Part shown: positions 1 through 64,000 of the stretch, in pieces
How positions within the stretch are numbered: the first letter of the stretch is position 1
Layout of the letters: each line of letters opens with the position of its first letter
Source of the DNA: Phaeosaccion multiseriatum
Taxonomy: Eukaryota > Protista > Ochrophyta, other classes
Length of the DNA: 64,000 nt
NCBI GenBank assembly: GCA_965112735.1
Contig: OZ218963.1
Location: forward strand, 1,674,001 to 1,738,000
Direction: 5' to 3'
Notes under the pieces: generated by a model
What the model saw: only the letters and a program-made list of their open reading frames with translations
Told to the model about the DNA's origin: nothing
Database searches by the model: none
Translations under genes and position numbers: made by a program

Positions 1-364
1 ACAAGGTTTTCAATACGGACCTTGTTCCAGGAGCTGCAGGTTAGAATATCATCCCACACATGGCCACACCCGCGGTGAAGTCTTGATACTCCTTCCCCCC
101 CCTCACCCTCCCCTACGAGCTTGCCGGCTAACTATCGCCAGCAGTGACTGGCTAAGAAGCATGTCGATGGCGGGCGACAAAGGTCCGATTGATGGGGGCA
201 TTTCAGGAGCAGGGGAAGGAGGGGGAGGCGGACCCTGTCGAAGATACCAGCCCATGTGACTGGTACGGGGACATGTGCGTGGCTGGGCACCGACCTGCAG
301 GACTTCGTCTCGGCGGCCGCTCTTCTCTGCTCCGGCCCGCTTGCGGCGTCTTGTTGGTGGAGGT

Positions 365-624
365 TCGACCCCTGAGTTGCTGTTATCTGCTATCTGCGAC
401 CTGCTATCACCGGCGCCAGCCGGCATGCTATCTGCTATCGCCATCTGCTATCGCCAGCGTCAGCCGACTTTTATCTGCTAGCAATAGCAGACAGCAGCTA
501 GCTCTCGCCGGCGGTGGCAGCTGACGGTTGGCCGGCTGGTAGCAGGTCAAGGCCGGCGGTAGCAGATATAACACGCCGGCTGGCGCCGGCGTTGGCAGAT
601 AGCAGATAGCGCGTCAAGGGTCGA
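365..624. mobile_element. MITE/foldback-like non-autonomous element with 4-bp TSD
   Basis: Ends TCGACCCCTGA... and ...TCAAGGGTCGA form an imperfect inverted repeat. Inner inverted blocks are TATCTGCTATCTGC/GCAGATAGCAGATA and CGGCGCCAGCCGGC (411-424)/GCCGGCTGGCGCCG (574-587). AGGT is directly repeated on both flanks (361-364, 625-628). Confidence 0.65.
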
Positions 625-1267
625 AGGTAAGCTTCTAAGTAGCACACTGCGTGGGAAGTGTGCTTCTAAGCTGGTGCGCTGTGTAACCAACCCGTGGCTT
701 CTTTGTTAGGCATATGCTAGAGTACTACCGGGCTCTGCGGACCCGAGTAGGCCAACTGGCGCCAGCGATAGCAGGTAGCACGTCAGGGGTAGAGTGTAGT
801 CAGAGTGTAGGGGAGACTTGCCTTCAGAGCCACGGCAGTGGGGGCCCACGTGTACTTGTACGTGTCCGATCCAGCGTTGGTGGAAAGAGTGTGCCACGAA
901 CATTCAGCTACGCTTCGATAGCGTTAAAGAGTAGCGACAGCCACGGAGCGAATGCAGGCTGAACCCCCACTATGACTAAGCAAATGTATTGTTTGTCGTC
1001 TCGATGAGGCTGGAGGCCTTACCCCTCACCCCCTTTGGTGGGTTTCGTCCCTCAAGTTTGTTCTCCAAAAGAGGGCTGCCGATGTGGTAGGGAGGTTGGG
1101 ACTACGGCCTAAAGAATCCCTTCCTCCCCTACCAGAAATTAAGGAAATTGCAAGAAACTTGCCCCCCTCTCTTGCTCTTCTCTGCATTGTGTCTCTAAAT
1201 CACATCAGTAAATAATGTTGTAGTTAAATATCTTATCTTCCCGGTCCGTTATCCATAAAAGAAGGGT

Positions 1268-1984
1268 TCACTTCTTTTCGGCAGACTTTTTATCGTAGTG
1301 CTGCTTCACCAGGGAGTAGCCCAGTGTGCCCAAGACTGTGTTGCGTTAGGAGCAGGGAGGAAGAAGCAAAGCACGTGGGGTGAGAGGAGTGAGAGTAAGT
1401 CAGAACGATGGAACTGATCGCCGAGCTCATGTTAGATGAGGCTGTCTCCACGTGGTGAGGTGGGCGGTGTCAAGTCATACAAAGCCACACTACCCCACGA
1501 AAGGGATGAAGCGAATACACTGGAGGACCGATTGGTCTCGATACGAAGGGCAATGAAGCTATAAAGGGACGCGACGGACTGACAGCAGAGGCAGCTGAGT
1601 GGCGTGACAAACTCACAAGATAAAAAAATCGCCCCAAGATAGTGGACTTTAGACACAGAGAAACACTCGCTAAGAGTTTGAGAGTCAACGATCAGCAGCA
1701 CCACTTACTGGCGATGGTGGAGCCTGCAATGGAGAGAGGTGACATGGGTGTACGGAAGGCCACGACTGCCGACACGATGATGACCACACGCTTGATGGTG
1801 TTGCCCACCGCGTGAGTCACGGGATCCACTTTGCCCAGGCAAAGGAAGGCGACTTCGTTGTACAGGTAGTAGAAGAGGCCTGTGGGACAAAGGACGAAAC
1901 CGGGAAACAGAGTGGTTGGTTAGTGGCCAAGGCAGGCTGTCAATTGGAGAGGGGAAAAAATATGAGAGAGAGGGAGGGATAGCA

Positions 1985-2021
<37 letters not shown>

Positions 2022-3851
2022 GCAGCCTAGCGGTAGGGAATACGTACCACTGGCGAAGGCTGAAGTGGCGAGGTACTTCTTAGTGGCACCGGCAGCTAGC
2101 GCCATCTCCCACGTCTTCTTGAACTTGGGCCCCTCAATGAGGAGGGCGGCCGGCGAGAGCATCAGGCAGGCGATGATGGTGAGGACCGCATACCTTCGAG
2201 AAGAGGAAGAGGAGGAGGAGGAGGAGGAGGAGGGGGACAGCGGCAGGGAGTAGACAGGGAGAGAGAAAGAAACGGGACATGGCGTCAGGGGTGGTAGGCT
2301 CCTCACTCGCACACCAACCAACCACGCCTCTGCTGCTGACCGCCGTCAAAGGACAAGGACTATTGTATCAAGTGAAGAGAAACCCCAGGGGCACTCCTGG
2401 GGCGAGCTTAGGGCCACTGCAGAGTCAGCAATGTAAGCCTCCCGACGCGAACCGATCCCTCTCTCATGATACGCTACTCATACGCTACTCACAGGTTGGC
2501 AGAGTCCATGTTCTCCCCCACGGGTTGGCCCATCATCTTCTTGCCGAAGACTCCTCTGAGGGCCGACCCCGTATTTGAGCCCATCGCATTGCCAAAGGCC
2601 ATCCAGCTGAAGGATAGCTCCTTCATGGACGCCAGCCCGACTCCGGCAATGACGGGCAGGAGCGACAAGTAAACCGGAAGGGCCAACACCTTGAGGAGCG
2701 AGAGGGCCGAGAGAGCCCGCGTTTGGGAGCGATTCGGGGCATCACAAGAACAGCAAAAGAGAGACAAAGAAATCACGCAGGAAGTTCATTGAGGAGATTA
2801 GCTCGCACGCAAGTAGTCGAGGGAAGCAGAGAAGGACCAACCCCCCTCTTTTGGACCGAAACTCACCTGTCCCAGCAAGACAGCCCCAAACGCCGCAGTG
2901 AAGACGGGCTCGGCTGCCTTCACAATGTGCGTAAACGAGACGGCACCAGCCCCGAGCGAGAGCACGGCGCAGATATGGGCCAGCGTGTGAAAGAAGGCCA
3001 AGACACTCAATTTCTTCGTCGCTCCTTCCTGTCAGAACCGATCAGGAGACAGGTGAGGACGAAGAAGTCGAGGAAGAGGTATGCACGGGCCGGTAGGCGA
3101 GAGGCGTGTCTGACAGGCACCCCCCCGGCCTGGACAGAGATTAACACACGTCGGGGCGAGCAATCATAGCAGCGGCACAGTCGTCCTTCCTTCACCATGC
3201 TCCCAACCGAAACGGGGGGAGCAGAGTCATCTGCAGGACAAACGTGACTTTCGCCCAGTCGTTGGGACTAGCGAAGAAGAAGAAGAACAGCAACAATAGC
3301 AAGAAAGTCGTCCGAAATTGCTAATGACTCACCGCAAGCTTGGGGCTCTTGCGCAGACCCACTATCCATTGTGGCACCACCCACAAGATGCCAGTAAAGA
3401 GCTGCAGAGAGGCCATCAGCCAGGGCAGGGGCAGCACGTTCAGCACCCGCTTGTTATAGATGTTATAGCCAATGTTGAGCAGATACCACATGGAGAAATA
3501 CAGCCCAATCTTGAGCGTTTCTACCGAGCCGCTCTTGGCTGCTGGTGCCTCACTGGACCCGCTGGCGCTCAACGCTGACGTGCCAGTGGCAGGTAGAGGC
3601 GACGATATTGTGGAGCTGCTTGTCTCGGATACCACTTTCAAGCCTTGATGGAGGCGTCCGTTCCTACCGCCAATGACTGGGAGGCTGAGGGCCATTGCGG
3701 TTGTACTATGGGAGGTGCTGCTTGCGGTTGAGCTCCTTGCTGTTGGTCGTAAAGCAAAGGAAGACTGCCCTGGGGCGACACATTGGAAAGCATTCACGCC
3801 GCCGCTGCTGCTGGCGAGCAATATCGCCGCCAAGCAAGAGACTGCCCTCAT
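1268..3851 (-). CDS. Plastid triose-phosphate/phosphate translocator (pPT/TPT family), multi-exon
   Basis: ATG at 3851 starts a signal peptide and VNA-F cleavage motif. Exons encode WYLLNIGYNIYNKRVL, SFTHIVKAAEPVF, GVGLASMKELSF...AMGSN and YNEVAFLCLGKVDPVTHAVGNTIKRVVII. The last exon is LGTLGYSLVKQHYDKKSAEKK* (TGA 1268-1270). Introns are GT-AG. Confidence 0.93.
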
Positions 3852-4475
3852 GCTGGTACAAGAAGCAGACAGACACGGAGGAGGGAATGCGCATATGGGG
3901 CTTCGGGGGCCCGGACACAAAACTGAAATTGTTTTGTATGTGGCCGACCTGAATGGAAAGAGAAAAGCGGGGCCACGACTACAGGAACCCTGCGTGAGGT
4001 GCCTAAGGTAGGGTATCACAGGACATGCAATGCACAGCCACACCGCTCCCTCCCGTCCTGTCTATCCTACTCGACCGTTCTCTCGTTTTCTCTTGGTTTC
4101 GCTTCTTCCGTTCTTTCCTTCTCTTATCCTCGTCCAACTCTCTGTGTACTGTTGGCATGTGCGTTTTACTTGCCGCCTCAGTGCTGCTTTTCGATCACTT
4201 CAAGGCTCCGCTTATAGAAGATGAGAGGATTCGAGCGATGGCTATTAGCGACAACTACAGCAGAGCAAAAGGGGTCTAGATAGGGCGTTTAGGAACACCC
4301 CTGTGAGCTAGCTCACTCATTCTGCTGCTGCTACTGCTGTTGCTCTCCCCATTCCTTCCAAGGGCTGGCATGTCTCATGGCCTATTCTCCCACTCCGTGT
4401 CGGCTCCGCATCGAGCTCTGTCCTCATTCCTCTCTCTCTCTCGTCTGCCCCTTTCACTGCACCTCTACCTTACAA

Positions 4476-5569
4476 GTCGACGCCGCGAGCGAGAAGGTCA
4501 CAAAGTACGCGGACACCCCTGCAGTTCCTCAGTGCGCTCGACTCTTCGCCGACAGTCTGAGCAGGGACCAAGTGCCTAGAGCTGAGGGTATGGCGCGGCT
4601 GTAGAACCACAGAAGGAGGCAGCTCCACTTGGCTGCTGCTTCATCGCCAACTGCGGCTGCCCGCTGCTGCCGGTTCCAATGGGGACGTACATCCTTGACT
4701 TTCAAGGACGCAGCTGTTGACGGCGCTACTGGGCTGTACCAAGACGAACAGGTAACAAGCACGCATGACAAGCACAGCTGTTGCTCTCTGCAAGCAAGTG
4801 CAAGTCGAAATCTACACAGTAACGCACAGCTGCCTGGATTGCTCCACTCTGCTTCACTGCTTGGCTGCTGCCCATCTGTGGCTGCTGCCCGTGTGTATGG
4901 CACCCCATCCCAGCAGGGACCCTTCGCCCTGTTCAACCCCCTTCTTTCGTCATTGGGAAGGGGTACTGGCGGAGACCAAGGGACGTCATCGTGGGTAAGT
5001 GAGAGAGAGAGATAGAGAGAGAGAGAGCTGTGTGTGGACTGCGAACTCTTTTTGCTTTATTCTCTTCCTGACGCTTCGGTTTGCTGATTTTTCCTCATGA
5101 CGCCGGTGGTTTGTCCTTCATACCAACACGTGTCTGTCCGTTTGTCTGTCTGTCTGCCTATCTATCTGCCTGTATATATATATACATATAGACCTGTCTC
5201 TCTGAGTCTATCTGTCTGTCTGTCTGTCCGTCTGTCTCTCTGTCCGTCTTCCTGCCTGTTTGTCCGTCTGTCTCTCTGTCCGTCTTCCTGCCTGTCAGTC
5301 AAAAGCTCCACTCCATCGTCTACCTGGGGAGGAGAGGTCTCAACGTGTCCATCAGTGCAACTCCAGAAGCTCTCCCGACTGCCACTACGCGCACATCAGC
5401 ACCAGAGGTACAAGTCACAAGCCCCACTTCTGTTGTAGCACCAACTGGTGCTGGTGCTGGTGCTGCCGCTGTTGTAAGGGTAGGCTCTGCAAAACAAGGT
5501 TGGTTCCAGAAGCTGCAGTGGCAGGCACCCCCACAAGCCGACAGCAGCGTAGGGAAATGCAGGCACTGA
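4476..5569 (+). other. Possible spliced hypothetical gene or gene remnant
   Basis: Several short open segments are bounded by plausible splice signals (4476-4587, ~4670-4751, ~4917-4994 followed by GTAAGT). No recognisable motif and no clear start codon. Confidence 0.2.
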
Positions 5570-5807
5570 AGGCATCGCAGTCCCAGCAGCAGAAGCCGAC
5601 GCAGTTAGGCGAGGCATCTATCCAGCCTCCCTCTGCAACCATCTCTCTTCTGTAGAGCTCATCTCATTGGCTACCTGCGGGGAGGACTGACTCCATAACT
5701 AGTCTAGGGGGAGGGGGGGGGCATCACAATTGCGGATGGTGAGAGCCGCCTCCGCTGCTGCCATCGCTGCTGCAAACACGTGTGGCGCTGCTTCACCCTC
5801 GGCAGAT

Positions 5808-6121
5808 TGTTACGATATAAGGCATCCCAATATGCCTTCAGTATTATCCAAACGCCATATCGTAACAAAAGAGGGGTTCGAGTCCTACCTGAGGAAAGAG
5901 GAAAAAATAATATGATGTTTCCCGAGGGGGGTTCCCAAGGAGATACCAGAGGGTCGTACCCTGTTGAAAAAAGCACGTGAAAACTGGTGGGATAAACAAA
6001 GGGACAGTATTTAGGGACGAACGTGTCGGTAGCGCCAACCCCCCGGTGCGAAGGTGTAGGGCTCAAGGAACCCACCTTTTGTTACGATATAAGGCATATT
6101 GGGATGCCTTATATCGTAACA
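5808..6121. mobile_element. 314-bp MITE with TGT...ACA ends, perfect 31-bp TIR and 5-bp TSD
   Basis: TGTTACGATATAAGGCATCCCAATATGCCTT (5808-5838) is the exact reverse complement of 6091-6121. CAGAT flanks both ends (5803-5807, 6122-6126). Confidence 0.9.
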
Positions 6122-6639
6122 CAGATACAGCCGGGATGAGCCCCTGCGGCTGCTGTTGCTCCCATCCAGACTCGTGTGCAGGGGGGAGGACTTGCGTTCC
6201 AGTTTCTCCGCCCCTGACCTGTTTCTAGGTGTCCACCACCTTTGGAAACAGGCCGGCCAGAAACAGGAAGCAGGCCGCGGCGTTTGTAGGGCTCTCTGAC
6301 AGCAGCCACGAATGCTGCATGCTCCACCGCCGCTCGGCATGCTCATCGCCATGCCTTGCCCAAGTAGGTAGCCCCTTTGGGACTGTGGCCCTGCCTGACT
6401 CTTTGCACATGGCTGCGCTCCAGGGTAGCTGGCTGTCTCACAAAAAAAGAAATCATCACATTACAATATTACTCGTGTCTTAGCCTACTATTCCTTGCTT
6501 GTTAGTACAAACGTGACAAGAAGAGGTGAGGTGCGTGGCGCCCACCGTGGGTCGAGCGCAAGCCCGGCGAAACCAGGCTCCCTCTGGCACCTCCGCAAGA
6601 GAAGGGTCGATCGTCTGTGCGTAAGCCTCTGCTCTCCCG

Positions 6640-9000
6640 GTCAACCCTCCTGCCTCTCCCTGCTGGACGATTTCACGGTGACGCCCATGCATGGCACACA
6701 CTCCTTCTCAGTCACGGTGAAACCAATCAGGCGCCTGGTCACCAGACGGGACTGAGCGCTCCTGCTCATATTACCAGCGCCGTCCTCCTTGCCGGCTGCT
6801 GTCTTGGGCTGGTTGCGCCTCTGCCTTTCCTCCCTCCTCCTTGCTTGCGCCCTTCCGTTCCGACCGTCGGCCCCCCGCGGGGCTTCTCGGGCTCCGGGCT
6901 TCTGGGCCATAGCCCCCTCCAGGCTTCGGGCTTCTGGCCGCAGGCCAGCGCGGGCTTCTGCGCCGCAGGCCAGCGGTCTGGGCTTCAGGCTTCTCAGGGG
7001 GGCTCAGGGGGGCTCACGGGGGGGGGGGAGATTATGCCAGGCTTCTGGCCGCAGGCCAGCCCCGGGCTTCTTGCTTCCGGCCGCAGGCCGCCTCAGGCTT
7101 CTGCTTATCGGGGGGCCAGAGAAGCCCCACGGGGGGCCGACGACCGAAAACCCTGCTGCCAAGAAGCTGTACACGACCGCGCTGCTGAATGAGGCCACGT
7201 CCCCGTGAATGGCTTCTGCGCTCACGTCGACCTCGTGGGTGAACCTGGCTGTACACCAGCCCACCGGAGTCACAGCTGTTGCTGGCGACGTCGTCAACGT
7301 CTGCTTGATGTTAACCATGTAGAGCTCGCTGTTCGTGCTGCCGCACGAGTAGACGCAGTCGTTCACCACAGCCACCCCGCCTGTGCTCTTCAGACGCTCA
7401 TCTCCGAGGACGATGATGCAGTCCGCAGGACCATGCTGAGCTTTGATCATGAGCATGGCTGGTACCACAAGCAGACTCAACCAAAAAGATTGGGGGGGGG
7501 AAATCAAGATCGATGGGCTTCTGGAAAAAAGCCTTGTTGTTCTCCCGCCACCATCTGTCCCACTCTGGGCCGATGGTGCTGAGGATCAAAGCACACTTGG
7601 ACTGGCGCTCTCCGGGTGAGGAGCGACCGGGTTGCTGGGTATGTCACGAGCGCCAGCGCTGTCTCGATAGAGAACTTGTTCTTGTTCTTCACAGCATCAG
7701 CCAAGGGCGAGCGATGGCTTGCTGTACGGTTTCCCGCACCTCCTCGTCGGCGTCGCTCATGCCAGCGCGCAAGGATAGCTACTCGAATCCCAGCAAAGTC
7801 ATTCTTGTCCTATACCATCCACCAGTTGTAAAACGAAGACAATGCTCTTGATGACGTGGATGAGGTCGGCGACAATCTCGAAATCCTTGTATCGATCCTT
7901 CGCTCCGAGGAGTGAACGCGTGCAGCGCACAGTGAGAGCGTGCTGAGGCCCACAGCTGTCCTGCGAGACGAATATGACGTACATGCTCCTGCAAACTCGA
8001 CCCTTCCTCCTGCAGTTCGTGCACACACGCATCGTGAAGTGAATGAGACGAGGGCTGTCCACCTCTCCGCATGGCTCCTCCCCACAGCGGCTGCAGTCCT
8101 GGTGGCAGTCGTACAGCTTCTGGGCTGCTTCCCAAGACACATTCTCGCCTGCTTGCACTCTCGCCCACACGTCTTTCAAGCATGGGATGCAGACGCGGAG
8201 ACGTTCTCGACCCCTGACGTGCTATCGCCCACATTCTCGATAGCATACTATCGGAGCCTGAGTAGCTGTATTTACGACAACAGCAAGGGGTAATGAGGGG
8301 GGCGGGGGGAGGGGCAAGAGCAGCTGGGCGGAGTCAGAGAGGCGACAGGAGGACAGTGAAGTAAGAGAGGGGAAGGGAAGAGAAGAAAGATTTTCCTCAT
8401 CTTTCCGTGTATGGTCTGCTCTCCCTGTGCCCGCCCCCTTTAACACATTTTCGTCTTCGTACCAGCATGTACGGACACGTCACCACTGGTACATCCAAAA
8501 TTCTTCATGGATCTTTCATTCGTGTGCAGTCCTCTCTTTATCGCGGTGCCGTCCTGTTTAAGAGTTATCATCCGAATGTTTGGCTGCCTTGCGTGCCTAA
8601 GAGCTGCGTTGAAGTTGAGAATGCTTGCTTGTATGCCTTGTCGAAGAGGCTGAGGTGTCTCGGGTGGCTGAAACGATCCTGAGGTCGCTAGTGGCTGCAA
8701 AGTGATGTTGCGTCTCCGTTCTCGATCCTCCATCGTTTCCTACCTCGCCCGCCCCTCTTCCCCTCTTCAGCGGTCTTCTCCGTTTTCGTGGCCCCCCGTA
8801 CATGAGCATGAGGGGGGGATGGGTGTACTCTCGTAGACTGTCGTAGCTACTCCTGCGTACCGCCTCGGCACTCCTGGCAATGGCGCTTCGGCCCAGCCGA
8901 GGCCCCGCTTCTCAAAGGTATCGATGCATAGATATTCCGATGCCTGGGCTGCCTCCAGCCATTCGAGAGGTGGTATTGCGTAGCAGCCGGCACGAGCCAT
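6640..9000 (-). pseudogene. Degenerate DDE transposase remnant, P-element-like
   Basis: Fragmented minus-strand frames carry MITLKQDGTAIKRGLH (D at ~8552), a Cys-rich segment CHQDCSRC...CTNC, IVADLIHVIKS (D-x2-H motif at ~7865) running into FYNWW after a frameshift, and VKNKNKFSIETAL. Stops and frameshifts are frequent, and a MITE interrupts the frame. Confidence 0.45.
6867..7140. mobile_element. GC-rich MITE inserted in the transposase remnant
   Basis: TIR TCGGCCCCCCG(C/T)GGGGCTTCTC (22 bp, 1 mismatch). CGACCG is directly repeated on both flanks (6861-6866, 7141-7146). Internal repeats of GGCTTCTGGCCGCAGGCC. Confidence 0.75.
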
Positions 9001-10707
9001 AAAGAATCAAGTGTTGGCCGATGCGTAATTTTGTGAGTGTTGAAACGGCGGATTACAACGTGTTCAGTAGTGGCGAGTGGCTGGGGGAGACAGGCTGGAG
9101 AGAAAAAACAGTTTCCACAGAGCGTGCGGTCTGGAAGACCTCATCGTGGACCTGCATGAGACGCAGCGCAAAGAAAATCACAGGGCCTACCTGCAGAGGC
9201 ATGACTGAGAGACTGAGAGTGTTGTGTAGTAAGTCAGTAAGCGAAGACAGGGGCCTTAGGGAGAGGAATTACGCCCAGCCAAGACCTAGTTGAATAAGGG
9301 AAGTGTTGGGTTTCTTCGACATCGCACAGGGCGAGCGTGTTATGGTACTCGTGTTGGTGTTTGCTCCAGCTGCGGATCTTTCTCCCTCTCTGGCGCCCTG
9401 TCCCCTCTCTTCGACTCTCTGTCTCTCTCTCTCCGCCTCTCGGCACTCTCTATCTCTCTCTCTTCCATTCTAATTGCTTTCTACTTTGGCTTCTATGGAT
9501 CGGCAGTCATCACACCAGCCCTCCCCACGCCGCCCCCTGACTCCCCCCCCCCCTGGGCAGTCGCTCAGTGCGCTCAAGGAGCCAAAATTTGAGGTTGGCC
9601 GGCTCGGGCCGGCCAGAAACAGGAAACAGGCCGGCTTGGACCGGTAGAACGAGGAAACAGGGAAAGGGCAAGAGACTCAGCACGGGCACGGGGAGGGGAG
9701 TTGCTCCTCCATCACCTCACAACGGGGGGGGGGGGGAAGGAAGGATGGAAGGAAGAAATTAGGAGGGGCCGAGCTATGCCCCCTACTACTCATGAAGCAC
9801 TCCTGGTGCGTTGAGTCTACGGTGGACGGTGGGCTCCACTACTTCAAGAGAAGACGAAGCAAAAAAAAGAAGCATATGGGGTGCCGTGCATATCACCATA
9901 TCTATCACCACATCGCCATCCTTGCTAAATATGCATATGACCCTTTCGCCATCCCCCCCGTTTTCTTTCCTGCGCCAATTTTTGGTGTTCTTTTCTATCC
10001 CCCTTCTAAATCCTTCTGGGGGTCGATGGGGGGGGACACTGCGGACCTTTCGAGCAGCCGCAGTGTTTTTTCAGTTTTTTGGAATGAAGCTCGAGAGACC
10101 AAAGAAACAAGATTATTATTGGAAATCAAATTTTATTTTTTGGCAAACTGCTGGTGGTGCGGCCTAGAGCGGCCCGGACGTCAGGATGTTAGGATTTTCG
10201 CAAAGGAGACTGCCTCACAAACCAAACATCTTAGTCCCAAAGGTGAGAAGGAGTGTGAATGCGGAGGTGAAAGGGAGGATGGACGGGAGAGCTTGAAAGG
10301 TGTAGCGAGGAGGGGCGGGGGTGCAAAACGACCCCTCAACGGCCGGTGTGGATATGCACGCATTGCTTGTGCCGTAAACCCAGCCCGGGCCGCTGGCCGT
10401 GGCTGCCGATGTGAGCTGCTGGTGGGAGGAGGAGATGGCGGAGAGCGAGCGAAGAGCAGCATAGAAGAGGAGCCAGCAAAGGGCAGCGCGTCACATCCTT
10501 GTTGTGTCTTCTTCCCGTATTTTACTTGCCATCTCTAACCCGCAACCCTGCCATCCCCTTCTTTCCCGCTCCCCGCCTTGCCCGCCTCGCCTGACCGCAC
10601 TCCTCTCCATGTCTGCTTCCACCCGCCGGATTTCTCCATTTTACCGGTAACTCGCTCCGCCCCCGCCCCGCAGAACACCCATCTTTCGCCAAGGAAAGAC
10701 GGGGAAC

Positions 10708-13584
10708 ATGCGATTTTTCCTTCCCAGGCGGGCCTGCGGGCTCGCTGTCGCTCTTCTGGGCGTTTGCTCCATGCTCGGAGGAGGCCTCCCCACCGCGACT
10801 GCCACCGCGCCTACCCCTGCACCCACGGATGATTTGGTACGTGTATCGGCGTAGTTAACGGCGTCCTCTTGCTCGCCGCGTCGGCCGGGGCGGGGCCCTG
10901 CCTGACCACTCGTTCCTTCAACGAAATGCGATGCGCCCTGCCTTTACGCCTCGCTCCGAAAGCTCCTTCAATGGAATGCGTTGCGCCATCTCGTTGAAGC
11001 TCATACACATTCCTTCCATCGTCCCTTTCCCTCCTCCCACCCTTCACAGGATACGTTTTTTGCAATCCTGAGCGGGCTCGGTATTATCGAGATTCTCAGG
11101 GATTTCATAGGGCTCAGACAACGACGCCTGGTCATTGGCGATCAAGCCCCCGCCGAGCTCTTCAATACCATGCTCGGGATTGTGGAGGACGCCGCCCTGA
11201 CGGGTGGCGCCGATGCCAACGCCTTAACCACCACCGTGTTAACCTACACCCTGGTGGAGGTTGCGGGAACCAACCCTGACGCCATCACCTACGAACTGTC
11301 ATACACTGTTGGCCTCCTTCTGGAGGTCGGCAATAACGCGGTGTTGGATGACATCGCCGTGACCGTTTCTGCGGAAGTGGTGGAGGGTGCCGAGGAGGCT
11401 GATATCGACATTGACGACGTGGTGACCGTCGCCGCTCTTTCCCCGACTCCCGCCCCCCTCGGAGATGTCACGGAGGCACCCACGGAGGGACCTACTGAGG
11501 GCCCAACTGACGGACCCACAGATGGACCTACTGAGGGCCCAACTGACGGACCCACAGATGGACCTACAGATGGACCTACTGACGGACCCACCGATGGACC
11601 TACTGATGGACCTACTGACGGGCCCACCGATGGACCAACTGACGGACCCACCGATGGACCCACTGACGGACCCACAGATGGACCTACTGATGGACCTACT
11701 GACGGACCCACCGATGGACCTACTGATGGACCTACTGACGGGCCCACCGATGGACCAACTGACGGACCCACCGATGGACCCACTGATGGACCCACAGATG
11801 GACCCACCGATGGACCCACTGATGGACCCACTGACGGACCCACCGATGGACCCACTGACGGACCCACAGATGGACCCACCGATGGACCCACTGACGGACC
11901 CACCGATGGACCTACTGACGGGCCTACTGACGTGAGTGAAGGAGGGTTTTTTTTTTTTTGAGTGAGTAAGTAGGCAGAGCGTGCTGGCTCGCTAGTTAAT
12001 TGGTTAGTGAGGGAGTACTTAGCCAGGGAAAGAGATTTATTGTGAGGGAGGCGTGAACCACCAACCCTGCAGCTACCAACGGAAAGGTTAGGTGTCATTT
12101 CATCCCCATCATACGCTTTCACGTTTCTCACCACGCCGACTCGTTTCTCTCTTCGCTTGTTCTCCTAACATTCGCAGCCACCAACGGACGTGCCAACTCC
12201 CGCCCCTGTGTGCCCCCCTGCGCCTAGCGCGGCGTGCGTGGACTGCCAGGCCCTCTGCGCCGCGCAGGGAGGCACTTGCTTCATCGACCCGGACTGCGAA
12301 ACCAAGCAGGGCGGCCTTGGCTGCAACTTGTTTGGCATTCAGGACTGCCGCGGCTGTGGTGGGAACGGCGGCTTCGCCAGCATCACGTGCGGTGCTTGCC
12401 CCATGGAGCCACCTGCTGAGTGTGAGACCGCTGCACCCGTGCCCGCCCCTACCATGGCGCCATCGATGGCTCCCACAATGACGCCCGTCGCACCTACTCC
12501 GGTCCCCGTCGCACCGACTCCTGTTCCCGTCGCACCAACTCCGGTTCCCGTCGCACCCACTCCAGTTCCTGTGGCCCCTACTACGGCGCCCGTCACACCC
12601 GACGCAAGCGATGCATGCTCTACCCTGTGCGCTACGGTGCACCCTGGAGCTGGCCCGTGCTTCACCGACCCCACGTGCCCCAGCGGAGGACCCTTCGGAG
12701 GCCTGGGCTGTAACGCCCACGGGGAAACGAACTGTAGATTCTGTGGAAGCGGTAACCACCCGGACTGCCCCTCGGCCCCGGCCCCCACGCCTGTTCCCGT
12801 CGCACCTACTCCTGTCCCCGTCGCACCGACTCCGGTTCCCGTCGCACCTACTCCAGTTCCTGTGGCCCCTACCACGGCGCCCGTGGCACCCGACACCAGC
12901 GATGCATGCTCGACCCTGTGCGCTACGGTGCACCCTGGCGCTGGCCCGTGCTTCACCGACCCCACGTGCCCCGGTGGAAACCCCCTCGGAGGCATTGGAT
13001 GCAACGCCCACGGGGAAACGAACTGTAGATTCTGTGGAAGCGGAAACCTCCCCGACTGCCCCTCGGCCCCGGCGCCCACCCCAACGCCTGTGGCCCCTTC
13101 TCCGGTAACTTCCGCGCCCGTGGCCCCCACCCCGGTAACTTCGGCGCCCGTGGCACCCGACACCAGCGATGCATGCTCGACTCTGTGTGCTACGGTGCAC
13201 CCTGGCGCTGGCCCGTGCTTCACCGACCCCACGTGCCCCGGTGGAAACCCTCTCGGAGGCATTGGGTGCAACGCCCACGGGGAAGCGAACTGTAGATTCT
13301 GTGGAAGCGGAAACCTCCCCGACTGCCCCTCGGCCCCAGCGCCCACCCCCACCCCTGTGGCCCCTTCTCCGGTGACTTCGGCGCCAGTCACACCTGACGC
13401 CACCGATGCGTGCAGCAACTACTGCGCTGACTTCTGGCCCGGCAACGTTGCCTGCTACACCGACCCTGCCTGCGTTAACGGTGGCCAAGGTTGCGATGCC
13501 CACATAGGAGTGAGGACGGGCACACGGTTTGAGGCACTCCAATGCCGCTTCTGCGGCACTGCTCCGTACGCGGCCTGCCCTTAG
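10708..13584 (+). CDS. Secreted/cell-surface mucin-like protein with (GPTD)n repeat and five Cys-rich repeat domains
   Basis: Exon 1 (10708-10836) encodes MRFFLPRRACGLAVALLGVCSMLGGGLPTA, signal-peptide-like. Exon 2 is 11050-11931 and exon 3 is 12178-13584. The GT-AG introns join in frame. Confidence 0.85.
11476..11931 (+). repeat. Coding 12-bp tandem repeat, ~38 x G-P-T-D/E
   Basis: GGACC(C/T/A)AC(T/C/A)GA(T/C) units varying mostly at third codon positions. Confidence 0.95.
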
Positions 13585-14143
13585 TCGGGGGCCTGCCGAG
13601 AAGGCGGAATCGTACGCCTCAAGGAGAAAGGAGGATTACTTGTGGTAACGGTAAGTTCGCATGGCTGGTCGGAAACGCTCGCTCCGTCCGTAACTCCTCT
13701 TTTCTATGCGGCTTTTCAATTTTTTTTTCTGGTAATCTACACGCGAATTAGAGACACTTAAACGCCCCCCCACCCCCCCCCCCTCCTCCCTGTTCTCACT
13801 GCTTCTCTCTTGTGTTGACATGTTCTGCAGGAAGTGTTGGGTGGCTGGGCTGGGCATCACCCGTTGTGTAGGAATTGAATTGAACCCATATGTTCGTGCT
13901 AGTTTTGGGAGGGCGGGAGTTAGACGGGTATGGCCTGCCCCCCCCCGTGTTTACCCTTTGTACAATTGGGGAGGAAGGAAATGTCGGCGACCGCACTTTG
14001 TTCGTGTCGTGAGAAGGATTCTATGTTGATGTTTTTTTTAAATAAAAACAAAGGTTAATTTTGTTGTTGAAAGAAATACAAATGAATTTTTGTTGAAAGA
14101 AAAGAGTGATCACACGACTCCCCAGGGAGGAGGAGAGAACCTT

Positions 14144-14377
14144 GAGATGCCTATGAGTCTTGTTGCACTCTCCTTACCCATCCCTACACATGGGACGCCC
14201 TTGCATTTTATGTTGATTTTTATGTTAATTTTTTGTTGAAAGACAAAATGGGTGATTTGTATGTTAATTTTTTGTTGAAAGACAAGAGGGATCTCTCATC
14301 CCGCGGATCACTCACCTCAGAGATGCCTAAGAGTCTTGTTGCACTCTCCTTACCCACATCCCTACCTGGGACGCCCG
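14144..14377 (+). repeat. Local ~57-bp duplication plus AT-rich short repeats
   Basis: GAGATGCCTA(T/A)GAGTCTTGTTGCACTCTCCTTACCCA...GGGACGCCC at ~14144-14200 and ~14320-14377. ATGTTAATTTTTTGTTGAAAGACAA is repeated between the two copies. Confidence 0.8.
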
Positions 14378-14625
14378 ATGGAGGCACTTTGGCGTGGGGG
14401 GTGGGAGGGAGGGCCCTCCGGGCCGAAAGACACACCCATACGTAAGACCGCATGGCCCTTAACGTGGTGTGGCCCTTACGTAGGGAACGGGAGTTTCAGT
14501 TTGTTAGGCCTCTACACGCTGCAGGGGAGAGCACTGTCCGCCATTGGATAGGGCATTGATCTCTTCTGCTCTCGGTTCCTCGTCTTGTTGCTCGAGGCCA
14601 CGAAAAGAAAAGACTCAAGAGTCTT

Positions 14626-14801
14626 TTCTTCTTCTTCTTCTTCTTCTTCTTCTTCTTCTTCTTCTTCTTCTTCTTCTTCTTCTTCTTCTTCTTCTTCTTC
14701 TTCTTCTTCTTCTTCTTCTTCTTCTTCTTCTTCTTCTTCTTCTTCTTCTTCTTCTTCTTCTTCTTCTTCTTCTTCTTCTTCTTCTTCTTCTTCTTCTTCT
14801 T
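14626..14801 (+). repeat. (TTC)n microsatellite, ~58 units
   Basis: Directly visible pure repeat. Confidence 0.98.
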
Positions 14802-15037
14802 GACTGAGACTGCGTGAGCAGCACACAAGGACACGTGCACTCAACTGAGTCCTCACATTGTCCTCGGCCGATTGTCCTTCCTCGCCGCCTTGAGTGAGGT
14901 TGGAACTGAAACTCTCTCTAACATACTGAAACTGTTGGTTGCCTTTGCACTGCCTCCCTCCCAACTTGCTCTGAGTCCCTCCGCCCCTCATCCCTCTGAC
15001 CGGAGCCTGTGCGTGCGCTGCAGCCCTCCTATCCCTC

Positions 15038-15300
15038 CACTGACTGACTGAGCGACTGAGCGACTGAGTGACTGACCAACTGACCAACTGACCGACTGAC
15101 TGTGAGTGAGTGTGTAGAGAGTGACTGACTGACTTACTGATTGACTGACAGACAGACAGCCGAAGACAGACAGACAGACTGACTGACTGACTGACTGAAT
15201 GAATGACTGACTGACTGACTGTGACCAATAACCGACTGACCGACTGACCGGGAATGACTACTGATGACTGACTGACAGACTGACTGACTGACTGTGGCAG
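15038..15300 (+). repeat. Degenerate (GACT/GACA)n tetranucleotide repeat
   Basis: Directly visible. Confidence 0.9.
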
Positions 15301-15464
15301 ACTGGGGAGAAAGGGTCGGAAAGCGACCCTTCAACAACTGTTATTTGAAAAAGCTCTCCTTGCGGGGTCAAGGATGAAAGAAGGAAAGGGGATGAGCGAA
15401 AAAAACTAGCCTGCCCCCCTCGTGGGAGAAGAGGGAAACTTGAATCTATTGATGACCGGTTTTG

Positions 15465-16075
15465 GTGGGGCGAGATGCCCCACTCGGTGAAAGTGGGTAT
15501 TTTTAGTACCCAATTTTTTTAAAAGTGGGTATTTTTAGTACAGTACCCAATATGGACCAGTAGCGCCCCCTCCCCCCCCCCCTCCTTTTTGGTGTATCTC
15601 TCCCCTCCTCCTCCAAAATATACTACGCTATGATATGACGATTTAATGGTATTACCACGATAACAATGGTATTCATATTTACAGACACACTTAGTGTCCG
15701 TCCTCAATCATGCATGGCATACAGTAGTAGTCAAAATCGCCTTCCGCAAAACCCTTGCTGTCGCAAAACTCGACGGTGCACATGTGGTGCACGAGGTTTC
15801 CACACGCTCTTTCGGATGGGCAGAGGAACAGCTTGACTTGCGAGGGCTTAGTACAGCCATACGAGCATGTGAAGGCCATGTCTCCCTCTCTCAAGCCGCC
15901 CAACGACGGCGCTGCTGACGCGGCAGCAGCGGCAGTAGCGGCCGCAGCGGCCGCATCAGAGGCAGCAGCAGAAGCAGCATCAGAAGCAGTACCAGTACCA
16001 GTACGCTGTTTTTTTTGGGCCCCCCTTCCCCCACCCCTTCCTCCTCGTCCTCCTCCGGCTCCGCCTCCTCCTGTT

Positions 16076-16109
<34 letters not shown>

Positions 16110-19021
16110 TGCTGCTGCCACCTCCTCCTCGTCGTCCTCTGCACCGCTATCACCTCCATCCCCCTCCTTCGACTCGTCTGCACCAGTGCCACTTTCCTTC
16201 GCCCTCGCCCGCTTCGCCCGTTTTTTCGCGTCCGCCTGCTGCGCGCTCCATAAATTATACACGGTGGTCCACACCAGCTGATTGAAGCGGCGCTTGTGAG
16301 AATCAGAACGAGACTTGATGTCAAAGGCGTCTTTGACTGCGTCAAACATGCTTCGCGCTTCTTCAAGCGTCGGCTTGTCCTTCCAGAGCCCCTTTTCTTT
16401 CGCCGCGGATTCAATCGCACCCATCAAACAGCAAAATTTTGACATCCTTCGCTTCTCCGCCCTCCCCTGCACGTCTGCTGTCGTGAATTCTCGAAGGCGA
16501 GGAGTGCCTGTCATCCAAGCATCCCAAGCAGCGCGCACAGTGAAGCTAGGGACCTCAAAGTGCTCGGGAAGGGTATGCCACCGGCCGTTGTAGAGATACA
16601 GAGGTGGCTGATCTGCACCTGCACAAGAAGAAGAGGGCGGGGCGCTGCTCGAACCCTCACCAAGGCCCAGAGTGCCTGCCTGGTGAGCCGCGAAAAGGTC
16701 GCTGAGCCCACTCTTAGAAAAGGCTGCGTCGAGGGTCGTCTGCAGGGCCCTGCTCACACCCAGACTGGTGACAGTGCCAGAGGCCTGTGCATTCTCCTCC
16801 AGAACGTCACGGATCAGCGTCTCCAAGTCGACCTTGATCGTCTGGCCCAACACCTCAAGCTTGCCGCCTAGAGAGGCCACGCTGTCCGCCACGACTTGGA
16901 ATTGCCTCAGCTGCACGACGTGGGGAGGAATCCCGGTTGCAGAAATCTCGTCCGTCTCGTCCGGATACTTCAGCACGACATGCTCTGAAAGGTCCGCCAG
17001 CAACCCTTTGATCTCGGAAGAGCTGTGTCGTGAAAAGAGGGTGATTCTCCTGAAGAGTGCTGCGCAGAAAGCCGGCGTGGTACACCACACTGGCAAGACA
17101 GAATTCAGCCACCTTCCTCAATCTCAGCGGCACGTCCCTGAAGCAGCTCACAATGGCTCCCGCGAGCACGTCTTCAATGCCCTCCTTCGCTGTGCCGTCC
17201 ACCTTGAGGCGCTGAAAAAAGGGAGGAAGCAATGCAAACTCCTTCGCTGAGATGTTCGCGCCGGAGGCAGCCCGGCCCACATACTGATCTGCTGCATTGA
17301 TGGGGTTGAAGTAGATGCCCTGCACGCCGGGAAGAGACCATCCCATTCGAAGTTGCACAGCAATTGGGTTGGGAGCAGCGGACGAGCCGCTTGTGACGTG
17401 CGAGGCAGCGCCCTTGCGCCCAGAATGAGTGCCGAGGTCCTCTGGAGTCAGCCCCATGCCTTCCAAAATGGACGAGTTCGCCGCCGCCGTACGTCTGAGG
17501 AAGCCGCAATACCTATCGTACTGATTGTTGCCAGCGAACAGCGCGTTCTTCTCAAAACCAAAGCTCAGGAGGTAAACACCAAGCGCGAGGACGGGGCAGA
17601 TCTCCGGCATGATTGGATTCGCGTAGACGTGGCGAGGATGTCGGGCCTTCTCTCCCAGCTGATCGCCCTTTTGCTTCCCAAAATAGACGCAGAGCGCGTC
17701 CCCCTTCCACTCGAGATGATCGAGACAAATCTCCACACAGTTGGTGGCGCGGCACATCAGATTCCAGGAGAGAACGAGGAAGGGGTGGCCAAAGGCGCCC
17801 TGTCTGTGCCCGTTCTCACAGACTGCCGAGCTCAGCATTGCTGCGATGTACACAAGCGAAGGAAACAGTGGCAACCAAAGACGGCGTCAGGGCTAGGAAG
17901 TGAGTGGGGGGCATTCAATGCATCAGCCACTTGTCTCCACCCACTCCACTAGTTTCCACTGTCCACTGACTCCACACAGCTGGGAATTTACCTTTGGCAA
18001 GAGCGCGGTAGAGAGCGAACGGCATGGGAGCCTTCCCTTCTCTGACTTCGACATTTCCCTCCTGCTTCTCTCCTGCGATCGTCCTCTTCAGCCCCTTGGT
18101 CAGCGTCGCAAGGTCGCTTTGCAATTTGCGGTGCTGTTCCTCCTGATGGTAGTCTCTGTACAGATTGAAGAGTGCAGAGCGTTTCGACTGTGCACCGGCC
18201 TTGGATAAGCCCTTCGGCCCCTTCTTGACTTCAAGCAGCCACCCGAAGAACGCGTCGGCTGTCAGCAGATGGAACAGCAAAGGGTGCGGCGCCCGAGGTG
18301 CTTGGATCAAGTGTGCCTTCACCCGCTTCGTCCACTGCGCCTCAGCCTTCTTCTTGGCCTTTGCTTGGGCTTTCGCTGCTCTCGACACCTCAGCCGGCGT
18401 CTGCTGTGCCGCTGCAGTGGCACCACCCGCTCCGCCAGGTGCGGCGGCTGCTGCGGCTGCTGCTGCTCTCCTCTGTGCTTCCTCCTCTTCCCCATCTTCC
18501 CCGTCTTCCTCCTCTTCCCCTTCCGGTGGAGCAAATGCTGTCCTGAAGTCAGGGTCCAGAAGCTCCGGGTGCTTGCGGAAGAGGTATCGGATCAGCATGG
18601 TGGAGGCGCATGCATATCCACTTCTCGAGCGTGGGGCGATGGTGTTGTTTCGGAGGTTCTGAATCTGCTGCTGCTCTGCAGTAAGCGGTGCTTCTTCCCC
18701 CTCTGCTGCTGGTGCTTCCGGAACCGTAGCAACAGCGACGTCAGCCATGGTATGCTCTGTTCTCCTGCAAATTCACGTGGGAGATGCCCCTCCCACCACT
18801 GGCATCAGCTGTTACAGCCGGGTATCGTCCGCGCAGCCGCTGCTCCTCTTACATAGCTGCCCTGTGCAAATATGCTGATGCTGTGAATGAATAAAAATCC
18901 ATGTGGGGAGGGGGGGGAGAATGCCCCACAACCAAAAAATATTGGATAAAAAACTTGAAAAACGAGCATTTGTGGCCCATAAAATATCCAAAACCATAAT
19001 TTCGTGGGGCAGGTGCCCCAC
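15465..19021 (-). mobile_element. Crypton-type (CryptonS-like) tyrosine-recombinase transposon; boundaries provisional
   Basis: Encodes a tyrosine recombinase protein and is bracketed by similar palindromes GTGGGGC-N4/5-GCCCCAC at 15465-15483 and 19004-19021. Subterminal regions are AT-rich, with a tandem AAAGTGGGTATTTTTAGTAC repeat at ~15490-15541. Confidence 0.8.
15691..18748 (-). CDS. Crypton tyrosine recombinase with GCR1_C-like region and C-terminal PHD-like finger; one intron, two apparent 1-nt frameshifts
   Basis: ATG at 18748 and intron 17841-17991 (GT-AG, in frame). YR motifs are WNLMCR, KQKGDQ, RHVYANP...CPVLAL, GTHSGRKGAA, RMGWS and GIYF. Downstream are ATGIPPH, WHTLPEHFEVP...AWDAW and WTTVYN. 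The terminal segment is CSYGC...CPSERAC...HHMC...CMPC. Frame breaks occur at ~17008 and near the A8 run at ~16009-16016. Confidence 0.85.
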
Positions 19022-19397
19022 ATCACGGTACTATTAGACATACGGACTACAGAGAACTTGGGATATGTTTAAAGATATGTTGCCTCTCAATCAAAGGAGG
19101 AGGAGGAGGAGGAGGAGGAGGCCTCTTTCCTCTTTTATCACGCAACCCCTCTGCTCTCTATGGAGCTGCGTGGGTGAGGCCTACCTGGACATTGTCGCCG
19201 GTGATGATGAAGAGGACGGCAAAGAAGCAAGAGCAAGGAGAGCGGCCGGGCTCGCGGGGCACGAGGAGCTTACTAGAAAGGCAGCTCGGAGAGATACATG
19301 AGACAGACCAGAGAAGAGACGAACAGCCGCCTATAGTGCTCACAGACTCCACGTACTCTTTGTAAATATTTACAGCACTTTCAAGGAAGTGTTCAGT

Positions 19398-19901
19398 CTA
19401 TTCGGTCACCTCGGCAACGCTTTTCGCCTGGTGCCGCTGAATCACAAAGTGCTGATCCTTCTCGATAGCCTCCCCTCCCATCTCTGCGTCCCTTTCCCCC
19501 TTTCTAACGTCGGTCACCACGGCGTGGCTGCTGGAGAGGAAAGGCCGTCTCCCACTCTCGCCCAACCCTGCCAAGGGAACGGAGCCTTTCCTTGCTCCTG
19601 CTCCATCCTGGCTGGGCTGAGGCTGGTCAGCCTTCGTGTACATGTGGTGCCACACGTCTTCGATTTTACTTGCCTCCTCCTCCGTTATCAACTGATGAGA
19701 CGGGAGTCGAGAGCAGGGTGGGTGGGGTGGGAAAGGGCGCAGCAAAGCGATGGCGACAAAGTTAGGAGGGCTATATAAATTGAGATAACTCCTCCACGAA
19801 CTTGATGGCATACAGACAGAGAGACAAATCTCATCCCTCAACACTGGCGACGCCCTCCCGCTGCAAAGAGAGCGAGGACACGCGCGCCCGCGGCCGCGCT
19901 C

Positions 19902-19932
<31 letters not shown>

Positions 19933-22900
19933 ACGCACACCTTGTCTCCCGGTGACTGCGCCTCGTCGAGTTCCGGGGGGCCGAAGGGCCAAGAGGGGGG
20001 CAGCATGGCGGCTATATCCGGTGGCAGCGCCAGCAGGAGGTTGCCCCGAATGCCCGCCCGGTATGCCTCTAGGGAGTGCATAAAGATGTTTGCCTTGCGC
20101 TTCAGGGCCAAGCGCCGCTCCACAAAGGACGGAGCTATGATCAAGCGACCTCGTCCGTAGCCGTCCACGACCACCTTGGTGCCAACATGTGTATACCACC
20201 AACTGTCGAGGTTCGTGTGTGCATATGTCGGAAGGGCGAGGGGCGGTTACGGGGGGCGGGGGGAGGAGACTTTACACTTAGACTTGTGTGCCACATCGAG
20301 AGAAGAACCAAGGACCCGAGAGCCCGGAAAAATAGACTTCCAAAAGCTGGCGAACGTAGAGTAAGCAAGACGACATACACATGAGGCACAGTTAGAACAC
20401 CTCCTCGTTTTTTACCTCGGCACGCTGGGAACGATATCGCCATCTACGACCACCCGGAACGCATGTGGCACCTGTTTGTTTGTTTGGCGCGTGGGTCATG
20501 GATAGGAAGGAGGAGGACGAGGAGCAAGCCGCAGCAGAGAGCAAGTTCAAACACACAGGGCATAGGAAGTGAAAGAGGGGTTGGGGGGGGGTCACCCAGC
20601 ATGCAATGCAACACACAAAAGAGTCCAGGGCATGCAATGCGCTTCTGCTCTCTTAGCGCCTCTGATGCACACGATTAGGAACAAGTATCCTCAAGTATTC
20701 ATCTAAGGTATCCTCAAGGTATCCTCAATCCTCTAGGCATTCATCTAAGGTATCCTCAAGGTACGCTCTCAAGACTTGCGTGCTCCGTCGTCTTCGATAC
20801 CGTAAAAAAAACCTGCACACACGACATACACATACATACACATGCCTTCTGTTGCGGAAGGTGCCAAAGCCCCTTATGCTTGTTACTCTCTCTCTCTCTC
20901 TCTCGATTCTCTCTCTCTCTCTTTCATCCTTTCTCTCTCTCTCTCACTTACCTCCTCGTTGAACTTCTGGGCGTAGATGCGGTTCCCCACTCTCGGCTGG
21001 CCAAAGGTGTACAGCCTCAGACTCACCTCTCCCAGCACGGGCTCCTTCCTCTTGAGGAACTCGAAGATCTCGCTCAAGCCGTTGTGCTCCACACGCTGGC
21101 GTTTCTTGGCTCCCGCTTCTTCCTCTCTTCTCTCTGTCTCCTCCCTTTCTCGGAGCTTGTCCTCCCCGAACATGCTCGTGAACGTACGCATGACGTGCAC
21201 GCTCTTCTTGCGGAGCATTCTCACCGCACCAAACGGTCCCTCGGCTCCGCCCTCCCCGTCCTTCTCCTCTTTTTTCTCCTTCTCTTCCTCCTGCTGCTGC
21301 TGCTGCTGGATATCTTGTCCCTCCTCCCCCTGCCCTCTCTCTGAGCGCTGAATGCTCCTCCTTACAGCCGCTAAGCGTGCCATCGCCTCCTCTTCTATAT
21401 CCCGTCCCTTCTCTTCCTCTTCTTCTCTCGCAGTTACTTTCATCGAATTTCCAAATACACCCTTACCCTCGCCGGCACCCCCACCATCAGCAGCACCTCC
21501 ACCCCCACCCCCACCCCCACCCAGGCTCGGTGACCCCACAAGCCCTGCAGCCCTCCCCAGGGTGGCTTCCAACTTGCCTTCCCTCTGCTGTCGCTGCACC
21601 TCGTCCTCGTCGCTCTGCATCACCATGTCAAAGATGCCACTGAGTGGCCCCAACAGCCCCCGCAAGACCGTGTGTCTGGCTTTCCCAAGGTACCCCAATC
21701 TGGTGTTGAGTGGGCCCACCACGTTCCGCTGGAGGTCGAGCGCGCAGTGAGAGGCCAGGGCACCGCCCAGGCTGTGGCCCGTGACAAAGACCGTCAGATT
21801 GGGGTGGTCCTCCCCATCCAACAGCCACTCCAGCAGCTCCTTTCTCACCACCTCGTGCACTTCTCCGCGCACACATTCATAGGCCTCCCAGAAGCCCGTG
21901 TGCACCTTTGCACGGAAGGGTCAAATCAACCAGGGGTGGGGTGTGAATTAAAAAAAAAGCATGTCAATCAACAAGGGTGGCAAATACAAAAGCGTTGGGC
22001 AGCAGCACCAGCAGACGCAGCAGCAGTACCAGCCAAAGTTGAAATTGGAGCAAGAGAAACAAAAAAAGTTGGGGGAGGTTTGAGGGGGGGAAAGGCTCGA
22101 CTGAGTAGGAGAAGCATTTTTGACTCAAGTGCGCACCTGCCCCCACAGCGTAGTCTTGAGCAGGGGGATTCGGTTGATGCCCACCGCGTGCGCTCCCTTG
22201 TCCAGCCCCGCCAAGCCCCCCCGGGCCATGTTGCCCGCGCCTCGGAGCAGAGCATCTGTACACAGGGATATAGGCAAGGGATGTTGGAACAGGAACGGGG
22301 GGGGGGGAGGGGGGAAACAAACGATTGCAAAGAAGAGAGCAAGGAAGATCTTCTCTGGGCAACGGGCAAGTAGGCAGGGAGCCCCCCTGCCCCCTCTCCC
22401 CGCCCTCACACACACACAATCACACACACAATGACGTAATACTAAGGTGGATTCCCATAAGTCCCATTTTACCCCCTCACCTGTGGCGTATCCCGCCCCC
22501 TGCAGCACTGCCTCAACTCCGTCTCCAATGACTTGAGGCATGCCGCCCCCTTGCTGACTATGTCTTTCCCTCTGTCCTCCTCCTCCTCCTCTTCCTCCTC
22601 TCCCCCCTCCTCCGTCTCGTCCAAACCCCTCAACTCTGTTCTGTGCATCGTAGGCGTGGAAAGATTTTGAGCGGCGCAGCGAAGCAGGGCGCGGAAGTAA
22701 GTCTTCCCTCGGCGGAGGAGAGCGGCTGCGGAGTACACTCCTCGGAGATCTCGGACGCCCTCCACCTCTATCTCCAACAGCGGCTGTAGAGCTCCGTCCC
22801 AGGTCTGAGCCGCGAGTCGCCCCCCGCTTCAACGCCTCGTTTCTCGCGTCGCTTGGAAGGGCCCCACCACCACCACCACCACCACCACCACCACCACCAC

Positions 22901-25900
22901 CACCACGTGTTGCAGCTGCACCGCTCCACTCGCCAAGGACAGGCAGTGGTGACATACTGCCACTGCCACTTGCGTGCCTGCTGCCCGTCGCGCGTTTCTC
23001 GTCGTCTCCAACGAAGCCTTTCGCGGCGGACGAGGGGATATCATCCTTCCCATCGTCAAGCCCAATCGAATGCCCATGCCCCGCAGTGGGGGAGGATGGC
23101 AAGGACTGCATACCCTCGAGAGCGCCCCCCAGCCCCGACCCAACCCTGCGTACGGACGACCGGACGCGTGTGGAGTCTCTTGAGGATCGCGCGTTGAGGC
23201 TGTCCAGTGCTGGTGGTGGAGGTCCCAAACTTGGACGTGCACCCTCGTCCTCGCCATCGTTACAGTTAGCGACACCCTCTGCCTCATCACCGACATCGCC
23301 ATTGCTTCGTCTGGAATCTCCTGCCTCCAGCAAGGCTCTCAACTCCTTGGCTGTCAAGTCGATTCCTTCCCTCTGCTGCCCACCGCTGCCAAAGCTCGGC
23401 AGCCCGCCGCTCAAGGGTCGCTGCAGGCGGAAATTGGCGGCTCCTCCTCCTCCTCCTTCTCCCCTGTCTCCATCTTCAGTCCTCCCCGCGACAGGGTCGC
23501 TCCCACCCCCGCCACCTGTAAAACCCTCTTCTTTTGCCGCTTCCGATCCACTCGAGTCTACCCGGCTTGGCGTCTTACCATACTGTCTGTTGTAGTGAAG
23601 GGTCGCAACATTGGTGGGGCTCTTCGCCCCACTCTCCTTTTTTCGCCCCCTTGAGAATTGCCAGCCTTTCTGACGCGGGGCGCCGCCCGTGCCGCTGGCT
23701 CCCACCGAGCTAGAGGTCGCCCCGAGCGACGAGTCCAGCGAGAGGTGTGGCAAAGTATCGGCCTTCACTGCAGGGCCATCAGCAGACCCCCACTTCCCGC
23801 TCCTAGGTGGGAGAGGAGCCGTCCCCCACTTTGTAGGAGCGCTGGAAGGCTCCTCCTCCTTCTCCTCCTCTTTGCCGCTCGCCGTGTCCTGAGAGCGACA
23901 TGATGTCGCCCTCCCTGCCCCCCCTTCTCCCACGTCCCGTGGATCCACCTCGGGCAAGACGCTCTTGCCCCACCCTTCCTTCGTAGCGTCCTTCTCTTCG
24001 TTCTTCTCCTGCTTAGCCTCTCCCTTATCATTTCCTCCCTCCTTCTCCTCCTCTTCCTCCCTTGCACCCCCCATTGCCCGCTGCAGAGCGTGTAGAACTG
24101 ACACATCCATATCCTCTGTCACCGCTGCCGGAAGCTCACTCTCCAGACCTCGACCACACAGGTTGTCCAGGTCGAACTCGCTCTGCGACGATGGCAGTGG
24201 ATGGAGGACGTGCCGGAGGGAGAGGAGGAGGAGGAGGAGGAGGGGGAGAGAAGGGAGACGGAGAGGTTGAAGGAGTGAACGAGTGAGTCCCGTGTCAAGC
24301 GTCAATCGTCAATCAAAATCAAGCAGGGGGGAGGAAGACAAAGCCCCCGTTCAGTGCCATCCAAAGTGCCCCTCACCTGCAAAAAGCGAAGATTGTCGAT
24401 CCAGTGTTGCTTCCCCACGGACCCACGGAACGAAACGATCAATCTTTCGTTCTCCACATCCTTGAGTATGTGGCAGTTTGTGTCGTGCGTCTCGTTGTAG
24501 ATGAAGTCAAGCATTTCAAAGCCCAGGCGCTCGAAATACAAATCCCCGAAGCGATAATTGTGAGGGTTGGTCCAGTCGGGCGGGTCGTTGTATGACTCGT
24601 AGGCCACCTCTGCCAACCAAGCAGCTGTCTCTACACAGAAGGTGGGGCGGCCGGCGTTTTCAATCTCAGCTCTCTCCAGCGCCTGTTGTGGGACGGCAGA
24701 GGAGGTGAGGGTGACAGCCAGCGGAGAAAGCGGAAGGTGGAAGAGATGGAATATGAAGTGATACTCAATAGAAGGACCGTAATCACAAGGCTGTGAGGTG
24801 AGAGCTTCGACGGAGGGAGGAGGAGCAGCAGCTTCAGGGCGTCCCACTCCTTTCCACCCCTTTCCCGTTCGGTTCCGCTCAAGGCTGTTGCTACCGCACC
24901 ATCAGCACCACCACCATCACTACCACCACCACCACCACCACCATCACCACCCCCCCCCCACCACCATCATCACTACAACCACCACCACCACCACCACCAC
25001 CACCACCACTACCACCACGACCCACTGACCTACCTCCCTCTTCGCTCGCAGTTTGGCACCTCTGTCCCTCCTCAGGGTTGCTGCGATGCTTTCCCTCCAT
25101 TGCTTGGATCTCTCCGACACAAGGCTCACCCTCCCGGCTCGTCTCCCCCTCCCGCGTCGTTTCCTCCTCCGCTTCCCTCGGCCACGACGGACTGCATCCC
25201 GCCTCCTGAGCAGCTTTCTGTTTACGGGGGCCCCAGGCGAAGAGGGATCGCGCGGTCCGCACGCAACGCGAAATGCGTTTTGCCTCTTGAACTTGGCAAA
25301 CTGTAACTGTCTTTCAAAGTACACAAAGCGCACTCGCAGCCTGTTGAGTTGGGCCTCCCCGTAGCTGGGCGGCAGATACAGCACGTAGATGAGCCATAGG
25401 AAGGCCGTCATGATCACCACAAAGCCTATGATGATGTTCCTGCCATAGAGGTACAGGAGCAAACTCTCCGCGAGGACGGGGGTTTTTTCGTCCTCGGTCA
25501 CCTCCACCAGCCGCCACAAGGTAAACACCAGGTACATGAGCGCCAGAAGGATGCCCTGCGTGGTGGAGGTACATGGTAAACATATAATACAAGAGTGCTT
25601 GCACACGTTAGTGCCTATCATTGGGAAAGAGCAGACAGCGAGGAGAGAAGGGAGGAGGACGTGTAAGAGGGGACGGAAGTGAAGAGAAGGAGGAGGACGT
25701 AAGAAGGGACAGAAGCCGAGGGCCGGCCACTCTCAAGTGACTGAGAAGATGACGTTGGCTGCCTGACAGCGCGACCGCTGCCATCCACTGGCATGTATAT
25801 ATACATACGGCTGCAGCGAGCGGTTGATCCCGTGCGTATGCATCAAACCAAGGACAAACCGACCGACCTGCAGCCCAAAGAAGCGGTAGGACAGCTGCTG

Positions 25901-28900
25901 GTACCGGCTGCTCAAGTACGGCACGCGGCTCAGCATTCTGCCGGTGGAGCAAGTCGTCAGGAGCATCCACAGCACCCACGATGCATTTATAGACTGGATG
26001 GACAACACAACAACGCAACACAGGAGGTACATAGGAGAGGACGGACACAAGTCGATCGGCACCAGGGGTCCCATGAGGCAGTAGACAAGGAGTATCAACA
26101 ACTTTTCCCAACAAGGGGGAAAAACAAGATGCAAAGCTGCCCCTGCTGAAAGGACAGAAAGGGAAAGCAGAGGTAAACTGCCCAGGTCATCTCACGGAGT
26201 TCTATGCGATATGCTCTACAGCACTCACGAAGACCACGTAGCATGCTGCGCTGAAGACCTTGCGGTATGATGAAGTCCAATTACTGATGGACAGATAGGT
26301 GCCCGTGTTGTCGCCCCCGACGTGAAACGGAGGCATGCTGGCAAGCAGGAGGGGAGGGGAGGGAAGGGGAGGCGGGGAGGAGGAAGGTTGTAGGGTTAGG
26401 GTGGGAGGGAGGAAGCGGAGGGAGGAGGAAGGGAGGTGGGAAGAGTTAGGGAGGGAGGAAGGGAGGGGAGGGGGAAGGAAGGGAGGTGGGGAGGATTTGG
26501 GAGGGAGGGAGGGAGGGGAAGGGAAGGGAGGGGGAAGGAAGGGAGGTGGGTAGAGTTAGGGAGGGAGGAAGGGAGGGGAGGGGGAAGGAAGGGAGGTGGG
26601 GAGGATTTGGGAGGGAGGGAGGGAGGGGAGGGGAGGAGAAGGTTGGAGGGCGAGGAGGGTTAGAGATAGGAGAGGAGGTGACAAGGGTTGGGGGTATAGG
26701 GAGTAAGGGATCAATTCGTCGCTTAATGCCTCCACCGCTTCCCTTCCTCTCCCACAACCCAACTCCCTCGTCGAGCTGAACTGTCGTCAAGTACCTGGAG
26801 AAAGTTTGCACCATTCCCGCTGCCGCTCGCAGCAATCCCCAGCACAGCTTGGGGGCGTAGAATCTGGCCCGTGTCGCTGACTTACCCCGAGCGACTGCAC
26901 GCACAGGGAGAGCACCAGCATCACACCGCACACGAAGGGGGGGGACGCGTGCACGCACGCACACACACACACACACACACTTCGTTTGGGGGCTGTGGGG
27001 GGGCGGAGGGGATTTCCATACTCTACACGCCACAGGGGCGATGTTATACACCCACACGTACACACACATACTCAAAGCACACGTACACACACACTCACAA
27101 GCACACACGCACACTCACACTCACGCACACACACACGTACACACACCCACACCCACACCACCCCCATATACCCACACCCACACACACCCACACCCATAAA
27201 TACACACACCCACACATGCGCTCACTGGTCGAACACTACTCGCACACTCCTCACCTCCGTCGGCCAGCATGAGCGCCACGCACATGATCAGAGATGTGCC
27301 CCAGTCGGAGCACAAGCGAGAGGCGGCCAGGACAACGTAGCTGCCCTTGCCCCCCACCAACACGGCAACGGTGCGGACCGGGTTAGCCAGCAAGAAGGTC
27401 CCCAGGCCCAAGAAGACAAGCCATCTCTGCTCGTGCAGACTTGCCCGATAGGTTTCGCTCAACTCGGCGAGGCTGGCGCAGATGCTTCCTCCCCCGCCAA
27501 ACACCACATGTATCCACCAAAGCGTAGACACGAGGAGTGAGAGGCAGAGGCTGAGCTCAAGATACGTCGCCCACGACTTGAAGGTCGACCGCTGGTAGTG
27601 GAGCTCGTAGCGGGCGGACTCGAGCGCCTGGGTGGCAGCAGTGACGTTGAGGCCGGGGTTGTCTGCGGCAGTGAAGGCAGAGGCCTCGTATCCAAGGTGA
27701 ATACGATATTGTTGGATCTGGCCGTAGCCGGCAATCGCGCCTTGCACCTGTACGGGGAAGGGGGAGGACGAGGGGGGGGGGGGGGGCGAGGGGTCCGTTT
27801 GCAAGTCGACACTGCACGTGGGCGAGTAGAAAAGGCGAAGAAAGCAGCACAGTACCATCACAAATAGCCCAGAAAATCGTCATCCACATTGGCCTGTGTA
27901 TATATATACCTGAACGATTACGTGAGTCTTAGATGATTCCCATGAGTCAATGTATTAGTACCTGATAGAAGGAGAAGGAGTTGAGCTTTGTCCCCTTGTC
28001 CCCCTTTGACACCGTGACGTTCTTCGAGTACACCATGTTCCAATTGCCGTTACACTCTCGAGCCTGGCTCGTACAGGCCTCCACCAGCACCTTACCGGGG
28101 ACCATCGGGGGGAATATGGGTAAGCACACATTGGATGGATGGATGGATGGATGGATAGACCATAATGTTGTCTGAGTGTAGGAGCGGTGAGTAGTAAGCG
28201 GTAGCGAGCAAGGAAAGCAGGTTGAAGTGCGTGTTATCCCCCCCCCCCCTCTCTCTCTTCCCTTCTTTACTACCAAAACCACGCCGACACCTTTCATACC
28301 TGGGCGGTAAGGCTTTCTGGAACGTCTTGCCACTCCTCGTTTGTGAACACGGCATCCATCGTCACGGCGCCTATGGACAGCACAAGAAGAAGCACGTGCA
28401 GGTACTGTGCTTGAAGGCTCAGGTGATAGAGAAGTACACAAGAGGCCTGTCTGCTCTCTCTGCTGATGACACCCTCCAGTCTTGCCGAGGTCAGCAGAGG
28501 AGAGAGGGGTATCGATCCTGGAGAACCACCTGTTGCACAGCTTTGTCGACGACGTGCACACGCGCATACACACGCGGGCGCCCCACCCTTCCCCCTCCCT
28601 CATTCTTATGTCTTACCATGGGGCTCGCCTCTCAAGTCCCACACCGCAGCCCCGAGGTCGTAGAGTACCTGCGGAAACCAAAACCACAAAGAAAGACAAA
28701 CCGGAACAGAAACCAAGCCGTGCAAAGAACAAGGAGAGAGAAATACATGATTACGTCCCTTACTGTGTAGAGGGGCCTGGGGTTAGAAGAGGGGGTGATG
28801 CAATGCTGTCTACGCCCCCCCTCCCCCACCCCAGACAAGAGGGACTTAGGGAACCAACCCTGCCTACGATAGCAGCCTTGACAACATGCTAGAAGGACTT

Positions 28901-30658
28901 CATTCAATCGCACACCTCTCTGCCTTGGCTGGTCGGGTAGTGCTGAAGACAGGAGAAGGAGGAGCCCGTAGACTCTTGCAGCTGGGAGGCACAAGTACCG
29001 TTGACCCCAGGCGGTAGGGTCGCCACGGAGGGAATGAGCTCAATGGTGGTCTTGTCCAAAATGCTAAGGGCAATGGTCAGTACCACTCCGACAGCGTAGG
29101 CGAGGTAGGTGAGCACAATCAAGGTGACCTGTGCAAGACATAGAGAGAGTCAGAGGGCCAAGGCACAGAGGGGAGGGAGAGGACGGCTGGGCTGAGCAAG
29201 AGAGACGAAGGAGCAGGACAGGATAGTAACAAAGAGGAGCAGGAAACACGACAGGATAAAACCTAGATGCATGCACTCAAGCGTAGTGGGCACGACCTAC
29301 TTGACTCACCGTAAGCGAAGCAGGCATAACCTCCATCAATATCTTGGGCTCCTGCCATTGGGTTAGCTTCACCTCCCTGACCGGCCAGTCCGAGGAGAGA
29401 TAGAGAGGAGCGCATGTATGGAAAGAAAGGCCAAGGTGAGTTGGTGAGGTGATTTGCATTGAAGAAACGAAAGGGGGATCAATCAATGCCTCTGCCTCTG
29501 CCTCCCTCACCCTCACTTACCTGTGGTCCAAGACAACGTCGCCAAAGAAGTGCATGAGGCTGAAGGCGCTCTTCTGTGGGGCGGTCTTCTCTCCTGCCGC
29601 AGCTGAGCCCGACCTGTCTCCTAGCATCCCCCTTGTCTCCTCCCCTCCGTGGGCCTTTCCCTCCTTTAGACCTTCTTCCAACGATGTAAGGAGTCGAGCA
29701 CTTGCTCCTCCTCCACCGCCCCCTCCCTTACCCTGCCCCCTTGGCAGAGTCTCTGTGAGAGCATCGCCCCCTTCAATGTCAGCATCCAGCACCTTTTCGG
29801 CTGCGCGTAGATTGCCTTTTCGAAAAGGGAGATTGCCTGTTTGAAAAGGGGACGCAGCAGAGGGAGAAGGCACAAGGGCCTGATCCTGGGCGGGCCTGAG
29901 CATGCCTGTGAGTGAGTGAGGGAGAGGGGAGGTGAGAGAGAGAGAGATATATAGAGAGAGAGAGTGGCGAGGGAGAGGGGAGGGGAGAGAGAGTGGGGAG
30001 GGAAAGAGGAGGTGAGAGAGTGGTGAGGGAGAGGGGAGGTGAGAGAGAGAGTGGTGAGGGAGCACCGCATGCTGTGGAAAAGAAACAACGCCCGGAGCAG
30101 AGTCTTTGTGTAAGCATCGAATACATATGAAGAGAGAGAGCGTCTGCACGCAGCGTGTTGTAGCAAGTACTACCTCCCCTCACCTGTCCGCAGCATTGGC
30201 ATTGACGCCGTCCTGGAAAGCCCTCGGTCCCTAGGGGGGAGGTGGTGGTCATTGTCATCTTTCTCCGCCCTCGTGTCCAAGCCGTCCTCCTTTCCCTCAT
30301 CCCCGCCCTTTCCTCCTCCTCCTCCTCCTCCTCCTCCTCCTCCTCCTCCTCCTCCTCCTCCTCCTCCTCCTCCTCCTCCTCCTCCTCCTCCTCCTCCTCC
30401 TCCTCCTCCTCCTCCTCCTCCTCCTCCAGCCTCTCGGAAATGCCTGCCTGTGCTGCCCACTCTGCTGTAGCGCACAGTCTCCTGCAAAGGGGCATCCTTC
30501 TCATCTTCCCGATTGCCCTCAGAAGTGGCGCGGTGCCGGTCAGCCCGTCTCCATGACTGCTGCTGCTGCTGCTGCTGCTGCCGCCGCGGAGCGTCTGGCT
30601 TCTCGCTATTGGGGAGAGAGGAATCTGATCTCTCGTCCTCGTCAGCGGCAGGCCGCAT
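19398..30658 (-). CDS. Multi-pass membrane protein (TMEM181/Wntless-like N-terminal part) fused to class-3 lipase, many exons
   Basis: Lipase motifs IVSFRGS, VHTGFWEAY, FVTGHSLGGALA, LYTFGQPRVGN, RVVVDGDIVP, YTHVG and MHSLEAY. Upstream hydrophobic exons carry EQRWLVFLGLGTFLLANP, RYQQLSYRF and IYVLYLPP. All are on one strand with splice signals. Start at 30658 is inferred from in-frame splicing. Confidence 0.8.
20686..20772 (+). repeat. Intronic ~11-bp tandem repeat (GTATCCTCAAG / ATTCATCTAAG)
   Basis: Directly visible alternating units. Confidence 0.7.
30311..30427 (+). repeat. (CCT)n microsatellite, poly-Gly in predicted exon 1 of the lipase gene
   Basis: Directly visible. Confidence 0.95.
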
Positions 30659-30802
30659 TTCCTTTGACCAAAGGGAGCGACGTCCGAGAGGTTCGTGCAC
30701 GTTGGGTGGCCATTAAGTGCCATCGATTGTCTCTCCTGCAATTTGCACTGCCTCTTAGGCTGCTTTTTGCTTTGCTCGTGCATTCTGCTCGCCTCTATCG
30801 TC

Positions 30803-33800
30803 ATGGAGCTATCTGGTGCAGAGGAGGGCAAGAGCAGTAGTGCCCCTGTGCCCCCAGTGGTGGAGAACCAAACGGCCGGAAGGTAAGAAAACACTGAAAA
30901 CCAAACTGCCAGAGAGAGAGAGCGAGGAAGAGCGGCGGCGGGAACTAAACTGCGCTTCCGGTGATGTGTCCGACAGGGATGCTTTCCAGAGCTATATGTC
31001 CAAGCTCAAGACGCAAGGGCAGGCCCTCAAAGAGGTTCGTACAATGGGAAGGAAGGATGGACGGAGATATAATATCATCAACGGCCTTCCCTCAACTGTT
31101 GCTGCTGTGCTGTTTACGTATACACTGGGTGCATTGACACAGTTCCGACCGAGCGACATGAGTCACTCAGTGCTGGTGCCACCCCTTCCTCACCTGCCCC
31201 CCCGCCAAGCTGTGGCTGCCACTGGTGCTGGCACCCCACCCACCATGGAGTGGGGCGCTTGGGGGGGGCAGGCCAAGCCGTACACGGTAAGTAAGAGACT
31301 GTACTCCGCAGCAACACAGTCCAGATGCACCAGCTCTGAGTCAGTTGTGCTCTCGCTGCTCCCAGGAATACATGGACGAGTACGCGACACGCTACAAGGT
31401 GGTGGACAGACCCACCTCTATGCTTGCCAATGCCCGCCGGCCCATTCACGACGACGCCCTTCGGGCCGTTGAGCGGCGGTGGTCCGGACAAGAAGCATCC
31501 AGCTTCGGCAACGAAGCAAGGTTTGCCTCCTCCAAGAAGGCACAGCAGAGGGGAAGGGTGCAAGAAAACGAGGCGACGAGAAAGAGGGACGCCTGCAGCA
31601 CAGGCGGTGAATATGGCCAAGGCACGAGAGATGGCGAAGAGTCGGCAGCTTCTGTGACTTCCGCGTCCTCTTCCTCTTCACTTGGCAATGGCGAGCCTAG
31701 TGGTGCTGCCAATCACTCCCCACGGGTGACTCCGCTCGTCGACACTCTCCCGTCCAAGTCTACCAATCGTGGATCTTCGCTTTCGCCCTCTTCATCCTTT
31801 GAAGCCCCTCACCGCGGGCGAGCTGCTAGCGAGGACTTACAGGAGGAGCAGCGGGAGGATCCCCCCCCAGTACAGCCACTGGTCAGGCCTTCGCGACTCC
31901 TCTGTCAGATCAATGCCCCTCCAGCCGGCCTGGCCACGAAGCGCGAAGAAGGGACGGACCCGTATGGGCCGATCTGGGCTGAGATGATTGTGAAGCCCGA
32001 TGCTATTTCCCTGTCCGGAGCAGCAGGAGTAGCACCCGCCCGTGCAGCGAGGGAGGAGACCCTCGTGGACACCGAATACCACAGCAATTTCAAGGTCGGT
32101 GGGGACACGCAGTGGGGAGGAGTGGGGGGCCATGTGCTGTGCACACATGTGTGTGACACAAGGAAGGACACAGTAGAAGAGCTGCCTCCTTTGGGGAGAG
32201 TTTTTCCTTTTGGCGCCTTTCTGGTCATGAACTCAGAGAGTGGGTCGCGCTTCGACGAGCACAGCAAAACATTTTGAGAGCAATTCTTCTCCCATCCCCG
32301 CTTGCCTTGACCCTTGAGTCCGTTCTTCTCTCTTGCCTCTCTTGTTTCCTCCTTTATCCCCCCCTCCTTCCCATCTCCTTCTCCTCCTCCTCCTCCTCCT
32401 CCTGCTGCTGCTGCAGTGGCCCCCTGAGCAAGCGTTCCACCCCAAAACCTACGAGGGCACGACGAACAGCGAGAGGGAAATGGCCGAGCTCACGGCAATA
32501 GAGTATGACGAGGTCGCTCAAGCACAAGACCAAGTGAAGGAGGATGGTCGACCCGGGTCTCCAGCAGACAGGCAAGATGTGCTCAAGCGCTGGGCTGGGG
32601 CGCACACCAAGGGCCCGCAAAAGTCCGAGCATGCCAGCTCCTTCCGGTGGCCCCCACACGCAGATGATGAAAGGAGGGCGGGAATGACGACGACAAAGAC
32701 AAGTGCAGAACTATCCGGCAACCTTCTTGGGCAAGCTTCTCCTCTCTCCCAGCGCTCTACCGCGGCCTCGACCGACAGCTTGAAGGGGCTGAACGAACTC
32801 ATGTCCACCACCCGCAGGCCGAGTCGCTGCTCCACCGCCTCAGAGGAGGGAAGCGGGGCACGGAGCACAGGGATGGCCTCGAGTGTGTTGGATCGCACGA
32901 CTGAGTACGATGATAGGTTTGTCCGCTTCCCTAGCGACAACTACCGGGGCGGGCTACATCATAGTCATGGGGCAGGGCCGGAGCAAGACCATGTCGATGC
33001 ACTGCTCCACCCCACCAGGACCGAGCCCGACGAGGAGGAGGAGCCTGCGCAGGAGCAACACCAGGGTGATGATGGTATTGCTACTGCTGATGCTGGTGCT
33101 AGGGGGAAGAGGCCTCTTCTCAATATGGAGAGCGTGGCACGGGAACCTTTGGCACAAACGCCAACGCCGGCGTCAATCGCGGCGCCCGGCATGCGGGAGG
33201 CTGAGGCCGAGAGCGGCCCTCCTGAGATGTGGCAGACAGAGTATCAGGACGAGTTCGAGTGGATGCCCAAGGGTAGCTATGTGACCGGTCTACACCACAA
33301 GCACGGAGGCAGAGCGGCGGATGACCATGTGGATCAGCTGCTTCACACCACTGGGGCCAAGTCCGAGGATGGTGCCCAGGATGAGGTCCACGAGGGAGAG
33401 CGAGAGGGGGGTGAAAGGAAACAGGGCAGCAGCGGTTCAGTCCCGGGAAGCACTCCTGCTCATGGTCTGAATGAGACGGAGTACCAGGACGAGTACGAGT
33501 GGATGCCCAAGGGTAGCTATGTGGCCGGCTTGCATCACAAGCACGGAGGTAGATCAACGGAGGACCACATCGACAAGCTGCTCCACCCTACCAGGGCGGA
33601 GGACCAGCCTGCCTCCAAGAGTGAGAAGGAAGGGGATGGGGAGGTGGGGCAGGAAGAAGAGGCCCGCGCCGAGGCAGCGTCAGGCGGAGGCGAGAATGTG
33701 CTGACGGTCGAGCAGGCCAGGGAGATGATACGGGAAGCAGAGACGACCGCTCGCGGGGTGGAGGAGACGGAGTACCAGGACGAGTACGAGTGGATGCCCA

Positions 33801-35125
33801 AGGGCAGCTATGTTGCCGGCTTGCACCACGCGCATGGAGGCAGAGCGGCAGAGGATCATATGGACAAGCTGCTCCACCCCAAGAGAAACACAAAGCCAAT
33901 TGCCAAGGTGGAGCAGGGCGTCCTCTCGAGGCTGTGGGGAGAGGCAAACGCATGCTTGAGGGGCATCGATAGCCACACTCTCCGGGAGCTGTGGTGTATG
34001 CCTCGCCCATCCCACGCGGTGCGACAGATACTCAATGTGCTTTGCGTGGTGTTGGGTCTTCTACAGTCTGCGTCGACCTCGTGGGAGGAGGTGCGCGCCA
34101 CGCTTCAGGCAAACAAGGAGACCTTGCTGAAGAAGATGAGGAGTCTAGATAGGCTCTCGCCGGGTGTTTCTACAGCCAGCCTCGCCTCCATGCGTACGGT
34201 GCCCGCTTTATCGCCCGGGAGCCTTGTTCATGTGTCTGTGGCAGGAGCGAAGCTGGCTTCTTGGCTAAGTGCCTTGTCTCGCTTTGTCCAGGCCAAGGCT
34301 GGCGACGCGCGGCCAGCAGGTGGCTCTCCATCTGCGGCAGCAGCCTTCTCGGATGTGCCCGAAGAGCTTTTCCAACGCGGCGGAGGCCGAGGCCCAGGAG
34401 GAGGGAGCATCGCCAGCTCCAGCTTTCTGCCCCCCCCACCGTCGAGCTACGACAGCGCGAGGCCGAGACACGCAACGCTAAAGGCAACACCTAGGAGGGT
34501 GACGGATGGCGACGCGGCGCTGCAGGTAGCTCAAGAGGCGAAGGGCGATTTCCACGCACGCGCACCCGTCCCGCCTCTCTTCCCGTCGTCGGATGTGGAC
34601 GAGGAAGAGGCCAGCAAGCACGGCAGTGAAGAGAGAGGGGAAGAGAAAGAGGGAGGGAGCGAAGGGCGCTCCATTTCTGGTACAAGTGGGGGCGGGGAGA
34701 GTGGAAGGTCGTCCTCCGGCGAGGTAGCAGCCTCAGCAGTTGGTGATACAGCAGCAGCCAGCGCGGGATCTTCCGCCGAGGCCCAAAGCGTCCGTTCGGA
34801 CGGCAGCAAGTCCTCAATATCGACATCAGCAGCAGGTGCTTCTTCTGTACAAAGCAAGGCCTCCCCACGGGAGAAGAGCAGGAGACGGCGAACTCCGAGG
34901 AGGATGGTGAAGCCTGTCCTGGAGCCCAAGTTTGGCTTCGTCGACGGAAAATGGACCTACAGTCCAAGGAAGGGCGCCACCTACAAGGGCGTGAACCCCC
35001 GATCCTGCGGGCTACCTCTCAAGCGGTATGATCCCATCCTAGCCAACCCCCGCTGGCCGCCGCCTTTGGGGGACAACCGGCGTTACTCGGTATACGAGCG
35101 GGAAATTTGCCACATGCCGTGCTAA
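30803..35125 (+). CDS. Putative microtubule-associated protein: TEY-x3-(F/Y) repeats plus isolated dynein stalk microtubule-binding domain
   Basis: Spliced ORF with a long last exon (~32417-35125). It has three near-identical TEYQDE(F/Y)EWMPKGSYV.GLHH.HGG...DH.D.LLH repeats plus degenerate copies. The segment LRGIDSHTLREL...PRPSHAVRQILNVLCVVLG...SWEEVR...VSVAGAKLASWLSAL follows. The start codon is provisional. Confidence 0.75.
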
Positions 35126-35994
35126 GTCACAAGTCATGGGCCACGGCTCTTGAAGGCTCGTAGGGAGGTAACTGCCGATTTGATGGCAGGGACCTTTCTT
35201 CTGTTGTAGACGTGCGCCTCTCTCTCCGGGAGGGGGGAGAGCGGGGTGGAGAAAGGCGACACAAGTAGCATGGAGACAAGGACAAGTAGGTGACGCTAGC
35301 TGCAACGGATTGTTGTTGTTATTGGAAACCCTTTCCAACATTCGACCATGAACAGCCCCGGTTGCGAATGGGGGGGGGGAGGGTGGCAGTGAGTGTACTT
35401 ACGTGCACGAGTACTTAGGTTGTTCGCTTTCTTTTTTATTACAAAACAACTTTAAAATTAAATTATTGTTAAGAGTAAAACCTGGGTGGGCGGACACACC
35501 CGTTTTGCGGACAGGGCCTACCCCCCCCACCCCCCCCCCCCCCCTTTTTCTTCTTTAGCCACTACTGGCGCCGTACTTGCCTCCCTGTCTTGGCCCTGCA
35601 TCTTACGAACACATTGCCACCTTTAGAAGTCGGGAGTAGGTTACTAAGGGACTAGGGAGGAAGAAGGGAATTGAAATCTGGAAAAGATGTTACTTTTAGA
35701 AACTTACGTAAGTGCGTCGCATACTTACGTGAGTACGTCACATCCTTACATAAGTACGGCACGTAAGGGAATTGGGTGTCTGTCCGCTGGGAAAATTAGC
35801 CCCCCCTCGCCCCCCCCCCCCCCTTTTTTCCACTTTCCAGAGGTGCGTGTGAATTTCTGCTCAGCGTCCAGAGTAGCCATAGGTAAGGGAGGCACAATAA
35901 AGCCATCGGAACCTCAAACAACCTGTATCCTTCAGAGTTAGCAGCAAAACCGATTAGCTGTCCGTTCACCCAGGTATCTCTCTTACGTAGGTAT

Positions 35995-38563
35995 TTACTT
36001 TTTGATACGTTTGCCTTTGCTGCTGCTGGCTTCCTTCGCGCCCCCCTCTTCATCGACAATCGGAGCCACATCAACGGCTTTAATCCAGCGAAGGGCCGGG
36101 AGGGGCAGAAGGCTGCTCAGATTGCAAATTATCACAAGCTGCCACAAGTTGGTAAAGTCCTTTTCTGTAACGCCGAGGGCCTTGGTGAGCAGCGCGCCCA
36201 GCTCACTCCCCACGATGCCCCCCCCATTGAAGATGGACATGAGCAGTGCAAAGAGTGTGCCCTCCACCCCGGGGGGGCAGAGCCGGGCGGCCAGGACCAA
36301 GGTTGGCATGAAGGCGATTTGTCCGAGGACGGTGAGAATGACGTCATCGCCGAAGGTGAAGAGCTCATCGGGGATTCCAAGCTGGCGGTTGACGTGAGTG
36401 ATGAGCAGCAGCTGCGTCATGCCCAGCGGCACCGAGATGATGCTGCATACGTGTTACCACACGTGGGGGGGAGGGAGGCGGGCAAGAGGGGGGTCGAGGG
36501 ATGACATCGGTGACTGGGGAGGAAGCTTACGCTGATGAAGGAAGCACCTGATTCGAATGCACCCCCCTCTACCCACCACGCTACGCCCCTCTGGAGCAAA
36601 GCCCTCGTGCCAACCAACCAACCAACCAGCCAACCAGCCAACCTGCTCCAAAAGAGGATGGTGCTGATCCGGACCTCCCTTAGATACTTTTGGAAAATGG
36701 CCACTCCCACCAGGCTGGCGACGCTGCAGCCCAGCCTCACTCTACCCAAGAACTCAGGGCCCACCCCGATGTCATTGGTGATAAAGTAGAAGAAAGCGCT
36801 GTCCGATGTGGGCGTGGCCTGCCATAGGAAGATGAAGAGGGCTGGAATGTAGATCTTGGGGTCTCTGATGGCCGCAAACAGCTTTGTCGCCTGTTCCTTG
36901 ACCACTTCCACCCCCTTGTCCGCCGTGTCTAGAATGGGCTTCTCGTCGATGATGAGGGCGATACCCGTGACTAGCAAGGGCAGGATCGCAGTGAGGGCAA
37001 ACACGCCCCTCGCTGACATGCTCTCGAGCAATGCCCCACTAAAGTACGCGCTAATAATCCCCCCCACGGCGCTGTGTGTACATACACACAGACATACACA
37101 CACGCCCGGAGGGAAAGACGAAAAGATAAAAGGAGAGACGGGGGACGTGGCGGAGAGTCAAGGGGGGGGGGGGAAGGAAAGTAGCAGGAGCAGCAGCAGC
37201 AGGAGCAGCAGCAGCAGCAACAGCAGTTGGTGATACAGAAGCACTACGAAGCTCGCTATGACAAGAAAGTGTTGGGCGTTTTGATGCGTTCACCTGCTCC
37301 CCCAGCACAAGGACTGCAGCCCTCCTGCGAGGTCGGCGGATTCCGAGTCGCGTGCTTTCTCCACCACGATGGAATCCGCCACAACGTCACTCACGGCCAC
37401 CGCCAAAGACGATGCTATGCACGCACCGGTCACCTGCGGCACAGAAAGGTAAGAGACAGAGGGAGAGGGAGAGAGAGAGAGAGAGAAGAAAGAGAGGGGG
37501 GGCGAAGAGAGAAGAAGGAGTAGGACGAGGAGGGCTCAAGTGGTGGGACGAGGACCAGCGCGGACGCAGCAGCAGCTCTGGAAGATGGTATGGTATTTTT
37601 AAAAACATATTCGCTTTCGCCCCCGTCCTACTTGCGCGCATATATTCCTGACTCATTCGTGGGACATAAGATGGTGTCTGGTGCAGGAGGGTAGAGATAT
37701 GAACTAGTAAAATACGTGCGTACCTGCATAGGGGTGTTGGCAAAGCCTGCCAGATACAGCCATGCTGCTGTGCCCAGCACGCCGGATAGCACCAAGTAGG
37801 AGCGACGTCGGTAGCCGAAAATTGGCACACCATCGGACAAAAAGCCGTAAAAGGGCTTGAGCACCCAGGGCAGAGTGAAGAGACCCGTCAGCGCCGCTAC
37901 TTGCGCCGGAGGGAGGCCTAAATCATCTTTGAGAAAGTACGTTGTCGCGAGGCGGGCCAGCCCCAGTGCCCCCTGCACAAAGTACACCACGAGAATGGCG
38001 AAGATGTCTGGCGTAAGGGGGATGTCACTGATGGACAGCTGCGGGAAGCCAAAGTCCCCATCCTCTGTTCGAAATGACGACGGAACAAGAGTCATCCACG
38101 GAGGCTCCTCCTTCTCTGGGTTGGTGGTGCGCCCCCCGCGCACCATTAGCTTCCCATTTCCTTGCACGCCCATGGGCCCTGCATCAATCGAACCCAGCGG
38201 AGCGACGCTCCCCATTCCAGTGAGCCATTTGTCTGCCTCCTCTGTCGTGTCTCCTTCTGCATCGTCCACCTCGTGCTGCTGCTGGTCTTGGGAAGTGGAG
38301 GAACCCAGAGCGCCGCACAGCAGCCACTGTGCTTGCGGGGCGGAGAAGATGTCCCGGCACTGCGAGTCAGGAGCTTGCTGGCGGCCCACCCTTGATCTCC
38401 CGCTCCATCTACCGCACCTGCTGCCTCGACTGTGGGCAGAGGCACCGCTGCTGGTCAGGGGTGCTGCCAAGTATCCCTCCGCCTGGACAAGACAAGCGCT
38501 GACCAGGCACCATGCTAAATGCAATGGTCTGCCACCATTACAGTCCCCTCGCGTCCCGCTCAT
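35995..38563 (-). CDS. Folate-biopterin transporter (BT1/FBT family, MFS), probably plastid-targeted
   Basis: [62 protein letters not shown] and [23 protein letters not shown]. The N-terminus is signal-like plus transit-like. Confidence 0.93.
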
Positions 38564-38995
38564 CGACGAGGATATGAATTTGGAGGTATGAAGCTCGAAG
38601 CGTGGGAGTTGGTGCGCCACACCATTTGTGAGGATCGTTTCCGCTGTGTGTGTGCGTGTGCGTGCGTGTACGTGTGTGCGTGCGTGTGGTGGCTATTAGT
38701 GGTGGCTGCGTGTGTCCCCTTGGAGGAGCGGTACCGGTCTGCTCCTTATAGTATTATTGTTTCACTCATGAAGAGAGAGAGAGAGAGAAAAAAAAGGAGC
38801 CGATACAGTCTCCAACGAGCGCCCGTCGCCCAAAGAGACAGCAAAAAGGAGGGAAAATGAGCTGACTTAGCAGCCCCTCCACCCCCCTTCCCCTCCTTTT
38901 ACAGAGTCCCCAGCGGGCCCTCGACACACAAACACACACGCACACACAGAAACACATATACATAATGCTTAGGTTGATACGTTATTCCCCTCCTT

Positions 38996-40751
38996 CTACA
39001 GGTGTACGACTTGGTGCAGAATGGGCCGCTTGGACTTGGCCTGAAACTCCTCGATGATGTTGGCGGCATCAAGGTCCAGGTCGGAGCTCATCTCCAGCTT
39101 GGGGGGGAAAGAAAGGAAGGGAGGGGAGGGAAGAAGGGGAGGAAGGAAGGGGGAGAAGGAAGGAAGGAAGGAGGGGAAGGAAGTGGGGGGGGGGGGAGGG
39201 GAGGAAGGGAAGGAAGGGGGGGGGAGGGAAGAATGGGAGGAAGGAAGGGGGAGAAAGAACGAAGGAACGAACGCAGGGGGCCGGGAGGAGAGTAAGTAAG
39301 CGTCGAGACAAAATCTGTGGTGGACTGCGTGTGGGTTCTCCTTCTCACTCACCAGTTTGCAAAGCTCCAGAACCTCCACAGACGCCTTCTCCGCCTCCTC
39401 GGGGCTGTCGTTGACGCTCATGGCAATCAGATGAATGGCCTTAAAGTCTTCCGGCTCCCTCTGCTGCATATCCTCCACCACAAGATCGAAAATGCGATTC
39501 TCAAAGCACAAAACCACGTCAAACTCTGCCACCTCTGGCCCCGCCACATCCTGCCATCGCTCGGGAGCTCTCTTGACGCAGGCATCGCGCGCCATGAGTC
39601 GCAGCACACCTTGGTTTGTCAAGGAAAGGACGAGCGGGATGGCATGTACGTCACAAAGTGAGGAGAGTGTGACGTCACTCTTTTGGTAGATGAATGACGA
39701 GTGATGTGTGAGTCCCAGTTGGTTTGCATGCACGCAAACCTCTTGTGTGCCTGGGCACCGGTCGACTCTCCTCTCCAAGCCACAACAAAACTCTTTACGG
39801 TACCACCCCCTCTTCTTCGCCTCCCCTCCCCTCCCCTCCCCTCGATGCACCACGGCGACAGACATAAATCAATCTCTGCTCCCCATAGTCCTCACCGTTT
39901 CTCTCAAAGTACCAAGAGTCCTCTTCTTCTAACGTGTCATAAATGTCAGCATACGGTGTCCCGAAGGGAAACACCTTAGGGGTGTACTGGTCTTTGCCTG
40001 GGAGCTTGACCTGAGTCCCCACGCCGTATGATTTGCATGACATTAGAGAAGCATTCAAAACTATTTGTGCCTTTACACTTCGATTCACGTTGCTGTTAAG
40101 ACGTGCATATAGGGGGAGGAGCGAAGAATGGCATGGGTAAAGCCACAGGGAAAACAGAACAAGGGGGGGTCGTTGCGTGAGCAAGTATCCAGCATCGAAG
40201 AAAGAGCCGCCCGGCCCTTGCGTGTGGGCTTTGCAGGGATACTTGGTGGGAGATTAAACCCACTGAGAGCACCTTTCGCCCTTCAACAGGCATACACCAC
40301 CCCGCTCCACTTCCGTCCCTCCCTCCGCGCTTAACATACTCCCTGTTGTCTCTCTCCACCTTGTCCTGTACACTGCCGTCGCGGCCTCAGTAGACACACG
40401 CGCTCTTTCCCTCTCTCTCTCTATCTCTTTCTCTCTCTCTCTCTCTCACCTCGAGCACACCATGGCGTATTTGTAGCGGGAAGTGGTGGACTTGAGGCGG
40501 AGACTTCCACTGTTAATTCCCTCGGATTTTTCTCTCCAGTCAGCGTCGAATTGGATCTCAAACTTACTCCCTCGCTTCGGTTGAGTTGGTGCGGCGGCAC
40601 GTGGTGGCGGTTCTTGTTTTTCGGTGTCGTGCTTTCCCGAGGCCTCTGTATGAGATACCGCCGTTGATGCCTCTGGCGATTCGCTCCCTGCTCCGTTGCC
40701 ACCTCCCGCCTGTGGAGATACCGCAGGCCCGTCATCCCGTGGTCGCTTCAT
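38996..40751 (-). CDS. SSU72: RNA polymerase II CTD phosphatase Ssu72
   Basis: Catalytic VCS|SNVNRS (CX5R) is split by an intron. Other motifs are SYGVGTQVKLPG, FPFGTPYADIY, KRAPERWQ and FDVVLCFENRIFDLVVED. Confidence 0.92.
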
Positions 40752-40895
40752 GAGACAGCTGGGTGGGTTGTGTGTGCTCCTGCTCCTGCAGAAAGGGTCG
40801 AGGCTTCGCCGTGTGGTGGTGATACGCCAAAGCTTGAAGCAGATGGCTCGCCTGCCTGTTATATATACACAAATCACATTGAGTCGCTCTTGGAC

Positions 40896-49635
<8,740 letters not shown>

Positions 49636-49974
49636 GGATCGAGAAGGGGGGAGGTGGGTGGGGGCGTGTTCTTTGGACCGACGTGCATTTATTTTATTAG
49701 CTTGATGAATTATAAGTTGGGGATCGGTTTAGGCGATGGTCCCATGTTCAGCTCAATGAGATTCAGTAAGGTGTTGGCCCTCCCCCACTGGGGTGCAGCG
49801 TCTCCGCCTGCCTCTCTCCTCCTCCATCAACCCACTTGCTCGTAGTCAAGCCAGTCGGCGAAGATCGATGGCTCTCCACGCATCCCTTCCATCACCTCGT
49901 CGAAGAGCAGAGCATAGTTTGGATACGAACAAGGGCGGGCACCGTGCTCAACCCATTTGGATGACAGGACTCAG

Positions 49975-50592
49975 TTAGAGATTTGGCCCGGCGCCCTTGT
50001 CGCCCCACTGTGACTCATTGTCCTTGCGGCTCCTCTGGCGGGTCATCCTAGCAGTGCGCTGCGCCTCCTTCTTCTTCCTCTTCTTCTTCTCCTGGTTTGT
50101 CTCAAAGTGCGATCGCCACCTCAGGTCCATCATGTGGCCGCTTCGGTTCACGTCTCTCTTGAATCGCATCAGGGCGGACTCTAATGGCTCTCCCTCCCCA
50201 ACCTGCACCTCAACGTCAGCCGCCATCTTCAAGCTAGTCCCTGTCGAGAGGTCAAGAGGAGCCGCACGAGGGAAAAACGTGAGCGTTTCTTGTTTTTGAG
50301 CGACCCACACCAAGTACCAGCAAAAAAACACCGAGGAAACACCTTGCATCGGTAACAATAAGACAGCACATAAAAGAGGAAGACACACATGCCTTTCATT
50401 CCTCCTAATCTCTTCTCCCCTTCCCTCTATTTAGCAGCTATTTAGGAGAAGGGCTCTCTTGTACGTACCTGTTGCTGCGGCGCGTGGTGCCGCCACGGCA
50501 GAGGGGCGTACCACCGTGCAGGCCCCAGGAGCTATGAAGGCGTGGGCCGCACCCAGGCATAGGACTCCGATCGTACACGCAACAACCTTCAT
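49975..50592 (-). CDS. rps21: Nucleus-encoded plastid ribosomal protein bS21
   Basis: Exon 1 MKVVACTIGVLCLGAAHA-FIAP is a bipartite leader. Exon 2 encodes VEVQVGEGEPLESALMRFKRDVNRSGHMMDLRWRSHFETNQEKKKRK. Confidence 0.9.
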
Positions 50593-50677
50593 CTCTACTG
50601 TACACGAATTTGTTGGATTGTGCAGCGCCAGAGCCGCAGAGGCGTTCCATGGACAAGAAACCGAAACTGAAATCGAC

Positions 50678-51371
50678 ATGTGTAATTGCCTCAAGACCAT
50701 GAACATGATCCTCAACTATGTAAGTGCAGGGACCGCCCACACCACCCCGCTCTGTTGTGCGATGTGGGACTGAAGCGGAGAGGTTGTGATGGTAACAGAG
50801 AAAGCTTTTTGTTTTCATAAGCTCCTCAAACAAGTCTCTTCACCTCGCCCCTCAAACACGGCATATTTCCCCCCATGATGCTCCACTTCATGTCCACAGG
50901 TGGTGGCCACTCGGCCCTGGTCATGGACGGCTTCCGTTATTGCCGTGCTTGTGACAGCAACGCTCCTCAGCAAGGCGAATGACACGTCCTTCTTCTCGCG
51001 AGGGTTGATGGAGAGCCTCCTCATGGGCGTGGCTGTGCAGTCCTCTGCCAATCTCTTCAACGGATACTTTGACTACAAATCAGGAGTAGACACTTTACAG
51101 TCTGTAGGAGACAACTTCCTCGTCACCCGTAAAGTGACCACCAGTGGCGTGCTCACACTGGCGGTAGTCCTCATGGCCTTGGCCACTCTCACCATCATGC
51201 CCCGGATGATGGAGCTGGGTTGGGAACTGCTCGCTGTGTATGTTGTGGTGAGCCAAACAAGCAATACGGACTCTGCTGTCGCGGTCGCACACTTCCGTGC
51301 AGTGCACTCTGGGTCTTCTCCTTGACGAAAAACCTCCTTTTTTCCCCCATGCACATACCTGGGGCGCAAAA

Positions 51372-51406
<35 letters not shown>

Positions 51407-52248
51407 ATGCGTGCTGGTGCTGTTGCTGCCCTTGTTGCTGCACCTACCCTCTTTACCTCCTCGTAACGTGTAGTTGTCTTGCGTGTGCTGCCCGCCCTTC
51501 CCCGCACCCGCCCCGTCCTGTGCCTTCCCTCAGGGCATTACTCTGGCCATCTGCTACACCCTACGGGGCGTGGCACTCAAATACCGAGCGCTCGGAGACA
51601 TAACCATCTTCATCTGCTTCGGGCCTCTTCTCATGGAGTGTTCGGCCTTGCTCATTGCCGGCAAAATGTACTTTTTTCTAATGCCCTTTACACTGCCCAT
51701 CGGTCTGCTGACAGAGGCCATCCTGCACGCCAACAATAGCAGAGATATCCACCTTGATACTAAGGCTGGGATCACGACGCTGGCTTCAGTACTTGGTAAG
51801 GATGGAACGAGGAGACGGAAAGGGGTGCGGGGCTGGGTTGGTTGTGGATGCGAGAAGGGTCGCTGCCATCTTGAGCTCGCGTTGATGACTCCCATGGCAG
51901 GCAGAAACTGGTCTTCTCCTCCTTGCTGCGATGTGACTGCTCATGATGCACACCTCCCCCACACCCCTTGCTACTCTGATCCGTCCCCGTACGTACGTAC
52001 ATACATAAGGGTTCCGCAAGAGCCAACAGTTGTACCTGGTCTTGGTTGTGGGCTCGTATGTGGGGGCCCTGTACGTTGCTCTCACCAGTCCCTTCAAGGG
52101 AGCCGCGTTGGCGCTCCTGTCTCTACCGCTGGCATGGGACAACCTCAAAAGATTTCAACCAAAGCTGATGGAGGATATGGATGCCCGGACTGCACTGTTG
52201 CACATGGTCTTCGGGGTTCTCTTTTCCGTCGGTATTGCCATTTCGTAG
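50678..52248 (+). CDS. UbiA-family prenyltransferase (UBIAD1/MenA-like)
   Basis: ATRPWS, ANLFNGYFDYKSGVD, LKYRALGD and ILHANNSRDIHLDTKAGITTLA across about four exons. Confidence 0.9.
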
Positions 52249-53116
52249 CTTGAGTCTGATCCCCACATGACATCTACACCGCCGACCCATGACACGACAC
52301 GCAGCAGGAGCTTGGACTTTCCTTGGGTTGCTGCGAAGGCCGGGACCACCACCCGACTCCCGAGTTGGAAGAGGGCAGCGGGGCAAGAACACCCGTCTAT
52401 CTTCCTTCTTGAAGGGAGGGAAGGGCTGGGTGTGAAGCACTTCCTCCCCGCGCACGGCGTGGATGCAGATTTGCAGACCCAAGTCACCTACCTCCCTGCG
52501 CAACACGATCAGCACCACGTTGATAGCTCCGGTTGTAGTCCCGCGCTTTAGGCGACGCAAGCAGAGGGGGAGGGTCTTCTGAGGGACTTTCTCACTTGAC
52601 CACCGTGCGGCAAGACGTGCAGCTGAGGGGGGCAGCGGCACCCTTCTGAGTGAGAGGAGAGGCACAGAGTACGTCGTGCGGAGGGGTCCAGGGGGGTGTG
52701 GCCTGTGCGTGTCTTGGCAGCAGTGCCCGGCCCAGCCCCACTGACTGTGCTCGATGGGGGAAAAAGAGCCCTGGTCATCGAACACGCGCTCTCTCCCCCA
52801 GCAACGAGCCCTCGCGAACACTGGTGGTGGACGGAGGAGCTTCCGTTGGCCGGTTGGTTATCCACAGTTCTTCCAACAGCGCGCGTGTAGAAGGACCCTC
52901 GCAAAGGGAAACTGTTGTATGTATTCACCCCCTTGCCGTTCACGACCACCCCGGCTTGAGGCGGGCTACTATTGACTAGAAGGAATTACAAGTCAAAAAA
53001 AAAAAAAAAAAAAAAATGAAACTCATTTATTACTTTTACCACCTCCCTTCCTCATCCACTTTCCTTCCGACCCGACACTCTCGTGAGTTAAAAAAACTTT
53101 AGAGGGCTTGCAGCAA

Positions 53117-55225
53117 ATGTTGCGGGCGGTAGCCCAGGCGACGCGGCTGCTGTGTGTGCTGGCCTCGCTGCTGCTTGTCTCCCTCCTAGAATGGACTCCG
53201 ACTGTCGGAGTGCAGGCTCTTGACGGGAGCAATCCCTTTGGGCGGCAGGGCGGAGGAGGCGGCAACTTCTTCTTCTCCAACGGAGGGAGGGGAGGAGGGT
53301 GGCCAGGGGGAGGAGGCACTGCTGCTGCAGACAATGATGAGTACTACAAGGTGCTTTGGAGGTGGATGGGAGCAGTTCTGCCTCCGTTTCCATCAAATCT
53401 GACCCCGCCCGGTGTGGTACGCCCGCCACTTTGCTCTCTCCCCTCTCCGTGAAACTCCCTTGTCTCCTTCTGCTGGGGGGCGGGGAATGAATAGGTCCTG
53501 GGCGTACCCAAAGACGCCAACGAGCGGACGATTAAGCGCGCCTACCGCCGGCTTGCTGTGCAGAAACACCCGGACAAGGGCGGAGACCCCGAGGACTTTA
53601 AGAAGCTGTCGGAGGCGTATGAGGTGGGTGTGGCCAGCTATGCTTAGCCAACCCCCCTTTCCAAGGACTCCCCCTAACACCGGGGCGATTGGGATGTCGA
53701 CACCTCTCAACAGGAGGATGCAATGGTTTGAGGGGGGGGTTGGGGAAAGGGGGCGTATGGTAGTATTTAGTTGGGTGCCTCGTAGACCCCCAACCCAATC
53801 CATGCTTTTCACTTAGTGTGCCAAAACTGCGCTGCCTCCTCTTGTCTGTTCCTTCTTGCTCGAATCTTCTCTCAACCTCTTCAGGTGCTATCGGACCCCT
53901 CCAAGCGACGAGTCTACGACAGCCACGGCAAGGCTGGTCTAAACGGCGCGCAGGGGGGCATGGGGGAGGGGGGTATGCCGCCCGAAGCGGCGGAGGACCT
54001 CTTCAGCCATCTCTTTGGACAGGCTGGCATGGGCGGCATGGGGATGGGAGGGGCGAGGGCGAGGAGGGGGCCGAGGAAAGCCCGCGATGTGGCCTATCAG
54101 CTTCGGGTGTCGCTCAGGGACTTGTACACGGGAAAGACTACTCAAGTACAGCTGGTTATTGAGAAGGTGGAAAATGGGTATATCAAACGGGAACCCAAGG
54201 ACGTGGAGATACATGTGGAGCGGGGCATGGCGGCGGGAGACCGGGTTGTGCTGCACGGGGAAGCGGACAGTGGCGTGGAAGGCATCGCCCCAGGGGATCT
54301 CGTGTTTGTCCTGCAAGAAGCCGAGGACCCCACGTTTAGCAGGGTTGGGGACCATCTTGTGTGCGAGGTGGAGGTCTCACTAGTCGAGGCGCTGAGAGGC
54401 TTCTCCAAGGCCATTCGGACGGTGGATGGAAAACTCAAGAAGGTTACGATGGAGAGAGGGGCGGATGTGATTTCGCCAGGGTGCTATAGGAAAGTGCAAG
54501 GCTGGGGAATGCCTGTGAGAGGCTCCTCGGACGAGTTTGGAGGTGAGTGGGCGAGCTCAGTCAGTGCTACTGTTTTTTAGAAGGCTGTGTGTCAGTTTCC
54601 GTTTCCAGGGGGTTAGGAGCCCTGTGGACAGAGCGCCGAGGGAACGTGTTGGGGAGGAGCGTTCATTCTCCTAGTGGACCAGTATTCTGCTCTCGTGTGC
54701 TTTCCTCAGACGTCCTTTACTTCCTCCCCCCCTTCCTCCCCTCCCCTCCCCTCCCCGTGCCGAGCCTTTTCTCCCTCTACATGCCTTTCCGCGTCCCTTT
54801 TCTTCTCACACTCCCCCCCGCCCGCCCCTCTCGTACCCTCTCCTCGCGCCCCAGACCTGTACATAAAGTTCTCCGTCAGTTTCCCGTCAGTGGAAGAGCT
54901 AAACCGTGCAACAGCTTCAAAAGCTTCAGAAATAGAGCTGCTCGAGAGCGACGTAGATGCCCTCGAAGCCATGCAGTCAAGTAGCGGCAGACGCAAGGGA
55001 GCGGCGGCAAAGGGCGGCAGTAGTAGTAGTAGTAGTAGTAGTAATAGTAGTAGGAGTAACAGCGGCACCGGCAGAAAAGACGGCAAACCCGCAGGGACGA
55101 AAGCCCCGGGGCGGAAGAGCAGTTCCAATCTGCAGGCCCCCAACCCCGCGGTGCTGAGGGCCATCCGGAGCCCCCAGAGTGCAGAGCGGGAAGAGATGCC
55201 CAGCTTCTTCAGCTTCTTTCGGTGA
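53117..55225 (+). CDS. DnaJ/Hsp40 co-chaperone with N-terminal signal peptide, no zinc finger
   Basis: J domain YYK|VLGV...[31 protein letters not shown]|VLSD, a G/M-rich region, and C-terminal PGDLVFVL...[10 protein letters not shown]...GMP...[11 protein letters not shown]. Confidence 0.9.
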
Positions 55226-55320
55226 AAAAAAAATCTCTATATGCTGATGTTAGTGATTCGTTTTTCACAGATGGCTCAACGGCTTGGGACAGGGAACGAC
55301 CCAAAAAAAAGGGTTAAACA

Positions 55321-58300
55321 ATGTCAAAACCCACTCTGGACCTTGATGTTGTCGAAGACGATGCCGGAGGTGGGAGGGGAGATGGAAAAGCTTTTTCATT
55401 GTCTCGTACTGCCCCCTCTAATTGTCCTTTTCTCTCACCCTTTTGCCCAGGTCAAGCCTACTCTGGGGGAGAGATTTTCAGCGGTGCCGCCCTTGTCGCC
55501 AAAATGTCCGTCTCCGAGGGTGAAGATGCCTCTATCTCCATCATCAATCGCATGACCTCGCCGATTTGCAGGTAGAGGCTTTGCCTGGTTGATGCTTGGC
55601 ATCGGCTTAATTATATGTTCTCCGTCCGCTTCGCAGTCCCTCCCTCCTCAAAGGCAAAGGAAAAATTGACATTCTCGTCTGGGCTCTTCGCAATTTCCTC
55701 GGTGTTTCCTATTGTCCCTCGGCCTCTGCCGAATCCTTGTGTTCTCCCCATTTCCTCCCTCTCCCTTGCTCTTCCTCTTCAAGTATTTCCAGCAGAGATG
55801 GCGTGGGCTCAAGCTCAATGTGGGAAGAGGAGGAGTACCCGGAACATCAAGTCGATCAGGAAAGGAGGGTAAAGGCATTGCATAGGATAGAGACACACTT
55901 ACAATGCGGGCGGACAGGAGCTCATCTGCCCTTTCTGGCGTTGCTTCGCTTTCTGTGCCCCTCAGGTCCAGCGATGGTGGCGACGAACTCGTTCCTTGCA
56001 GGCCACCGCAGAGGTCAGCAGCAGCAGCAGCAGCAGCAACACGATACAACAAACACACTGATGCAACTCGCCGTTCTCTTGATCCATTAATTGCCTGTTT
56101 GTCTGTCTGCCAGGCTCTAGAGGGTGTGTCTTCCTCCATGAGTGTACTACTCAAGACGCTGGACTCGGCCGTCAGCGCTGCTTCATTTCCCACCTCCAGG
56201 ACCATTCTGCAGGTACGGACTGGAGTTGGGGGCTCTAGTTTCGTCCTTGTGAGGACGTGCAAGAGGGAGTGCAAGTCGGCTGCCGGCAGGGGGGACGGAA
56301 GAAATGCGTGAACCTTGTCTGAAGGCTTTGAATGTACAGTACCGACACACACAAGGTTTTTTCAGTGAGCATGGCATGCAAGCATGTCCACCCCTCTTTT
56401 CTCCTATCCTCTTCCACCGTTCCCTCTCCTCCCGCTTTTCGTCTTACATTTGCTTGCTTTACTCTCCTCAATTCTGTTGCTCTACCCCTCTCCCCTCTTC
56501 CCTCCACCCTCCCTGCTCTTTCTTCCTCATTGCTTCTCTCAGAACAAGACGTTCGAAAAGGCCGTGGCAAAGGTCCTGGCTTCCCTACCGCGGTAAGAGC
56601 CCTCTCCTCTGACCACAACGCCGGGCCGTATAATCCAATCCTATACGCGTCTGCTGCAGTCACTCCTCAGCTCATCCGTTTCAAACCTCGGAAGTACGCT
56701 CCCAATTCCTTCGGCCTTGTATCTTCCCACCGAGCTCTACCCCCCCCCCGTCTATGTTGTCACCTCATCTTCTGCGCTCAGCTCGCCGGAGTTGCAGGCC
56801 TTCCCCTACGCCGCGCGATCGACTCGAGCCTTCATCAGCGCCCTCTTCATCCAGCTTCACCCTCGTGAGGTGAGAGCCGCAAGCGACAAGGAAGCCTTGC
56901 CTTTCCTATGGGGGAATGGTCAGATGAGATGAGATTCCAAGTGGACGGACCACCGCCCCTGATTGTTCCTTACTCAGTCTATGGCTCGAGATGAACTGCG
57001 CAAAGGATTGCTCCCGATGAGACAGTGTCGAGCTTGAACTTGACTGATGTCATCCGTTTCGGTCTGCGCGCAAACGGTCGAGGGGACGCAAGAGCTCTGT
57101 GCTCTGCGTACATGAATACCAAAGGCCAACCACTAAGGAAGGGAAGGCCTCAACGCAAGGGAGTGCCGTTATACACGCGCAACTAACTGGAATTGCATCG
57201 CCCCTCCCTTGTGACTTTGTATGCCTTTTGTATGCCTTTGTACGCCTTTTGTATGCCTTTCGTATGCCTTTTCCTCAGGCGCTGGCCGAGGCCCCTGACG
57301 GAGAGTCTCTTAGTGAGGAGGACAAAGGGGACACATCCGCTGCTGGGACTCCTCTGCACGTGAGTACCGTACCGGAAAGCAAAAGCAGTTCCTCAAGAAT
57401 GCAGGCAGACATACAGGCAGGCAGACAGGCATGCAGGCGATAAGCTTCTCTCAGCCCAAGTCTGAGTGAGCACTATGCTCCCTAGAGTCCTGGAGCCCAC
57501 CACACCCATGCCTTAGCGCCTCCATAACAGAGGCCTTAGCGCCTGCTTAACAAAGGCCTCTGTTCCCTTCCTCTCTCCTTTCTCTCGTCCGTCCGTTCTC
57601 GGGCGGGTTAAATGCGGCCTGCCTCCCCCCCCCCCCGCTCGCACCCTTTTGTTGATTGCGTCCAAATCATTCACAGGAGAGCCCCCCCGCCAAGATGCTT
57701 CGGGCTGCGGCAGCACTCTTCATCAGGTGAGTTCACGATGACATGACCTCACATGACGACAAGTCGCATCAACGTCATTGCCATTGTTTTCGCACACACA
57801 CACGCACACATACCATGCGTGACACGCACACTTTCAAGAATCTATATGTACCCATTCAGTTATTTCCCTGCAAATGATTTATGTATATTAATATAGAATG
57901 TTTTTTCTTTCTTTTTTTTTAATGTATGTATGCTGACATCCTCCTGCTGCGGTGCCCCTTTCTTTCCCCACCGCAGCTCGATGAAGGCTCTCTGCGAGTA
58001 CAGCCAAAGCCACGCCAAGTCCAAGTCTTCGCCAGCGGGCCCCACGCAAGGTGTGTGTTTCTGCAGCAGGCTGGAGCAAGGCTGGAGCATGGCTGCTTCC
58101 GTCTCTTTTCCATCGCAGGAATCTCTTTTTTTTCTACTGGTGTCCGGGCTGGACGCTTCCTCTTGGAGCGACTCCGCACAGCCGATCGATAGGGGACGTG
58201 TGGTCTCTCCCCTCTCGTGCTTCCTCTCCTCAGCCTGTTCTGTCAGCACTGCTGACGTCATTTGGGTCCCCCCCTTGCCCCCCCCCCCCCCCTCCTTTCC

Positions 58301-61300
58301 CGCTTGTTCTCACTTTTTGTTGTTCTTGTTGTCTCGCAAACAAAGGAGGAGAAGGAGCAAGCAAAGGGATGGCGACGCTTGCCGTGCGAGTCGGGGCTTT
58401 GCAAGTAGCGCGCTGCTTCTTCGCCGCAGCCTTCATTCATTGGCAGAAGCTGGATGCGGAGAGAGTGGCCGCGCAGCTCATACAAGTAAGAGGGAGAGAG
58501 AGAGAGGGGGGGGGGAATGATGGAACCCTAGCTCTTGCCCTGTGCTTGTCAACAGTCTCTCTCTCCCGCCCCCCTTAGTGCGAGGATTGCGCCTTGACAA
58601 AAGCGGCACACCCTCCCTCATCGCATCTCGTATACACCTTATGTGATGCTTACGTGAAGCTTACGTGATGCATACGTAATCCCAATCCCCCGCTTCCTGC
58701 AGCCCTACGCTCGAGCTTACGCGGCGGTGATGGCTGCGATGGCCAGTGGCGACACAAGGCTGGCAGCAGGTAAGGAGGACGGCAGGTGAAGCCAAGTGTG
58801 AACGAAGTATGCCAAATCAATCCATTCTGTCGTCGCTAACCCCCTTCCCCTCACCAAGGCGCTGCCCCTTCTCGTTTGGAGTGTGGGGTGGTGATGTGGG
58901 GCTATTTTACGTTGCGCTCCCTTCCATCGCTTGTCACCCCCCCCCCACCCCCCCCTCGACGCATTCTGGGAAACAACCCTTGATTGACTGGTTGGTTGAT
59001 TGACTTGTTGACTGACTGCCTTGACTGATTGATTGGTAGATAGTTCGATTCATGTTCGGTATTTCTATCGTGGCTTGGAGAGGAGCTCCCACACCGCCAA
59101 CTCCTTGCCTTGCCTGGCCTTGCCTTGCCTTCCCTTTCATGCTCTGCGCAACGTTCGTACTTGTTTGGATATCTTCTCCTCCCCCCTCAGGTCTGAAGCA
59201 GCAGCTGGGCTCCTTCCGATCGGCCATTGAGAAGCTCATCGGGAAAGAAAAGGCCCTCCACTCCTTGCAGGTTGGTTGGTTGATCAGTTAGTGAGATGGT
59301 GACGCAGATTGGTTGGTTGATTAGTTCGTTGATGATGATGTTGCTGTCATATCCTGTGAAGTCGGGAGGGAGAGAAGTGCACCAACCACGGTATCACCGC
59401 ACCACCGCAGTAGCGGAGTGGTATGGCATGGTGTTAGAGCAGTAGTGAAATGGAGATAGTGCTTCAACCCCCCCCTGGAACTGTCTGTCTCGATAGACAG
59501 TCGATCGACATGTCTGTTACATGCGTTCAGGCGCGGCGATCAATAGATCGAAAGTCGATCGACAAGTCGTTAAACGCATTTCAGCACTGAGATGATACCA
59601 CTGCCTGCGAAGCTTGCTTCAAGTCAGTCAAGTTTCCCTTTGTGTGATTCTGGGGGTGGCGTGAGGGCACGCTCCTGAGGGGACTGAGTCGTCGTTTGTT
59701 TGTTTCTTCCACCTCCGATCTATCAACCACCATCTCAACAAACCATCGTTATGCACTCCTCTCCCGTCGTGTGCACCTGAAACACCTCTTCTCTCTGCCC
59801 CCACTTCAACAACAGGAAGTGGAAGCTGCTGTCGAGGCGGATATGGTGGACACTCAGGTACATGGGCGAGAGGTGTATGGATCAGAAGTGTAGAAGAAGA
59901 GGGACGGGAGGCAGGCATCCAAGAGACTGACAGACAGACGGTGTGGTGGGCTGGAGTGTACAGATGACAGACCTTAAGGCCGGCTTTTATCGCTCTCGCT
60001 GACGAGATGATGTGATGATGTGTGCGCCCCACAAACAGAAGCGGCGTGTCTGCTATCTTCTCGCCTTTAAATGTGTGTGTGTGTGCTGATGTGTGTTTAT
60101 ATATGTGTGTATGCTTATGTGTGTATGTGTGTGTGTGTGCGTGTGTGTATGTGTGTGTGTTTGTGTGTGTGTGTGCGTGTGATACATGGGTCTGATATCG
60201 GACGACGTGGTGATGGCGATGGTCGATTGACTGCTTGCAGGTGTCCATCGATGAGTCCGTGAGGGAGACTCTGGCATCGACTGGCAGCTTTGGTGAGGAC
60301 TCTCCACAGCAGCAGCAGCAGCAGCAGCAGCCGGAAGACAGCGCTGCACGCCTGGTGCCACTGTCGACAGAGGGGGGCAAGACAAAGAACGAGGTGCAAG
60401 AGGATGGAGCAGCAGCGGCGCCAGCAGCAGCGCCAGTAGGAGCGCAAGTGGAAGCGGTACCGAAGGACGCTCCTCCTCCTCCTGCTGCTCCTCCTGCTAC
60501 GGCTACTCCACCTCCTTCTGTAACGCCAGAGAACAGTCCACTTCTCGCCAATTTGCTTGGCAATGCGAGGTACCATGAGGACCGAGGGAGGCCATTGTCG
60601 CGTGGCCACAGCACCACTACCGCACTACCGCCTCGACCACTACCGACCACTGCCCCGACATGGAACGTAACGCTACCCTCTCCCCCCCCCCTTTGTTCTT
60701 GCTCAGACTGGCCCATGAGATCATCCTCAACCCTGCCTTCAAGCTACCGGAGGAGGAGGAAGAGGACGAGGAGAACGGCCAGGGTGAGGGAGTCTTTCCC
60801 GAGAGAGGCCCGTCGTCCTCGTCATTGGTAAGTCAAGGAAGGAGCTGGGTGCAGGTCTTGAGCGCGTGTTCAGCAAAGGAGGGAGGAAGGCATCACATGC
60901 CTAACCGCCCTGTCTGTGGTGCTGCAGTAGTGTCTTCAACTTGAACTTGAACTTGGAACTTCAATTCCACTGGTGACTGATGGATCGCAGGTTCGGAGGA
61001 CAAAGCTGCACCACATGGCCCAGGCGCTGCTGCCATCGCCCCCGCACTTCTCGGGCCCTACAGAACTCAAAATGAGGGCCAAGGTACTCGTTGCAGCTGC
61101 GCCCGCAGTAGCAGCAGCTGGAGCTGGCGCTGCTCCTGGTGGAGCTAGTGCTGCTGGTACTGCTGCTACCACCGGAGGCGGCTGGAGAAAGGCCGAGGTG
61201 CTGCTCGTGACGTGGATGGATGAGGACGGTGATCCTTGTGCGGTGGGGGACGAGGGGGCAGAGGTGCTCATTGACGTACGGTGAGTGAGCATGTTGAAGG

Positions 61301-63618
61301 TTTGAGTTTCACTTTTCAGTGTCCTGTGTGTACGGCTATCTAGGCCCTCGGGAGCGTGATATGGTATGAGACAAGAACGGGGAGTGAGTGGTACAACAGC
61401 AGTTGGTGATACAGCAGCGGCTCTCATGTGAGGAGAGGCCTACACATTCTAGTTCGATGACGAAATGTGCGATTTCTTATTGGAGGGGAGAGGCACGTGT
61501 GGTAAAACGCGTTGGCAGGCTCCCTGCTGATGCTGCCGCCTAAACTTTCTCTCCGCCCCCGCACCAACAAACCAACCAAACAGGATGGAGGATGACGGGA
61601 GTGTGGAGAAAGGTGTGTCTTACGGGAGGATCCGGAAGGACGCTTCACCTCAGGCTCCGGACTACTCACTGCTATTGAACATGCTCGAGGAGGTACGGAG
61701 GAGAGGGGCATCTTTGTGTATGTGTATGCATTGAAGCACAAGGGCTGGGGGTGGAGGGAGGGGAGGGGAGGGAGGGGAGGAAGGGGTGGAACAAGCGCTT
61801 CGTCAGGGTTGCAAGTGGATGAGTGAGTGTCAGGCCTTACTTACCCACCAGCGACGACACTACCCCCCCCCTAATCCCACTCACCAAGCCCACTTTTCGT
61901 GCCGTATGTCTGTCGTGTCATGTCATCCGATTGGAATGTCCCATTGGAATGTCCGACGGAATGTCCGGTTGGATTGGAATGGAGCAGGTGAGGGACGAGC
62001 TCATTCAGCTCACGCCCAACAACGCACGCGTGGGCGATGCCGTGAGAGCCGCCCTCGACACGGACCTGCTCAGACAGGTGAGAACGAGGTGGAATTGAGA
62101 CTGTTGAACCTGAATCTGTCGGAACTGAAACTGAAACTGTGTGTAGTGGAGAGATTTGAGTGTGTGTAGGGCAGTTTTCTGATGACGAGCTTGCTTGTCC
62201 TCCCTCCCTTCCTCTGTCCCTCCCTCCCTCTCTCTCCCCCTCCCTCCGTCCCTCCTTTCTCTTCTCCCTCCCCCTCCCTTCTTCTCTCCCTCTCTCTCTC
62301 CCTCTCTCTTCCACCTCTCTCTCCCTCTCCCTCTTTCTCTCTCTCCTCTTTCTCCCTCCCCTTGTCCCGATAACAAGATGCTACGGCCTGGCTCCACGCT
62401 GGGCTCAGCGGATGTATCCCGCCTTGTGACCTTCATTGTGGAGCATCTGTTGGGCTTGCAGGTGGGTATGCTTGGCGGCCTACCAGTCGGTCTGCCGGTC
62501 TGTTCCAAGCCGCATCACTTTGACATGCCTCTCCAGCGTGCTTTGTGCTTTGTCTGCGGGGCAAATTGATCGCTCAAATACGTACCACACCCTCTGCTGC
62601 ACCCGAACGAGAGTTCTGACCTAACTAGTGCATCGCTTTTTCTCTCTCTCCCTTCTTCCTCTCTCTCCCGCTCCCTCTCTCTCCCGCTCTCTCTCTCCTT
62701 CTCTTTCTCTGCAATCAATCAATCTTTCACTGCCCTCGCTCTTTGTCGCACCCCCCCCAGGCACCCGTGCGTAGCGAGAAGACGCGAAAGTGGTTGGCAA
62801 AGTTCCAGGGGGGGCTCTCTCGCGCAGCCCAGGGGGGCGCCTCACAAGAGCAGCAAGCGGAGGCCCTCGTGCTCATGCTGCCTCGGGCCTTCGACTTCTT
62901 CTTCTCGAGAATAGATGAAGTGCGTGTGTGTGTGTGAGTGTATATATATGTGTGTGTGTATGTGCGGCACAGGCCTCCCTGCTACAGCCCCGCTACAGCC
63001 CTGCTACCAAGCAAACACTTTGCTTGGGGGCGGAGCAAGTTACGTGTGTTTTCCGTCTGCTTTCTGTCGCTCCCCTGGAGGCCCGCAGGGGGGGAGGTTG
63101 ATGGTTCCTGAGGGGAGGATTCCCTGGTTCTCTTGTCCCTTTGACTGCAGCACCCCCCCCCTGTCCTCCCACGCCTCCTCTTCAAAATCTTGCAGTGTGT
63201 GCCTCTATCCCATGTACACGTCTCTTCCTCTCCTCGTCGTGTTGAGGGCGAAAGACTGCCGTTCACTCCCATACGCTACTTACCGTCTGCATGGAACGAT
63301 ATGCCCCTCTCTCTCCTCTCCTGCTCCCTCACCCCTTCGCTTTGCCTCCTCCTCCTCCTCCTCCTCCTCCTCCTCCTCCTCCTCCTCCTCCTCCTCCTCC
63401 TCCTCCTCATCTGTGTATACATGCAGGTCCGGCGTGACATGGCCAATTACCACATTCAGACCATCGTGGCGCCGTACCTAAAGCGAAACGGTGCAGACTT
63501 TGAGCGCAATAAGTTCGAAGAGATGCTCAAGGCCCGAGGGGGGGACAAGGCGCTGGTAGGTGGAAGTACAACTCTGTCGGTCTGTCTATGTGTGCGTCTG
63601 TCTCTGTCTCTGTCTGCC

Positions 63619-63716
<98 letters not shown>

Positions 63717-63730
63717 TGTCTGTCTGTCTG

Positions 63731-63792
<62 letters not shown>

Positions 63793-64000
63793 GTTTTCTC
63801 ATACAGCCATGCCTTAACATACCGACTGGGGCATGCATCGGTCGTCGGGGGGCAGAGGGGGCAGATCGTGTGGGGTGACGCTCAAACCTGCTGAGAAGAG
63901 CTTTAAGCTGCTTTGACCCTCGCGCCGTGCCTTGCGTTGCGTGAAGAGACTTCTGTGTATGTGTTGTGTGTGTGCGTGTGTGTGGGGGGGGGGGGGGGAG
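55321..64000 (+). CDS. T-complex protein 11 (TCP11/SOK1) family protein, many short exons, 3' end beyond window
   Basis: Exons encode [60 protein letters not shown]|APVR and [29 protein letters not shown]. Start at 55321 is inferred. Confidence 0.8.
63590..63792 (+). repeat. Intronic (GTCT)n microsatellite
   Basis: Directly visible. Confidence 0.95.

Follow-up and report, generated by a model that had tools for sequence, protein, structure and literature searches.

In the window, the whole 64-kb stretch of DNA that was analysed, the minus strand of 15446-19059 is best explained as a single member of a Crypton-type DNA transposon family, young and of very high copy number, in a stramenopile alga; intact copies would encode a tyrosine recombinase with an additional cysteine-rich module at its C-terminus. 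We hold this explanation, taken as a whole, to be probable. The element family is a variant of the known Crypton kind; its novel part is the cysteine-rich, PHD-like module in the tail of the recombinase.

Word depth within the element exceeds 2000 in run X1, which indicates a very high copy number, and the ORF list holds the recombinase gene as the sole gene of the 3.6-kb unit. The contigs of other copies have their loose ends at 15444-15446 and 19058-19060. AAGTT stands at the 5' end of the element and again 4 nt past the mapped 3' end, palindromic sites lie near the element ends (15465-15482 and 19004-19021), and there is a 20-nt subterminal direct repeat at 15490-15541. The comparison with contigs and reads covered the element outside 15953-16145, a region masked as repeat. 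The features are the following, with the evidence for each in brackets.

15446-19059, minus strand: Crypton element, the whole repeat unit of about 3.6 kb (boundaries approximate; contigs of other copies cease matching there)
17992-18748, minus strand: exon 1, starting at the ATG of 18748 and encoding the N-terminal region with its weak SAM-like (core-binding) signal (ORF 17915-18748)
17841-17991, minus strand: intron of 151 nt, GTAAAT...GCAG (contigs of X5 and X6 join 17992 to 17840)
17007-17840, minus strand: exon 2, tyrosine-recombinase catalytic domain (relatives, hexad residues, AlphaFold model)
17004-17006, minus strand: first frame break, GGG where other copies have GG (contig comparison, ORF frames)
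16227-17003, minus strand: conserved C-terminal recombinase domain, possibly distantly GCR1_C-like, here out of frame with the catalytic exon (BLASTP, Atlas)
16017-16226, minus strand: linker of low complexity, basic (KKRAKRARAK) and then acidic, with an 11-unit CTG repeat at 16076-16108 (translation, repeats)
16009-16016, minus strand: A8 run, the second frame break, with A_AAA_AAC in the 0 frame (sequence)
15880-16008, minus strand: linker rich in Ala, Ser, Thr and Gly, in the finger frame (translation)
15694-15879, minus strand: C4HC3 zinc-finger-like module of 62 aa, followed by TAA at 15693-15691 (pattern, Atlas, contigs)

The intact gene would have two exons and a product of about 970 aa. 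The predicted order of its parts is a SAM-like arm, a Cre/Flp/Ndc10-type recombinase with R-K-H-R-W-Y, a C-terminal domain, a linker and the C4HC3 module, and the linker would be disordered, being basic at first, then acidic and then Ala-rich. The intron joint from 17992 to 17840 occurs in contigs of X5 (depth 2337) and X6, and the intron ends read CT..AC on the plus strand, i.e., GT..AG in the gene. Splicing at this joint brings exon 1 into the frame of the catalytic ORF 16855-17874, and the spliced CDS as assembled has 2907 nt, a multiple of 3. The frame of the zinc finger is again that of the catalytic ORF. The main frame 15891-17096 is offset by one from the catalytic ORF, at 17004-17006, and the offset stretch between the catalytic exon and the finger amounts to 330 codons; past the A-run, this main frame continues as a Leu-rich string up to a stop at 15893-15891. 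The microsatellites beside the A-run also vary in length.

The identity of the enzyme could be examined through its catalytic domain, for which a search gave 85 relatives, the best with an E of 3e-75. Those most similar come from Phytophthora, Phaeothamnion and metagenomes and are 45-49% identical. The catalytic hexad R42, K69, H150, R153, W179 and Y188 (numbered in ORF 16855-17874) is invariant or more than 90% conserved in the alignment A1. The spacings from W to Y (9) and from H to R (3) are those of Cre. The AlphaFold model of the catalytic domain made with alignment A1 reached a pLDDT of 75.5, and 48 of its top 50 PDB matches in Foldseek were Ndc10, Flp, XerH, Cre and XerA, although each match was weak (best E 0.015, TM 0.46). 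Run against PDB sequences, a profile of the recombinase family returned chance matches and nothing else. In exon 1, the Pfam family Phage_int_SAM_4 scored E 0.058 in this copy and 2e-5 in relatives, whose alignment to the exon-1 ORF covers residues 140-255; an exact record look-up for the 277-aa exon-1 product returned no entry. The hexad, the relatives and the Ndc10/Flp/Cre/Xer-like model agree with one another and support the identification of the gene product as a Crypton-type tyrosine recombinase, the name already given to it in the first-pass annotation.

Downstream of the catalytic domain, 35 relatives found by BLASTP align over residues 31-282 of ORF 15891-17096, and their sequence stops short of the basic and acidic linker. 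A protein word search with this 401-aa ORF found no match, probably because low-complexity words swamped it. The conserved C-terminal domain of the family is probably DNA-binding. It had been described as GCR1_C-like. Pfam gave no match to GCR1_C (PF12550) in this copy or in 19 relatives, but the language-model features of the Atlas placed the domain near clusters that partly carry GCR1_C. The clusters at 0.92 were from oomycetes, and those with GCR1_C members were at 0.90 and 0.86, with 188 and 185 shared features and with 20% and 94% of their members carrying GCR1_C. The likeness to GCR1_C is thus weakly supported.

The tail module is the part that sets this family apart. In the finger frame, two stops at 16152-16147 are followed by 151 open codons from 16146 onward, which bears out the earlier report of a second open frame running to the stop at 15691. 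The C4-H-C3 order that had been read from this frame is also there: the last 62 aa (15879-15694) hold CSYGC, CPSERAC, HHMC (in VHHMC) and CMPC. The ligands are arranged as C-x3-C-x10-C-x5-C-x4-H-x2-C-x18-C-x2-C and are residues 5, 9, 20, 26, 31, 34, 53 and 56 of the 62-aa stretch; they span 15712-15867, and residue 39 is a spare Cys. This Cys/His pattern is non-random. A relaxed, stop-free C4HC3 pattern has a single occurrence in the six frames of the window, which is the module, and 20 shuffled versions of the window contain 0 occurrences; when the tail alone is shuffled, the relaxed pattern appears at a frequency of 3.7e-4. Over 15644-15952, contigs of X1 and X5 showed 0-1 differences, and the variation among copies within the 186 nt of the module consists of one Met/Lys change (15719), with all ligands intact. 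The module is acidic, with a pI of 5.0 and a net charge of about -4. It may be a lineage-specific domain of 55-60 aa that most likely holds two zinc ions in a cross-brace, as in PHD- and RING-type fingers.

The usual spacing of a PHD finger is C-x2-C, 9-21 residues, C-x2-4-C, 4-5 residues, H-x2-C, 12-46 residues and C-x2-C. Compared with this, the order of ligands, the x10, the x4, the H-x2-C, the x18 and the final C-x2-C of the module fit, whereas the x3 of the first pair and the x5 of the second pair are outside the usual range; a strict PHD spacing pattern had no occurrence in any of the six frames of the window. In the Atlas features, PHD clusters were nearest to the module (0.90), and when PHD families were excluded the best value was 0.78, the next best being still of the PHD clan, followed by RING and UBR. 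Searches by sequence were empty. Pfam searches with 63-aa and 70-aa pieces of the tail at E up to 10 returned no family, PHD included, and among PDB sequences at E up to 10 no PHD-finger chain matched the tail. No homologue of the 70-aa tail was found by phmmer among 1.84 billion representative proteins; two matches were set aside as repeat proteins with chance Cys/Gly matches. Used against JGI metagenome contigs, the tail gave 201 pattern matches, 0 of which were confirmed. Because there were no homologues to align, the module had to be modelled without an alignment, and the single-sequence AlphaFold model (pLDDT 44) had no usable fold. The first-pass annotation had proposed a C-terminal PHD finger. 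What holds of that proposal is a Cys/His module with a PHD-type order of ligands and PHD clusters as its nearest neighbours in the Atlas; neither the profile search nor the structure prediction identified it as PHD, and Pfam, the PDB sequences and the representative proteins had nothing to match it. We take the PHD-likeness, which comes from ligand spacing and Atlas features, as a lead only.

Speculatively, such an acidic module might bias the site of integration by tethering its enzyme to chromatin, through histone tails or another chromatin protein. A serious, if somewhat unlikely, alternative is that the module is real and fused to the recombinase in intact copies but serves in another capacity than as a histone reader, i.e., that it binds the element ends, multimerises or binds a host protein. 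The Cys/His order alone leaves the ligand undefined, and the palindromic sites and the subterminal direct repeat must be recognised by some part of the protein. There is also a precedent for end binding in the C-terminal cysteine-rich domain of piggyBac, a cross-brace finger of PHD-like type whose target is a motif repeated in the ends of the transposon (PMC8086355). Against DNA binding, however, the module is acidic while the DNA-binding domain of piggyBac is positively charged (PMC8086355), and the N-terminal arm and the conserved C-terminal domain are already there for DNA contacts. The corresponding domain of PiggyMac has a different fold, is negatively charged, does not bind DNA and shows weak binding to the H3 tail only (PMC8086355). 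Overall, the modules of piggyBac, PiggyMac and Tpb2 contact either transposon-end DNA or histone H3 tails, depending on the family (PMC8086355). Like the module described here, they are small and PHD-like and form the very C-terminal end of an enzyme of a DNA transposon, and theirs are two-zinc cross-braces. Unlike it, they belong to DDE transposases and not to a tyrosine recombinase, their Cys/His arrangements differ and no sequence similarity was detected. A second parallel is given by Ginger1-9_HM and some Mutator transposases, which have a C-terminal PHD finger (PMC2836005). There too, a PHD-type finger is a lineage-specific C-terminal extra on a DNA-transposon enzyme. However, those fingers match the SMART/Pfam PHD profile whereas the module here has no match, the enzymes are of the DDE type, and the finger of Ginger1-9_HM accompanies an Ulp1 protease domain.

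Whichever partner the module may bind, this copy looks defective. It has two frame breaks, one G too many at 17004-17006 and A8 in place of the A9 that the frame requires. Because of these two one-base homopolymer changes (GGG for GG, A8 for A9), the 330 middle codons are out of frame, and a fused protein is therefore impossible from this copy as assembled. The run at 16009-16016 has exactly 8 A, and one extra A would lead through G-P-K-K-K-Q-R into the finger frame, just as had been pointed out before. At 17004, the variant with one base left out (GG) makes up all of the depth in X1 and X5 and 44% of the depth in X4. Intact copies, we infer, have an A9 run and are read through it without interruption. 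This copy would yield a truncated recombinase and would be mobile only via the enzyme of intact copies. As another means of joining the frames, we considered an intron in the linker; no joint was reported there, but since the region is masked this is weak evidence.

The breaks could also be errors of assembly or polishing in homopolymer length, in which case the true locus would be intact and fused. This reading, which we regard as unlikely, has in its favour that both differences are one-base changes of homopolymer length, that they cancel in total length and that polishing is error-prone in a repeat of such depth. However, a G run of three is an unlikely site for a homopolymer error, and this copy has private differences of another kind, namely substitutions at 16694 and 18101 and the absence of an AAG unit at 16624. 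Because of these private differences, the copy appears genuinely distinct and slightly diverged, and we keep to the reading of a defective copy.

The A8 run might instead be functional. A -1 ribosomal slip at A_AAA_AAC, or polymerase slippage, would then produce a short recombinase ending at the stop at 15891 and a long one with the zinc finger. The heptamer is of the canonical X_XXY_YYZ form and in the right phase, and a -1 shift there opens exactly the frame of the finger; about 125 nt are common to the two frames, an overlap of the kind known from other recoded genes. On the other hand, no stimulatory structure lies at the usual distance of 5-9 nt; the sole strong hairpin begins some 43 nt further on, and folding of this GC-rich repeat sequence gives a modest z-score of -2.05. 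The 0-frame continuation, a Leu-rich string from Ala-type repeats, makes an implausible protein end, and the further shift at 17004 clearly disables this copy. We consider recoding very improbable, and still more so the larger proposal that A8 is a switch yielding recombinases with and without a histone-binding, PHD-like finger and so dosing chromatin-guided integration. We know of no tyrosine-recombinase DNA transposon for which recoding or a chromatin-reader module has been described; if the switch were true, it would be the first case of each.

The preferred reading is consistent with the depth of X5. In this library, the intron and both element ends reach about 10% of the depth of the exons, and because of this the library appears RNA-like; it is labelled 'DNA?', and the RNA reading is our inference from depth. 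Over the finger region the depth is 1435, compared with 2300-3200 upstream. On the RNA reading of X5, the element would be transcribed through the finger region, and its contigs run on through the module, contrary to the possibility raised earlier that transcripts stop before it. Exceedingly unlikely is the notion that the Cys/His ORF lies outside the recombinase gene as 3' UTR or as a captured fragment open by chance: the ORF is unjoined to the preceding frame in this copy and has neither a homologue among the representatives nor a Pfam match, but its Cys/His pattern is far above chance, with both shifts taken into account it is in the frame of the catalytic exon, and the copies differ in it by the one Met/Lys change with ligands intact.

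Cryptons of oomycetes and stramenopiles are known as CryptonS and oomycete CryptonF (Kojima and Jurka 2011, PMC3212892). The parts described for Cryptons are YR, GCR1_C, DDE, C48 peptidase and HTH, with no zinc finger listed (PMC3212892). The 35 relatives end no more than about 30 aa after the C-terminal domain, and in the loci of three relatives the other three parts were found in order while the module was found neither by tblastn nor by the pattern. This agrees with the suspicion that this architecture is absent from described Cryptons. The family shares with Cryptons a single tyrosine-recombinase gene, a conserved C-terminal region and, probably, short end repeats with no long terminal repeats, and it shares with its Crypton relatives the order of N-terminal arm, catalytic domain and C-terminal domain. 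It differs from the described Cryptons and the retrieved relatives in adding a long disordered linker and the C4HC3 module, and from the described Cryptons in having an intron and palindromic subterminal sites.

Among the classes of eukaryotic DNA transposons, Cryptons are the least understood, their choice of target included. The first direct observation of their activity dates from 2023 and was made in Chlamydomonas (PMC9977147). A young, apparently transcribed, very high-copy family with an extra putative two-zinc module would offer a testable case of a site-specific recombinase coupled to a chromatin- or protein-binding domain. This broken copy matters less in itself; its value lies in the intron and frame structure of the gene and in the probable variation of the linker A-run in length between copies. 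In the RAG2 PHD finger and the chromodomain integrases of chromoviruses, a histone-mark reader biases cutting or insertion, and both the reader fold and the histone binding have been demonstrated experimentally. This is the mechanism that the first-pass annotation proposed for the module, whose fold and histone binding are hypothetical here. Should the module bind histone tails, an unrelated class of enzymes would have its own natural counterpart to the RAG2 PHD finger and the chromodomain integrases, and guided recombinases a possible template.

On the minus strand of the window, the stretch from 16149 to 15691 holds two stops and then 151 open codons up to a TAA at 15693-15691. The end of this frame encodes the Cys/His module, which we call the finger:

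15879-15694, minus strand: finger module, the last 62 residues, with eight Cys and three His

The ligands follow C-x3-C-x10-C-x5-C-x4-H-x2-C-x18-C-x2-C, and one further Cys is spare. A relaxed, stop-free C4HC3 expression had a single match across all six frames of the 64-kb window, at the finger, and none in 20 shuffled versions of that sequence; when the tail's own residues were shuffled, it was met at a rate of 3.7e-4. The pattern is beyond chance. Upstream, ORF 15891-17096, the main frame of the first-pass annotation, crosses a run of eight A (16016-16009) as G-G-P-K-K-N-S and stops at 15893-15891, and one added A gives G-P-K-K-K-Q-R and enters the finger frame. The second open frame, its terminal C4HC3 pattern and the one-base junction in the A8 run were all claimed in that annotation, and translation of the sequence bears them out.

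The gene was also named a Crypton tyrosine recombinase, an assignment supported by relatives, conserved residues and fold. The catalytic ORF (16855-17874) matched 85 proteins (best E 3e-75, 45-49% identity) from Phytophthora species, Phaeothamnion and metagenomes, some of them named Ndc10-domain or Tyr-recombinase-domain. In a 20-sequence alignment, R42, K69, H150, R153, W179 and Y188 (catalytic ORF numbering) were invariant or nearly so. An AlphaFold model of the catalytic domain built on this alignment (pLDDT 75.5) returned tyrosine recombinases or Ndc10 as all of its best 48 PDB matches, each weak (best E 0.015) in a unanimous list; Ndc10 itself derived from Cryptons (Kojima and Jurka, PMC3212892). 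Relatives also align, in the same order, to the N-terminal ORF and to residues 31-282 of ORF 15891-17096. The label "GCR1_C-like" for this C-terminal domain is tentative: GCR1_C gave no Pfam match in the window copy or in 19 relatives, but in Atlas, a protein-cluster search by language-model features, the domain adjoins oomycete clusters with some GCR1_C-bearing members, and a distant relation to GCR1_C is plausible. CryptonS elements lack GCR1_C and have a conserved C-terminal region (Kojima and Jurka, PMC3212892).

Contigs from two public sequencing runs, X5 and X6, splice 17992 straight to 17840, omitting 151 nt with the gene-strand ends GTAAAT...GCAG. This joint sets the N-terminal ORF (17915-18748, ATG at 18748) exactly in the frame of the catalytic ORF. 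The finger frame is identical to that frame, and once spliced the gene spans 2907 nt between ATG and TAA, a multiple of three. By contrast, the catalytic ORF and ORF 15891-17096 overlap out of frame with each other. The window reads GGG at 17006-17004 and the family GG, one base at 17004 being missing from other copies' contigs at all depth in runs X1 and X5 and at 44% in X4, where contigs are short. As assembled, the window copy therefore contains two compensating one-base homopolymer changes, the extra G (+1) at 17004-17006 and the A8 run, and the 330 intervening codons are thereby shifted out of frame. Its protein, as translated, would end at 16855, past the catalytic domain, and the copy looks like a defective family member.

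On the simplest reading, A9 would be the coding state of the run in the family, and A8 a slippage mutation, either recurring or inherited, carried by copies that could still be mobilised in trans. The contig comparison covered the element outside 15953-16145, a repeat-masked segment into which the A-run falls. That both changes, GGG and A8, are assembly errors seems unlikely to us. Programmed -1 slippage joining the recombinase and finger frames is more doubtful still: the heptamer A_AAA_AAC is in phase, but no structure lies at the canonical distance from it (z-score -2.05, hairpin ~43 nt downstream) and 0-frame continuation past it is implausible.

Besides the two homopolymers, the window differs from the majority contigs by substitutions at 16694 and 18101 and by one absent AAG unit behind 16624, in an in-frame Ser repeat. 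Site 15719, which falls within the finger's final C-x2-C, gives C-K-P-C in X1 and X4 and C-M-P-C in the window and X5, with all ligands unaffected. Lys accounts for 87-100% of depth in contigs of sample S1 (X1 and X4), and X5, from another sample, has Met only; a different element subfamily seems to predominate in each sample. Among Logan relatives the closest is L001; its catalytic part (962-2383) and C-terminal domain (2380-3030) are called as two genes with a 4-nt overlap, and this copy also has a frame change where the two domains meet.

Word depth across the element exceeds 2000 in X1 and is far higher in X4. Other copies' contigs part from the window at 15444-15446 and 19058-19060, giving a unit length of ~3.6 kb. 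Depth in X5 is 226 over the intron and 170-360 at both element ends, about one tenth of the 2300-3200 over exons, with full depth on the spliced form. We infer that X5 behaves like an RNA library, though it was automatically labelled "DNA?". If X5 is RNA, transcripts cross the finger region (depth 1435, 15648-15895) and its stop.

Near-identical palindromes (GTGGGGC, a 4-5 nt spacer, GCCCCAC) lie at 15465-15482 and 19004-19021, ~20 and ~40 nt inside the mapped ends, in the layout expected of tyrosine-recombinase binding sites, for which they are candidates. An exact 20-nt direct repeat, AAAGTGGGTATTTTTAGTAC, occurs twice in the 3' subterminal region, at 15490-15509 and 15522-15541 (32 nt apart), possibly as a binding site for an accessory protein. 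AAGTT opens the 5' end (19055-19059) and recurs at 15437-15441, 4 nt past the mapped 3' end; should the element in fact end at 15442 on that side, the pair may represent the short direct repeat that Cryptons typically have at their termini. Nearby are a very long GAA/TTC microsatellite (~70 units, 14590-14810), 650 nt from the 3' end, and GAG/CTC repeats (19095-19121) adjoining the 5' end. A plus-strand ORF of 464 aa (12190-13584) has four copies of one Cys-rich module (C-S-T-L-C-A-T-V-H-P-G-A-G-P-C-F-T-D-P-T-C ... N-C-R-F-C-G-S-G-N) separated by Pro/Thr/Val-rich linkers and resembles a repeat protein of the secreted or cell-wall kind.

The finger had been proposed as an apparent PHD finger, and this stands only as a likeness. 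Its C4HC3 order and C-x4-H-x2-C spacing suit PHD, as do K-L-F-L, a hydrophobic and strand-like stretch preceding the third Cys, and an aromatic residue two positions ahead of the seventh. Its nearest Atlas clusters are all PHD (0.90, with 164 shared features); leaving out PHD families lowered the top score to 0.78, and the next best were still PHD-clan, then RING and UBR. On the other side, 164 shared features fall just short of the Atlas mark of 170, the first two ligand pairs (x3, x5) are unusually spaced for PHD, the profile search proposed in the first-pass annotation gave no Pfam match at E up to 10, PDB sequences gave none either, and structure prediction of the finger yielded no usable model. 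We describe it as a putative C4HC3 cross-brace-type, PHD-like module. The finger is acidic (pI 5.0, charge about -4). In the piggyBac family, the PHD-like domain that recognises transposon ends is basic, and the acidic domain of PiggyMac has only weak affinity for the H3 tail (PMC8086355); by this analogy, acidity argues against direct DNA binding, and the charge would be compatible with a basic partner, e.g. a histone tail. Chromatin-guided integration through the finger, as first proposed, is a hypothesis that goes beyond the present data.

Relatives with the entire C-terminal domain stop no more than ~30 residues beyond it, in a search that could return proteins of no more than 593 aa. In three relatives (L001-L003) the locus carries the other three gene parts collinearly, and neither tblastn at E up to 10 nor a six-frame pattern search found a finger module in them. 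Searching the 70-aa tail by phmmer in 1.84 billion representative proteins, without a limit on their length, gave only two chance matches to repeat proteins, and a metagenome scan gave no occurrence. Linker and module are thus an addition specific to this lineage, and no source for them was detectable. Described Cryptons combine YR, GCR1_C, DDE, C48 and HTH parts, with no zinc finger among them (PMC3212892), and in published full texts we found no Crypton reported to bear a zinc finger, PHD-like or otherwise; unlike the described Cryptons, this family adds a zinc-finger-like module. C-terminal PHD or PHD-like fingers are known from Ginger1-9_HM and some Mutator elements (PMC2836005) and from piggyBac (PMC8086355), which resemble this family in bearing the finger at the enzyme's C-terminus, although theirs are DDE transposases. 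The family is thus a variation on a known type of system rather than a new type.

Follow-up and report, generated by a model that had tools for sequence, protein, structure and literature searches.

In the dynein heavy chain (DHC), a ring of six AAA+ modules carries an antiparallel CC1/CC2 stalk of about 100 residues in each strand, which bears the microtubule-binding domain (MTBD). The MTBD sits on the stalk tip, where its affinity is governed by the ATPase cycle of the motor, and it binds the microtubule on the outer lattice, at the intradimer interface of tubulin. As far as we could find, the literature places the MTBD at this stalk tip only and describes no protein that has it without the motor. 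Toxoplasma ICMAP2 is a non-motor microtubule-associated protein (MAP) whose globular domain sits on one intraconoidal microtubule every 8 nm, with binding reported between protofilaments, and whose loss causes the microtubule pair to come apart (PMC12819142). A further group of microtubule binders, which includes MDM1 and CCSAP, carries repeats of the pattern (S/T)EYxxx(F/Y) (PMC4626064, PMC13087473). Proteins of this type are recognized by two or more copies, and in MDM1, renamed SAXO6 and classed as an Mn-motif MIP (PMC13087473), motifs of this pattern are required for efficient binding to microtubules (PMC4626064). The syntax of the minimal Mn unit is [TS]-[TS]-x(4)-[YF], and such units are reported to be too short to be caught by profiles (PMC10973386).

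In this study, we analysed a 64,000-nucleotide stretch of the genome of the ochrophyte alga Phaeosaccion multiseriatum (contig OZ218963.1; hereafter the window) and characterized a gene whose predicted product joins a dynein-type MTBD with repeats of the (S/T)EYxxx(F/Y) pattern. An apicomplexan origin, which the composition of the genome might suggest, was rejected, the homologues placing it among stramenopile algae. The domain architecture is new, its parts being already known, and we probably have here a microtubule-associated protein of a new, static kind. The explanation that we favour, and that we consider reasonably probable given its sequence and predicted fold, is an ochrophyte non-motor MAP that would bind microtubules statically through a dynein-type foot together with TEY motifs.

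The dynein-type microtubule-binding domain

By profile and by predicted fold, the segment at 33914..34300 (+), a stalk-less dynein-type MTBD of about 129 residues (residues 837-965 of the gene model), is confirmed as a true homologue of the dynein MTBD. The profile used for this domain (A2) was built from four stramenopile sequences, with no canonical dynein among them; 63 of its 64 matches in the PDB were dynein heavy chains at the MTBD, aligned over helices H1-H6, the best being 2RR7 (E 1.7e-11). The matches of the ORF itself to the PDB by phmmer were weak, yet placed exactly on dynein MTBDs. When the alga's own genome was searched with A2, the gene proved to be single-copy; the best non-self match of the domain was a bona fide DHC (E 2e-10), and a further locus (G000:C16, ~968-971 kb), a different gene with a dynein-type foot apart from any dynein motor, was matched at just E 4e-4 and is not a close paralogue; the pairing of foot and TEY repeats is particular to the present gene. 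ESM features likewise pointed to PF12777 for the domain (0.95; 207 of 256 features in common), the Pfam family MT, or microtubule-binding stalk of the dynein motor, which has 344 positions and a gathering cut-off of 24 bits. The window protein gave no match to the PF12777 profile at E up to 10, short of the gathering cut-off, and in a search of the whole genome with PF12777, in which the best candidates were scored, none of the 51 matches listed lay at this locus. The orthologue from Heterococcus (P0005) did align with it, at positions 89-208 with 19.6 bits and E 5e-4, which is also below the gathering cut-off. In the Pfam search for the dynein stalk and for MDM1/SAXO motifs that the initial annotation had proposed, the stalk family was recovered below threshold through the orthologue, and neither SAXO nor MDM1 was matched. 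A Picozoa protein (P0003) was dropped as evidence and left out of A2, since it contains two MTBD units that do not differ in a single letter, perhaps through an error of assembly.

The closest sequences are those of single-headed inner-arm dyneins, such as the Chlamydomonas dynein-c MTBD (2RR7), and cytoplasmic dynein-1 (3ERR, 6RZB, 6KIO) also matches the domain. The conserved core is kept, including the E and P of ..E....P., LG, W, the R of H3, D, and the V of H6, and the domain is net basic (15 K/R vs 7 D/E). In the HMMER alignment, DS stands in place of the residues KK that mouse dynein-1 has in H1. With these basic residues lost, the affinity for the microtubule, and even the binding site, may differ from those of dynein.

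AlphaFold predicted six short helices with short flanking helices. Of the two models, built with and without a canonical Picozoa sequence, both had pLDDT of ~75-89 across most of the domain, and in the model without that sequence pLDDT dropped to 45-62 at residues 81-120. As in the dynein MTBD, the six helices are homologous over the full length H1-H6 and the predicted fold is the same; unlike dynein, it passes from H2 to H3 with no flap inserted. Foldseek returned dynein at every rank from 1 to 45 (6KIO_M, TM 0.79, rmsd 2.2 A). In VIA-align, the top four matches were dynein MTBDs or stalks (Z 11.2, 10.4, 10.2 and 9.8), and rows unconnected with microtubules began at Z 5.8. The chain 9YA2_L, which, judging from its size, is probably Toxoplasma ICMAP2, aligned with 118 residues of the model (Z 7.6, rmsd 3.6 A), a weak match in a range where chance matches of helical bundles occur. 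A likeness of ~33940-34290 to the dynein stalk tip had been noted in the initial annotation, and the profile (E 1.7e-11) and fold (Z 11.2) matches bear it out.

A complex of the MTBD with alpha-tubulin (residues 1-440, from the alga's own genome) and beta-tubulin (P0032, residues 1-430, 96% identical to the alga's own) was also predicted; run without alignments, it scored 0.00 and is evidence neither way. The alga's own beta-tubulin gene is split by an intron.

Gene structure and the absence of a motor

We model the gene on the plus strand with a product of about 1240 residues (1239 aa in the model). Its first two exons and the start codon are guesses: putative exon 1 (30803..30882, +) would run from an ATG through 26 codons plus 2 nt to an AAG|GTAAG donor, in a frame that fits exon 2, and putative exon 2 (30977..31034, +) has AG/GT borders and an open frame; both are tentative. 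The 108-nt intron that follows putative exon 2 is in frame, with read-through as the alternative. Exon 3 (31143..31286, +) ends in ..QAKPYT at an ACG|GTAAGT donor; splicing to exon 4, where the joint reads KPYTEYMDEYATRYK, makes its final T the first letter of the first TEY motif. Exon 4 (31366..32094, +; 243 codons) opens with EYMDEY.., where it is 85% alike to the DNA of the TEYQDEY repeat (repeat family D3), and ends with TEYHSNFK (32071-32094), directly followed by a GT donor at 32095; left unspliced, its frame would reach a stop at 32277. Exon 5 (32417..35125, +; 902 codons and the stop) is part of an ORF at 32333-35125 (+) that is uninterrupted for 930 codons, and its initial WPPEQ is preceded by a CTC-rich tract and an AG acceptor at 32415-32416. 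The joint TEYHSNFK|WPPEQ thus formed mirrors SEHASSFRWPP within exon 5. Every peptide quoted in the initial annotation was found in the sequence where it had been placed, including the TEYHSNFK|WP joint, SEHASSFRWP and TEYDDRFVRFP. Four sequencing runs contain the locus; these are DNA contigs of one sample, and their 'joints' are repeat artefacts, not splices.

Exon 5 alone carries, in a single open frame, a short motif, the four long repeat units and the MTBD, and then a linker and a C-terminal motif. That the TEY repeats and the MTBD share the frame of this one exon indicates that both modules belong to one gene, and upholds the earlier proposal of two modules in one protein.

Across exons 2-5, the analysis of sequence and models showed the predicted protein to be a non-motor one, with neither an AAA ring nor a long stalk. 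When the ORFs that span exons 2-5 were scanned with Pfam, no AAA family was matched at E up to 1, in agreement with the initial annotation, which had seen no AAA motor; the same kind of scan recovered AAA_8, MT and AAA_9 from a real DHC of the same genome. In the AlphaFold models, the helices that flank the MTBD extend for ~15-25 residues and then give way to low-confidence, Pro/Gly-rich sequence, with no long stalk found. The alignment of the orthologue P0005, which covers just positions 89-208 of the 344 in PF12777, likewise shows no full stalk. Unlike a dynein heavy chain, this protein has no AAA+ ring, linker, tail or long CC1/CC2 stalk, and what surrounds the domain is mostly disordered sequence that bears linear motifs. 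With ring and stalk missing, binding would be beyond control by nucleotide state.

The domain is known from dynein heavy chains only, and a locus of this kind could in principle be a decaying heavy-chain remnant or a mis-joined gene pair with no function. We regard this as highly improbable: the frame is open for 930 codons, the single-copy gene contains no AAA debris, and its neighbour downstream, a BT1 transporter, is unrelated. Brown algae and xanthophytes, moreover, retain the same flanks, which are not those of dynein, and the identity of 25-31% points to long purifying selection.

TEY repeats, their conservation and their likeness to MDM1/SAXO6

The initial annotation listed repeats at ~33235, ~33476 and ~33767, and these are real: three 152-nt copies begin at 33234, 33474 and 33765 (70-76% identity), and there is a fourth unit at 32900 that has diverged further. 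In translation they form a 42-residue unit with the consensus TEY..P...Y..G.HH.HG....DH.D.LLH, present in four copies (alignment A3): unit 1 at 32900..33025 (+; TEYDDRFVRFPSDNYRGGLHHSHGAGPEQDHVDALLHPTR), unit 2 at 33236..33361 (+; TEYQDEFEWMPKGSYVTGLHHKHGGRAADDHVDQLLHTTG), unit 3 at 33476..33601 (+; TEYQDEYEWMPKGSYVAGLHHKHGGRSTEDHIDKLLHPTR) and unit 4 at 33767..33892 (+), which lies immediately 5' of the MTBD and whose TEY..DHxxxLL arrangement is shared with the orthologues. The 1239-aa model contains six copies of the strict pattern [ST]EYxxx[FY]; composition-preserving shuffles averaged 0.016-0.019 copies and reached 1-2 at most. Two degenerate copies accompany the strict ones, SEHASSF(RWPP) at 32624..32644 (+) and SVYEREI near the C-terminus. 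Four of these motifs belong to the long units, and the motifs stand on both sides of the MTBD, spaced by 77-236 residues (77-112 in the last five gaps). Directly downstream of the MTBD, where pLDDT falls below 50, a linker at 34301..35011 (+), which is S/A/G/R/P/E-rich, includes the basic cluster KSRRRRTPRR and matched no Pfam family, is probably disordered, judging from its composition. It leads to a C-terminal module at 35012..35107 (+), in which LPLKRYDPILANPRWPPPL precedes SVYEREI. The C-terminal 76 residues had no paralogue in the alga's own genome and no match in the PDB.

The architecture was shown by sequence comparison to be conserved across three algal lineages, namely this alga, brown algae and xanthophytes. 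Orthologues from Discosporangium (P0001), Hapterophycus (P0002) and Heterococcus (P0005) each have TEY/SEY, DHVxxLL and the MTBD in that order; brown algae and the xanthophyte keep the longer order of (S/T)EY, DHVxxLL, MTBD, PILxNxR(W/Y)PP and then further (S/T)xY. By tblastn, a Discosporangium locus (L040) encodes IPPKPYDPILANKRWPPPV followed by KRTEYLRNFSW, and a xanthophyte-like contig (L051) encodes NPILMNTRYPPQP with SEYESKFHW further on. When 1.84 billion representatives were searched by HMMER with exon 5, the only matches besides the MTBD proteins of algae were a single one from Picozoa, also with an MTBD, and a single low-complexity one. A word-index protein search with the repeat-plus-MTBD region found no relatives among the candidates listed, a list that low-complexity words had probably filled; the same kind of search with alignment A4 returned only Heterococcus-like fragments, and among the 366 pattern matches that A4 gave in metagenome contigs there was no relative.

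The likeness to MDM1/SAXO6 lies in an identical literal motif that is present in several copies, widely spaced, in a protein that is otherwise largely disordered. There are also clear differences: no similarity is detectable outside the motif, which here lies inside a 42-residue unit ending in DHxDxLLH, and the folded dynein-type domain of this protein has no counterpart in MDM1. Short repeated Ser/Thr-aromatic motifs in an extended protein are likewise a feature of SAXO, MAP6 and SPM1; the motif period, however, is 77-112 here (last five gaps) as against ~40 in SAXO proteins. The Mn syntax [TS]-[TS]-x(4)-[YF] had no match in the 1239-aa model (shuffle mean 1.2). PF05217 (SAXO1-2) was matched neither in the Pfam protein scan nor at the locus in a six-frame search of the genome, the Pfam scan of the ORFs of exons 2-5 found no family at E up to 1, MDM1 included, and the PDB, although many Mn-motif MIPs are deposited there, gave the repeat profile A3 no match at E up to 10. 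The nearest ESM cluster of the repeats was SPM1, at a score (0.76) under any useful level. Thus, of the proposal in the initial annotation that the TEY motifs are of MDM1/SAXO type, the literal pattern and its conservation in the orthologues stood, and a link through PF05217, other Pfam families, PDB profiles or the Mn syntax did not appear. By sequence, the repeats are numerous enough for a protein of the MDM1/SAXO6 type, with its two or more copies, and orthology to MDM1 is not indicated.

Since Mn units are reported to be too short for profiles (PMC10973386), kinship could have escaped these searches. As the initial annotation proposed, the TEY units might be lumenal Mn-type motifs inside one microtubule of an axoneme or centriole, with the MTBD on the outer lattice, either of that microtubule or of one beside it. 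The identity of the pattern with that of MDM1/SAXO6 (PMC4626064; PMC13087473) fits such a two-compartment arrangement, as do the Mn-repeat MIP SPM1 as nearest cluster, low though its score is, and the many axonemal dynein genes of the alga. Besides the missing profile or structural link, the unmatched Mn syntax and the spacing unlike that of SAXO, the topology would be awkward, because the motifs flank an outer-surface domain on both sides; binding of MDM1 to microtubules, moreover, was reported in vitro (PMC4626064), which alone is no proof of lumen binding. We think this arrangement rather unlikely.

Another rather unlikely alternative is that the MTBD is the sole microtubule binder and that the TEY..HH.H..DH.D.LLH units serve partner docking, metal binding through their His-rich part, or phosphoregulation. 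The repeats show no homology to known MIP families, and repeat unit 4 is modelled by AlphaFold at low confidence except for a short helix at DHMDKLLH. The His-rich stretch is lineage-specific, the brown-algal units having GHRGERTG in its place, which agrees with a role apart from tubulin; T, E, Y, D, P, G, DH and LL, however, are invariant between the repeat units of this alga and those of brown algae. The strict motif is also present beyond the long units, near either end of the protein as well as in the orthologues. This is consistent with a motif that contacts tubulin repeatedly, as the favoured explanation of a dynein-type foot acting together with TEY motifs would have it.

Proposed function of a foot without its motor

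In our preferred explanation of a static non-motor MAP, the MTBD would be the only folded module of the protein, parted from the AAA+ ring and the coiled-coil stalk. Having no ATPase, such a domain would no longer switch between strong and weak binding, and it may serve as a passive foot on the microtubule's outer face, at the intradimer site of tubulin. The (S/T)EYxxx(F/Y) motifs could add tubulin contacts along or across protofilaments. Through foot and motifs combined, the protein would tether, stabilise or cross-link microtubules in a static, multivalent way. The genome contains ~17 DHC loci, which indicates that the alga makes flagella, and the flagellar apparatus or another stable microtubule array is a likely setting. 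ICMAP2 is a possible functional analogue, as a static outer-lattice foot that links microtubules; it has no sequence link to this protein.

A bolder proposal, which we rate as rather unlikely, is that the ochrophyte dynein foot has left the motor and turned into a portable microtubule-binding module found in several unrelated scaffolds. The present protein would then be a passive, ATP-free 'dead dynein' cross-bridge, with an Mn-type TEY anchor along or inside one microtubule and the foot on the outer lattice of its neighbour, fixing the spacing of doublets, flagellar roots or centriolar microtubules.

Altogether, a conserved family that has the foot without engine or stalk suggests that the foot can be a self-sufficient and transferable microtubule-binding module. 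The domain offers a natural minimal MTBD for studies of lattice recognition free of stalk registry effects, and its pairing with MDM1/SAXO6-type motifs provides a test case for the cooperation of a folded lattice binder with linear motifs. Non-dynein chains in microtubule structures of Toxoplasma, trypanosome and bovine sperm also gave weak structural matches, a hint that feet of this kind may have a wider distribution than is now realised. Our finding directs attention to cytoskeletal proteins, so far unexplored, in brown algae and related groups.

Gene model and genomic setting

The core of the gene is an uninterrupted open frame of 930 codons (32333-35125, +), single-copy in a host nuclear genome of 67 Mb (22 contigs, 57% G+C). 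A five-exon model on the forward strand, drawn by eye with GT-AG borders throughout (exon 1, 30803-30882; exon 2, 30977-31034; exon 3, 31143-31286; exon 4, 31366-32094; exon 5, 32417-35125), encodes 1239 residues with no internal stops. Exons 1 and 2, like the start codon as placed, are guesses. Two junctions are supported by the protein sequence itself: joining exon 3 (..KPYT) to exon 4 (EYMDEY..) restores a TEY motif, at a site whose DNA is 85% identical to that of the TEYQDEY repeat, and the joint of exons 4 and 5 (TEYHSNFK + WPP..) parallels SEHASSFRWPP downstream. Because four long TEY repeat units and the segment resembling a dynein microtubule-binding domain (MTBD) share one uninterrupted exon, uncertainty at the 5' end of the model leaves the main point intact, and the two modules belong to one gene, as the initial annotation had proposed. 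Database searches were run exon by exon, and the joined model served for counting motifs and for tblastn run locally; public runs containing the locus were solely DNA contigs from one sample.

Exons of a BT1-family (folate/biopterin-type) transporter (35998-37103, -) lie downstream, convergent with the gene. The locus also carries several simple repeats. A perfect (TCC)39 microsatellite (30311-30427) precedes the putative start codon by ~380 bp, with (CTG)8 nearby (30557-30581), and (CTC)9-10 falls within intron 4 (32375-32403). The intergenic DNA 3' of the gene contains two long C-homopolymer-rich tracts (35521-35545 and 35805-35823) and 2.9 copies of a 21-nt tandem repeat, ACTTACGTAAGTACGTCACAT (35702-35762).

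A dynein-type foot and the missing motor

When the open reading frame was compared with the PDB by phmmer, the matches were weak (E 0.3-0.7), and two of three were dynein heavy chains (DHCs) aligned exactly at the MTBD. The best non-self match to the segment in the alga's own genome, also weak (E 0.025), fell inside the MT domain of a gene whose Pfam hits (AAA_8, MT, AAA_9) identify it as a genuine DHC. Language-model features group the segment with clusters of PF12777, the Pfam family for the dynein stalk (0.95). When 1.84 billion representatives were searched exhaustively with HMMER, four short relatives emerged, from the brown algae Discosporangium (P0001) and Hapterophycus (P0002), the xanthophyte Heterococcus (P0005) and a Picozoa single-cell assembly (P0003). 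The homologues are consistent with a stramenopile alga allied to the brown algae. The decisive test was a profile (A2) built solely from the window protein and three stramenopile sequences and run against the PDB at E up to 1. It matched 64 sequences, 63 of which were DHCs aligned across the whole MTBD; the other was CFAP115 (E 0.01), none of whose stretches passes the threshold alone. The top match was the Chlamydomonas dynein-c MTBD (2RR7, E 1.7e-11), alongside several DHCs from the axonemes of trypanosomatids and Chlamydomonas (4100-4200 residues, E 1e-9 to 2e-8) and cytoplasmic dynein (E about 3e-7); A2 also recovers the alga's own DHC (E 2e-10). The Heterococcus orthologue matches positions 89-208 of the 344 in PF12777, the MTBD part, at E 5e-4, just under the Pfam cut-off. 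The window domain contains 15 K/R versus 7 D/E; the HMMER alignment shows DS in place of the KK that mouse dynein-1 has in helix H1, and helix H3 retains its W and R. P0003 (392 aa) comprises two canonical MTBD units that agree letter for letter, as do their linkers, and its flanks are not stalk-like. Either the assembly is at fault here, or a stalk-less MTBD has recently been duplicated in tandem in a eukaryote unrelated to the alga.

AlphaFold modelled the domain at pLDDT 75-89 from an alignment that included P0003 (A1), and mostly at about 77-83, with 45-62 at residues 81-120, from A2, where the canonical MTBD is absent. The helices predicted in the A2 model (8-23, 27-34, 41-53, 64-73, 75-84, 94-102 and 112-139) form the H1-H6 pattern plus short flanking helices. 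Foldseek ranks 1-45 against the PDB were dynein entries, the tightest being the microtubule-bound yeast MTBD 6KIO_M (TM 0.79, rmsd 2.2 A, 126 columns). Among 48,161 VIA-align representatives, four dynein MTBD/stalk structures scored Z 11.2, 10.4, 10.2 and 9.8, and rows unconnected to microtubules begin at Z 5.8. The profile and structural matches whose absence would have refuted the initial annotation were thus both found. Three other chains also match the model (window 33893-34330): 9FQR_Xl from the bovine sperm doublet (residues 1330-1495, Z 8.6), 9YA2_L from the intraconoidal microtubule of Toxoplasma (residues 1207-1457, Z 7.6; probably ICMAP2, judging by its size) and 9E5C_2e from the T. 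brucei doublet (Z 7.5). They could represent dynein-like feet that have gone unrecognised in other MAPs, or helical bundles that match by chance.

The claim that the motor is missing was likewise borne out, and the long stalk is missing too. A Pfam scan of the ORFs covering exons 2-5 found no AAA family, and none of the PF12777 matches listed for the genome lies within 400 kb of the gene. The last TEY unit lies about 20 residues upstream of the MTBD, a Pro/Gly/Ser/Ala-rich tract follows it, and the flanking helices in the AlphaFold models are about 15-25 residues each. A2 also detected a further MTBD-like, non-dynein locus on another contig (G000:C16, about 968300-971400, -; E 4e-4; 5284-7551 and 7860-8393 of extracted locus L054), where the segment is split over two exons (..IPHLVELSSLAFPPRPLLLVLKALAVLLGL.. 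then ..ASQASLALARWLVAIFEYGEAV..) and a very long acidic tract of Glu/Lys/Asp comes after it. A foot without a motor is therefore not unique to the window gene; its pairing with TEY repeats is.

TEY repeats and conserved order

The four long units, of ~42 residues each, start at 32900, 33236, 33476 and 33767 and share the consensus TEYxDEYxWMPKGSYVAGLHHxHGGRxxxDHxDxLLHP. The last three are 70-76% identical in DNA across 152 nt, which suggests tandem duplication within this lineage. Short motifs occur at residues 94 (TEYMDEY), 330 (TEYHSNF), 407 (SEHASSF) and 1228 (SVYEREI), and motifs are spaced 77-236 residues apart (77-112 in the final five gaps). Six copies fit the strict pattern [ST]EYxxx[FY], against a mean of 0.016-0.019 and a maximum of two in composition-preserving shuffles.

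The initial annotation likened these repeats to those of MDM1/SAXO proteins; its observation as a whole is confirmed and its interpretation partly supported. MDM1, now SAXO6, is classed as an inner protein of the Mn-motif kind, with cross-links to alpha-tubulin (PMC13087473), and the window protein matches the MDM1/SAXO6 motif pattern literally. No link to known families emerged from Pfam on the ORFs of exons 2-5, from the PF05217 profile run across the alga's genome or from a repeat profile compared with the PDB, and the protein does not match the minimal Mn syntax given in PMC10973386. The nearest language-model cluster was SPM1, at a score (0.76) often reached by shuffled sequences. Given that these links are lacking, and that profile methods miss Mn units because of their shortness, as PMC10973386 itself states, kinship is no more than possible. 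We therefore call them 'MDM1-pattern' motifs, which probably contact tubulin; binding in the lumen is a minority possibility.

The arrangement recurs in other algae. TEYSDQYRW in P0001 and TEYMDEYAW in P0002 are each followed by DHVGRLL and, about 15 residues on, the MTBD; in P0005 and in two xanthophyte-like fragments from metagenomes the MTBD is preceded by DHVA(D/E)LL. Farther upstream lie an SEY motif in P0005 and SEYQDRFPWPP in P0002. The C-terminal LPLKRYDPILANPRWPPPL of the window protein is matched at the Discosporangium locus by IPPKPYDPILANKRWPPPV, which lies in a separately called gene some 5 kb downstream of the exon encoding the MTBD and is followed by KRTEYLRNFSW, and on a xanthophyte-like contig by NPILMNTRYPPQP, with a later SEYESKFHW. 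The order of motif(s), TEY-DHV unit, MTBD, linker, C-terminal motif and final motif is thus kept at 25-31% identity, which speaks for a single functional gene under long selection and against a remnant of dynein.

Architecture and proposed function

Our search of the open-access literature found no publication describing a motor-less MTBD protein of such kind. It is a new domain architecture that combines a domain and a type of motif already known, and it is conserved in Phaeosaccion multiseriatum, brown algae and xanthophytes. Elsewhere in this alga's genome (G000:C11:1755140-1766592, L044-L046), two identical alpha-tubulin genes, both intronless, are separated by about 7 kb, and one of them stands head to head with a beta-tubulin gene; an intron follows ..NVVNKNS in the beta-tubulin genes.

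The dynein MTBD binds the intradimer interface of tubulin, with stalk registry setting its affinity (PMC6629372). Lacking both stalk and ring, the foot cannot be cycled, and the simplest reading of the window protein, whose function we infer, is a static binder. With motifs on either side of the MTBD, attachment would be multivalent, as would suit a stabiliser or cross-linker of microtubules. The genome contains about 17 DHC loci, indicating that the alga builds flagella, and a flagellar, basal-body or root location for the protein is plausible.
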